Both the position numbers and the translations under genes were made by a program. Positions 1 through 64,000 of a stretch of DNA of 64,000 bases are shown in pieces. Below the pieces are notes generated by a model that ran no database searches, was not told the origin of the DNA, and worked only from the letters and a program-made list of their open reading frames with translations. The stretch lies in assembly GCA_025603075.1 (NCBI GenBank), contig MU626270.1, positions 62,001 through 126,000 of the forward strand, read 5' to 3'. The number at the start of each line of letters is the position of its first letter. Position 1 is the first letter of the stretch. Source of the stretch: Neoconidiobolus thromboides FSU 785 (Eukaryota; Fungi; Entomophthoromycota).

Positions 1-332
1 TTGAAGAAAATGAGTTTTCTAATAAAGTTGGACAATGCCCAAACTCATTTAAAACAACTTGTTCGCAAATTATGTTAGATCATTGGAAACCCATTGCAGT
101 AATGTGTGGCTTTGATCATTATAAAATGAGAGATATTGTATGGTATTCTTTATTCACCTATTTGAACTCGATTTGTGATAAGAGTTAGTTAACGTTACCA
201 AGACATTTATGTAAAGTAAAAGAGATAGATCAAACAGAACATGAACTGTTTTCATTATGGCGTATATTAACTAGCTTACCAAATTACCAAAATGACGAAA
301 GAGCATTCTCACAAGGTCTTAAGGTGGATTAA
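1..332 (+). CDS. 3' end of an unidentified spliced gene (partial)
   Basis: Open frame from base 3 (EENEFSNKVGQCPNSF...KMRDI), GT..AG intron 138-188, then LTLPRHLC...GLKVD* with stop at 330-332. No family recognised. Confidence 0.55.
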
Positions 333-792
333 ACTTAATCATTGCTTGGGAAATAAAATGCTATAAGAACATACTTTTAAAGCAAGAACTTAACTGGCCT
401 GAGTTTATTCATCATCAAAAATTGAATTTTATTAGAGGTGGAAATTTGGTTAGTAGAGAACTTACACTACTCATTTTGGGGTTTCTAAATTGTACAGTAT
501 CTGATAAACACAAAAATAAAATTGAATTTTAAGAGTTTGGAACAAAAGTAGAATATATGTGCGTATATTATTAATGAAAATAAATTAGGTAATTCATTTA
601 TTTTTATTATTATATTATATTATCATTAATATTATATCTAATAAAAAACAACTATACCTAAATAATTTTATTAGAAGAATGAAATAAAAAGAACTAAATT
701 ACAAAGCTATTATTTCAATAACTTTATAACTTAATAAAAGTATAAAAATTTAAAAAAACTTTTTCTATTTATAAATTGAAAAAACCATGATT

Positions 793-2945
793 TTAACTAT
801 TAACATTCCAAAATCTAAGATAACCATTTTTAGTCCCACCAATTAATAAATTGTCTCTAGTTAAATGTAAACCCCATGAAGTAGATTGTAACCCAGATAA
901 TTGTTTCTTTTGAAAGGTAGTTCTTTGATAAACCTAAAATATGAAAAGTAAAAAAGTCTATAAAACCTTATTTTTAAAAAAAAGCTTACCTCCACCTCTT
1001 CTTTATCACAACTTGTGAATATATTTTTAGAATTAAATTGTAAATCTAGAACAATATCTTCATATTTAATACTTTCCAATTGTTTGCCTGTTCTTAAATC
1101 AAATATCTTCACTGTGTGATCCAAGGAGCCAGAGATCAAATGGAAAGTATCAAAATTTAATGAAGTAATATTATTTTGATGACCTGCCAATGATCGATGA
1201 CATTGCCCTGTTCTTAAATCCCACATACGAATGATACCATCATTTGTGCCTGATGCTAAAGCACGAGAATAAAATTTAATTGTACCAACGATACTATTTA
1301 ATATATTATAATTATTTCCTTTTGATTCTAATACACTTATTATTTTGTTTTGTTTTTGATTGATTGAGTTTAAATTCATTTGCCAAGTACAATCAAATGT
1401 ACTAATTAATTTACCATTTTCTAAATCCCATTGTTTAATTGTACCATCATTAGATCCAGATAATGCATAATTACAATCCATATCTAAACATTTGATATAA
1501 CTTTTATGACCTTTTAAAGTAAATGAAGGTAATGCTTGTGCTGGAGGTAATGAAAAAGAAGGTGGTGCTGAATAGATAGATAATTCAGATTCTGGTTTTA
1601 AACTATTTGGACTTAAACTGGGTAATAAATTAGGCGACAATAATGGTTTTTCAATTATTTCTTCTTCTTCTTCTTTATTGCAAATTTGTTCTGTTACTTC
1701 TAATAATGACCTTGTATTGTAGATTCTTAAATTACTATCTTTTCCTCCTCCTATTAAGATTCCGTCGTTGATTTTGATATCATAAACATTTCCTAAAATA
1801 AACATAATATACGTTAATGATATAAAAATAGTATTATTATAATAAAGCTTACCAAATTTTGCCGGTATTTCATATAAATTTTCATAACTATCATAAGCTT
1901 TCATATCCCAAAGTTTAATGTTACCATCAACTTCTGAAGTAGCTAATAATTGAGTTTTTTCATCCGAATGAATCGAATTTACTATAGAATCATGGGCCTT
2001 AAAAATCTAAATTAAACAAATAATTAAATAAGTGACATAATAATATAACAATCGGCTTACCATTGGATAAACATTGTTAGAAATAACGGATCCTTCTACT
2101 GATTTTACACTGGTAAGTTCATGCTGATGCACTTCTTCTGTATCCATTGTTATTTCAATCTTGATCTCTTCTTTCTCCTCTATCGTCTCATTAAATTCTT
2201 CAAATTCAACAACTTGATTAATCTCCTCTTTTTCATCTTGTTTAATATTAGCTATTGGAGTTTCTATGTCATCCGTTTCCTTAATTTCATCCTTTTCTTG
2301 AGCCTCATTGTCTTCCACAACAGGCTGTAGCTGTAAACTTAATAAATTTAAATCATCTTCCATTTGATTCAATTCTAATTCCAGTCTATTCTTTTTTTTC
2401 ATAATTTTATCCATTTTATCATCATATGATTTTATCTTTGCTTTAATCGTTTCGACTTCTTTTTCCTTCTTTTTAAGTTTCAGTAATATATTACTCCCTT
2501 CCCCACTCTCACTCTCCTCATAGCCCACCCCATTAACCACACTTGATTCTGGAGTATCATCTTTCCTCTCATCTTTGTGAATAAAACCAGAATATAACGT
2601 ATTTCCATTACTATAGACACTATCAATATCATCATCCACATCCATATCCAATCCTTTACTTCCTTCTTCACCAGAAGTTATTCGATTTTGATTCCCACCA
2701 CCTACCGATTTTTTCAATATATTTAGTAATAATTGTTGGAATGTTGAGGGGCTGAATAATAATTGAGAAGTGGCCTGAGTTATTCCTTTGATTGTTTGAG
2801 TAAGATTGGTGATGGGAGTGATGTCCATAGTACTTAAAGGAGTTAGATAAGAGAGTTCATGAGAGGGTGTTGGTTCAGGAGCAGATAGCGAGGATATTAT
2901 TTTTTTCTTTCGTGTCTTTTTTTTGCGTTGATTGACAGCCTCCAT
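793..2945 (-). CDS. MDV1: Mitochondrial fission adaptor Mdv1/Caf4 (N-terminal extension, coiled coil, WD40 propeller); spliced
   Basis: ORFs 2007-2945 (coiled coil) and 861-1904 join through short GT..AG introns. WD40 repeats ALASGTNDGIIRMWDLRTG...GHQNNITSL...SGSLDHTVKIFDLRTG match Mdv1/Caf4. Last exon ends GYLRFWNVNS* (793-795). Confidence 0.85.
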
Positions 2946-3449
2946 TTGTTTTTTTAAAGATAAATTAAGAAATTGAACTTTAAGTTACGTTCTAATGAGT
3001 TTTTAGTTTGTAAGGGATATTTTTGGAGTAAATTTGAATTAGGTCATTTTTAAATTTTTGCAAAGATAAATATGATTAAAATCATAATTAAACAATAAAA
3101 AATCAAAGAAAATAAACAATCGATACATTAACTATTTAATTTCGTAAATAATAGAGAATAAGATAGGAAAATTATAAGATATAGACAACATTGATTTTAA
3201 ACATAGTAAAATAGACATATTAGAAAAACATAGTTCTATAATGCAATGAAATTTATAATCTAAATTATTAATTAGATTAAAGACTATTACTTATTATATT
3301 AGATTGATATTTAATAGAATCGATTAATAGAGGATAGTAATTGCTATTACTTTTTAACGTATTTATAAAGTTCAGATATGCTCATATGAAGTATATACAC
3401 GACCAATGTTCAACAATAGGGTGAGTAACTATTTTTAAGTTCATTTTAC

Positions 3450-5753
3450 TCATGGGAGAAAATTTCTTTCCAATTGAAAAGAATGGGAAGAACGATACAA
3501 TTTAGCATAATTTGGATTGGTAGGTAATAATTGAATGGGTACTAAACAAGTCAATTTTTCTAATAAATTAGTATTACCATTTTGTATTTTATTTAATGTT
3601 CGAAATCGATCAATACTAGTACTTAATATATTCTGTTCATTTCTTTCTCCTACCATAAATTCAATTCTTAATCGATAACCTAATTCAACTGTAGTAATAA
3701 TATATTAGCTATTATGAAAATTATAATATATTAATTATAAATTATCTTACCAACAGTAGTTTCAAAATTAGGTGTACATGTAGTAGGAATAGTTAAATCA
3801 ATAGCTATCCTATCCTTATTAATTAGTAGGCATTGTTGATGAGTTAATATTTGCCGTGTCATTTGATCTGTACGATGTTTCGGATGATGAGAATAACCTT
3901 CTTTTAAAGTTTCAAAACTTTCTAAAGTTACTGATACCTAATAGCAGTTTATTAATTTAACTCAATTTAACTTGTTTAATCAATAAATTTATTTACTTGA
4001 TAACATTTAACTGGGGATGGTACAAATTGTATAATTGTATTTACAGAATCACCAATTCGATAATATGGTTTTTTTAAATATAATTTACCAATTATTGTAT
4101 CATCTTTAGAGATCGTATAATTTACTAATAAAAACATATTATAGGTATGTTATTATCATTGTATTGTTTTAACTTACTTGGTTTAGTTCTTCTAGTTAAT
4201 TGATGAACCGCTTTTAAACATTGAGATTCAATATCTAACATGTTAAATTGCAACTCATTTTCTAAATCTAAATCTTCTTCTTCTTCATCCAAATTTAAAC
4301 TTTTTAATCCGTTGTTAATAAATTCTTGAATATTTGTATTTACTAAATAAAGTTAACAAATCAGTCATTAAATAAATAAATAATAATAATATATAATAGT
4401 TTACCACTTGTTTGGTATTTTTTAATTTTAATTTTATCTTGATTATTTTTTACAATAGCATCATCCGAATATATTAACTCAGGTTGTAATAAATTATATA
4501 TTGATGATTCTCCATATTCTACAATATGGATTTGATAAACAAACATGAAAAGATTAATATAATAATAAATTTTACCATTCTTAGTATTGAATAATCTAAA
4601 AGGCAATTGAACTACGTTGGGTTCTAAAGTAATTTCACCTTGTTGAGTACCTAATATTAAATAATATAAAAATCTTGCTGATTTTCCCCTATAACTAGGT
4701 GGTAAATTTTCAGGTAGTTGAATTTCATAATCATCTATTAATAGTAATTATATAAAATCTTCTATTTTATTATTTAAATTAAATTAAAGCTTACATATCA
4801 CTGATTCCCCAGGTTCCAATGTAATATCACAAAATAAAACTGATGGTGGTGTAGAATAAACTGGGAATAATTTACTTTCTAAATAAATAAAAATACTATT
4901 AACAATAAGCTCATTATTCCAAAACAATAAACCATTACCACCCTGTCTCTTTAAATCTGCCATTGTTGAATTTTTTGAATTCCCATTTATAAAAGTAGAA
5001 GCATTATAACCAAAAGTACCACCCCCTAAACTACCACCATGACCTACACCATTAGCAGCCCTATACATTCTTTTCTCTTTTAATGGCTCAAAAGCATTTG
5101 TTTGTACTAAATTTTCATCTAATACAAAGTGACCCACTAATTGAGCAAAACCCCATAATAATTTTTCTTTTTTAGCTATGGGTGTATTGTTGACTATTTT
5201 TATTCATTTAATATCTAAGTTAAAAGTTAAAATTTAGCTTACCATTTAAAGATTTGTTATCTGCCCCTAAAGTAGAAAACGAAGAAAACCATGAGGATAC
5301 AGAAGATGGTCGAAAATTTCTTAATTGTGAATGTATATTGGTTACTTCTTCTGAATTTCTAAAATGTGGCATACTTTGTGTACTTTGATGATTGGATTCC
5401 ATATCTTTTTTATTAGCTTCATCCCCTTCCATCCCTTCTCCCTGATAATAAGACGTACTCGAGTTTGATCTATTTGGTTTAAATCCCATAGAACCAAATC
5501 GATTATAAGATTCAGTGCTTGATCTTGAACTGGGAGCACTTTTAATATCATCAACGTTACATTCACTCAAAGAAGAATTTTTTCTTAACCGGGATTTTAA
5601 TATTTCATTGCCATTTCCTCGATAACCTTTTTCTTCTATTGGTATGATATCCTCTTTTTGTATACAATTGATAAACTTAAAAGATACTCTTAATTTTTCA
5701 TTACAATAGAACACCCCTTCTTGGTGGAAATTGACTTGTACTTGGATCGTCAT
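3450..5753 (-). CDS. RGP1: Rgp1, subunit of the Ric1-Rgp1 Ypt6/Rab6 GEF; multi-exon
   Basis: Motifs VFYCNEKL, AQLVGHFVLD, STPPSVLFCDITLEPGES, LPENLPPSYRG and MPFRLF across ORF fragments 5220-5753, 4784-5137, 4361-4606 and 3450-3656, separated by GT..AG introns. Confidence 0.85.
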
Positions 5754-6113
5754 TAGCTATTAGTTGGAAAAATATTATAAAAAATGCTCTTTTTTGTTCA
5801 TTCTTTGATCTGAGTTTTTTACTTGCTTGCTAATTTTTGACTTCAATTTTAATGCTTTAATTGGTGGTTATTACTATTCAGTTTCCAGTTTTTTTGAGTG
5901 GCTTCATAGTTCACTTTTACCTAGTTTGGTCATTGTCAGCTCTTTTTTTCGAAAATTTATGGAGCAATTTTACACTTAATTTATCTCTCGTTTCTTGATT
6001 ATTTTGATTACTTTATTTTAGTGATCAAAACTATTGAAACTTATAATTGTTCATTTCATATTCAAGTAGTTCTAATGATAATAAATATAAGCAATAATTA
6101 ATTGACCTATTCA

Positions 6114-6222
6114 ATATAAGATTGTTTTTTTGGTTTCATCACTTTTTCCATTTTCTAAGCACTATTTAAGTGGAAAGGAGGCTATCAGCAAAACTCTTAA
6201 ACAAAAAAATATACTACTAAAT
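6114..6222 (-). mobile_element. MITE copy 1 (degenerate)
   Basis: Reverse match to the consensus core (TTTCATCACTTTTTCCATTTTCTAAGCACTATTT...CTCTTAAACA); ends eroded. Confidence 0.75.
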
Positions 6223-7392
6223 ATTAGTTTTTATTGAAGCTTATTTTTAAAAAATCCAAAAGTTGGAGTGCCCTGTAAATTTTTGTTAAAATTGATTAAA
6301 TATATATGTAACAAGGGTAAAAAATCAAAGAGTGAACGATCAACAGATATATATTTATTGATTAAGGCACATGAACTCCTGAAACATGTAAAGAAAAAAA
6401 TTACAGGGAGAGATCTTTAGTATCATCTAAAAATATAACCTAATATTTTCAAAAATCTGATTTAACGTCTGAGATTGTTACATGTCAATATGCGTTTTTT
6501 AGCCGAGAGCTTACAATCATAGTAAAAAGATGTATAACTAGAGCAACAACTTTCACTCTTTATTTCGTTTATATTTTTAAATAATTTTTATTCATTATAA
6601 TTAACAACGTTGTATTCACTTTTATATTGATATTTAATATGATTTATTAAATTTAATGATCCAGTTTACAAATTATTAAAGTTAACTTAGTAGATCCGCT
6701 GCAATTATTTTAAATATAGGAAGTTATAAAAATTATAATAGCAACTTAGTTTAATTTCAAAATAAGTATTCTCAACAGTTTATCATAAGCTTTTTCATCA
6801 AGTTTAATATCTGACTTGATTTTAAATAAAGCATAATAATGTGCTGCTAAATGATTTTAATAGAAATAATCAAAAATATAATCGATATAAAATAATAAAG
6901 TATTTATTTAGACTTTGATATATATTCATTATTTCAAAATTAACAAATCTGGCTTAACTTGTAGTGACAATAATATTGAAGCAGATTATTCGAACATTAG
7001 TGGAAACTCAAATATGACTAATAGTATCTTTTTTTGAGCCATTGCCTTCAAGTTTTTAATATGGTTTTTTAGCAAGTAACTAAGGGGTAGAAAGTTAAGT
7101 GCTTTTAAAGATTTAGCTTTTAATTCATACTAAAGCTCTATTTAAAATATTAAAATGTTATATTTCTTTTTTTGTTAAGTCAATAATAACATTCTCTCTT
7201 TTTCTTAGTTCTTTTTTATCTCTTATTGACTTTTATTTATTATATTAAAACACTTGGATTTCAACTTACAATAATTTAAAATGTTAATAGCAATATGAGA
7301 ATGCTTTTGCCTCAGTATTCATTGATTATTTATGAAATAAAAATCAAAAAAAAAACATTCAAATAAGACAAAGTTACTCAAAAAAATAAAAT

Positions 7393-9152
<1,760 letters not shown>

Positions 9153-9353
9153 ACTGATTCTTTAAAATTTAAACTAGCTTTTAATGTAATTAAAATACAA
9201 TCTAACAAGTTTCAATTCTAAAATTTAACTTAATGAAAGCTTAGATGACGTTAAAAACTAAGCTAACCAGAAGAGGGATTGATTTTATTGGTGGAACTGT
9301 AATATTTTTGCAATTAATAATAGATAGAAAACATTTATTTTATTTATATAAGA

Positions 9354-10228
9354 TTAATGATAAATTGGAGTATCATTCGCATATTCTGAATAGAGATGAG
9401 CAATTGAGTTAAACCAAGCTAAAAGTACAGGAGTATCTTCACTTGCTTGAGCTTCCATTCCAATAATATTATCAAAATGAATGGGTGCTAAAATTCGAAC
9501 CCACTGTAAAGTCCCAAATAAAAGATAATCGGAATAGGTTACTAAAAGTGTATGATATTAGCGAACATTAAAACATTATTAACAAATTACCAGTTTCACC
9601 TTCGAGATATTTATAGGTCTTTAGAGTACTAATGAAGGGTTTTAAAGCATTGAAAATCTGAAGATAAATTGGGCCAGGTTCTTCAGCAATCTGCTCCAAA
9701 GGTTTATTGAACTGAGTCTCTCTTAAATTTTTAAAATAAACTTTATCTTCCCCGTGCAAATTATCGTAAATGTGTAACACACACAGATTAAACAATTTTC
9801 CCATATGAGTTGAAATATAATTTTCTAAGAAGAAAGAATATTCTTTTCCATTTGGAAATAGCAAAGGTCGATCGCTATATTTGTCTTCTAAATATTCTGC
9901 AATATCCCTACTATTAGCTACTACCTCATCATCATCCACTAGTAGTGGAGTTAACTTCCATTTATTATTACTGATTATAAAGGTTAATTTGATTTTTTGA
10001 ATACTTAAATGAAACTACCTTATCTTTGGTATTTCAGTTTGTATTTGGTGAAAAGTTAGATCTACCTTTTCAAACAGTAAATCCTATATATTGAATTAGC
10101 TACTCATTAGGTAAGCGTTCAAGTTGTCGATTTACCTTATGTTTTAGACATAGCCTTACTCTCCAACCAAAGGAACTAAAGTTTACGCCATCCGTATGAT
10201 CAACTAAATCATATACTTTTAGTCTCAT
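9354..10228 (-). CDS. Glutathione S-transferase, LigE/beta-etherase-like (GSTFuA/GTE-like) class; spliced
   Basis: N-terminus MRLKVYDL...FSSFGWRVRLCLKHK, then YFKNLRETQFNKPLEQ and C-terminal YSDYLLFGTLQWVR. These follow the pattern of LigE-like GSTs. Confidence 0.75.
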
Positions 10229-10794
10229 TTTATTTTAGTAAAAATGGATTGATTGTGTTTAAATTTGTAACTTTAATTTTTGGTATTAATTTTTGTGTTC
10301 AATTTTTACATCTTACCGTTTATTAAAAATGCTGTTTGGAACAATAATCAAACTAAATCTATCATGTTGTATTTACCATATTACATTAATATAATAGTTT
10401 TCTAATTTAGTCTAAATTTCCAAATTCCCTTTTATTCCTTATTTCTATTTACTACCTATCTCATTTAAAATTTAGATCATTTTAACACAAATGTGCCAAA
10501 TATTATGATTAAAGGAACAGCTATATACCTAATTTCATTCATACGTTAATCAACCCCTAATAGTATAAGTTTTATATTTTATTTTATTGTATTGCTTTAA
10601 AAGTATAATTCATTATCCACGATTACTAATAAAACTATGATGATTTTTAATGGAATATTTAATTTATTATGCTATTATTAATATAATTTATATAACGATA
10701 AAACTGATATAGATAGTTCAATGTTTCTATCTGTTTGATTAAAGTAAGCATTTTGGGGGTTAGATCATCATTCTAGAGGTAAAGTTTAAAGAAT

Positions 10795-10900
10795 ATATGG
10801 GGATGTATTTTTGTGTTTAAGAATTTTACTAACAATCTTTCTACTTAAATAGCGCTTAAAAAATGGAAAAGTAATGAAATCAAAAAAAACATCCCCATAT
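10795..10900 (+). mobile_element. MITE copy 2 (near consensus)
   Basis: ATAT|GGGGATGT...ACATCCCC|ATAT. Confidence 0.93.
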
Positions 10901-11564
10901 CTTTAAGTTCGATTAGATACTAGATTTAAAATATCATATTCGAATACCTATCCCTTTTACTATTTCATTTATTATAGTATCGTTTATAAATATAAAATTA
11001 TAAAGCAATCCCATTTTTAGTAATAGTAATTCACAAAACATCTATTAAAAAAATTTTGATATACCATAAAATACTGCTTTATTAATTGCTCCATTATGTT
11101 AGATATTAAAGTTATTTCACCTACTTGTTACTAAATCAACAGCATGATTATATAAGAGAACATCATTTTTAATATTTCTCCTACAAAATAAATTTATTCT
11201 AGAAAAGACTATTTAGCTAAGTAACCAAAATATTATATCTTTAAAATAATAATAAGCTAAGGATTTATTAAGATAGTATCGTTATTTAAAGCTATGGTAT
11301 TATACCAAAATACTAGATAGAGTTAGTATACTCTTTTAGATTTTTGATTAAGTTTATTTATAGCAAATTGTAGTAGCTTCAAAACAAATCCGAAAATTAG
11401 CAAACAAACTAAAATTCTAGAGATACTCCGTGAGATTTAAAAATAACAAACCCCTTATTTGTCCGTGAAAGTAAAAAAACGGAACATTATGTAAAATATA
11501 AATAATAAAAAATAGACTTCTTTTTGTCCTTTTATCCATAAGCCTACTACGAACAAACCATAAC

Positions 11565-11918
11565 ATGAGATTTTTCATCTTTTTTTTCCTATTAATTGCT
11601 TGCCTTCAAGCCTTCCATATATCTGATAACCTTTCTTTACACTCCATCAAAGAGCGTGCCCAAAAGGTAGTGAAAGATTTAAAAGAACATTTACCTTTTC
11701 ATCATAACGACAAAAGAGATGTTACGCCTGATAGTATTATCAATGGTATTGGTGAAGTAGTCGAAAAAGCAACTGGTTGGAACATCACTGATAAATCAAA
11801 GAATAATAATAATGGTCAAAGTCTCTCTAAAAGCTCATCAAATAGCATACTCTCTTATGGCTCACCAAACTACATCATCTTCTCCGTGATGTTGATGTCG
11901 TTCTTTTATCTACTTTAA
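11565..11918 (+). CDS. Small secreted protein, probably GPI-anchored, with a Kex2 (KR) site
   Basis: 117 aa. Hydrophobic signal peptide (MRFFIFFFLLIACLQA), internal DKR|DV, a Ser-rich SSSN omega-like region and a hydrophobic C-terminal tail (YIIFSVMLMSFFYLL). Confidence 0.75.
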   Translation: MRFFIFFFLLIACLQAFHISDNLSLHSIKERAQKVVKDLKEHLPFHHNDKRDVTPDSIINGIGEVVEKATGWNITDKSKNNNNGQSLSKSSSNSILSYGSPNYIIFSVMLMSFFYLL

Positions 11919-12117
11919 ACGAAATAGTTCGTTTAAACTCAGTACAACACTGATTTGTAAATTAATAAATTAATGTAGTTACATTTTAGTTACTTTTTAA
12001 AAACAGATTTATAATCTATTTAATGAAAGAGTGTTTGTAGATTAATTATAAAATTACTTAAGTCAAAAACGTGAGCCTTATTATAAAGATATTAAAACAT
12101 ACTAGATGTAATGTAAC

Positions 12118-12210
12118 ATACGAGGATGTATTTTTTTTCCTAATAATTTTTCCACTCAAATAGTGCTTAAAAAATGGAAAAGTAATGAAACCAAAAAAAC
12201 ATCCCCACAT
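12118..12210 (+). mobile_element. MITE copy 3 (internal deletion)
   Basis: ATAC|GAGGATGT...ACATCCCC|ACAT, lacking about 13 bp of the left arm. Confidence 0.88.
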
Positions 12211-12553
12211 ATTGAAATTTATTGGTTATGATTTTTAATTCATCTTCACTATAGATAGTTTAAATAGCTGTATCACTTAAATTATAGTCTTAATACTATT
12301 CCTTCTGATTTTAATACTTTTCTATAGTTTAGTAGTAGGATTTCAAATATTGTAGAACTAAAGTCTTTGATCAAACTAAAAATTAGATATTCAGTGTTAG
12401 ATTATTCCAGTCTAAAAAAGCTTGAATACGCACTAAATACTTCTCTTTACTTCCTGATCCTGCTTAATTAGTCTTCCTTTTAAGATTTTTTTTATCTATT
12501 TCATTGAAAAGAAATCAAAATTTAAATATTTAATTGAATATCTCCAAAAAGAA

Positions 12554-12658
12554 ATATGCAGTTGTATTTTGTGTTTAAGAATTTTACTAGCAATTTTTCC
12601 GCTCAGGTAGTGCTTAAAAGATAGAAAAAGTAATGAAGCTAAAAAAACACCCTCATAT
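12554..12658 (+). mobile_element. MITE copy 4
   Basis: ATAT|GCAGTTGT...ACACCCTC|ATAT. Confidence 0.9.
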
Positions 12659-12773
12659 ATTTAATACAGATCCGTTAGTAAAATAAGTATTTATATATAA
12701 CTCCGTAAAATATTGCTAGTCTATTATTACAAGAATCATTAATAAAATCGCTACATTATATGGCAAAATGAAA

Positions 12774-12813
12774 ATATGAGGGTGTTTTTTTGGCTTCATT
12801 ACTTTATGCAGTA
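12774..12813 (-). mobile_element. MITE copy 5 (right-end fragment)
   Basis: ATAT|GAGGGTGTTTTTTTGGCTTCATTACTTT; the rest is unrecognisable. Confidence 0.8.
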
Positions 12814-14170
12814 GATTGTAATGATATCGTAAACACATATATATTCTGCTCTGAATATGAAAATAAATAGTTGAGTTTTTAATTGCGTTCGATAGCAAGT
12901 TCCAGAGACCTGACTCAATAAAATAATTATGCTATATTATCATAAAATACGTCAAATGTCCTTTTAATTGAATTACTTTCAAACCTAGTGTTGTGTATAA
13001 ACTAAAAAAATACACCAAGGTTTATAAAATACGATGTATATGTATACTGTTTATAGCCGTCATATATGTAAGATGAATATCTTATAAATTTGTCATAACA
13101 TAATAGTTAAAGAATGACTAATCAAGTAATGAATAAAATCAGAATAAAGATAAATTTCTTGAAATTTAGTTTTTATTTATAAAGATATGTCCAATAACTA
13201 AAATTATTTCAGTCTTTATAATCACCTTGTATTAAATGTATTCTATTATATAACTTTAAAAGACTTACCACCAAAAACTTTGTAATACATATCAATAATT
13301 CTTTATTACGAATACAGCTGTTATTCTTTAATCTTTATATTTTTTATTAATGTATTATTTCTATGATCTCAGAATTTTAATAGTGAAATAAAATGATATA
13401 CCGGAAATATGTTTTGTAAAATTACTACTTATTAATTCCATTAAACATAAAACAGTTGCTCTTGTTGTAAAGTATTATTATAAATAGGTAATGTTTAAAA
13501 ATACTACAGCATTATGATACAAAATTAATCAAATTAACTTAAAGTGAAATCAAATACAATTATAAAAACCAATAACTTTAGTTGAAGATTTATAGCCATT
13601 AATTTTGATTTAAAACAAAGTATATAATTATGCTAAAATACTACATAGAATACTAAAAAATACTAGTTTAACAAATTCATTTTAACAATATTATAATCAA
13701 ATTCATGTTAAAACTCGTAAATTATTGAGACATTTGACAAAGATAAACAAAATATGAAATAAAGACATATACTATTAAAGCAACCAAATGCTAATAGCCA
13801 CATACTAAAATATTATCTGATTACTATTTATTTAAATTATATAGCTATACTTAGTCATATTTAAGACTTCAATATGTTTAATCTTAATATTCTAATTTGA
13901 ATTCTAAAATCGTAAAATTTGCATAAATCATAAAATTAACAAAAAAAATAAGCAGAACATAATATCAAGTTAAGACTTAGTGAGAAATATTCTTCCTTTT
14001 CACATCCTACAGCTTATACTAATTGTAAGGTGAGTTATTTGATTCAATAAGATATATAAAAGTGAAGGAATAAAATCAATAGTTATCAATAGCAGAAAAA
14101 ACAGAAGACCAAAAAATATTTTGATGGATGTAATTGACTAATTTTCTTATTCTAGACGGACTAAAATAAA

Positions 14171-14997
14171 ATGGGTGGTAAGATCAAATGTTAAATATAA
14201 TATAATTCTGGTTTTAAATGAGGTTATAGCCTATAAATACCTCGAAGAATTAAGCAAAAAGAAGCAATCTGATATCATGCGCTTCTTGCTCCGTGTAAGA
14301 TGCTGGGAATACAGGTTAGTCCTTATCCCTTAGGTTATGTTGAGATTTATCTCTTCATTCCAATGACTAAGCATTACACTTCAAGTTTCTAACTTAATTT
14401 TTTTATGTTAATTCCTTGCCAACATCAGACAGCTCAATGTAATTCACCGTGCTTCCCGTCCATCTCGCCCAGATAAGGCTCGTCGTCTCGGTTACAAGGT
14501 AAATATATAACTACAGCAAAGCATACAAAAACTAATGATTTTAGGCCAAACAAGGTTATGTTATCTACCGTGTCCGCGTCCGTCGTGGTGGTCGTAAGAG
14601 ACAAGTAAAGAAAGGTGCCGTTTTCGGTAAACCAGTCAACCAAGGTATCAACGAACTTAAATCAAAACGTTCCCACCGTTCAATTGCTGAAGAACGTGTT
14701 GGTCGTCACTGCGGTGCTCTCCGTGTCCTTAACTCATACTGGGTTAACCAAGACGGTACCTACAAATACTTTGAAGTCATTTTAGTTGATCCAGCTCACG
14801 CTGCCATCCGTCGTGATCCTCGTATCCAATGGATCACCAAAGCCACTCACAAACATCGTGAAATGCGTGGACTTACCTCCACTGGTAAGAAAGCCCGTGG
14901 TATTGGAAAGGGTCATGCTTTCAACAAGACCATTGGTGGTTCTCGCAAGGCCTCTTGGTTACGTCGTAACACTACTTCCCTTCGTCGTTACCGTTAA
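14171..14997 (+). CDS. RPL15: 60S ribosomal protein eL15; 3 introns
   Basis: MG|[29 protein letters not shown]|[23 protein letters not shown]|[19 protein letters not shown]...LRRYR*. Strong codon bias typical of highly expressed genes. Confidence 0.98.
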
Positions 14998-15467
14998 ACT
15001 GTTTTTCATTTATAATGGTAGTCAAAATAATTTAAAAATAAAATCACTTTATTGTGATTTTACACTAACCGAATTGAATAGAATTTTACAATTTACAGTA
15101 ATAGGCTTTATCGATTTTATTTGGATTTTATAAGGATAGCGAGATAATAATTCATGTGTAAGAAAAGCAACCTAAAGGACAAAAATGGAATTTGATTATG
15201 TTAAGTAGAATGAACAAGATTTCAATTAGAGGCCATATCAAAATCTAGTTATTGATTTTATTTATATTGTCTATTTTGGTTCTTATACAATACATACTGG
15301 AAAAGTTATTAAAATGGAAAATGAACTCTTATTTGAAGTGCAAATAAGAAAACTAAAATACTAGTTATGAGTATAAGTTATTTAATACAAAACACTTATT
15401 TTAAATTTATTAGCAAATAAAAAATACTACATATTGATTTAATAAAATAATGTTATCTAACACTAAA

Positions 15468-18400
15468 TTATTCATCAAGTTCGCCTTCTTCCAGATCATT
15501 TTCTTTTGGAGGAGAAGGTGGGTTAGCCAAAGGAGGACTAAGGGCCTGACTTTGGTGATTGAAACCCTTATTTTCAATAGGCGGTGGTGGTGGATTGTCT
15601 TCTGGAGGTTTAGGATGGTGTGCCTCAACATTTTGAGCTTCATTTTGATTCATAAGATTCGAATTGGTCGGAGTAATAATATGGTTATTATCAATAATGG
15701 GTTGGTCTTTATGTTGTGTTTGAATATTGTTGGCTGCTATCTTTTTATGGGCCATAAAATATTCATGAGAAAGCCTTTCTTCAAATTTAATAATTTCTCG
15801 AGATTGGAATAAAAAATCCAAAGGTGGAATCTATATTTAAGATTAGTTTAAAATAATAAAGTATACTGATGTTATTACTTGAAGTTCTACTCTCTTTTCT
15901 TTGTCTTTTTCAACTCTTTGTTTAATTTCATCTTCAATTTGTTTCTTTCTTTTAGCAACTTCTCTAAAAAAAGATGAATATTAAATATCAAAGATTGATA
16001 TAACTATACCTAGCAATCTCCTCATCACGTGCTAATTGTCTTTCCAGTCTTTCCTTTCGTTCCTGGTCAGCTGCTTCTTTCGTAGAAGGCTGAAGTTTGG
16101 GAGTGACATTAGATGTATTATTATCTTTATATAATTTGAGTTCAGGGTTAACACTAGTAGCGGGCTTCTTTTGAGTATCAGACGGAGATTTATTTTTTCC
16201 CTTTAATTATTAAGTAGCTTTTCGTTATTAATTTATATGTGGTTACTTGTAAAGGTGGATCACTTCTTTGCTTTTCAACAGGCTTAACCTGATTAAAAGC
16301 TTTGGCTATAGTCAATTTTAATATGTCATAATTAATTAGTGAACTAACTACCTTTAGGGGCTATTGTATCATTCTTGTTTAATATTTTTTCAGGCTTTGT
16401 TATCTTTGACGGTAGAATAGGCTATATTAATGAGTATTTAATTTTAAACAAATAAAAACAGTGTTTTACCCTATTGGATTTACGATTTTCAGACACTCCA
16501 TAAGAATCTTTAAAAAGAAATATAAGTTAAAAATGTAATTATTTTTTTATTAAAATAAATCATTTGCTTAGGGTATAAACTTAATATATTAAGCACCCAT
16601 AGTAATTAAAGTAAAGTATTAAACTACTTAGTTCCTTATAATAAGTAAAAAAAATCAATCGCTACTACCTGAAGTGCTTGATCCAGAGCTTGAGTCTGAA
16701 TCTGAACCAGATGATTCATCTGTTGAACTTAAATCTCTTTTATGGGATGTTTCTTTACCTAATTTCAAATTATTAAGATAGAGTTACTTCTCAACTTTAC
16801 TTTATAAAGTAATTAATTACCTGTTTTTTTATAAGATGCTGGTACATGAGTTGAGCTCTGTCTGCTATCAACATTATGAGCTATTTTAGCCTGTTTCCTT
16901 TTTGGGTTTTCAACCACTTCATCGTATAATCTTGCTAAAGTGGTATTGTCCAATGAATTAACATCAAGCTCAATAGCTTTATTTGCCTAAAACATTTAAA
17001 ATTTGGAAGTCCAATAAAAAAATAAAATACCCCAATAATTTCTGGCATTGATTGACTAATAATATCTACAACTGTAGTTAATTGATCACCTTCTAATTGA
17101 TTTATAACAGCACTCAATTCAGTCATTTGTTCCATAGTAACAGGTGGGTATTCTTCATAATTATTTTTTGTACCACTTTCTTTAGATTTTCCACTTTTTA
17201 CTATATTTTTGATTTTATTTGCTGCAGGTTCATTTATATGCTTTCTTTTAACAGGTCTAGGGTCCTTTCTAACAGGCTTACTTGGTCTTGTACTTTCTTT
17301 GGTTTGCCTTTGTGATCCTAGAAATTTTCAATACAACAAAAATAGATTGAAAATAAATTACTATCAGTTTTGATTGGTACAATGTCATCTTCTGATGTTG
17401 TTTCATCAGTACTAAGTCCATCATTTATAGAGGCAGACAAACCACGTCTAGCTTCCCATTTTTTCTCAAAGACTTGTTCTAATCTTTTCCCCATCAAATA
17501 TACTTGGCCTGATGGAGGATTATATTTATAACAATTTGTGAATATTAAACGAATATCTGCGCCAAACTCATCTACCGTGTTATATTTTCCAGTATCAAGC
17601 TTGGTCTTTGCAGTAGAAAAATCCATAGGATGTTTTACAATGATTGGGTAATCTGGTATATTCATTTCTTCCCAATCTACTGGTTGAAGGAAAGGGAATG
17701 AATAGGCATTGTGTTTTTTATGAAACATTTCTTTTATCAAATTCTGACAAAATTCATAATGTTCTGCTGGCATTCTTGATTTTGAAATTCGCGTATTTTC
17801 TTTATGCAAACCATTACCATTTGTGTGAGAACCTTTCCTTAAGGGCTATTTACCTTTTAAATGTTTTTTCTTTTTAAAAAAATAAAAATTACTTGTTTGG
17901 GTTTGGGTTTAGGCTTAGTTCTTGATATTTGATGAGTGACTGGATTTGTAGTTTGTTCCAATATTTCGGTCTAATTTATAAGTTAGAATATTGTGAAGTG
18001 AAATTCAAAACTTACAGCATGGGAAAAATCACGTTTATATTTGTTAAAATAAGCTTCAAGCTTGCTGGCCATAACAGATACAGGTGCATCTTTTCCATTA
18101 TATAAATAACAATTATCGAAGATTTGCTTTATATCAGAAAAAAACTCATCAACACTATTATAATCACAAACGATGAGTTTTTTATCAATTGTATCTATAT
18201 CCATTGGCCTTTTAATAATTGTTGGATAATCAAGTAGCTTAAGCTTTTTATAATCAACTGGTTCAAGGAAAGGGCCTGCGTCAGGGTGCCTACGCATCGC
18301 TTTAATAATACTACTACATTGTTTTAAATCATCTCTTGACATTGTTGGCCTCCTTAATGGCTGTAAAATAGGGGTAGTTCGAGAAGGCTACAGAAATGTT

Positions 18401-18843
18401 AAAGCCTTTTTTTTTTTAAAAAAAAAACAGTTAAATACCTTAGGCCTGCTTCTATTTTTAGAAGCGCTTTGTTCAGGAAGATTTCCTGAATCAATATGTT
18501 CTTGGATTTCTCTTTCTGCATTAGAATTATTTCCATTACCGTATGAATTATTTTCTTTATCATCGCCGCTTATTAATTTTTGCGATTCAGGTGATGAGAA
18601 ATTTCCATCTAAAATGTTTATTTAGGCGTTTTTTTTTGAGAAAAAAAGATAATCCATACTTTGTGTAATTGGCAGTGAATTTAAAGGTTTTTTCAAGTCA
18701 GAATCTACTTGGTTATCATTATCGACAATTTCCATACTAAAATGTGATTTTTAATTAAGAAAAAGTAGATATAGCAAAATAATGAATTACTTATCGCTTT
18801 TATCAACATTGGGAATCTCATAATCCGATACTTCGTGATTCAT
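15468..18843 (-). CDS. BDF1: BET-family double bromodomain protein (BD1, BD2, ET domain, long C-terminal extension); multi-exon
   Basis: BD1 GPFLEPVD...NCYLYN (17983-18342), BD2 FPFLQPVD...NCYKYN (17318-17809), ET domain ELSAVINQL...IELDVNSLDNTTL (about 16920-17135), then a charged helix and Pro-rich tail to the stop at 15468. Confidence 0.92.
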
Positions 18844-19517
18844 ATTCACCAAAAAAATAAAGATTTGTAGTTATTTAGAGTCAAAGAATAAATCAAATAA
18901 AGAGCTTTATTTTAAAAAGATATAAATTTGTTGAAAAAAATATCTTAAGCGGTATAAACTGGATGGATGCCCTAAATTTTCTTGCTAAAATAAAAGAAAG
19001 ACAAAGTTTTAATGTTAAATTAAGGAATTAAAAAGTAGGCTTAGAAAATCTTGGAAATTGGTTTTGCTTTTCGCCTCAATTACGTAATTTGATTGGCTAT
19101 AAAGAGTTTGCCTATATTTAAGCAAATCATTTTTGTTGCCTATGGAAATTGTTAATTTTATTTGACCCTGGTTCCCTTTTTAAAATCTTATATGTTCAAG
19201 TTTTTATGAAATAATCCTACCATTTAATGTCCTTTCATAAAATATCATTTAATTGAATTCAATACTATTTTATATTGAGCTATTAAGCGTATTTATATAA
19301 ATTATAGAAATGTCAAAACTGAAGTAAAATCTAGTATTTAAAAGCAATGAAGGGTAAAAATTGAATCATTATTACTTGTAATTATAGTTGGAAGCTATGA
19401 TTTCTCATTTTTAAAATATCTGCCATAAAATCTTTAAATCAAAAACAACTATTAATGAAATGAATTTAAGACCATTTTATTCATTTATTTTACTAAATAG
19501 AGTAGTCACTTAATTTA

Positions 19518-19648
19518 ATGACTCATTTTGTGACTGTGATAATAAGCTAAAAATAAACCGTAGTGATGAAAAATAAATATTCAATCATGCTAATATAAGC
19601 TTAAGGGTGGAAATAGGAGCCAATATAATACAAATGCACGTGACCAAT
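19518..19648 (+). promoter_or_regulatory. DASS promoter: ATGACTCAT (Gcn4/AP-1 consensus), GCACGTGAC E-box and two CCAAT boxes
   Basis: ATGACTCAT 19518-19526, CCAAT 19620-19624, GCACGTGAC 19636-19644 overlapping CCAAT 19644-19648. All lie within 175 bp of the inferred ATG. Confidence 0.5.
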
Positions 19649-19689
19649 GTAATACTATATAGCGTTTCTCTTTTTTACTAATATTTTAA

Positions 19690-21955
19690 ATGAATCAAGG
19701 ACAGTCAAAAATGAGATTTGACGATGCTGAACAAATAATACAGAAAAGGCATAGCATGAGTAATAGTTAAAGTTACAACATTGGGAATATTTTTAAATAT
19801 CTTGATAGGCGAGGTTACTCCATTATTATATATAAATAATGAGTCAAATACTAGCATTACCGCAAGGCGAACTTCAATTGCAAGTTATCAATCTTCACTA
19901 AAGAAGGATAAAATAGGAGGTATTAGCAATTACTGTTGATAAAAGAGTAGTCTTGTGTTGCCATCATCAATTAACCAAAAAATTTAGATGCGTGGCATAA
20001 TTTATTTAGTGGACTTGATATTGATATTTTTGACCATCCATTATTGTCACTAATACCTTCAGTTATAATTGCAGCAATTATATGGGGTATACCTCCTGGT
20101 TCAGATTTAACCCATACTAGTATACATGTACTAGCTGTATTTGCAGGGTATTTATATTTGGGTCATTGTTTAGTATAAAAACTAATTTTTATAGTTTTAT
20201 TCTAGCTTTATTAATTTCTTCTTACGAAGTTTCGGCATTAATAGCTATAGCTTTATCAGTATTGGCTTTGACTAAAAATCTCATGTGTAAAGGTAGTGAT
20301 GGAGCTTCTTTAGAGTGTAATTTATGTGGAATCATTGACTCATGTAACGCATACAAAGTAACGAATTTTAAATTAAGATACAACGACTTAATTTTTTTCA
20401 GAGTAGCTTCCATGTAATAGTATCAGGGTACAAAATTTTCAGTTTTATTAATAACAAATAATAATTGTTTAGTTTTACAAATGATGTAGTGTGGTTAGTC
20501 TTTTGTGCTTTCCATATTGGAAAAGGTAATAACTCAGCCTCATATTTTACTGTATTAATTTCTTTGTTTAGCTGTGGAAGTTAGTGGCTTAGGTAAGCGT
20601 ATTGCCATGCACTTAGTTGCTATGATGGGAAGTAGCACCACTGGCCTTGGACTAAGTTTTTGCTTTGCAGGTAAAATTCGATTACTAATTGATTTGGTTT
20701 AATTTAATTTAAATATCATATATTTTTTAAATAGAGTTTATACTTGCACCATTTATACCATCTAATAGTGCAAGAGGTGGCGGAGTTGTAGCACCTATAG
20801 TAACATCAGTTATTCAAGTAATTGAAGAGAGTTCCAATAATTTGACATTTCATGATAATAGCATCAATCGTTACTTGATTTTAATTGCTAGTCAAGCCAA
20901 CTTGATCTCGTCTTCTTTATTTTTGACAGGATTAGCACCAAACCCATTGATAAGTGCAAAAGCTTATCAAGTATTCAAAGTAGAATTTGGATTTATGCAG
21001 TGGCTTACAGGGAGTTTTGTACCAGGCTTTTTTACACTTTTAGTAACGCCTTTCTTTTTATTTTGGATAGTTAAGCCAAAAGGATATAATGGAGAAATAA
21101 TTCAAAATGATATAAAATCAAAGCTTGATACTTTAGGACCTGTAACATTTAAAGAATGGGTAATTTCAATATATTCGTACTTCAGATAATCTAATTTTTA
21201 GAAATTAATTATTGTATTAATGGTATGCCTCACTTTATGGTCTACTGAATCACATACTGGGCTTAATAATGCTTTAATTGGGTTTTTAGCAATGGTAACT
21301 ATGATCCTAGTTGATATTTTATCCTGGGAGGATATCTCTAAGAATACTAAAGCGGTAATAATATTCTTACAACTTATGTTAAATATTTATGTGTTGCACT
21401 AGTGGGATACTTTATTTTGGTTATCTGGCTTTATAGTTTTGGCTGAACAGCTAAGTGAGTTAAATATTTCAGATTGGTTAGGAGATAAAGTGGCAAAGTC
21501 ATTAATTTCAGAAAACTTTTCTCCAGTCCAATCAAGTATTATACTTGCTTTGATCTATTTTCTTTCAATGTATATGTTTTCTTCGGCTACGGGGCATATT
21601 GTAGCGTTAGTAGCTGCCTTCCTTGAAGCAGGCGTAAGGTTAGACTGTCCTCCGTTTTTATTGATTTCATTGCTGGCGTATTTTAGCTCCTTGTGTTGTT
21701 GTATGGTAATACTGTTTTTATCCATTTTATTTATATTTTGATTTATTGCTATTAGACTACTTATTCAACTGGTAAATAAACAGATGTTTAAAAATATGAT
21801 ACTAACTTTACTTAGGTTCATTAGCGATTTATTTTGGTCAAGGTTACGTAGAGCGTAAACAATGGTTTACTGTTGGATTTTTTATGGCCTTATTTTATTT
21901 CAGTATATACTTTACTATTGGAATGGCATGGTGGAAACTTTTAGGATGGTGGTAA
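19690..21955 (+). CDS. DASS/SLC13 dicarboxylate/citrate transporter of the CitT/DiT type, without an SPX domain; multi-exon
   Basis: Motifs FIPSNSARGGGVVAPIV, WLTGSFVPG, WDTLFWLSGFIVLAEQL, MFSSATGHIVAL, YSTGSLAIYFGQGY and C-terminal WWKLLGWW*. The start at 19690 is inferred from an open spliced frame. Confidence 0.85.
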
Positions 21956-23580
21956 TGTTTAAATTGTTATAATAAATTTGTACTTTATGTTATTTTTTGC
22001 TGACTAAATGAAATTAAAACCTTACTTAAAGCCTAATTGTTACAATATTTAAGAATACCTAAAGTATTAATTTTTGCGCAAATTTATTAGCGCTTTCATC
22101 ACATAAGATACATCAACTGATGTAAAAGCTTTATTATTATTAACATTGTTTTATGTTTATAAATTAAAATAATATATTTTTTATAACAAATACAGCTTTA
22201 TATAAACCAGACAATAAAACAACATTACAATAAAATTACTACCTGTATCATGATTATAATTTGTGAAATTGAAGATTACTCATTATTATTCTTCTAGCTA
22301 TCTTTTATCTTTAGATTTTAAATTGGTAAAGATTTATAATATGGTTTTTATTTTAAATATTTAAAATTAAATATTATTGGCCAATTAAGTACAAAATCTT
22401 CCTTTTCAGAGTAAATATAAGATTTATATTATAACATTTTGGATAGAGATTTCAACTTAAGTATAAATTATTTTATAAGGATGGGCTTAAAGTCGAATAT
22501 TGTAGTATCATATTGTATTAATAATAATCTCTTTATTAGTTTAAGGAGCTAAAGCTTAGCGTCTAGTTTTTATTTAAATTTTTAGCGCTATTTGTTTTAA
22601 AAATGCAAGTTTTAAAATCAAGTAGAGTTGGTTACAAAAGAGCAATCTTTTCGCCTTTGAACCAATAATATTTGGGATTGTAGTACACTCAAGAATAAAA
22701 AACTATACATTTCAAAGTGATAATCTAATTAAGGAAAAAAATCAACTTTTACATTATTTTCAATAGTAAAAAAAGTGATTCTATCTTTTCTAAAGCTCTA
22801 AAATACTTTTGTTATTGCTACAAATCTGTTTTTACTTAACTTATTTGTAGAGTTCAGAATAAATCGTTTACCATGCTTAGTTAGATTTCTTGTTTATAAT
22901 CTGTAACCATAAAACTTTAAAATAAATTAAGATATTAAAATAGTATTATCAGTATGGAAATAAACTTATTTAGCATTTTATAAAGCTTCATTTATAAATT
23001 TACTTAGCTTTTATAACTGATTCATTAGTGACTAAAGAATTAACCATAAGTCTAGATTATTAATTAGTTTTTGTACTAACATACAAGAAAACATCATTAA
23101 GAGGAGTTCAATAGGTGAATAACATGAATTTTGAATCAATTTGGCGGCATAATAATTATGATTTAATGTAGCTATCATTTATTTTTTTATCTCATAAATA
23201 TTTTTCTAAATAATTTTTTTGATTATTAGTGTATGCTTAAGCTATCTGGTTTAATCAAATTAAATCACTTTCAACGGTTAATTCTAGCGAATTACTATCT
23301 GAACTTTGGCCTATATCACTTTAAACCAATCATATACTTAAATCTCAGAAGCAGCCCAAACATTCAATCAAAGTCTTTTTAACTATTTTGGGTAAATTTT
23401 AACCACACAGGGCAAAGGCATAGGAATAAATTTAGCAAATAAGAATAAATTAATGTAATATTAAGAATAATTTATTTGATAAGTTATTGATTGAATTATT
23501 GAAGTTTCTGAAGTATATATTAAAACAGAGTCTTACTTTCTATACTAAAAAGTTCCATTTTATTTATTTTATTAAAGGCG

Positions 23581-26500
23581 ATGGCTCAAAGGCAGGAACC
23601 TACGCTACAACAGAATATCAATTCAGTTATAAATCATCAACAGATGGTCAACCTAACTAATGATCAATTACGAAATGAACAATATAATTTAAATTATCGA
23701 AATGGAGTCATGAATAATCAACAAAATGGGCATTATAATACTATGAGTAATCAGCATGAAGAAGAGGAAGAAGAAGAAGAATATGAAAACGACAACATAC
23801 AACTAAACGAACAATTTGGTCATTTCGCCATCACAACTGCAAGGTATCCCGAGCCTTGGGTAAATTCTCCGCAACCAAGTTATATAAATTTTAATCAAAA
23901 TAATCCAGTTAACTATCATTACCCTGTTCAAGGGATATATCCAATGCACCAGATGCCAGCATTTTTACCAGTGCCAAATCACCCACATGAAGCTCTAATG
24001 ATTGCACCCCCAACACCAAATATCCTTTCTGTATATATGTATGATCACGCAATGAATTACTATAATAGGGAATATCAACCAGATCTTCATTTGTCACATT
24101 TTTTCTATGGTACACCCGCAAATAATCAAGGAGTTATTATGAATAATCAATATGCATTGCCACCAATTCAAGAGATCTCGGATTATAACAGTGGAGGTAA
24201 ACAATATAATAATACTAATGATAATTACACGATGTATAATCAACAATGGGGCTCAAGGTGGAATAATAATGGACAAATACCTCAATATAAAACACATGGG
24301 ACAACTATAAATAGCCAATATCATGGAAGCTTTCAAAATTATCAAGGAATTAGATATCAAAATGGTCAATCAGTAATAAACAATCCAAACTCAGCCACTA
24401 TTGGGCATTATGGAAATATATCTTACCCACAAATAGACTCGAATGGTGTTCCAATAGTTTATTCAACACAGACATATCAATTCCAACATCATTATGTTCC
24501 CCAAGCCCCAATAAACTTACAAGAGCAATATGTATATGGAACCAACGTAACAATAAAAAATGCAAAACTTGAGCCTTGGAGAGATCATTTATTACAATAT
24601 GCACATAGTTTATATACATCAAATTCACATTCACCTAACCTTCTCCCTTTACTTATAACATTAAACCAACTCCATCCTAACCATCTTCCTATATTGCTTC
24701 TTTTAGCATGTGTATACTATGCTCACGGAAATCACCAAACTTCTCTTGAGTTTCATTTTGAAATACTTAAAATAGATCCTAACTATGTTGAAGCCATGGG
24801 TAATATAGGAACAACTTTTAGAAATATGGGACAAGATAAAGAAGCAGAACATTGGTGGTGGAAAGCTATAAAGATAAGACCAACTTATTGGGATGCAGTC
24901 GAAAATCTTATTGGATTATTAACCTTTTCTAGGCCTCCAAGTATGCAGCAACCTCAAGACCATAATAATCAAGTTCCAAATCAGAATTCCCCAAGGTATA
25001 GTGAAGCTTATAAATTGTGTTGTTATGTAGAATCACATGTTTTGGGTAATAATAGTTTTGAAGATTTTTGTAAAGATCCATGCCAAATATTAGGCCAAGC
25101 ATTTGTGCCTAGATTTCAAAACTTGTTATACTCAAAAGGAAATATGATGTATGCAATGGGTAAAATAAATGAAGCGAGAAAAGAATATGAAAGGGCACTT
25201 CAACTAATTTTTGGTGGATTTACATTATTTGAGATAATAGCGCAAATCCTTGCATTGTATTTGCCTCCAGAAGTAGTTCCGCACCCTGATAATCTTTCTA
25301 AGTTTGAGTTATCACAAACACCGAATGTACTTTTGCCACCTCATGTTAGTCTTCAACTTTATGGAATGTTATTTGCAAATTCTGGAGGAATACTTCCTGG
25401 TATGCTTGATCGTTCAAGAACTGAAATCACACAGCCTAACTTTCATAATCTAGCATGTCAAACAACTTCAGTTGTTATTTTGACTTTAGCTAAAATATAC
25501 CAAGATACTTGTATTAATCCACACCCACTTTCGCTTCTTTTACCGCTCTATTATCTATCTTTGTCATTATACCCTAGCCCATCTACATGTAACAATTTGG
25601 GTATTTTGCTTAGCAATATTCCAGCTCCTTTACCAACTGGAAATAACCAACCTCCTCAAGTAACTGGGGGTAATCTTGCACTTCAATATTATTCATATGG
25701 TTTAACTTTGGATGCTCGTCATCCACATTTGTATACTAATCTTGGTTCGTTACTTAAAGATATGGGTAATATCGGTGAAGCCATAAGGATGTATGAAAAA
25801 GCAGTAGAATGTAATCCCAAATTTGATGTTGCTTTGGCTAACCTAGGAAACGCGTTGAAAGACTCTGGAAGGACACAGGATAGTATTCAATGGTATATGA
25901 GAGCAGTTGAAATAAACCCAGAATTTACAGAAGCAGTTTGTGGTTTAGTTAATGCCTTAGGAGGTATTTGTGATTGGCGCGGACGCCATACTTATAAAGA
26001 CCCCCACAGCAACATGGTTAGACTTGGATGGATGGATCGTATTATACAAATTGTTAATAAACAACTTATATCTGGATCGGACTGGGGGCGTGGTGTAATA
26101 CTTTCACAGAATTCAATAGATAAAAACACATTTATTTCAGATATGTTACGCTGCTTCCAATCAAGTAAAGATAGTACTTGGAAGGAACGCTATTCGATTT
26201 GGCAAAAATTAAGTACTTCTTGTCAAGCCACAATACCTAATGAAGGGGGATGGGCGATGAGGGCAATAGAAAAGGCGATACGTAAACTCCAACGTTTATG
26301 GTATTGGAAACATTATAAATATGCACCTAATTCTGGAAAGATAAATTTAACTCAACTTAAACAAAGTGAGTTGGCTCTTTATAAAAGGCCTGATTTACCC
26401 AAGCTACCACTTCCCCCATTGCCAACTGTTCTACCATTCCATACATTTACCTATCCACTTACACCAAGGCAGGTCAGACTTATAAGTCATCGTAATGCTT

Positions 26501-28394
26501 TAAGAATTGCACATTCTACATTAACATCACCATGGCTTCCATCTACAGTTTATCCGCCACCACCACCAGCTTTGAATAAGCTGAGGTTAGGTTATGTTTC
26601 TTCTGATTTTGCTAATCACCCACTTGCACATCTTATGCAATCTGTTTTTGGTTTTCATGATAGAGAAAAATTTGATGTATTTTTATATGCAACTACACCT
26701 AATGATAATTCGCCTTATAGGGCTAAAATTCAAAGCTCAACACCCAATTTTATTGATGTTTCAGGATGGTCAACTCAAGCCATTGTAGAAAGGATAGTTC
26801 AAGATGGTATTCATATCTTAATTAATCTCAACGGATATACAAAAGGAGCCAGAAATGAAGTATTTGCAGCAAGACCAGCACCCATTTTAATGTCTTATAT
26901 GGGGTTTGCAGGAACCCTTGGTGGGCATTGGTGTGATTGGTTTATTGCTGATCCAATTGTATGTCCACCTCAAACAGTATGCTCGGATCAATTTTTAGCA
27001 AGGGAAGAAGTAACAGATATTAAAGAAAAGTTGAGTCAAGTCGATTCTTTAGATTTAGATCCAGAAGAAGCTTCTGAATCTTGGGTATATACTGAAAAAT
27101 TGATATATTTACCACATTCTTATTTCGTCAATGACCATAGACAAGGATTTAGAGATCCAGATGACCCAGACGCTGGAGCTGATAGAATTCCATTACATCC
27201 AATGAATCGTACAAGAGAAGATCTTGAACTTGCTTGGTTACATGAGGAAGATAGAAGATGGCGAATGAGACAAGAAGTATTTCCAGGGCTTCACCCAGAT
27301 ACAATTATCTTTGCTAATTTCAATCAACTTTATAAACTTGATCCAGCAATTTACGCTGTATGGATTAATGTTTTGAGACGAGTACCCAACTCTGTGCTAT
27401 GGCTTTTGAGATTCCCAGCGGCTGGTGAAGCTCATCTTAAACGTACAGCTATGGAAATAGCCGGACCAGAAGTGGCTAATAGAGTTCTTTTCACAGATGT
27501 TGCACCTAAACACATTCATATACATCGTGGAAGGATTGCAGATCTATTTTTTGATACACCTGAATGTAACGCACATACCACTGCAGCTGATATCTTATGG
27601 TCTGGAACTCCAATTGTAACCTTTGCGCGTCATATGTATAAAATGTGTTCACGTGTAGCAGCAAGTATTGCTTATGCTACTGGTTATGGGGAGTATATGG
27701 TAACAGAAAGCGAGGAAGCCTATGCAGATCAAGCAGTTAAACTTGCATTATCTGTCAAGTATAGGTATTTGGAAGGAACTGATAATGAAAGTAAGTTTAT
27801 AATATTTACTTTAGTATTTTACTAATTTTATTAGTTGTTTTAAATCGTTTAGGTTTGAGTTCCAGCTCAAGACTCCCACCAGATAATGGAATTAAAAAGA
27901 ACCGTCGTATTGGTCATGGAGAACTCATTGAGCTTAGAAAAGCATTGTTTTTAACTAGAGACTATTCACGTTTATTTGATACACCACGATGGGTTAAAAA
28001 TTTAGAACATGGTTACCTTGAAGCTTGGAAGAGATGGGAAAATGGAACAGATGATATACCAGTTAATCTTTCATATCAAAATCCTAATGGATCGTTAAAA
28101 TCAAAAAGTGGGGGAGCATACCTTCAACCAGAATATAGAAATCATTTACAAGAGTATCTTAAAGAAAAATGGGAGAAAGGGAATACAACAGTAAGGAGTG
28201 CATGTATTTGGGTTAATGATGATGATGATGATATTTCAATTTCGAAAAGAGCCTTGAAAGAAGTCAATGCAGCCTTGAATATGACACAACGAAATGTGGG
28301 ATCAAGTCACCATTATAATAATATACCATTAAATTCTAATAGAAATGGATTGAATCCTCCAGCCCCAGAAGAATGCGCTACACCAACAGGATAA
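23581..28394 (+). CDS. OGT: O-GlcNAc transferase (TPR + GT41) with a long N/Q/Y-rich N-terminus; one intron near 27791-27854
   Basis: TPRs (YTNLGSLLKDMG, ALANLGNALKDSG) and catalytic motifs LRLGYVSSDFANHPLAHLMQS, NLNGYTKGARNE, FNQLYKLD, DTPECNAHTT and SRVAASI. Confidence 0.95.
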
Positions 28395-29469
28395 AGTCCT
28401 TTTATCATTTAGATTATTGGATATATACTTTGAATATACTATCTTTTGGAAGAAAGTCTTTGGCTTTTTTAAACTTTTTAACTTGATATTTAAAATAGCA
28501 CAGTTAAATAAGAAAAAAGTAACTTTCAGCTTATTTGTACAAATATTAAGCTAAGATCCTCCAATTCACTTTAACAGCAATTGTGGTAGGCACAATTGAC
28601 TTATATCCAGCTTTTAATTTTTACTATTTATAGAGCTTTTCACAACAGAACTTAATCCTATTAATTAACAATATATCTTTTATAATTTTGAGCAATGCTA
28701 AAACTATATCATATCTAATTATATTTAATTATTTTATACTAATAAATCCTTTTTACATTATTTAAAAATACTTGGTAAAATAGGAGGATGATAACATTAG
28801 CATAAATGGTAACTTATGTTGGAATAGTTAAAAGTTTACCGTATTATAATAATTAGAAATAGAAAATTAAAGTTTTGTTTTGAATAATTATTATAATACT
28901 TTCTTGGATACAATTTTATATCAATATTTAAATTATGAATATAGACTGCTTACTTTTATCAAACTTTAGTTTTAATCAGTAATGGAATATTGTCACTGAT
29001 TGTATGTTTTGTATATCTTTTTATAGTTCCCAATTTAATAATAGCTCTATTTAGCTTATAGCTAATCTTAATAATCTAAAGTTAAAGCGATTTTTTTTAG
29101 ATAAAAGTCTGATAGTAGTGTATTTAATATTACTATTTCAGTTTTTTATTATTAAATTAAATATTCATGAAATAAAAGTTGATAAGTAATTATATTAATT
29201 TTGAAATATTATATTGTTTTTGACTCGAATTGTATAGCTTTTTTTACATTAACAATGATAACTTTATTGAAGGAAGTACTTATTACTACCCTTTAATGAT
29301 TTACTTTATACAACATACTGCTTTTTTTATAGTTTATTTAGTTTATAAACTGACTTTTGAAATTCAAGTATAAATATTATGAAACTTAATTAGGTTTAAA
29401 AGTATATTTTAAATCTAGCTGGATTCTGTAATAAAATGTATTAAATCTATAGTCTAAGTAGTTTTGTTC

Positions 29470-29569
29470 AAATGGGGATGTATTTTTTCAAGAATTTTAC
29501 TACAATTTTTCACTCAAATAGCACTTAAAAAATGGAAAAATAACGAAACCAAAAAAAATAGTCCCAAAT
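29470..29569 (+). mobile_element. MITE copy 6 (AAAT target duplication)
   Basis: AAAT|GGGGATGT...ATAGTCCC|AAAT. Confidence 0.9.
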
Positions 29570-29879
29570 GCTAGTTGAGATTGGGTGAAGTTTATAAAAT
29601 TTAGCTCAACTTTTGATGACATTTTTTTGGAACTTTATTTCAAAATAGGCTTAAAATTAGAACAGTTGCTAAATGTTTTATGAAACTTTCCTATTGATGA
29701 ACCCCAACAGTTGAATATTTTTTAGATATTTTTTTGAGGTGGGCAATAAAGCTATTAAATATAATTTAAAAAAATTCTATTTATGCCCAATTTGAGCTTA
29801 ATGAACATTGTGACTATCGAAAAAAAATTATCATAAAAAATGGGTTGTTAATGAAATATTTAGCATTAATGGGTTTGGA

Positions 29880-30320
29880 ATAGTCATTGAAGTTATTAAA
29901 TATTTGAATGCAAGTAAATTGAAAGTCTTAAAAATTTATTTCACTAATATTTCAGACCTTAGCAGAATGCATATTACTAAAACACGGCTCAATAATTTAG
30001 TAACTTTATATTTAAAAACGGATGAGTTATCTAGAGATTCTATTACAATCAATCTTAATTTGAGTTCGAATTCAAGTTTAAAATCAACAATCAGTGGGAA
30101 AATTGATTTCAATATTTAATACTTTAGTGACAGGGAAGTTCAAAAGTATAACTTTATTTGTTGACCGTAGTGAAATTATTTTATATCGAAAAAGTTCGAT
30201 ATTGAGCAATTATTTGATAACAATTAGTTTATAAGAAATTGAACTTCAAAACTTGAAAAATAAAATTCAATTCAATGTAAATCTATTAAAGAAATAAAAT
30301 TAAATCAAATTGTTTGGATG
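29880..30320 (+). pseudogene. Decayed LRR-like ORF relic A
   Basis: LNASKLKVLKIYF...NNLVTLYLKTDELSR shows L-x-x-L-x-L periodicity, followed by stops. Shares motifs with relic B. Confidence 0.35.
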
Positions 30321-30749
30321 TATTACTTAAAGAATTTTGTTACTTTTTAACTCACTCGTTTATAAATAATAAAATATTCAAAATAGCATATTTTTATTAA
30401 CATGTATTGATACGTTTAAATATAAATTAAATATACCGCTATTGTTTGTTAAATTTGAAAACATATCAGTATTGAGTTAAAGTAATATCAACAAATTGTT
30501 TATTACTAGGTTTTGTCTTTTTTAAATAGCTTTTATTTTTTTATTGATATCTTTTTATTGATATTTGTAAAAATGAACTGTTGTTTTAATATTAAAAGAA
30601 TAAAATATTTATTAATTTATTTTTTACATAATAATCTCGAACTCTTAACTGCAAAAAAGAAACTGTGAAAGGCTTCAATTCAAAAGTAGTTTTCAAATAA
30701 ACTAAGTCTTGAAAGCTCATTACGTTTTAATTTTCATTTTATATTTCAA

Positions 30750-33700
30750 ATGGAAAAAGAAGGACCAAGAGCGCCCAAGTTTAATTCATTTAATGTCAAT
30801 TTAGTTAAAGAAAAAGAAAGGGAAAGGGAGGAGGAAATTAAAAGAGACAAGAAAAAGAAAAAGAGGGAGAAGGAAAAAGAGAAAGAGAAAGAGAAAGAGG
30901 AGAGATATGATATTAGGGAAAGAGAAAGAAGATATGATGAAAGAGAAAAGGATGAAAAAAGGGATAGGAGAAAAAATAATAGATATAACGAAAGAGAAAG
31001 AGACAGAGATAGGGAAAGAGATAGGGAAAGAGATAGTAGATATAGCGAAAAAGAAAAAGAATTAAGATATAGGGAAAGAGAAAGAGAATTAAAGTATAAA
31101 GAAAGAGAAAAAAGATCTGGGGATAAGTTTGAAAAAAAAATAAAGCAAACAAATCAAGAATTACCAATAGAGTAAGTTAAAATTAAAGGGATAATAAAAT
31201 TCACATTAAATTATTAAATAATAGATTAACAAGAGATTATGATTGTAGTATTGATTTATATGGGGATAAAGATAATTTAGTTTATGGTAGTATTTATAAG
31301 TATAAAATACCCACTTATAAAAGATTTGGTAGTAAGTTTGGTTGCTGTTGGATGTTTTAAGTCATTTAAATTTATTCTTTAGAAGGGTTTATTTTGGGCC
31401 TAAATAGAAATTTGATTATTGATGAGATTCAAAGTAAGATTAAAGGTAGTATTGTTTTTAAACAAAAGAGTAAAAAGGTAATTAATTATTGTAATTCAAT
31501 TATTATCATAACAATGTTGATTATTTTTATTAGGAAATGAGTCGATACATAGATATTAAAATTGATGAAAACAAAAATTTATTTAATATTAAAAAGTGAG
31601 TCAATTATATTATAATATTTTATAAATGCTTATCTTTGTTTAGTTTAAAAAAATCAACGGAAAAGAATGAAACTATTTTAGATTATGATTATGGATTTAT
31701 TAAATTTCAACCAGACGAAGAAGTATTAATTGATAAACAAAATGAAGAATACGATCCTATTAAAAATAAAATTAAAGAATTTGAAACTAAATTGACAGAG
31801 GTAAATAAATTATTATTAATGAACAATGATAATAACAATTTATTTATTTATTTATTTTATATAGAATAATAAAGATGTTTCATTATGGTTAGAGTATTGT
31901 GAATATTATGAAAAAACAAATTTAAAAAAAGATTTTAAAAACAAACGAATGATATTAGATATCCAGTTAGCCATGCTAGAAAGAGCATTACAGTTTAATC
32001 ATGGGAATGAGCAATTAATATTAAAATATATGAAATATGGACAAGAAATTTGGGATTCAACAACAATATTAAGTAAATGGGAAAATTATTTAATTCAATT
32101 TCAAAATCAATATGAATTAATATTTCATTATTTATTATTTCGTTTAAGCTATAGTAATCAATTTAATGTTAATGAAATTATTACTTTGTTTCAATCAAAA
32201 TTCAATCAACTATTAAATTTAAGAAATGATAGTAATTTTATTAAAATTGATCCGATTATTTTTAAATCTATTATTTTATTAACTAATATGCTAATACAAG
32301 CAGGTATTTTCAATAAGAAATTATTATAAAGTAAACAAAATGTTAATAATTCAACTTATTTTAGGATATAACGAGCTAGTAATAGGAATTTATCAAACAA
32401 TTATTGAATATAATTTATTAAATCCAGATTTATCAAATTATAATAATAATATTGATAAAAAACAATTATTTAAAATATATTGGGAAAAAGAATTTAATCG
32501 AATAGGAGATTTAGGTAGTGGTGGATGGAAGATGTATTTTAAAGAAAAAATAACACCAAATTATGGAAAAGAAGAAGAAAATAATAATTTATATTTACCA
32601 ATAAGATCAACGAATGAATTATGGAAAAAAGAAGGAGATCCATTTAAAGTAATATTATTTGAAGATATTGAAGGATTTATTATACAATTTAAATGTTCAA
32701 ATACAATTTATAATTTATTACAACATTTTGTTACAATATTGATTTGTCCTTTTTTTAATATTAAATGTACTAATGAATTACAATCAAATGATGATTCAGT
32801 TTCATTAAATCATTTTTTTAATATGGATAAAGTATTAGATAAATTACAATTTGATAATTTTGAAATACAGTTAAATGTTGATGGGGTGATTGATAATAAT
32901 AATAATAGTAATAATAATAATAATCAAAAATTGGAAATTCCAATTGATATGATTCCTAATTCATTTTATATACTATTAGATGCAAACAAATCAATGTTTA
33001 ATTCAAGATTAAATAATTTAGAATATTTTAAGTTTTCAAAGTAAGTTAAATGATAATAATTACTATTATTTATTAATATTTTTATTATTGTAGAAGAGTG
33101 TTATTAAAATGTTTTGATATTGATCCAAGTAATTTATTATTTATAATACTTTATCTTAAAATAGAAGAATTGTTTGGGGCAAAAGAAAAAATAAATTCAA
33201 TTTATAAATCTCAATTAAAAGAAAACAGTAATCAAATATTAATGTGGTTAGCTTATATTGATAATTTATGGAAACAAGGAGATTATAAAAAAGTAATTAA
33301 TATAATATAATATAATATAGTTTGAAATAAATATATTTAACTATTTTATTTTATTTTAGGCAAGACAGCGATTTGTATTATTATTGGAATATTATTATCA
33401 AAATCCAACTCATTATAAAGGATCTATTACAATGATTTATTCTCATTGGTGTAAATTAGAATGGAATTTAAATAATACAAATCATATATTAACTATTATT
33501 TATTGCTATATACATAAATTAGTACCTGAATTCAATGAAAATTATGAAAATTATATAAAATTAATAACAAATATTGATATTGAAGAATTAATACAAGAAT
33601 TAATTGGACGAGAATATAACCTATTTATGACTAAAGAAATAGATCAAATTAGTAATTATTGTTATTTAATTAGTATATTAAAATATCTTAAAGGTGGGAT

Positions 33701-34367
33701 GGATGAATATATGAATTATATTGAAAGGAATTTAGAAAGTATTAATAATATATTTGGTAATAATAGAATATTAGAAAATTTAGGAATGCTTTATTTTAAA
33801 CAAATAGAACAATTACAATTAAATGAAAAATACTATAGTATTAAACAATATAGAAAATTAGTAGGTTTTACATTAAAACTCTATCCTAATAATAGCTATT
33901 TTAATACTATCTATTTGAAGTTAGAAGATAAGACTAAGTTAAATTGTAACGTTATAAACTATTATTTTAATACAAAACAATATTCAAAATTTAATTGCTT
34001 CAATGGATTTTATTCTATTTTTATAGCAATCAATTATTGTAATGATCAACATCGAGCAATTAATTGTTTAAATTTGTTATTAAATAATAATCAAAATAAG
34101 AATTTTTATTTATTTTGGATTATTTTTATTAAAGTACAAATATTAAATGGAAAAGACATTAAAAATTCAATTTATTCAGCATTGTCTAAGGCTTTCTATT
34201 CACAAGGTAATATGAGTTATTGTTATGTATTTATATAATTTTATTTATTATTTTTATTTTTAGATTTATTTAATTTTATATTAAATCTTCCATTGAATTC
34301 TGAAGATTATAATAATTTTACTAATTTAGCTATTGAGTTAGAATTAAGATCTTTTTTATTAAAATAA
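30750..34367 (+). CDS. NRDE2: NRDE2/Nrl1 (HAT-repeat, MTR4-associated RNAi/splicing factor) with an RE/RD-rich N-terminus; multi-exon
   Basis: N-terminal PKFNSF, GDKDNLVYGS..YKIPTY, LERALQFN, GYNELVIGIYQ..IEYN, DPFKVILFEDI and C-terminal IELELR. These match NRDE2-family blocks. Confidence 0.85.
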
Positions 34368-34493
34368 TAACAAATAAATAAATAAATAAATAAGTGAAAT
34401 ATTTATGTAAAAAAAACAAACTAATTGAGAATTTTATTATTAAAAGAAAAGTAAATTTATTAATACTTTATTATACTTTCTCAAAAAAATGAT

Positions 34494-35927
34494 TTATAAT
34501 TTAGAAGTATATTCAGCAATCATAGAAATAAGAGCAGCACCTACTCCAGAACCATCTTTAGTAATAGCAAACTGAACATTATTACAATTATCAATACCAA
34601 GTAATTGATCGCAAGTAGAATACATCCATTCAGGAAAATTAGGAAAATGCTCAAACACAGATCCATCTACACCAATAATTACTTTATTTTTTAATAATTC
34701 TGGTCTTTTTAATAATACTGCAGAACATGCTGTAGCTGCAAATTGTGCTGCACGATAACCTATTAATTCTGCTAATTTTTGAATTAAAATCAATTCATTA
34801 TATGGAATTATTTGTTCTGGATGATCTTCTTTTAATATTTTATGAACTATATCTAGTTGTTTAGTTTCATCTGTTAACATTTTAGATAATATAGCTGTAT
34901 CAATACCACCATGAATATCAAATGCTTTAGGTAATTGAAATCCCTTTAATAATTGTTTTTTACTATATAAATCTTTTATAATAATACGAAAGATTTCTCC
35001 TAAATAAAAACCAGATACTGTTTTTTCAAAAATTTGTTGATTTGGATTCCATGTATTTTGATCAATAATTTCATCATATTCATTTAATGGTAATACTTTC
35101 TTGTCATTATCAAAGGCTCCCCATTCCATATTAATAGCCATTTCTTTAAATGCGCTATATTTACCTTTTAACTTAGGAATATTTTCCATTTTTTCATAAT
35201 AAGCTGCATTTGTACCAGTACCAAGAATAAGTCCAATTTGAGTTGTTGGATTTGAATAAGATGATGTAATTAAAGTACCTACAGTATCATTAACAACAGC
35301 ATTGACTGTAATTGGTACTTTTTTTAAATCTAATGCTGATTGTAATAAACTTACAACTTCTTTACCAACAACCCCTGGATTTTCAAATCCTTTAGTCCAA
35401 CGAACTAACTTACCTTCATTTAATGAAGTCATATTAACTGGAAATGAAAAAGTAAACCCTAAATTTAATGGTTTATGAACTGCTTGAATAGTACCATCTT
35501 GAATATGTTTTTGTAAAAATTGATGAATAAAATCAGCTATAGTAGAAAATAAAATACTTCCATCTTCTTTTAATTGCTCATTACTAAATTTAAATATATC
35601 ATAATTTAATTCTACTTTTTGACTACCTTGTAATTCAATTAAACAAATTCGACAATTGGTACCACCAAAATCTAAGGCTAAATAATGACCTGTTTCATTA
35701 CCAGTGGGACGAGCAGTAACATAAGAGGGTACCATAAGTAGATTACCACCTAATCCTTGCAATCCTAGATCCATTTCAGAATGAAATTTAGGTATCAAAT
35801 TTTTTAATACTATTTTAGATATATTAAATTTAGCTTCAAAACTAGTGAGTAGAGAAGATTGTTCTGGAGTTAATACATTGGCTGGTACAACATATTGACG
35901 GGCTGGTTTTTTTGGAATAATAGACAT
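34494..35927 (-). CDS. HXK: Hexokinase (intronless)
   Basis: LALDFGGTNCR, LGFTFSFP, WTKGF, VNDTVGT, GTGTNAAY, INMEWGAF and DGSGVGAAL. Confidence 0.96.
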   Translation of the reverse strand: MSIIPKKPARQYVVPANVLTPEQSSLLTSFEAKFNISKIVLKNLIPKFHSEMDLGLQGLGGNLLMVPSYVTARPTGNETGHYLALDFGGTNCRICLIELQGSQKVELNYDIFKFSNEQLKEDGSILFSTIADFIHQFLQKHIQDGTIQAVHKPLNLGFTFSFPVNMTSLNEGKLVRWTKGFENPGVVGKEVVSLLQSALDLKKVPITVNAVVNDTVGTLITSSYSNPTTQIGLILGTGTNAAYYEKMENIPKLKGKYSAFKEMAINMEWGAFDNDKKVLPLNEYDEIIDQNTWNPNQQIFEKTVSGFYLGEIFRIIIKDLYSKKQLLKGFQLPKAFDIHGGIDTAILSKMLTDETKQLDIVHKILKEDHPEQIIPYNELILIQKLAELIGYRAAQFAATACSAVLLKRPELLKNKVIIGVDGSVFEHFPNFPEWMYSTCDQLLGIDNCNNVQFAITKDGSGVGAALISMIAEYTSKL

Positions 35928-36241
35928 CTTAATTTATTTTTGAAGTTTAAAAAATTGATTAATTTATTGATGTGGGGTTGTATTTATATCTTTTTTTTGA
36001 AGAATTGAAAGGTTGAATGCAGATTGGTAGATTTCCTGTTTTTACTGTTTTATTTTAAAGAATTTTTAATGATTGGTAATAATATTTTAAGGGTGATGTC
36101 ACCTTCCTCAATTCTTTGAATTGTGAGTTGACCTTTTTGAGACTGTTGAAAATTTAGAAGATTTAAGTTTAAGATTAGGTAAGGAATTCATTTAAGTTTT
36201 ATGCTGATTAATAAAGTTTAAAAGTTTCTAATAAAATTAAG

Positions 36242-36347
36242 ATATGAGGATGTTTTTTTGACTTCATCACTTTTTCTATCTTTTAAGTGCTACTTGAGTG
36301 GAAAAATTGTTAGTAAAATTCTTAAATACAAAAATACATTCCCATAT
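36242..36347 (-). mobile_element. MITE copy 7
   Basis: ATAT|GAGGATGT...ACATTCCC|ATAT. Confidence 0.92.
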
Positions 36348-36696
36348 AAAAATTTGAGAGAACTTAATAATTTAAATAAATTATATATATAGCATTTATT
36401 TATTCACTTTTGCTGATGAACTCTCCCCTCTCCTTATTAAGATCTAAAAAAGAACATAATTCCGATTAAATAATAACAATAAATAATATGAGTTCCAATT
36501 ATTATATAAAGTTTCTAAAATCCAGAACATTATTATAAATCAATCTATTTAATAAATTTTAGGTTATTTTATTTGAAGTCACACCCGCATATCAGCTTTC
36601 TATCGTAATCTTTTAGTAAAAAACAAGAACTTCAAAAACTGACAATCAAGCCCTAAATTATTTGTAAAACAAACTAAACACATTTATTTTATTTGA

Positions 36697-37431
36697 TTAC
36701 TTTTTTAATAACTTTCTCATTCTATTAAAACTAGGTTCAATCATTTTTTTGGAACAATAAGGGGTTAATGTAGCCGACAATACCAATCTTAATGGAGCTA
36801 AAAATTTAACTAAAGTATAAGCGAACAATAAATTATAAAAAGAAGCTAAATTAGTAGTAGTAGAAGTAGTAATGGGAGTAATGGAACTATCGTCCTTGGT
36901 ATTGATACTCTTATTGTCATCCTTATTATTATCCTTGTCATAAGTTTGATCGATATCATTATTAATTCCTTCAATCATTTGGTTATCAAAATTCATTCCT
37001 AAATATTTTTTCAAAACGTAAAGCGCCTTCTTTTCTACTGATAAAATCAATTCTTGATTAAAATAGAACAAAAAATCTTTAGCATTGATATTATTCATTT
37101 GGAATAGAAGATAAATAATAATAATAGGTAAAATGGCAGTTAATTCATGTAATAAGAGAAAAGTAAACAGGTAATGACCAGGTTTCTGTTTAAATTGATC
37201 ATAATAGTATCGGTAATTCTTTTTTATCGGGGAAGAGGGAGGGGACTGAGGGGACGATGGTGATGGTGATTGAGTAAGATTAGTATGATGAGTTGAATAG
37301 GAATGTAGTGATAGAATTTTCGAGATAGCAGGCGAAGACTTAAATAATAAACTTGATCTTAGAGGTGAAATTTTATAGGAAATTTTATTAACTTTTCTTA
37401 TATTGAATGATAAACTTTGTTTTAATAACAT
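36697..37431 (-). CDS. MRX11: Mitochondrial Mrx11-like protein (FLILHELTA family)
   Basis: Basic, Ser-rich presequence-like N-terminus (MLLKQSLSFNIRK), signature FLLLHELTAILP and AYTLVKFLAPLRLVLS. The second Met is the more likely start. Confidence 0.75.
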   Translation of the reverse strand: MLLKQSLSFNIRKVNKISYKISPLRSSLLFKSSPAISKILSLHSYSTHHTNLTQSPSPSSPQSPPSSPIKKNYRYYYDQFKQKPGHYLFTFLLLHELTAILPIIIIYLLFQMNNINAKDFLFYFNQELILSVEKKALYVLKKYLGMNFDNQMIEGINNDIDQTYDKDNNKDDNKSINTKDDSSITPITTSTTTNLASFYNLLFAYTLVKFLAPLRLVLSATLTPYCSKKMIEPSFNRMRKLLKK

Positions 37432-37505
37432 TCCAATGTATTGATTTATTACGTTTTTTAAATAAAAAATGATTAAATAAATCATTTATTTTAATTTTAA
37501 TGTAG

Positions 37506-37518
37506 AGGGTGACGTCAC
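37506..37518. promoter_or_regulatory. CRE/ATF site (TGACGTCA) in the divergent MRX11/HUL4 promoter
   Basis: AGGGTGACGTCAC. The near-identical AGGGTGATGTCAC sits at 36090-36102, upstream of HXK. Confidence 0.45.
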
Positions 37519-37766
37519 TTTAAAGGAATTTTTTTATATTAGGATTGAGTTACATTAATAAATTGGAGATTGTAAATAGTAGTATATATTTTATTATTAA
37601 TTTATTATATTATATTATATTATAAATATTTCTATTTCATACTTATGTTTTTTGATTAGTTTTGTATTATTGATTAAATGATAGTGGTGTAAAATTAAAT
37701 AGGAATTATTTTATTAAAGATCAAGTATTTTGAATCAAAATAATTTAATTTTTCAAAATATTTCAA

Positions 37767-40700
37767 ATGAAAGAGAATAATGAAATCGAGAAAAAAGTAA
37801 TTATTAATAAACATATCAATAATAAATTATAAATTAATAGAAATTTTATATTCAAATAGACATATTTATATTGTCTATGTTGTAATGGGTAAAGCATTTT
37901 TTTCAGAAAATTAATAATTTATATACTACTACTAACAATATTTATAGAAAACTCAAGAATTCTAATAAATTAAGTTTTACATGTTGTTTATGTTATACTG
38001 TGAATGATTTGGCAATAATCAAATCAAACAATTGTCAATTAGATCTAACTAAATATAACGATGGAATAATAGGTAAACTTTTAATGTTTCAACTTATTAA
38101 TAAAAGAAACTAATTAATCATAATGTATAGAATTAATGAATAAATTAAATTTAAAGAATGGATTGAGTGTAAGGAGTATACAGTTATTGATGGATAATTT
38201 GAGACAAAACGAGGAAATTGAACAAGAGATGCTTGAATTTATTAAAGATTATATCAAATTTAATTTTTTAAATTTAGATCAATTATCATTGGCCTTTAAT
38301 AATGTAAGTTGATTATTTTACTTTTATATTGTTTGTTTATTACAATTATTTTATAGCGAAAAACATCAACAAAACGAGAAAGCGGAATTAATTTTTTTGA
38401 TGTAGAAGAAGGATATAGATTGATTATTAAAGAAATGGTGAGTTTATAAGAAAATATTGTTCAATCAAAGAATAGGATTAAATAAAACTATAATTTTTTA
38501 GCCAACAACAGTAATGGAAACAATACTAGATTGTATTAATAAATTATTAAAAAGACCTGGAAGGTAAGTAAAAAATAATAAGATGTATTTTTTATATAAA
38601 AGTATATTAAATAATATACATATTTTTAAGGCCATTAAAACGTAAAAGAGATATTAAATGGTTATTGATATTATTATTAGTAATTAATTATTATATATTA
38701 AATTATTTTTAATCATAATATTTACTATTGTTTGTATAATTAATCATTTATAAATAGAATCCAAAGTTAAGTGAATTCAGTACAAATATAAAAGAAGATA
38801 AAAATAATCAAAGAACAATTGAAATAATAACACGAATTATGGGATTAATTTGTAATTTGAATGATAGTTTACACAATTATTTAGTTTATTGGATATTAAA
38901 GTAAATATAATATAATAATACATTACTATATTAACTTCTTTTATTTGTTACTCTATAGTTGTAATAAAGTCCAATTGAAATATATCATTGAATTAAGTAA
39001 TAAATATATAACTTATTTATTAAAAACAAATGAGAATGAAGAATATTTGACAATTAATCAACGATTAATGTTGAAAAATAATAGTTATCAATTTGATTGG
39101 AGAATTATTTCAGCTGCTAGAGTTATGGGTTTATTATGTAAGTAAATAGTAATAGTATATAAATATAAATATTAAAAACAGGATATAATATAATAATAAT
39201 AATATAATAATAATAATAATAATTTTTAATTTTAGTTTCAATTAATAATATTAATAAATTATTACCATTATCTACATTTTATAATAGTACTGTGGATTTT
39301 TTAGATCTTTCATTAGATTATGACAATTGGAGAAATAGAAATAGGTAGTTTAATATTTTTTATAATTATTAATATTGACAAACATTTATTTGATATTCAT
39401 TTGTGTATTACTTGATTATTTATTTTATTTATTTATTTGTAGTTCTTTTTCTTTCTGTCAATATCCTTTTTTAATTAGTATGGGATCAAAAGTATTAATA
39501 TTAGAATTAGACGCTATTAGGCAGATGAAAGAAAAATTAAAGGTAATTAAACAATCATAATGATAATAATGATAAAGAAGTATATTTTTGATTTTGTTTT
39601 TAATTAGCAAGTAATTCATTCCATATTATTTCAAAACCAAGCAAGCACTCCATTTCTTTGTTTAAAAATAAGAAGAGAATACTTAATTGAAGATTCACTA
39701 AATCAAGTAATTTAATTTCAATTTTAATATTAATCAATTATTCTATTTAGTATATTAATTATTAATTTAGTTATCTAAACATAGTAAAGATTTAAAAAAG
39801 AAATTAACAATTAAGTTTATTGGCGAAGATGGAATTGATGCGGGTGGTTTAACTAAAGAATGGTTTATGTTATTAATTAATGAATTAATGAATCCGAAAT
39901 ATGGTAAGGAAAATATTATATAATAACATATAATAACATATAATAACATATAATAACATATAATATAAAATATATAATATACAATGGTTATATTATTAAT
40001 TTTTAATTTTAATTAGGATTATTTTATTATGAAAAAACAAGCCAATATTTTTGGTTTAATATGAACTGTTTAGAAAATGAGCAAAATTATTTTTTATTTG
40101 GAGTGGTAAATTAATATTAATGTTTAATAATACTAAATAATATAATATAATAATAATATAATATAATAATAATATAATATAATAATAATATAATAATAAT
40201 ATAATATAATAATAATATAATATAATAATAATATAATATAATAATAATAATTTATTTTTATTTTAGATTGTTGGATTAGCCATTTATAACTCTACAATAT
40301 TAAATTTACAGCTACCAACTGCTTTATTTAAAAAATTATTTAATATTGAATTAGATTTATTAGATTTAAAGTGTTATCAACCGGTAAGAAAACATTATTA
40401 CAATAGAATGTTTTATTTACTGATTATATATTCCAGTTAATTGCTAATAATTTAGAAAAATTATTAAATTATAATGAAGATGATATAGAAGATATATTCA
40501 ATTTAGATTTTACTTATTGTTATAAAAGATATGGTAAAATAATAACAGTTAATTTAATTGAAAACGGAGAAAATATAATGGTCAATCAAAAAAATAAAGA
40601 TGGTAATTAATAACAGTATATTATACTACAAGATATATACCATAATATAATAACATTAATAACATTTATTAGAATATGTAACTAAATATATCGATTATAT

Positions 40701-41435
40701 ATTTAATAAGTCAATTGAATCTCAATTTTCGAAATTTAAAAAAGGATTTTATAAAGTTTGTGGAGGCAATGCATTATCGGTAAGTTAATAATAATAATAA
40801 TTTATAAGTATCAAAATTAAATCTATACAAGTTATTTCAGCCTTTAGAAATTGAATTATTGATTTGTGGTAATCCTTCCCCAATAAATTTAGAGGAGTTG
40901 ATGGCTGTAACGGACTATGATGGATATATAGCAGAAGATATAACTATTAAGTAAAATAGCTATAATTATATTTACAATAATAAGAATGATTTACAGTTAT
41001 TAGATTATTTTGGCAAATCCTTGATGAATTTAATGAAAAAGAGTTGAAGAAATTAATACAATTTATCACGGGTTCAGAGAGGTTACCTTTAAATGGAGTA
41101 ACAAATTTTAAGTTCAAAATTTCTTATTTAAGTGATGATGTGAGACTGTAAGTTTATAATAATTTCAGATTATTATTTTACTTTGTTTTTATTTTTATTT
41201 TTATTTTTATTTTTATTTTTATTTTTATTTTTATTTTTATTTTTATTTTTATTTTTATTTTTATTTGTTTGCCTATTATTAATATTACACTTATTTACAA
41301 TATTTTTATTTTAGATTACCCATAGCTCATACTTGTTTTAATCAATTATGTTTACCAAAATATTTAAATTATAATCATTTTAAACAAAAATTGATTTATT
41401 CAATTAGCGAATCAATAGGGTTTACATTGGTTTAA
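37767..41435 (+). CDS. HUL4: HECT E3 ubiquitin ligase, Hul4-like; many introns
   Basis: N-terminal C..C[12 protein letters not shown], [30 protein letters not shown] and catalytic [15 protein letters not shown]; stop at 41433-41435. The start is inferred. Confidence 0.8.
39921..39960. repeat. (TAATAACATA)x4 minisatellite in a HUL4 intron
   Basis: Four exact 10-bp units read directly. Confidence 0.9.
40137..40250. repeat. Compound (AAT)/(AATAT) microsatellite in a HUL4 intron
   Basis: About 115 bp containing only A and T, in AAT/AATAT units. Confidence 0.9.
41186..41266. repeat. (TTTTTA)n microsatellite in the last HUL4 intron
   Basis: About 13 tandem hexamer units. Confidence 0.9.
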
Positions 41436-41519
41436 TTATATCCTAATAAAAGCTTTATTTATTTATAATTATTATATTTTGTATTATTTTAAAAATATTT
41501 ATAAGCTTTGAAAAATAGA

Positions 41520-41626
41520 ATATGGGGATGTTTTTTTTGGCTTCATTATTTTTTCCATCTTTTAAGCGCTATTTGAGTAGAAAAATTGTTAGCAAAATTC
41601 TTAAACACAAAAATACATCCCCATAT
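41520..41626 (-). mobile_element. MITE copy 8 (near consensus)
   Basis: ATAT|GGGGATGT...ACATCCCC|ATAT, within a palindromic target context TAGA-ATAT-TCTA. Confidence 0.93.
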
Positions 41627-42297
41627 TCTAGTTTTTAATTAGGATAAAGTATATTTATATAAAATTCAGAGTTTCCAAATATAATAATAATATAATTTAT
41701 TAATACATTTTTATCATAATATTTATAGACAATGATAATATAAATATTTATTAAATGCGCTTCTATTATGATGCTTATAAATAATAGTAATTAAAATTAT
41801 TAAATGCTTTTTTATCATATTATTCATTCCTTACTCTTAGATTATAGTACTATGAAATTTTATAAAACCACTATTTCAACAGATATAAATAGACCCAAGA
41901 TTTATTCATTTAACATCTAATTTTGTCACTATTAATTATCATTTATAATCATTTATAATATTTATTAAAGTTAAACTCAATATCAAAAAAAGTAAGATGG
42001 TTTAGGGATATCATTACAACTATTCAATTTAGTTTAAAATATTACATTTTAATTTATTACAAAGTTTATTATAAACTAAACAACTAGAAGGCTCTACCTT
42101 TAAAAAAATAAGAGAAGAAAAGAGGTTGAATTTAGGGGGAAAAGATAAGCCGAAGCTGAAGAAGAAAAAAAGTTGAAAAAGAAGTTGGAAGAGAAAAGTT
42201 AAATCAGGGTCAGAAAATAAAAAGGAAGAGGGGGGATATATGAGTTATCAAACAACTGAGAGAAAGAAAATATCAGATTATTAATTAGATATTATAT

Positions 42298-45031
42298 CTA
42301 ACTAACTTTCTTCGAATTAAAAAATAATTTAATTCTACTAAACAACCCATTAATCGATTCTTTTCTCTTTTTATCATTCTTAATATTTTCCTTTTTAATA
42401 CTCCCTTTGTATCCCAAAGTATTCTTATTATTATGATTTGTTGTAGTACTAGTACTATCATAACTATGATTTAAGTTTAATTGGTTTTTGAGGTTAATTT
42501 TATTTGGAGTAGCTGGATGTGAATAAGTTACAAAAAATTTATCATTTGAATTGTTATTTTGATCAAGTTCTTTTGTATAATTGGAAGTTAAATTAAAAGC
42601 CAATGCTGGATTATTATTAGGACTCTTTGGACTCATTGGTTTAATTTTAAAACTTAATTTACGATTTAATTTTTTATTACTATTTTTTCGACTTGTAGTT
42701 TGACTATTAGTTAAACTCAAATTAGTTTTATACTGATAATTATTATAATTATTCATACTTAAATAATCAGAATGTGTTTCAAATTGATCCCAAGAACTTG
42801 ATAATCTATTAATTGTAGTATCATTTGCTATATCACTAAATGTATTCTCAATAAATTGTTGAAATTCATTATCTTTATAATGATTTCCACTGATATTTGG
42901 ACTTAACGAAGAAGCAGTAGTAGAAGAAGACATTTCCTTATTACCAATAGTTAAACTTAATCCTCTTTTATGTTGTCGAATATTACTATTATTACTACTA
43001 TTACTATTACTATAAATTCCACTTCCACTTCCACTTCCACTTCCTTTTTTTATATTGATAAATTCTTTTGATAAAATATTGGACATTCTTCTTAAGCCTG
43101 ATACAAGTTTACTTGGTTTACGAAAATGATTTTTTTCTCTTTTGTTATATTCTTTTAATCGAAGTGGGGATTTTATTGGAGAAGTACTATTATCTACCAT
43201 CTTAGGTTCATTATTCGATAATGAAATTGGAAATGTAGCTAATTCTGAAGAATCTAAAATATCATATAAAGAGTGACGTCGATTATAATTATAATTAGTA
43301 GGATTATTTGTAATATCAAAAGTATCATATGTTTGATTATGTTTATCAAAATTAAAGTAGATTTCAGAGGCTCTCCTTTTATTACTACTATTATTACTAA
43401 TCCTCTTACTATTAATACTTAATCTTTTGATTTCCATTTCATTATGATAAAATTTAGGTGGTGGAGCAAACAATTGGAATTCTTTCTTTTGTAGATAAAA
43501 TGGTACTGGTTTATGATTATTGTTAGTATCTTCTTCATCTATTTGATCATTATTAGATTGATTTTGATTTTGATTTAAATTTGGTAAGTTATTTAAGGAA
43601 CAAAAAGAAGATGTTTCATTCTGTGGATAATCAAAACACATAGATAATGTAGAAGATTCATTATTATTTGTATTATAAATAATAGAATGTGGATCACTTA
43701 ATTTATCACTTGAATAAGATAAATTAAAATTATCTTCTAATTCTATTTGTTGATTAATTTCATTATTAATAATAATCTCTTCCTCTTCTAAATCCTCTTC
43801 TGAAGATGATATAAAGCCATTAATGAAAGGAGAAATAGTACCGTTACCATTGATATTAGGTAATTCTAATGAATGATTAGAAAAATCGATTTGAGTAATT
43901 TCTTTTGGAAAATAAGGATAAGAAATAGATAAATCAACATTTTGATTATTATTACTACAAGTAAAACTAAAAAAGGGATGATCTAATGCTTCTGCTGCAG
44001 TAAGTCTTAAAGTTGGATCATATTGTAATAAACTAACAATAAATTGTAGACAAGTAGTATCATAATAAGTATATGCTTGTAATATTGATTTTAAACTTCC
44101 TTCTTCTACTTTTGGAAATCGAATATCATGAATAGAAGCTAATTGTATTCCAAGTGTCCATTTACCACCTAAAGAAAAAGATTCTGTTGGTGAGCCCAAT
44201 ACATTACACATTAAAAATATTTGATCATTATCATTTTTTCCAGGAAATAAAGGTTTTAATGTCATTAATTCAGAAGCTATTGCACCTAAAGCCCATAAGT
44301 CTATTGATGAATCATAGCTCTGAGATCCAAAAAATACTTCTGGTGCTCGATACCAACTGGTACTAACATACTTTGATAATCTCTTTGAACCTGAGTTCAA
44401 TTCTCTAACTAATCCGAAATCAGCTATTTTAACTTTATTTCCAGACACTAATATATTTTCTGGTTTAATATCCCGATGAAAAAATCCAGAGTTATGCAAA
44501 TAATTTAAACCTATCAAAGTCTCCTTTCTATATGAATATTAAGTTATCAGTATTGTATTATTATGAAATAGTATATATTAGTTACAATATAAATTGAATT
44601 AATGATAAAGGAAATGGAGCTCCTCTACGGTTAGCAATAACTTCATATAAGTTGTAATCCATTAATTCAAATACAAAATATAGTCCATTTCCTTTTTGTA
44701 CAAAATCCATTAAAGTTATTATATTTGGGTGTGATAGTGCGTTTAAAGCCTAGCGACTAAGATTAATATTTTTGTGGATTATAAGAGATTGTTATGTAAT
44801 TACTTTAACTTCTCGATTTTTCTTTTTTTGATTTAATTCATAGAATTTTTTATGGACTTTTTTGATAGCTACCTAAAAAGTATACAATTTAGTATATAAT
44901 ATACATGTTTATAGAGTTTGTAATTATCAACTGTTAATATTTACCTTATTGTCATTTTCTTTATCCACAGCTTCAAATACAGAACCAAATGCCCCCGAAT
45001 TGATTTGTTTCTTTATCTCATATCGATTCAT
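42298..45031 (-). CDS. MAK/ICK/Ime2 (RCK)-type Ser/Thr kinase with a divergent activation loop and a long N/S-rich tail; spliced at the 5' end
   Basis: MNRYEIKKQINSGAFGSV, VAIKK, YFVFELMDYNLY, FFHRDIKPEN, KIADFGL, YVSTSWYRAPE and PLFPGKNDNDQI. Confidence 0.85.
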
Positions 45032-47446
45032 AACATGCAATAATTTTTTATATTATAATAATAATAATAATAATAATAATTTATAAAATAATAAGCTAAA
45101 AAGATTGAAAAAGATTAAAAAATTAAAATAAATTCATACCACTTCTTTTATTTTAATCTAAAGTTTTGACTCTTTTAGGTTAACTTTTTATTCTTAGTTA
45201 AATAGAATATTAGCCAATTAAAGCGACTGGTTTCACTTTTTACTTTTAGCATGGTGTAAAAAGTAAGTTGGCATTATGGACTTGCAAAAGCTATTATTAG
45301 AATTTTCCGTTTTTTGTCATTTTAACCTATTCCTTAAATAATATCCACTATACAATAATAATAAAATAAATATAATAATGTCATAATAATGAATCATATT
45401 TAATAGAATAATCAAAATAGACCCTCCTTAAAAATCGTACAATTTTTAATCTATTTTCCCTTTAAATTTTAATGCTTAAATCTCAATCTTTCTCCTTTTT
45501 TTAATCATTAAATCTAAATAGAAACTAATTTAAAATGATTTTACCCCTACAATAAATAGTTCTAGCTTTTTCTCAAAATAAATTTAATTCAACCAATTAA
45601 AGATTCTCTTTATTGTATTATTTTCTGTGTCCTCCTTTTTACCACTAACGAATTTATTAGTTTTTGAATTTTAACAGATAATATTATGGGAATAAGAGAA
45701 GACTATTAATAGTTTTTTATACTTTTATTTATTTTATTGACTCTCAGAAATGATAGCTTATTTCATAACAAATCTTTAATAGTTAAAGATAAAGATAAAG
45801 ATAAAGATATTATTTGTCTTATAATAAAATATTAACATTTTAAAATAAAGATTTAAAAACATCATAAGCTAATGAAAAAGAATTATGGCAAAAATAAATA
45901 TTAAATTAGTTGGTAATTTGATATTAAAATGATGTGGTTAAAAGTTATCATCTTGCGTTAATCATGTTAGATTAAAAATTAATAAAACGTTATTTTTAAT
46001 TTTTCATAAAATTTATGGTGGTTTAATATTATTAAACTGGATATTATTGGAATCTATTTGAAATACTTATTCATAAAAATTTATTAGATCTCAATTTTAT
46101 TTTAATAATTAATTTTGTATATCTTTTTTCGCTTTCTTTTTACCGGTTTTATTTTATACATATATATATCTTTTATTCCAGTGTTTGGTATGTTACATAT
46201 TTTAATAAGTATACTTTTTATGTTTACTTTTGACAGATCAAGTTTTGGTTCAATTCGTAGATAAATGTTAGTATCACATGATAGATTACTATTGAAAAAA
46301 AAGAGTAGCTTTTTTCAATAAAATATACTTATTTTTAGATTGTTTTTATTTTATATAATTAAGTAGTTATCATATATTGCTAAAAGAATGTTAAAAAAGT
46401 AAATATTAAATAATAAAATATTTATTAATAAGCTATAAGGTATTTTTTAAGTAATCTAGCTTTTTGGGCAATTCCATTCCTCTAAGGGTATAGAGTTCAT
46501 TTCAACTTTTATCTAAAAATTATTTTACTTTCAGACATAAAAAATATTTGTAATTAATGACCTTGGAATTAATTTTAGCCCAAGTCAAATTAAAAGCTTT
46601 AAATATAGAGGGTAATTTATAAAATCATTCTTATTAAAGCTGTGTAAGATTTTTATTACCATTTCACTTTAAAATTTCATGGCTGATTAAAAAGGTATTT
46701 GGTAATAATATTTGGCACAGTTTATGCCAATTTTCTTAAAGCTTATCGTTTTTTTCAATAATAATTTGCTAATTTGATGCCAAAACTTATCTGTCACTTA
46801 GTACCAAACTTGATCTACCAAAGGTGAATGTAAAAATATGTTTATAAAAATACGTAACATGCTAAACATTTGGATAAAAGGTGTACAAATAATCGAATTT
46901 TCAGGTTTATATTATCTTAATTGGAGAAAGTTTAAAAGACCTCCCCCCTCAATTTAAAACTTTAATTAGTTTTAAATTGAGTTTCATTATTTTTTTATAG
47001 TTTTTCTAATAAAAATAAAAATATTCATTTTGTTTTAATTTTTATTGTTAATATTGTATAAATTCATTAATATAAGATTAGTTTAACTTCTATGAGTTAA
47101 ACCATGACCTTATCTTAAATATCAACTCAATTTTTTGGCAATTAAACCTCTCCAAAAGATTTTTATAAAAATTGTTTTAGTTAGTTTCAACACCAAGAGT
47201 TATGAATTATTCAACTTTGAAACAATTGTAACTTTTATAAATCTATTTTGTCCAAATTTAAATCATTCATTGATTGACGCTTTTATCTTTTTTTTTGTAA
47301 ATATTTTTCCTATTTTAATTCTAAAATGAATCAATTGAAATTAGTAAATGAACCATTTTAATTATAAAATGATCTAATTTGATTTCCAGCTTTAATGCAT
47401 AAACTATAAATTTCAATGAATATAATTAAGTTTAAAAAAAATTAGT

Positions 47447-47565
47447 ATATGGGGATATATTTTTGTATTTAAGAATTTACTAATAACTTTTTACTAATAA
47501 CTTTTCCACTCAAATAGCGCTTAAAAGATAGAAAAAGTAATGAAGTCAAAAAAACATCTCCATAT
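47447..47565 (+). mobile_element. MITE copy 9 (internal tandem duplication)
   Basis: ATAT|GGGGATAT...ACATCTCC|ATAT, with TACTAATAACTTTT duplicated. Confidence 0.92.
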
Positions 47566-48508
47566 TTTTATTTTAAAGTAGATTCCAATGTCACATAATA
47601 ACTAGTGTTAAGATAATAATACTAAATTAAAGATATGATTAATAGTATAATAATTAAATAAGTATAACAAAAGATATTTATTATTAAACATAAAAAGGTA
47701 GGACAAAAACATTTAAATTATAAAATAGTTATCAATATTTCAATCATTATCTATTAAAACAATTGATAAGAAAACAAAATCGTTGCTTTTATTATTACTA
47801 CCCCTATTGCTATTTTTAAAGGTATAAGTAATTATTACGAATTTAGGTATACTTGAAGGAGAACCAATTAAAGGTGTAAAACTTTAGTTACTTGATTATC
47901 AGGTTACTTTGTCTTATTCTAGTAATATACTTCTATTTTATATCTGGATTGATGTATTTAAGACAGAATATTAATTTACTTAACACAGTTCATTTTTTTA
48001 TAGAGCTAAGCTAAATAAGCTTGAAACACTTCCCTTAATTTATTGTCCTTTACTGGATCACAATCTTATTCATTTTTCTTTTGATCTCTCTTATTAAATT
48101 TTACTCAAGGATAAACCATTCATATATCATACATTGTTTTAATATATATATAAAAGCGTTGATTATAGATCTAAGATATTTCTTAAATTGTAAAAGTCTT
48201 ATAAGATAAAAAACACATATTTACTACCAATTCTTATCTATCCACCATTTTCTCATTACTTTCCACTATCTATAGCAGGATGATATTATTAATCACTCCT
48301 TGCTATTTATTAAAGTCAATATAGCGATTTACTTTGATTTGATTTTTTAAAATTATTATTTATAATTAACTCATTAATTTACTTATTGTATCGTTGAACT
48401 AGTTATTAAATTAAAGTCATTATTGATAGTTATCATGCATAAAAACAATATAAATCTAAGTATTTTATTGTAAAAATAGTATATAGGGGTAAGAGGTAAA
48501 CTATTGTT

Positions 48509-48745
48509 TCAAGTTTGGGTAGCAAGAAGAGCTGCAGCTGGAGGAGCAGGTGGTGGTGGATTAACTATAGGAGGTATAAATGGTGCTAAAGCTTTATTTT
48601 TATGGTCTTTGAGCCTTTTAACTAAAACATCGATTGGCCTAGAAATATTAATAGGTTCAGAAGCGCTTAAGTTCTTACATCTTGGACAGTGACTGGTACA
48701 GCAAAGGTAATAGCAATAACGAGAACAACTAAATTTAGTCTTCAT
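48509..48745 (-). pseudogene. Doubly frameshifted paralog of the 49723-49971 secreted Pro-rich protein (reading frame still open, 78 aa)
   Basis: Removing one T at codon 5 gives MKTKLVVLVIAITFAVPVTVQD, against the paralog's MNTKLIALFIATIFAAPAIVRD. A 1-nt loss near codons 23-26 restores the frame (DVLVKRLKD vs DALSKGLAE; PPIVNPP). Confidence 0.65.
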
Positions 48746-49503
48746 TTGTGCTTATTTTAATATGTGTTATTAGTTTTACTATGATGATTATTTGAAAAGT
48801 TAAAATAATGATTTTATTTTAATATTTTATATACAATATCTAGTGCCCTTGATTTCATTAATTAATTCCGTTATACCCTTTTATTATAGTTTTAACCTAA
48901 TATTGCATTCTTAATCTTAACTTATTTTTTAATAAGTAACTTTAAATTCTATTTTAACACCCTTTAAACTTCAAAATACTCTCATTTTTGAAGCATTTTA
49001 TCTTCAAAATCCTGATAAAAACCCTTAAAGGGAAGTTTTAGTGAAATCCCACTTCATAGTTATCGGATTATTGTCAATAAAGATTTTGCTTGTATTGCAC
49101 TCTTGAGGCGCAAAAAAAGACTATTTGAACTAATAAAGGATAAACTGTAACCATTAGCTTTTCTATAATAAATACCGAGTTATTTATTCTTTTTATTGGT
49201 ACCATTTTTACTATACCTGCTTCATCTTTTAGTGGCGAGGTTAAACCTTGTTTATTATTTATACTATTATCATCATTCTTTTCGCTGTTTTGTCCTTTAA
49301 TATCGTCATTTTTTTAATTTGATCCCTTAACTTTAATACATACTATCATACCAAACACTAAAAAAGATATTATTACTATAGTATATGTTAATCGTCTACT
49401 TTTAATGCTTAAATACTGAAAGTTATTTAGGCATTATATTAACAAAATAATAATACATTAGTCTTACAAAATTTTTATCGACAAATTAAAAGTATACTTT
49501 AAA

Positions 49504-49608
49504 ATATGAGAATATTTTTTTGGTTTCATTACTTTTCCATTTTTCAAGTGCTATTTGAGTGAAAAAATTGTTAGTAAAATTGCTGAGCAAAAAAATACAT
49601 CCCCATAT
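49504..49608 (-). mobile_element. MITE copy 10
   Basis: ATAT|GAGAATAT...ACATCCCC|ATAT. Confidence 0.9.
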
Positions 49609-49722
49609 ATTAACTGCTAAATTATTGTTTGTTACATTGAGTTAAAAATTAATTAAATTTTAGTTGAGTTTGTATGTTTATTATAGATAATAATATATAT
49701 GAAGTAATAAGAATCTATTCCT

Positions 49723-49971
49723 TTAAGGCTTAGCAGCTGGAGGAGTAAGCGATGGAGGATTAGCGGCTGGGGGATTAGCAATTGGGGGATTAGCAATTGG
49801 GGGATTAGCAGCTGGTGGATCGACTGGCGTTGGAGTTGTATCTGGCTGCTCTGCTAGCCCTTTAGATAAGGCATCAAAGAAATCAGAAACACCAAAATCA
49901 TCCCCATCTCGAACAATGGCTGGAGCAGCAAATATGGTAGCAATAAAAAGAGCAATTAATTTAGTATTCAT
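49723..49971 (-). CDS. Small secreted Pro-rich protein with P(A/I)ANP repeats
   Basis: 82 aa. Signal peptide with a typical FA|AP cleavage, an acidic amphipathic segment, and four tandem PP(A/I)AN units. Confidence 0.75.
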   Translation of the reverse strand: MNTKLIALFIATIFAAPAIVRDGDDFGVSDFFDALSKGLAEQPDTTPTPVDPPAANPPIANPPIANPPAANPPSLTPPAAKP

Positions 49972-51322
49972 TGTTGATTTGTTTAGTAGATAGTATTTAA
50001 TAAGTAGGAGTTTTTATTTGATAATTTCAGAAGATTACCTTAACTTCTCTTTTATATTTAATGTTTGCTGTTTTTTATTACATCAATTTAATAGCGTTGT
50101 ATGTTTTTATCATAGCTTTAACTCAATATAATTTTCCTAATGTCAACTACAACTACTATGTTGTATTTCCCTTTATTTTAAAATTGAATATGTAATCTTT
50201 CGTTATTTCTAAACAGCTATTGTTTCATTGCTCACTTTAAAAATACTTTATGACTATTATTACGTTATTAGGCATTATTACGTTATTAAGTATTATTATA
50301 TTATCATTTATATTAGTTCTAGAAATGTAGATTTTATAAAAATATCTAACTTCGTTACTACATTCCAAATTGATTTATCCCAAAAAGGCTAATTAAAAGA
50401 CTGAAGATTTTCTTTTCAAAAACAATCGTTTTTTAAGGTAGATAGAAGTTTTATTCTTATTATTATACAGAAATTACAATTTAAACTTTTTTTCTTTCTA
50501 TATTTCTTGTTAATTGGTAAGTGTTGTTTGAAAATTAATACCTAATTACTATTATTAGTATTAATATTCAAATTCGCATTTGGTGATTTAATACTTAAAA
50601 TAATTATTAGAAACAAAGAAGTTTTGATCTTTGACTTTCAATCCTTAGATTTATATTAAAATATAAGGTGTTAGCTTTCGAGATAAATGTTTAGGTAATA
50701 GTTTAAGCAGTAAAAGTAATGTAGATAAACAGGGGACATAGTTTTAGTATATATTGCTGATTGATTTAATAAATGGAGATTTTTAATAATAAGATTTATC
50801 TAAAACCTTAAAAACATTGTTTTATTTTAATATTTTGAATTTAAAATTATGTATTCTTTATTTTATAAATTTAATATAGTATATCCTTTTTTATGACTTT
50901 AATCTTATAATATATCTCTAATTGTAAGATAGATAAAGAATATTTATCAAATATGATATTCTTTGAATTTTACATATATTTTATTTTTATTTAAGTATTT
51001 TGTTTTATTTTCTTTATGGATTTCTATATTCTTAAAATATCGTCAGATATACAACATTAAATCACGTTTAATATTGTATTATAGTTTATTGAATACTCAT
51101 TTGTTTAAAATATGGTTGTGTTTATTATTATCATTTTAAATTTCAGTTTATAAGTATAGAGATAATTAAAAGGACAAGGGGTTATCCATATAATGACTAT
51201 AGTATTGTATTTTTCAGCTAAGAGTTAATTTAAACCAAGGTTTTGCTTTTCCCAGCTTAATTTATTGGAAAAAAACAATTGGGTACAAAGAGTATGGAAA
51301 TAATAATTGATGATTTTCTTTA

Positions 51323-51418
51323 AGAAATTGGTTCCTAGAGCAGAGATAGTTCAGATTTGCTAATTAGTTTTGAATAACAGGAAAAATAAGCCTTAGTGAT
51401 GCTTTTAGCTGGTGTCCC
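51323..51418 (+). mobile_element. Possible Ty3/gypsy pol relic (RNase H C-terminal end)
   Basis: RNWFLEQR*FRFAN*F*ITGKISLSDAFSWCP resembles the RW..EL.EFDF.I.Y.PGK.N..ADALSR pattern; three in-frame stops. Confidence 0.3.
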
Positions 51419-53395
51419 TCAACTTGATAAACTCCCTTCATTATCTCATGGTTCAGATTATTTTGGTATTGAGCTAAAATGAACAGTGAGGATAGTATTA
51501 AAGGATGGGATTTAAATTTCATAATCCACAAGTGAATTTCGTAGATAAGACGTTGAGAATTTAATACGATTTAAGAGAAGAAATAAATAGTTTGATAATG
51601 GAAATAGAACACATTGATATTTCATTCTATTTTTGTATAAAAACGAAGAAATAAGAAGGGAAATAAATAACCATTATACAAAGAAAGGGAAATCAACGAT
51701 TGACTATCTTAAGCTAGTTCAATAAAATCAAAAGATGACATTTGATAAATTAGAATCAAATACAGATAGCTTTGTTAATTTTTTATTGAGTCAATTGAAA
51801 TTTAATGAGCACTCGGCGTTTATTAAGATCCTGTAGGGGTTATTATTTTGAGATTTATTCTGAGATTTATTTCGATATTGTAATATCTGCTATAAAGTAT
51901 AGTATTGAAAAACACGATAAAGTGATATTAATTGATAAAGACAAGTATTTAAAAAACATTGGTGATAAAGCAATATATGAAGAATGACAGATTGCTAGTG
52001 GAATCATTGGGACAGTATGTAATAATATGATAAGGAACCGTTAAAAGGATTTAATAAAGCTGACGAAATGATTTACCTTATAAGAGTTATTGGGACTGAA
52101 TTTGTATTTTATGAATATTTTATTGATACTGAATATATGTACCCTTTAGTCAAAAACTTTCTTCACCCATCCACTACTACTAAAAGATATCCAAATGACC
52201 AAAGAATCTATTTTCCAGTCATTACAACTATTTAGATCCTACTCAGCATAAAATAATTGTTGATATTTTATTCAAGTTAAAGAGTGGTACTTATAAATTA
52301 AAAGTGATTATCAGAAGCCAGAAAAAGTATCGATTTAAAAGAATCTTTGAATTTTCAACTGTTGTATTCATCAAAATCTACTACCTACAGCCCTATTCTT
52401 TTTTCTTTACGGTTTTTGAGTTAATTCTTTCTTATTTCAATAAAACCGGCTTTTGACTCAATTTGATTTCGCTGTAATCCTTTTCTACTTTATTGTAATT
52501 CTATTACTATTTAACAAAAATATTCTACTTTTTCTATTGGAGTTCAAAGTTTTAAATAAACTATTTAAACATTACACAAACAAACATTTTACCTATAAGG
52601 AGTTTTAACAAAGACCGAAGGAAGGGATAGATACACACAACCACTTTTTGTTTATACTAGCAACTTAAATCCTATACGTCCAACTTAAAAACCTGATTGA
52701 AACTGGGACTGTTGAAGAATATTACAACTTAAATACCAATCCATAATCCAATATTAAAAAAATAACTATAATACTGGAAATTTTCTTATTAAAATTGATA
52801 AGTTAATAATTTGTTTGACTTAAGCCATAACCCGATAATATTAGTAATATTATAGAGAGGTAATTTAGTTGATTGATCTGTATGCTATTTTCATTAATTT
52901 TTATTGTTGTATTATTACATCATAAATATTAGAATTAAAAATTTACTATATTTAGTAAATTTTATTTTATTAGAAAAATCAAAGTCAATTAAATCTAAGA
53001 ACAATTGAAGATTTATTACAATTTTAGATTATAATCCATAATCCGATTTGAGTTAAATTAACTATGACGTTGGAAAATTTATTGATAGTTAATGAGTTGA
53101 TAATTCAAAATTCATGCCATGATCTGGTAGTTTAATATTGAATAAAGTATTGCTTTAATCAATTTGTTTATTTAACATTTTATCAACCTTATTATTGTTT
53201 ATCAGATTATTAACAAAAACATTAAAAAAATTACTAAAAATAGTAAATTTCTATTAATTAATAACTATCTTTATTTTGAACTATTTTTTAGCGTTTATCC
53301 ATTATTTGTCATTTGTTATTTTTCATTTTTCATTTGTCATTTAATATTGACTCTATACCTATCATAAAGATATCAATACTACATATGAAATAAAC

Positions 53396-53502
53396 ATTTA
53401 GGGATGTATTTTTGTGTTTAAGAATTTTACTAACAATTTTCCCGCTCAAATAACGCTTAAAAGATGAAAAAAGTGATGAAGCCAAAAAAAACAACCTCAC
53501 TT
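53396..53502 (+). mobile_element. MITE copy 11
   Basis: ATTT|AGGGATGT...ACAACCTC|ACTT (TSD with one mismatch). Confidence 0.9.
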
Positions 53503-55162
53503 AATCATTTAAAATATTAAGGATCATATATATTACTTCCAATTTGGGTTACTATCTATATATGCTTAATTTCTAATAAACAATTATTTTATTATAAATT
53601 GCTTACTAATAAACTAGATTTGATAAGGATTTATTATTATTATACGTGTTTTTATATTTATTTTTAATAAATAAGATTAGTTGTTTATAATGACTAAACA
53701 ATGCAGACTAATAACTAAATAACTAGTCTACTTAATTAAATCAAAAGATTATCTATATATACATCATCTATCAATTAAAAAAATTAATATTATGTATAAT
53801 AATAGTTTATGAGTTAATAAATAATAAAACTAATAGTTTATTTTATTTATTAGTTTATGATATTTGAGGTTAAGTTACTATTGTCATTATTTTGTAAAAC
53901 AAAATATATTGTTTATTCTTGAAACACATCCACACCGTTCATTTATTTATTAAACTAGAATTTATCTATCAATTGACATATTCTCTTATAATATTATAAC
54001 TAATGTACATCATACAAGTATTGGTAAATGTCATTTACAATTGAAAACCCCTCAAATAACCCTCATCTTTATCCGATATGTTATATTGTTGAATAAGCTA
54101 TTTATATAACTAAACAAATGATCTTTGGGTCTGGTGGAAATTAATCTTAATAAAGTATAAAAAAATTGATAAATTTTTATTTAATTATTAATCTCCATAG
54201 TCTCAATCTCATAAAGCCTCGCACTTTCTAAACTTCTTTAGAATGTTAACTGAATCTTTTAGGCTAAATAAAGTTGAGGCTCGTTTATTGTCATTAATTT
54301 AATTAATTTACTTAGACGTTTGTTACTCTATTTGAATTGTTTACTTAGTCTTCAAACTATTGTTTATTAAAATAAAATATAGGTTACAGTCTAAAAATAA
54401 TCTATTATTTAATTATTTACTTAAGTCATTATTTTATTAAGAATAAAAAAACTTTAATGAAAATAGAAATTGAATATTTTCAAACGCAATCATCAGTCAT
54501 AAATAATGTGTTAAAATAAACGGTAAGTTTAAGTTCCAATTTAATTTGCATTATTTGTATGAATGAATAAAATATGTAAACAAAATTTTATAATTTTACA
54601 TTTGCTAGTGGATAATGAGTTCATAGATAAATGAAAAGAAGACCATATTAAGATTGATGAAAGACCTGTTTGCTTCCAGAATTTTAAAACTTTGACAAGC
54701 TTAATTTAGTAATTATTAACCAAAGTTAATTGAGTTATGAAATCAATATTTTATTACTGCATTACTTTATTTTTTAAAATAATATTAATAAAAATAAGGT
54801 GGCAAAACAGCTATAGTAGATAACAGTTAAAAAATATTGAAATCATCAGAATGTTTAAATACTTTAAAAAAAGATAAAACGTTTACCCTTACTCCTATAT
54901 ACTTTTAGGCTAATATCATATTTATGTTTAATTAAAGGAAAAACAAGGTAATTAATTGAAATTTATATAGTTATAGTAGAAATATACATTTTACTATTAA
55001 AATGCTTATTTTATGATGATGTTATGATTTACAAATAGGATAAAGTAATAGGGTTAGGATAATTAGTCTTTAGTAACCATAGCTATTGAATCAAAAAGTA
55101 TAAAAGAGATAAAAAATCAATGAGAGTACAATTAAATAATTAACTTAATATATAATTTAATA

Positions 55163-58100
55163 ATGAGTGGAAAAATTGTAGATATTTCAAGTATAAGATT
55201 GTTAGATATTTTAGATCAAAACAGTGGTGAAGAAACTAAAGATAACTGTATTTTAAAATTTTATCAAGAGGATCAATTAATAAATTTAAGTTATTCTAAC
55301 TTTCGAAACTGTGTAAATCATGTTAGTAATAAATTCAAAGGTGTCATTGATAAAGTAAATGTTAATGATAAAGGATTCTGTTCCGTTGGATTCCTTAGTA
55401 ATAGTGATCAACATTACCTTATTAATCTTTTCGCTTTAATGCAATTGAATTTAACCCCTTTAGCCTTATCACCACGTAATTCGGTCCCTATCTTAGTTCA
55501 TTTATTAAAAGAAGCAAAGTGTGATTATTTGTTTTATGATGAGCACTTAAAACACGATGCTGAACAATGTTTGAAAGAATACCCAGAATTAAAAATTCTA
55601 CCTTTGATCAAGTTGAGCGATTATGCTACTATAAATTATGAATCTGTAGAGCCATTAATTAAACTTAATGAAGACCAAGTTAAAGATCATATTGTCCAAA
55701 TCATTCATTCTTCTGGCTCCACTGCTGCTCCTAAACTAAATTATTTGTCCAACACTTATTTCAATCGTATCATCGTCAATGAACGTAAAGTACAGGATGT
55801 TACCAATTTTTTTGGCTTAGGGTTAATATGCGCTCCTTTCTTTCACATTTATGGCTTATCTTTAATTGTACGTGCATTTTTTAATACCAGTAGCATCGGG
55901 TTACCTAGATCTAATCAAAATCCTACCATGGTATTGGAAGACATTCAAACATATAATGCTACTTACTTGATCATGCTCCCTTATTTATTAAAACAGATGA
56001 AAGAGCATTGTGATGATGACAACAAGGCTTGGAGCGTTTTGAGTAAATTGAATGTAATTCAAAGTGGTGGAGCACCCATTCCTAAAGAAGTGGGTGATGA
56101 GTATGTAAACCATAATATTAAAGTTCAATCTTCTTATGGTGCCACTGAAATCGGATGTATCGCTTATAGTTCGATTGAATCACTTACTAAAGATTATAAT
56201 GTACTCATTTTCAATAATCATGTTAATTATAGTATTGTGAACAGAGATGAGATAGAAAATACATGTGAGATTGTGATTGATAAAAATGAATCAATTTTAT
56301 CTAGTTGGGTCATTAAGGATCCAAATGATACAGTATATAATATTGGTGATGTTTATAAAATTATTGAATATAATGAAGAGAAGCATGAATTAAAAGCAGA
56401 AGTGATTGGTAGATGTAATGATACCATTATACACTTAACAGGTGAAAAGACAAACCCGGTTCCCATTGAACAAACAATTATGGATTGTCCTTACGTTGAT
56501 AAATGTTTGGTTTACGGAAGAGGAAAGCTAAATAACTGTTGTCTAATTTCATTGAATTATGATAATATTAAAAAGATTCCATTACTTAAAGTCCATAACT
56601 CTATTTTTGAACAGATTGAGAAAGCCAACCAGGATTGTCCTTCTCACTCTAGAGTATTAACTGATTTAGTTGCTATTTTACCTCTTGAAATGGATAAAGG
56701 ATTTGAGGTTACTGCTAAAGGAAATGTGATTCGTAAAAAAAGTGAAGTGGTGTTTAAAGAGGAAATTGAACAAGTTTATAGACAATTTGAAAGTGAAGAT
56801 GCTGGTATTAATCAAGATGAAGGTATCGAATTGAAAGAGAGTGATAGTTTGATCAATTTAATCCCGTCAATTTTTCAATCTATAACTAACAAACATATTG
56901 ATGTGGATGATAAGTTTTTTGATAATGGCTTAGACTCTTTATCTGCTGTCAAGTTCCGTAACACATTGATTAAAAAAGGCTATAAAGTTAGAGTTAATGA
57001 TTTATATGAGCATGATACTGCTAATAAATTAACAAATTATTTATTAGACAGTAGAGATGATAAGTCAGATACTAAAAATAGTGATGTTCAACCTTTATCT
57101 TATTATCAAAAATTAGTAGATGATTTATTAGAAGAATATAAAGTAGATACTACATTACCTACCAACAAAAGATCTATTGCTCAAAATGATAGCAAATATG
57201 TTCTAGTTACTGGAGCTAATGGCTCTCTTGGTTCATTTATTGTAAATAGTTTAGTACAACGTGATGATGTAGCTAAAGTATATGCCATGGTAAGGGCCAA
57301 GACCAGTGAACAGAGTACTAAGCGTATCCAAGACAGCTTTAGAGACAAAAAGATTGAGCTGACACAACAGCAATATGATAAAATTGAAGCATTGCCATAC
57401 AACAATGAAGATGTCAACTTGGGTTTAAATACTGAACAATTTGAACAAATTCAACAAAATGTAAACGTTGTTTATCATGTAGCTTGGAAGATGGACTTTT
57501 TAAAGGGAGTACTAGACTTTAAAGACTGTATCCAAAGTACAGTTAATTTATTAAGATTATGCGCTATCAGTTCTAAAAAAGCGGCTTTTAATTTCACTTC
57601 TACGGTTGGTGCTACTTTCCCAGTAATCGAAACCGTTGATATTGATGAAAAGCCACTTGGTACTAAGTTAAAAAATGTAAGTTTTTATGAATTTTATGTA
57701 CTAAATCACTAAACTTTAATTTAGGCAAGCGCATGCAATGGCTATAACTTATCTAAATTGTTAAGCGAACAAATATGTTTCAATTGGAGTGGGTATTATG
57801 ACTTTGATTTAGATATTTATAGGGTAGGCCAAATCTCTGGAGATATCTCTAATGGTGTTTGGAATACTAAAGAACACATGCCTTTAATGATAAAAGGGTC
57901 TCAGGTGATGAAAATGATACCAGAAAAGGTCAGTGAAGGGGTATCTTGGATCCCCGTTGATTACGCTGCTAATGGTATGGTAGAGATTTACTTTAACCCA
58001 AAGAATAGTCATAAGAACACAATCTCACACATTGTGAATCCCAAAGTATTCCCTTGGGATCAAGTGATTGAAGCCTTAGCTAAAAGTGGGATCAAATTTT

Positions 58101-58357
58101 CAGTAGTTGAAAATACTCATTTTATCAATGAGTTGAAGAATAATCCAACTTATATGGATGTCGATGTTAACCCATTAGCATCATTAACTGACTTTTTCCA
58201 AGAAGTTTTGACAAATGAAACTCACTCATTCCATATGCTTACAGAAAACACTGTTAAATTATCTGAGTCTATAAAAACTTGTCCTGCTGTGGATCATGTC
58301 TTGTTATCTAAGTATATTCAACACTGGGTTGGCACTGGTTTCTTAGCTCCAGTTTAA
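55163..58357 (+). CDS. NRPS-like adenylation-thiolation-reductase (carboxylic acid reductase-like); intron 57677-57724
   Basis: A domain HSSGSTAAPK, PFFHIYG, SGGAP, SYGATE, GEKTNPVPIE and TAKGNV. PCP FFDNGLDSL. R domain VLVTGANGSLG and GYNLSK (SDR YxxxK, restored by splicing), then RVGQISG. Confidence 0.92.
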
Positions 58358-58867
58358 ATTATTCTACTTCCTCTTTATTATATTTCTTTTCTGCATTTAT
58401 TAAAGGTAGTTTGCTCCTTATGAATTTTGTTATGAGAATTTTTGTTGAATTATTTGAATTTGTATTTTAATAATTTGAGAAGTTTTTGGAATTATTAATG
58501 AGGGATGTTGAATATGATTATTTCTTTGCATTGTAAACATATTATCGAGTTGTTTTTGTCTTCAAATTTTAACTTGAGCCATGCCAAAAGAACTGCAACT
58601 AATTGACTTGATTTAATGTCTTTTTAAGGCCCATTTGATTGGTTGAAACTAGCTATATAGGGCAGGAATTTAGGCTAACCTCAATTCAAAAAAATATATT
58701 AGTACGCTTCTTGATAATAATATGTTAATGAAAGGATGTAATGAATTAAATAGCCTAATTTTTGATATTCACAACCTTAAAAGTTATTTTAATTAAACTT
58801 ATACTATATTTTATGAATAGAGTTTCATTTAAATATTAAAACGCCTAATAATACTAATAAGTATAAA

Positions 58868-58974
58868 ATATGGCAGTGTTTTTTTTGACTTCATTATTTT
58901 TTCCATTTTCTAAGCGCCATTTAAGCGGAAAATTTGTTGGTAAAATTCTTAAACACAAAAATACATCCCCATAT
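58868..58974 (-). mobile_element. MITE copy 12
   Basis: ATAT|GGCAGTGT...ACATCCCC|ATAT. Confidence 0.92.
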
Positions 58975-59848
58975 AGTAGAATAAAAGAATCTAAATAGAC
59001 AAGGTTTTTTCAACTTTATTGATTCAATAATTTTACATTTATTACCCCAATTATTATTAAAAGTCGACAACTTTATATGTTAAATAGTCATTTAAAGCCT
59101 ATACTATTTCTATTAAATGTAACAATTTAGCCAAAAAATTATACTAAAAATAGTTTAAAATCAAGCCTAGCCTTATATATCTTTGCTGGTTTGGTCACCA
59201 TTGTTTGAAACAAATGACCTTATTTTGTTACAAGATCTCCTTCTCCTATACTCTGGATTTTCTTTACCATTTCTAATTGGTTTAATCACCTGTGTTATCG
59301 ATAAACAGTATCATAAAATTGTCATTAATTCTTAACTTGGCCTTAACTTTACCCAAACATATATCTTGAAATAGAAGGTTTCCAAGGAACAGTAATTATT
59401 GTTCTCCTCAATTTGCTTTATTCAGATATAAAAAGGCAAAAAAAATCCTTAGAGAGGACTACTTTGACACTAGAATCTCTATTTTAAATAGCCTTATGCC
59501 TTTCCCTTAAGTGCTGTCAGTATCAAATAGTTAAATTCTCTGTTTTTATCATAAAGAGCGTTATCTTGGAAATGTTTTAAGAAAATGTTGAATTTAGATT
59601 AATAATCAACATAACTTAACTGACAGAATAAAAAAAAAGTTATAAGGTTAAATTCATTGATAAATAATCTGTTACTTATTACTTCAATCCAATATGAAGA
59701 TCTTATCAATTTCATTAAGAACAGCTTTGCCCATGAAACAATACCATGATTAATAAGTAGCAATGATATATCAATTTTATATCTGAACATTGTATTCAAA
59801 CCTAAAAACTTGAAATTTCCTATTTTTAACACCTTAAGCTGTATTCAC

Positions 59849-59954
59849 ATTTGAGTATATATTTTTGTGTTTGAGAATTTTACTAATAATTTTTCCGCCC
59901 AAATAGCGCTTAAAAAATGGAAAAAGTAATGAAGCCAAAAAAACACCCTCATTT
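59849..59954 (+). mobile_element. MITE copy 13 (ATTT target duplication)
   Basis: ATTT|GAGTATAT...ACACCCTC|ATTT. Confidence 0.92.
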
Positions 59955-60249
59955 GTTAATTTAAAATTTCAATTTTTGTGACTTCAAGATTAGTGAAAGG
60001 GAACAATAAATAATAGAACGTTTAAATATAATAAAACAAGTATAAATTTTAAAAATGTGATAGCAAACAAAACACACGTAAAAATTCTAGTAATAGGTCA
60101 TAGACACATACTTTCTTTAAGGTATATAAGTTTGAAAATGATAGTTTAAAATATAAGTTAAAATCATGAATTTTTTAAGAATAATAGTAAGATAGCCTAA
60201 GTTATCTTATCTTAATTATTGACCTTAACAATTTTATTATAATCATATA

Positions 60250-61142
60250 AGAATGCTCTACTATTTAATTACTTCATATCTCCAAAGTGTCGAATATCAA
60301 AAACAAAAGAGATTTCTACATTTAATTCTAAATTAAAACGAAAGTTAAATTGAATTGATATCAATGATGTTGCTATCCGACTTAACTCATCTTGGATCTA
60401 TTGGTATATATTTACAAAATACATCTTAATCGTCTCTATTTCGTTGATGTATAAATTTCCACTGAAATAAATTCTTAACACATTAATTGTTTTAATTCAA
60501 ATAATAACATATAGAGGGATGTTTTTTTTTTTTGCTTCATTACTTTTCCCATCTTTTAAGCGCTATTTACGTTGAAAAATTGTTAGTAAAATTCTTAAAT
60601 ACAAAAATACATCCCCATATATAATAACTAATCCAACTCTGCTATGATAAACACTTTAACTTGAGTTTAATTATCTCTAGATAAACTTAAGATTTGTTTA
60701 TGATATTTGTGATGTATTTTTTATTTTCTTTAAACAAGTTGCATTAAATTTTAACTCAATACTGCCATTGACGTTATCAAAATCTAAATGCTATTAATCT
60801 TATCTCATTATTATTACTATTGGTAATACCCTTATTATATAAAGTACTACCACTGTTATCAACAATGGTAGTATCATTATTATTGTCGCTTTTATTATTA
60901 CTTACATTGTCATTGCTATCCCCTACCTTCAAATAGTACTTCGATACTACATTTGGACAAAAATTCAAATTGCTAATATACATACCATTTATATCTAAAT
61001 GCCTTATAAATGATTCATTTCTATTAGCAGGGTTATCTTGATAACTGTGATATCTATTAAAGTAAGTACCTTGGTTAAAAAATGAAATAATCAGGTTGTA
61101 TTTAACGGTTTTATTAGTAAACTTAAGCAGATGTCTGCTCAA
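60250..61142 (-). pseudogene. Decayed LRR-like ORF relic B, interrupted by MITE copy 14
   Basis: FIRHLDINGMYISNLNFCPNV in ORF 60777-61142. Past the MITE the frame reads NVLRIYF...Q*IQDELSR with an in-frame stop. Confidence 0.35.
60509..60620 (-). mobile_element. MITE copy 14 (inside a decayed ORF)
   Basis: ATAT|AGAGGGATGT...ACATCCCC|ATAT. Confidence 0.9.
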
Positions 61143-62785
61143 AAGAATAAGTCAAATACCTTTAATGAATTTACAAGCTTATATGTTTCATCTGTAGTGA
61201 GACTTCTAATAGATATTCAAATTTCAAAGCCACTTTAAAGCATACATTATAATAGAAGCGGAGCCTGGAATTTAATATAGTAATAAATTTCCTTTCGGAT
61301 TTTAACTAGATAGCTAATATGTAGATATAGGTTTTATCATACTATTTTTTTTAACCAAAAATATAGAAATATAATATAAAATGCTAAAAGAAAAGGCCTT
61401 TGGGTATATAATTTTACAACTAAGCAAATTTATTATTTACTTATAAGGATCAATATATGTAGTTTAGAAGAAGTAGGAATATAACGAAAGCATTACAATT
61501 TAAAATTTTAATAAGGTATAACGCTTAATGTTGATTTTTTTGATTTCTTTGAAAAAAGCTTAAATAGATGCTTTCTAAGGATTATAGACCATTTTTCTAT
61601 AAACCGTTACAAGCTCGTTATAAGATTTTCTTATGCAAACGGAAGGTATTTCGAGAATAACGTATCCAAAGATGCTGGGGATGTGGCAGGGGTATAATTA
61701 TCAAGGCCTCAGATTAAATTTAAAGAATTAACTCTGGGACTCATAGCTCTTATATTAGCAGAATAAAGGAAATTGTCCTTACACTATGATTAAAGTCAAT
61801 TTTTGAAAGATAATTTTAATTATATTGATACTGAAAAATTATACACTTTTTAATTTCAAAAGTATTTTATCTATTGAAAAATACAGTTTTTATCAAGCTT
61901 AGCCAGCCTCATTTAAAAATCATGAATTTTGATGTTGGTTTAGTAACTAGAATTTTGCAGACACTTATCATGAAGCTTAGATAAAAAAATCAAATATTTG
62001 AAATAATTTATTATCAACGATAAGCTTTCTCGTTTCAAGAATATAATTTTATTTTTATTAATGATTAAGGAGCTAAGAATAATGCAAAAAATAGCGCATT
62101 ATAATTTGATTTTATATGAAATTGTATATTTTACGATAATATTCTTTAAGTAAAAAAGTTCTTATGTTAAAATAGCCGCTTTAACCATATTTATTAGGTT
62201 TAAGCTCATGAGTAACAAGGTTAGAGAAGCAGAAATATTGCTATTTTCAAAGCTACAAATTTGCAAAATGACCATTTTAGCTTAATACAGGATAAAGAAG
62301 AATAAGACATCTGAGTATTTATTATATATACCAAATAATAACTTTACATATAAAAATATAATATTGGATTTTTAAATAACTTGTTTTTTTGATAAGGAAA
62401 GAATGGCAAGAGTATAGAATTACAACATAAAATATTTTTACCACAAAGTTTTTTTAAACATTATAACCAGTAACTTTTGTCATTTTTTAATCAAAGCACA
62501 AGTTATTTATGGGAAAACCTAGTAAAAATATGGTATAATCTATCCACCTTTCCTTACGCAACTTATTTCCCCAATTTTTTTAGCTTACTTTCATAGGTGA
62601 AGTTTAAGATTTAAAAATTATTTTAATAATATGCGATTACTTTTATTCTTTTTGACCAAATCTAAAAATAGGCCATTTGTTAAACAGTCAAATTTACCAA
62701 AAAATTTTACTCTATTGTTATGCTCAATATTGAATTGAATCATTAAATTGATAAATAAATAGCGTTTAATTTAACTTTTTATTTT

Positions 62786-64000
62786 ATGGTGTCATTGCCC
62801 TTAATCCTTCAAAACAATCGTACTGATACTAAAAAATTATCCCATAAACGATGTGACCGATGTTATGACAAACATATTAAATGTAGTCGTCAATTACCCT
62901 CATGTAAACAGTGTTTAGAACTACCAAATCAAGTTTGTAAATATGAAAGAGAATTTATAAAAAAAGGAAATCGTCCAAAAGTGTATAATAATTCCATTTC
63001 AGTCATCGATTTAAGGACTGAAGGTAAACCTAGATCTAAAGCAAAAAGCATCATTAATCAGAGCGAAATGATCAATTATAATTTAAATTACTGCAATAAT
63101 GTCGCCATTGATATTACTAGTAATATTACTCGAAGAGCTGCTCTAGTGAATTTAATGACTGTTTTACAGTATCCTTCATTATTTAAGCCAACTAGAGAGT
63201 TACACCTTTTAATGTATTTATCCACAAAATTAGGTATGCTTTTAAAAGTTAAAGCAGTTAAGCCAAAGCCAAGCGAACAACCTGCTGGGAGTATTTTAGA
63301 TATCAATGACCTTATACAAAATGCAATTGGGAAATTTTTTACACATATCAATCTTCATCTTTCTTTATTTACTAAAAACAGTTTTAGAAAGTTACCAAGG
63401 TCTAAACTATTAAAGATGACGATTATAGCAGCTGGATTACAATGGATACCTAAAGGCGATCCGTTAAGAGATAACCTTTATAGCTATTTTGAATACCAAA
63501 TATCAGAGTGTTTAAAGCCAAGTAAAATTGTTTTCAGTTTAGATACGTTTCAGGCACTTTTAATCCTCTTTTATGGGCTTTTTGATGTGTTGTGGGTACA
63601 GAGAAGAGCCTCAATACTATTTAAAATGGCTTTAAGAATATCTCATATCATAGGCTTACCATATCCTGGAAAATTCAGTCACCGACTTTTCGTTGAGAGA
63701 AGAAACGCATATAATGCTTTATTACATATTATTGCATTTTCAAACCTTTTATTAATCCCAATAAATATTCACCCTCCAACTCATACTAGAATGATATTTT
63801 ATAAAAGTAAAGGTCAATGTAGTGATACCTTTTCTCAACTCATCAATTATTCGATCTCTATGTTTAATCCAGTCATCAATGAAGTACTGTCACTTAAGTT
63901 AAAGTGCTCTGAGTCATATGAAGAGGGGTTTAGCACTGAGTTAGGGATACGTCAAATGGCAGGAAGGATAAATAGTACCGCTTATTTTTTAACACAACGA
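62786..64000 (+). CDS. Zn(II)2Cys6 transcription factor, 3'-truncated by the window end (not in the ORF track)
   Basis: ATG at 62786 opens a frame in which I find no stop to 64000. CDRCYDKHIKCSRQLPSCKQCLELPNQVC = C-x2-C-x6-C-x6-C-x2-C-x7-C, followed by a fungal-TF-like middle region (FQALLILFY...MALRISHIIGL). Confidence 0.9.
   Translation, partial: MVSLPLILQNNRTDTKKLSHKRCDRCYDKHIKCSRQLPSCKQCLELPNQVCKYEREFIKKGNRPKVYNNSISVIDLRTEGKPRSKAKSIINQSEMINYNLNYCNNVAIDITSNITRRAALVNLMTVLQYPSLFKPTRELHLLMYLSTKLGMLLKVKAVKPKPSEQPAGSILDINDLIQNAIGKFFTHINLHLSLFTKNSFRKLPRSKLLKMTIIAAGLQWIPKGDPLRDNLYSYFEYQISECLKPSKIVFSLDTFQALLILFYGLFDVLWVQRRASILFKMALRISHIIGLPYPGKFSHRLFVERRNAYNALLHIIAFSNLLLIPINIHPPTHTRMIFYKSKGQCSDTFSQLINYSISMFNPVINEVLSLKLKCSESYEEGFSTELGIRQMAGRINSTAYFLTQR

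Follow-up and report, generated by a model that had tools for sequence, protein, structure and literature searches.

The BET gene and its transcripts

We analyzed a stretch of 64,000 nucleotides from Neoconidiobolus thromboides FSU 785, henceforth referred to as the window. Its minus strand carries an AT-rich and intron-rich BET gene (15468-18843) that comprises 15 exons and encodes ~860 amino acids, from an ATG at 18843 to a stop codon at 15470-15468. The first three exons, E1 (18843-18791), E2 (18736-18660) and E3 (18608-18439), are followed by E4 (18387-18016), which encodes bromodomain 1 (Pfam PF00439, E 8.8e-22), by E5 (17970-17893), and by E6 (17845-17362), which encodes bromodomain 2 (PF00439, E 1.2e-21). 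The ET domain lies within 16821-17317 and is interrupted by an intron (17030-16987) that separates its 5′ part in E7 (17317-17031) from its 3′ part in E8 (16986-16821). A Ser/Asp-rich stretch is encoded by E9 (16758-16669), after which E10 (16507-16470), E11 (16421-16352) and E12 (16305-16247) lead to the C-terminal exons. There, a charged stretch starts at the 3′ end of E13 (16200-16010) and fills E14 (15963-15879) with 28 charged residues, the last four of which read VELQ; E15 (15830-15471) starts with IPPLDFLFQSREIIKFEERL and encodes 100 further residues rich in Pro, Asn and Gln. We followed the reading frame exon by exon and found it uninterrupted between the start and stop codons.

An intron-containing eL15-like gene (ribosomal protein L15) lies on the plus strand at 14170-15000, tail to tail with the BET gene. 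At 12620-12800, ~120 nt of AT-rich sequence lie between inverted repeats of ~30 nt (…AAAAAACACCCTCATAT… and its complement) in a MITE-like arrangement.

We aligned the contigs of four public runs, presumed to derive from RNA, with positions 15400-19000 of the window. Run X1 contains a 3525-nt contig that skips all 14 introns of the BET gene, with GT..AG at every joint and 0 mismatches. Because it lacks every BET-gene intron, we consider this contig a spliced transcript. The two 3′ introns (16009-15964 and 15878-15831) have GT..AG ends and are both spliced out in it, and therefore the charged end of E13, the whole of E14 and the start of E15 are contiguous in the mRNA. The second of these introns is also spliced out in contigs of the three other runs. 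The initial annotation had spliced the small 3′ exons by hand, and correctly so. It is extremely improbable that the joined frame is an artefact of the gene model, with the motif located in a different frame or outside the translated portion of the mRNA, given that the contig joins 16010 to 15963 and 15879 to 15830 with 0 mismatches and that the frame stays open throughout.

A public protein model (P0001, N. thromboides FSU 785, 745 amino acids) corresponds to the transcript from a Met in E4 onwards and contains the same joined E13-E14-E15 sequence. Tests on the joined C-terminal sequence used this model, and the gene itself was searched exon by exon. The X1 contig further supports three in-frame upstream exons on the minus strand (18439-18843), which add ~115 N-terminal residues beyond the start of P0001.

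The domain content is that of a true BET: P0001 matches PF00439 twice in tandem (145 bits) and, after the second bromodomain, the ET profile PF17035 at residues 355-416 (55.3 bits, cut-off 24.5). When all six frames of the 24.6-Mb assembly were searched, PF17035 matched at this locus only. A search with the bromodomain 2 exon retrieved mostly multi-bromodomain proteins, along with P0001 and fungal BETs. In a full-length search, the closest database name of many fungal relatives was ‘bdf1’, and the named fungal BETs of that search carry no PF17105 annotation.

A retained intron and a possible short BET

The longest intron of the gene (16508-16668) measures 161 nt, compared with 44-62 nt for the other 13, and lies directly 3′ of the Ser/Asp-rich stretch of E9. 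It is spliced in X1 and in one X6 contig and retained in contigs of X2, X4 and X6 that lack the introns next to it; the X4 contig that retains it has other introns spliced. In transcripts with this intron, the frame would run on for four codons to a stop that precedes the entire C-terminal module, and the product would be a short BET from which the module is missing.

A C-terminal module conserved in early-diverging fungi

We searched 250-380 proteins with jackhmmer, seeded by the C-terminal block of the window protein alone and with no animal sequence. The module was recovered in Entomophthora muscae, Massospora cicadina and a further relative (P0152), in the long BET of Basidiobolus ranarum, and in Mycoemilia scoparia and Spiromyces aspiralis, both members of the Kickxellomycotina. 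It was also recovered in Calcarisporiella thermophila, in Haplosporangium/Mortierella, Podila and Linnemannia (all Mortierellomycotina), and in one chytrid, Quaeritorhiza haematococci. Among the BETs sampled from Mucorales, from Umbelopsis and from Dikarya (seven proteins), none matched the module. It is conserved in the long BETs of several early-diverging fungal lineages. In the resulting alignment of fungal modules (A1), at least ~30 charged helical residues are followed by a short break and by the pattern D-h-h-x-Q-[S/N/T]-x-h-[M/I]-x-x-[F/Y]-E-x-[E/D]-h. The motif is internal in every fungus, with 16-294 residues after it. In the window protein there are 97-100 such residues, rich in Pro, Asn and Gln; the initial annotation had described a further Pro-rich tail of about 95 amino acids here.

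AlphaFold2 run on A1 predicts a helix at 2-29, a break at 30-35 (LQIPPL) and a second helix at 36-59, with a mean pLDDT of 88.7. In P0001, the module corresponds to residues ~590-660. Mapped onto the gene (all minus strand), the charged helical stretch rich in Lys, Glu and Arg begins in translation at the 3′ part of E13 (16010-16086). Predicted helix 1 occupies E14 (15879-15963) and, from the AlphaFold2 model and the hhalign register, would be the counterpart of helix 1 of the BRD4 PID. Codons 1-20 of E15 (15771-15830) encode the break (IPP) and the motif LDFLFQSREIIKFEERL, with which helix 2 starts and which would be the counterpart of BRD4 PID helix 2 (NFQSDLLSIFEENLF); codons 21-33 (15732-15770) encode the rest of predicted helix 2. 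Beyond it lies a variable tail (15471-15731), rich in Pro, Asn and Gln and with an acidic end, which has no Pfam match and no counterpart in animal BRD4. Structural look-alikes of the segment in the ESM Atlas were generic helical hairpins only and therefore uninformative.

We compared contigs of related strains or species with the window. The differences are mostly transitions, and all counts given here are approximate and refer to the best-supported differences listed. From codon 39 of E13 to codon 33 of E15, 5 synonymous changes and 0 replacements are among the differences listed, whereas the flanks show 13 synonymous changes, 16 replacements and a 3-nt deletion (Fisher P 0.046 for synonymous versus replacement changes among those listed). 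Within the module, the listed changes at 16010-16086 are all synonymous, and none of those at 15732-15770 alters an amino acid; in the variable tail (15471-15731), 9 of the 17 differences listed change the amino acid and one 3-nt deletion is present. Runs X2, X4 and X6 contain two versions of the gene (seen at 17317-17364 and 16010-16199), one identical to the window and the other ~5-10% different. Where E6 meets E7, the splice site of the divergent version is slightly different.

Comparison with the vertebrate BRD4 C-terminal domain

The similarity to BRD4 is faint when single sequences are compared. The motif of the window protein aligns without gaps with a BRD4-type C-terminus from fish (P0138, ...IDMNFQSDLMAIFEENLF), with 8 of 17 residues identical (D, F, Q, S, F, E, E, L), which confirms the gap-free alignment D..FQS.....FEE.L of the initial annotation. 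Taken by itself, this match is only suggestive. Relative to the core motif I-D-M-N-F-Q-S-D-L-L-S-I-F-E-E-N-L-F, identity is 8/17 in the window protein and 10/18 in Basidiobolus. Only the Q, the hydrophobic M/I position, the aromatic residue and an E are kept across the fungi, so that the expected conservation of FQS and FEE in orthologs was not borne out as such. The Pfam profile BRD4_CDT (PF17105), for which the lack of a significant score had been proposed as a refutation, found no match at E ≤10 on the exons, the genome in six frames, P0001 or the C-terminal segment of P0001. Its gathering threshold is 27 bits, and the positive control, P0138, scored 82.6 bits. The best fungal score, 11.6 bits (E 0.2), came from Basidiobolus (P0155), the one fungal member that touches this profile at all. 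With hhalign, the single window segment reached a probability of 30% (P 5.7e-4) against the vertebrate CTD profile. Comparison of single tails with phmmer gave nothing significant, and neither did HMM-to-sequence scores between the fungal and vertebrate sets in either direction. A word search with residues 600-665 of P0001 matched only P0001 itself, a result that says little because shared 5-residue words were required.

Profile-to-profile alignment placed the fungal module and the vertebrate BRD4 CTD/PID in register, at a score far above shuffled and reversed controls. We compared A1 with a 12-sequence vertebrate CTD alignment (A2). As A1 was built without any animal sequence, the comparison is not circular. 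The hhalign alignment, with a probability of 94.6% (P 6.7e-8, score 37.6), spans 38 columns, contains a single gap and ends at the animal C-terminus. Against this score of 37.6, 200 column shuffles of A2 averaged 8.7 (SD 2.4, maximum 18.9), 200 column shuffles of A1 averaged 11.1 (SD 2.3, maximum 20.2), and reversed profiles scored 13-14. With the charged helix removed, the motif alone scored 20.0, ungapped and in register, versus 6.8 for its shuffles (SD 1.8, maximum 14.6). The hhalign probability was 89-93% when the window sequence, Basidiobolus or both were left out, and Basidiobolus alone (IDLTHQALVMAAFERDLF) reached 87% (P 4.1e-6) against the vertebrate CTD. When 262 non-fish proteins (238,000 residues) were scanned blind with an HMM of the vertebrate motif, the top two domains were located inside the fungal module, in register. 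We note that the vertebrate CTD set consists of teleost fish only, which makes the animal profile narrow.

Three proteins from protist transcripts, some of them MMETSP (P0044, P0064 and P0034), lack an ET domain and contain five or six bromodomains; at their C-terminus, T-x-D-L...A-L-A-S-Y-I-D-N-L comes after a long Arg/Glu helix. This region reaches an hhalign probability of 81% (P 1.3e-5) against the vertebrate BRD4 CTD, mainly through the Arg/Glu helix, and 2.6% against the fungal module. Arg/Glu helices can evidently score well in such comparisons.

Contact residues and the elongation machinery

The BRD4 PID consists of two helices, 1318-1342 and 1349-1362, of which helix 1 lies on the CDK9 C-lobe through R1325, R1329, E1332 and R1335 (cryo-EM preprint PMC13622488, 2026). 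The equivalents of these four residues in the window protein are D, Q, E and K in the hhalign register, which is uncertain inside the charged helix, and the four columns vary among fungi. Fungal conservation falls on helix 2. In BRD4, the LL motif is functional and the RRRR cluster is among the motifs that are necessary (Itzen et al., PMC4081074). All fungal members have a hydrophobic residue at the position of the second Leu of LL; in most of them it is Met, which fish BRD4 has as well. The counterpart of the RRRR cluster in the window protein is K-E-K-R; the RKR and RRRR clusters are not kept.

We searched the genome for components of the animal elongation machinery. Six-frame searches for NELF-B (PF06209), NELF-C/D (PF04858) and HEXIM (PF15313) found no match. 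N. thromboides thus seems to lack the animal context of pause release and 7SK, but the evidence for absence is weak, as these searches were exon-wise and lacked a positive control. One locus (L003, G000:C15:89438-92458) encodes a CDK with PITAMRE, the only PITA-x-RE CDK in the genome, and another (L002) encodes a transcription-type cyclin that is a candidate partner of it; both genes have small exons. The end of the C-lobe of this CDK reads ...ITAAQALEHPYFHTLPYP. In a tentative alignment of this end with human CDK9, all four residues by which CDK9 contacts BRD4 helix 1 would be replaced.

Interpretation of the module

The segment is most likely a diverged fungal BRD4 CTD, conserved in early-diverging fungi and with a putative function. 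Of the initial claim that this fungal BET carries a BRD4-like C-terminal motif, the likeness itself has held up, in the form of a conserved module in register with the vertebrate CTD; recognition by the Pfam profile has not, and the helix-1 contacts are mostly not kept. With modest confidence, we lean towards a reading in which the segment is a homolog of the CTD of animal BRD4, BRDT and Fs(1)h-L, diverged from it, whose helix 2 docks on a fungal Cdk9-cyclin pair. Helix 2 would insert between the activation loop of the Cdk9-type kinase and its cyclin, like helix 2 of BRD4, and helix 1 would contribute less, or differently, to the kinase contact. The chromatin-bound BET would in this way bring or activate the elongation kinase. 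Given the poor conservation of the helix-1 contacts and that NELF and HEXIM genes were not found, the BET would be expected to recruit or stimulate the kinase and not to release it from a 7SK/HEXIM store.

The explanation that competes best with homology is that the module is a helical element specific to fungal BETs with another job, such as dimerization or the docking of another transcription factor, and that its likeness to BRD4 is convergent. The failure of the Pfam BRD4_CDT profile, the helix-1 contact residues that are not kept and the internal rather than terminal position of the motif would all fit such an element. Short amphipathic helices can converge, and the 81% reached by the protist multi-bromodomain proteins without ET points in the same direction. 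We nonetheless regard convergence as rather unlikely: the motif without its charged helix still scores 7 SD above shuffles in exact register, and the protein family, the position after the ET domain and the helix-break-helix layout are all shared with BRD4.

It is far less probable that the resemblance arose by chance in a low-complexity tail that has no function. The weak single-sequence match (P 5.7e-4, probability 30%, no phmmer match), picked from a scan of many windows, is what chance could produce, but the segment is conserved across fungal subphyla, close relatives show only synonymous change in it while the flanks vary freely (among the differences listed), and the profile-level match is far above the controls. 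We rejected chance on the shuffle controls and the conservation, and the gene-model artefact on the spliced contig.

To our knowledge, reviews and recent papers assign the C-terminal motif of BRD4 to the long BET isoforms of animals and state that it has no yeast equivalent. In the limited collection of literature that we consulted, we did not find a BRD4-type motif described in fungal BETs. Since the module is present in the long BETs of several early fungal lineages, the BRD4-type tail is probably older than animals, with P-TEFb binding as its putative function, and, judging from these sequences, an origin of the BET-P-TEFb tail before the animal-fungal split is plausible. More tentatively, we propose that the link between BET and P-TEFb through PID helix 2 is ancestral to fungi and animals, was kept in fungi that lack NELF and HEXIM, possibly alongside a short BET, and was lost in Dikarya. 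This ancestral link may persist in the long BETs of zoopagomycete, mortierellomycete and some chytrid fungi. If this is true, the tail that connects BET proteins to the elongation kinase dates to the opisthokont ancestor or earlier, its origin is separate from the origins of NELF-dependent pausing and of 7SK/HEXIM control, and simple organisms are available for testing the minimal function of helix 2. The Pfam model of BRD4_CDT appears too narrow for the fungal relatives of the domain.

Comparison with known systems

We compared the module with the CTD (PF17105) of BRD4, BRDT and Drosophila Fs(1)h-L. As in these proteins, it is located in a BET protein after the ET domain. As in the BRD4 PID, a charged helix is followed by a break of ~6 residues and an amphipathic helix, in the fungal case according to AlphaFold2. 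It also shares with the BRD4 CTD, in register, a D, an aromatic residue, Q, S, a hydrophobic pair, a second aromatic residue, E, E and L. The differences are that the fungal module stays below the Pfam threshold for BRD4_CDT, that its motif is internal with ~100 residues after it whereas the animal CTD is at the extreme C-terminus of the long isoform, that the basic clusters of BRD4 are replaced by alternating Lys and Glu, and that the window protein differs from BRD4 at three of the four positions in contact with the CDK9 C-lobe. N. thromboides may produce both a long BET and, by retention of the long intron (16508-16668), a short tail-less one. Such a pair would mirror the long and short isoforms of BRD4 and Fs(1)h, whose short forms resemble the tail-less BET predicted here.

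The yeast proteins Bdf1 and Bdf2, which are Dikarya BETs, have two bromodomains and an ET domain like the window protein, whereas the seven Dikarya BETs that we sampled are without a match to its C-terminal module. In yeast, a link to the CDK9 homolog Bur1 has been reported via the ET domain and not via a C-terminal tail (bioRxiv 10.1101/2025.05.12.653540). The N-terminal helix alpha-0 of AFF4 has the pattern R-x3-R-x2-E-x2-R as in BRD4 helix 1 and uses the same CDK9 C-lobe surface (PMC13622488). Unlike AFF4 alpha-0, fungal helix 1 does not have this pattern, and the similarity of the fungal module to BRD4 sits in helix 2, the part that AFF4 lacks.
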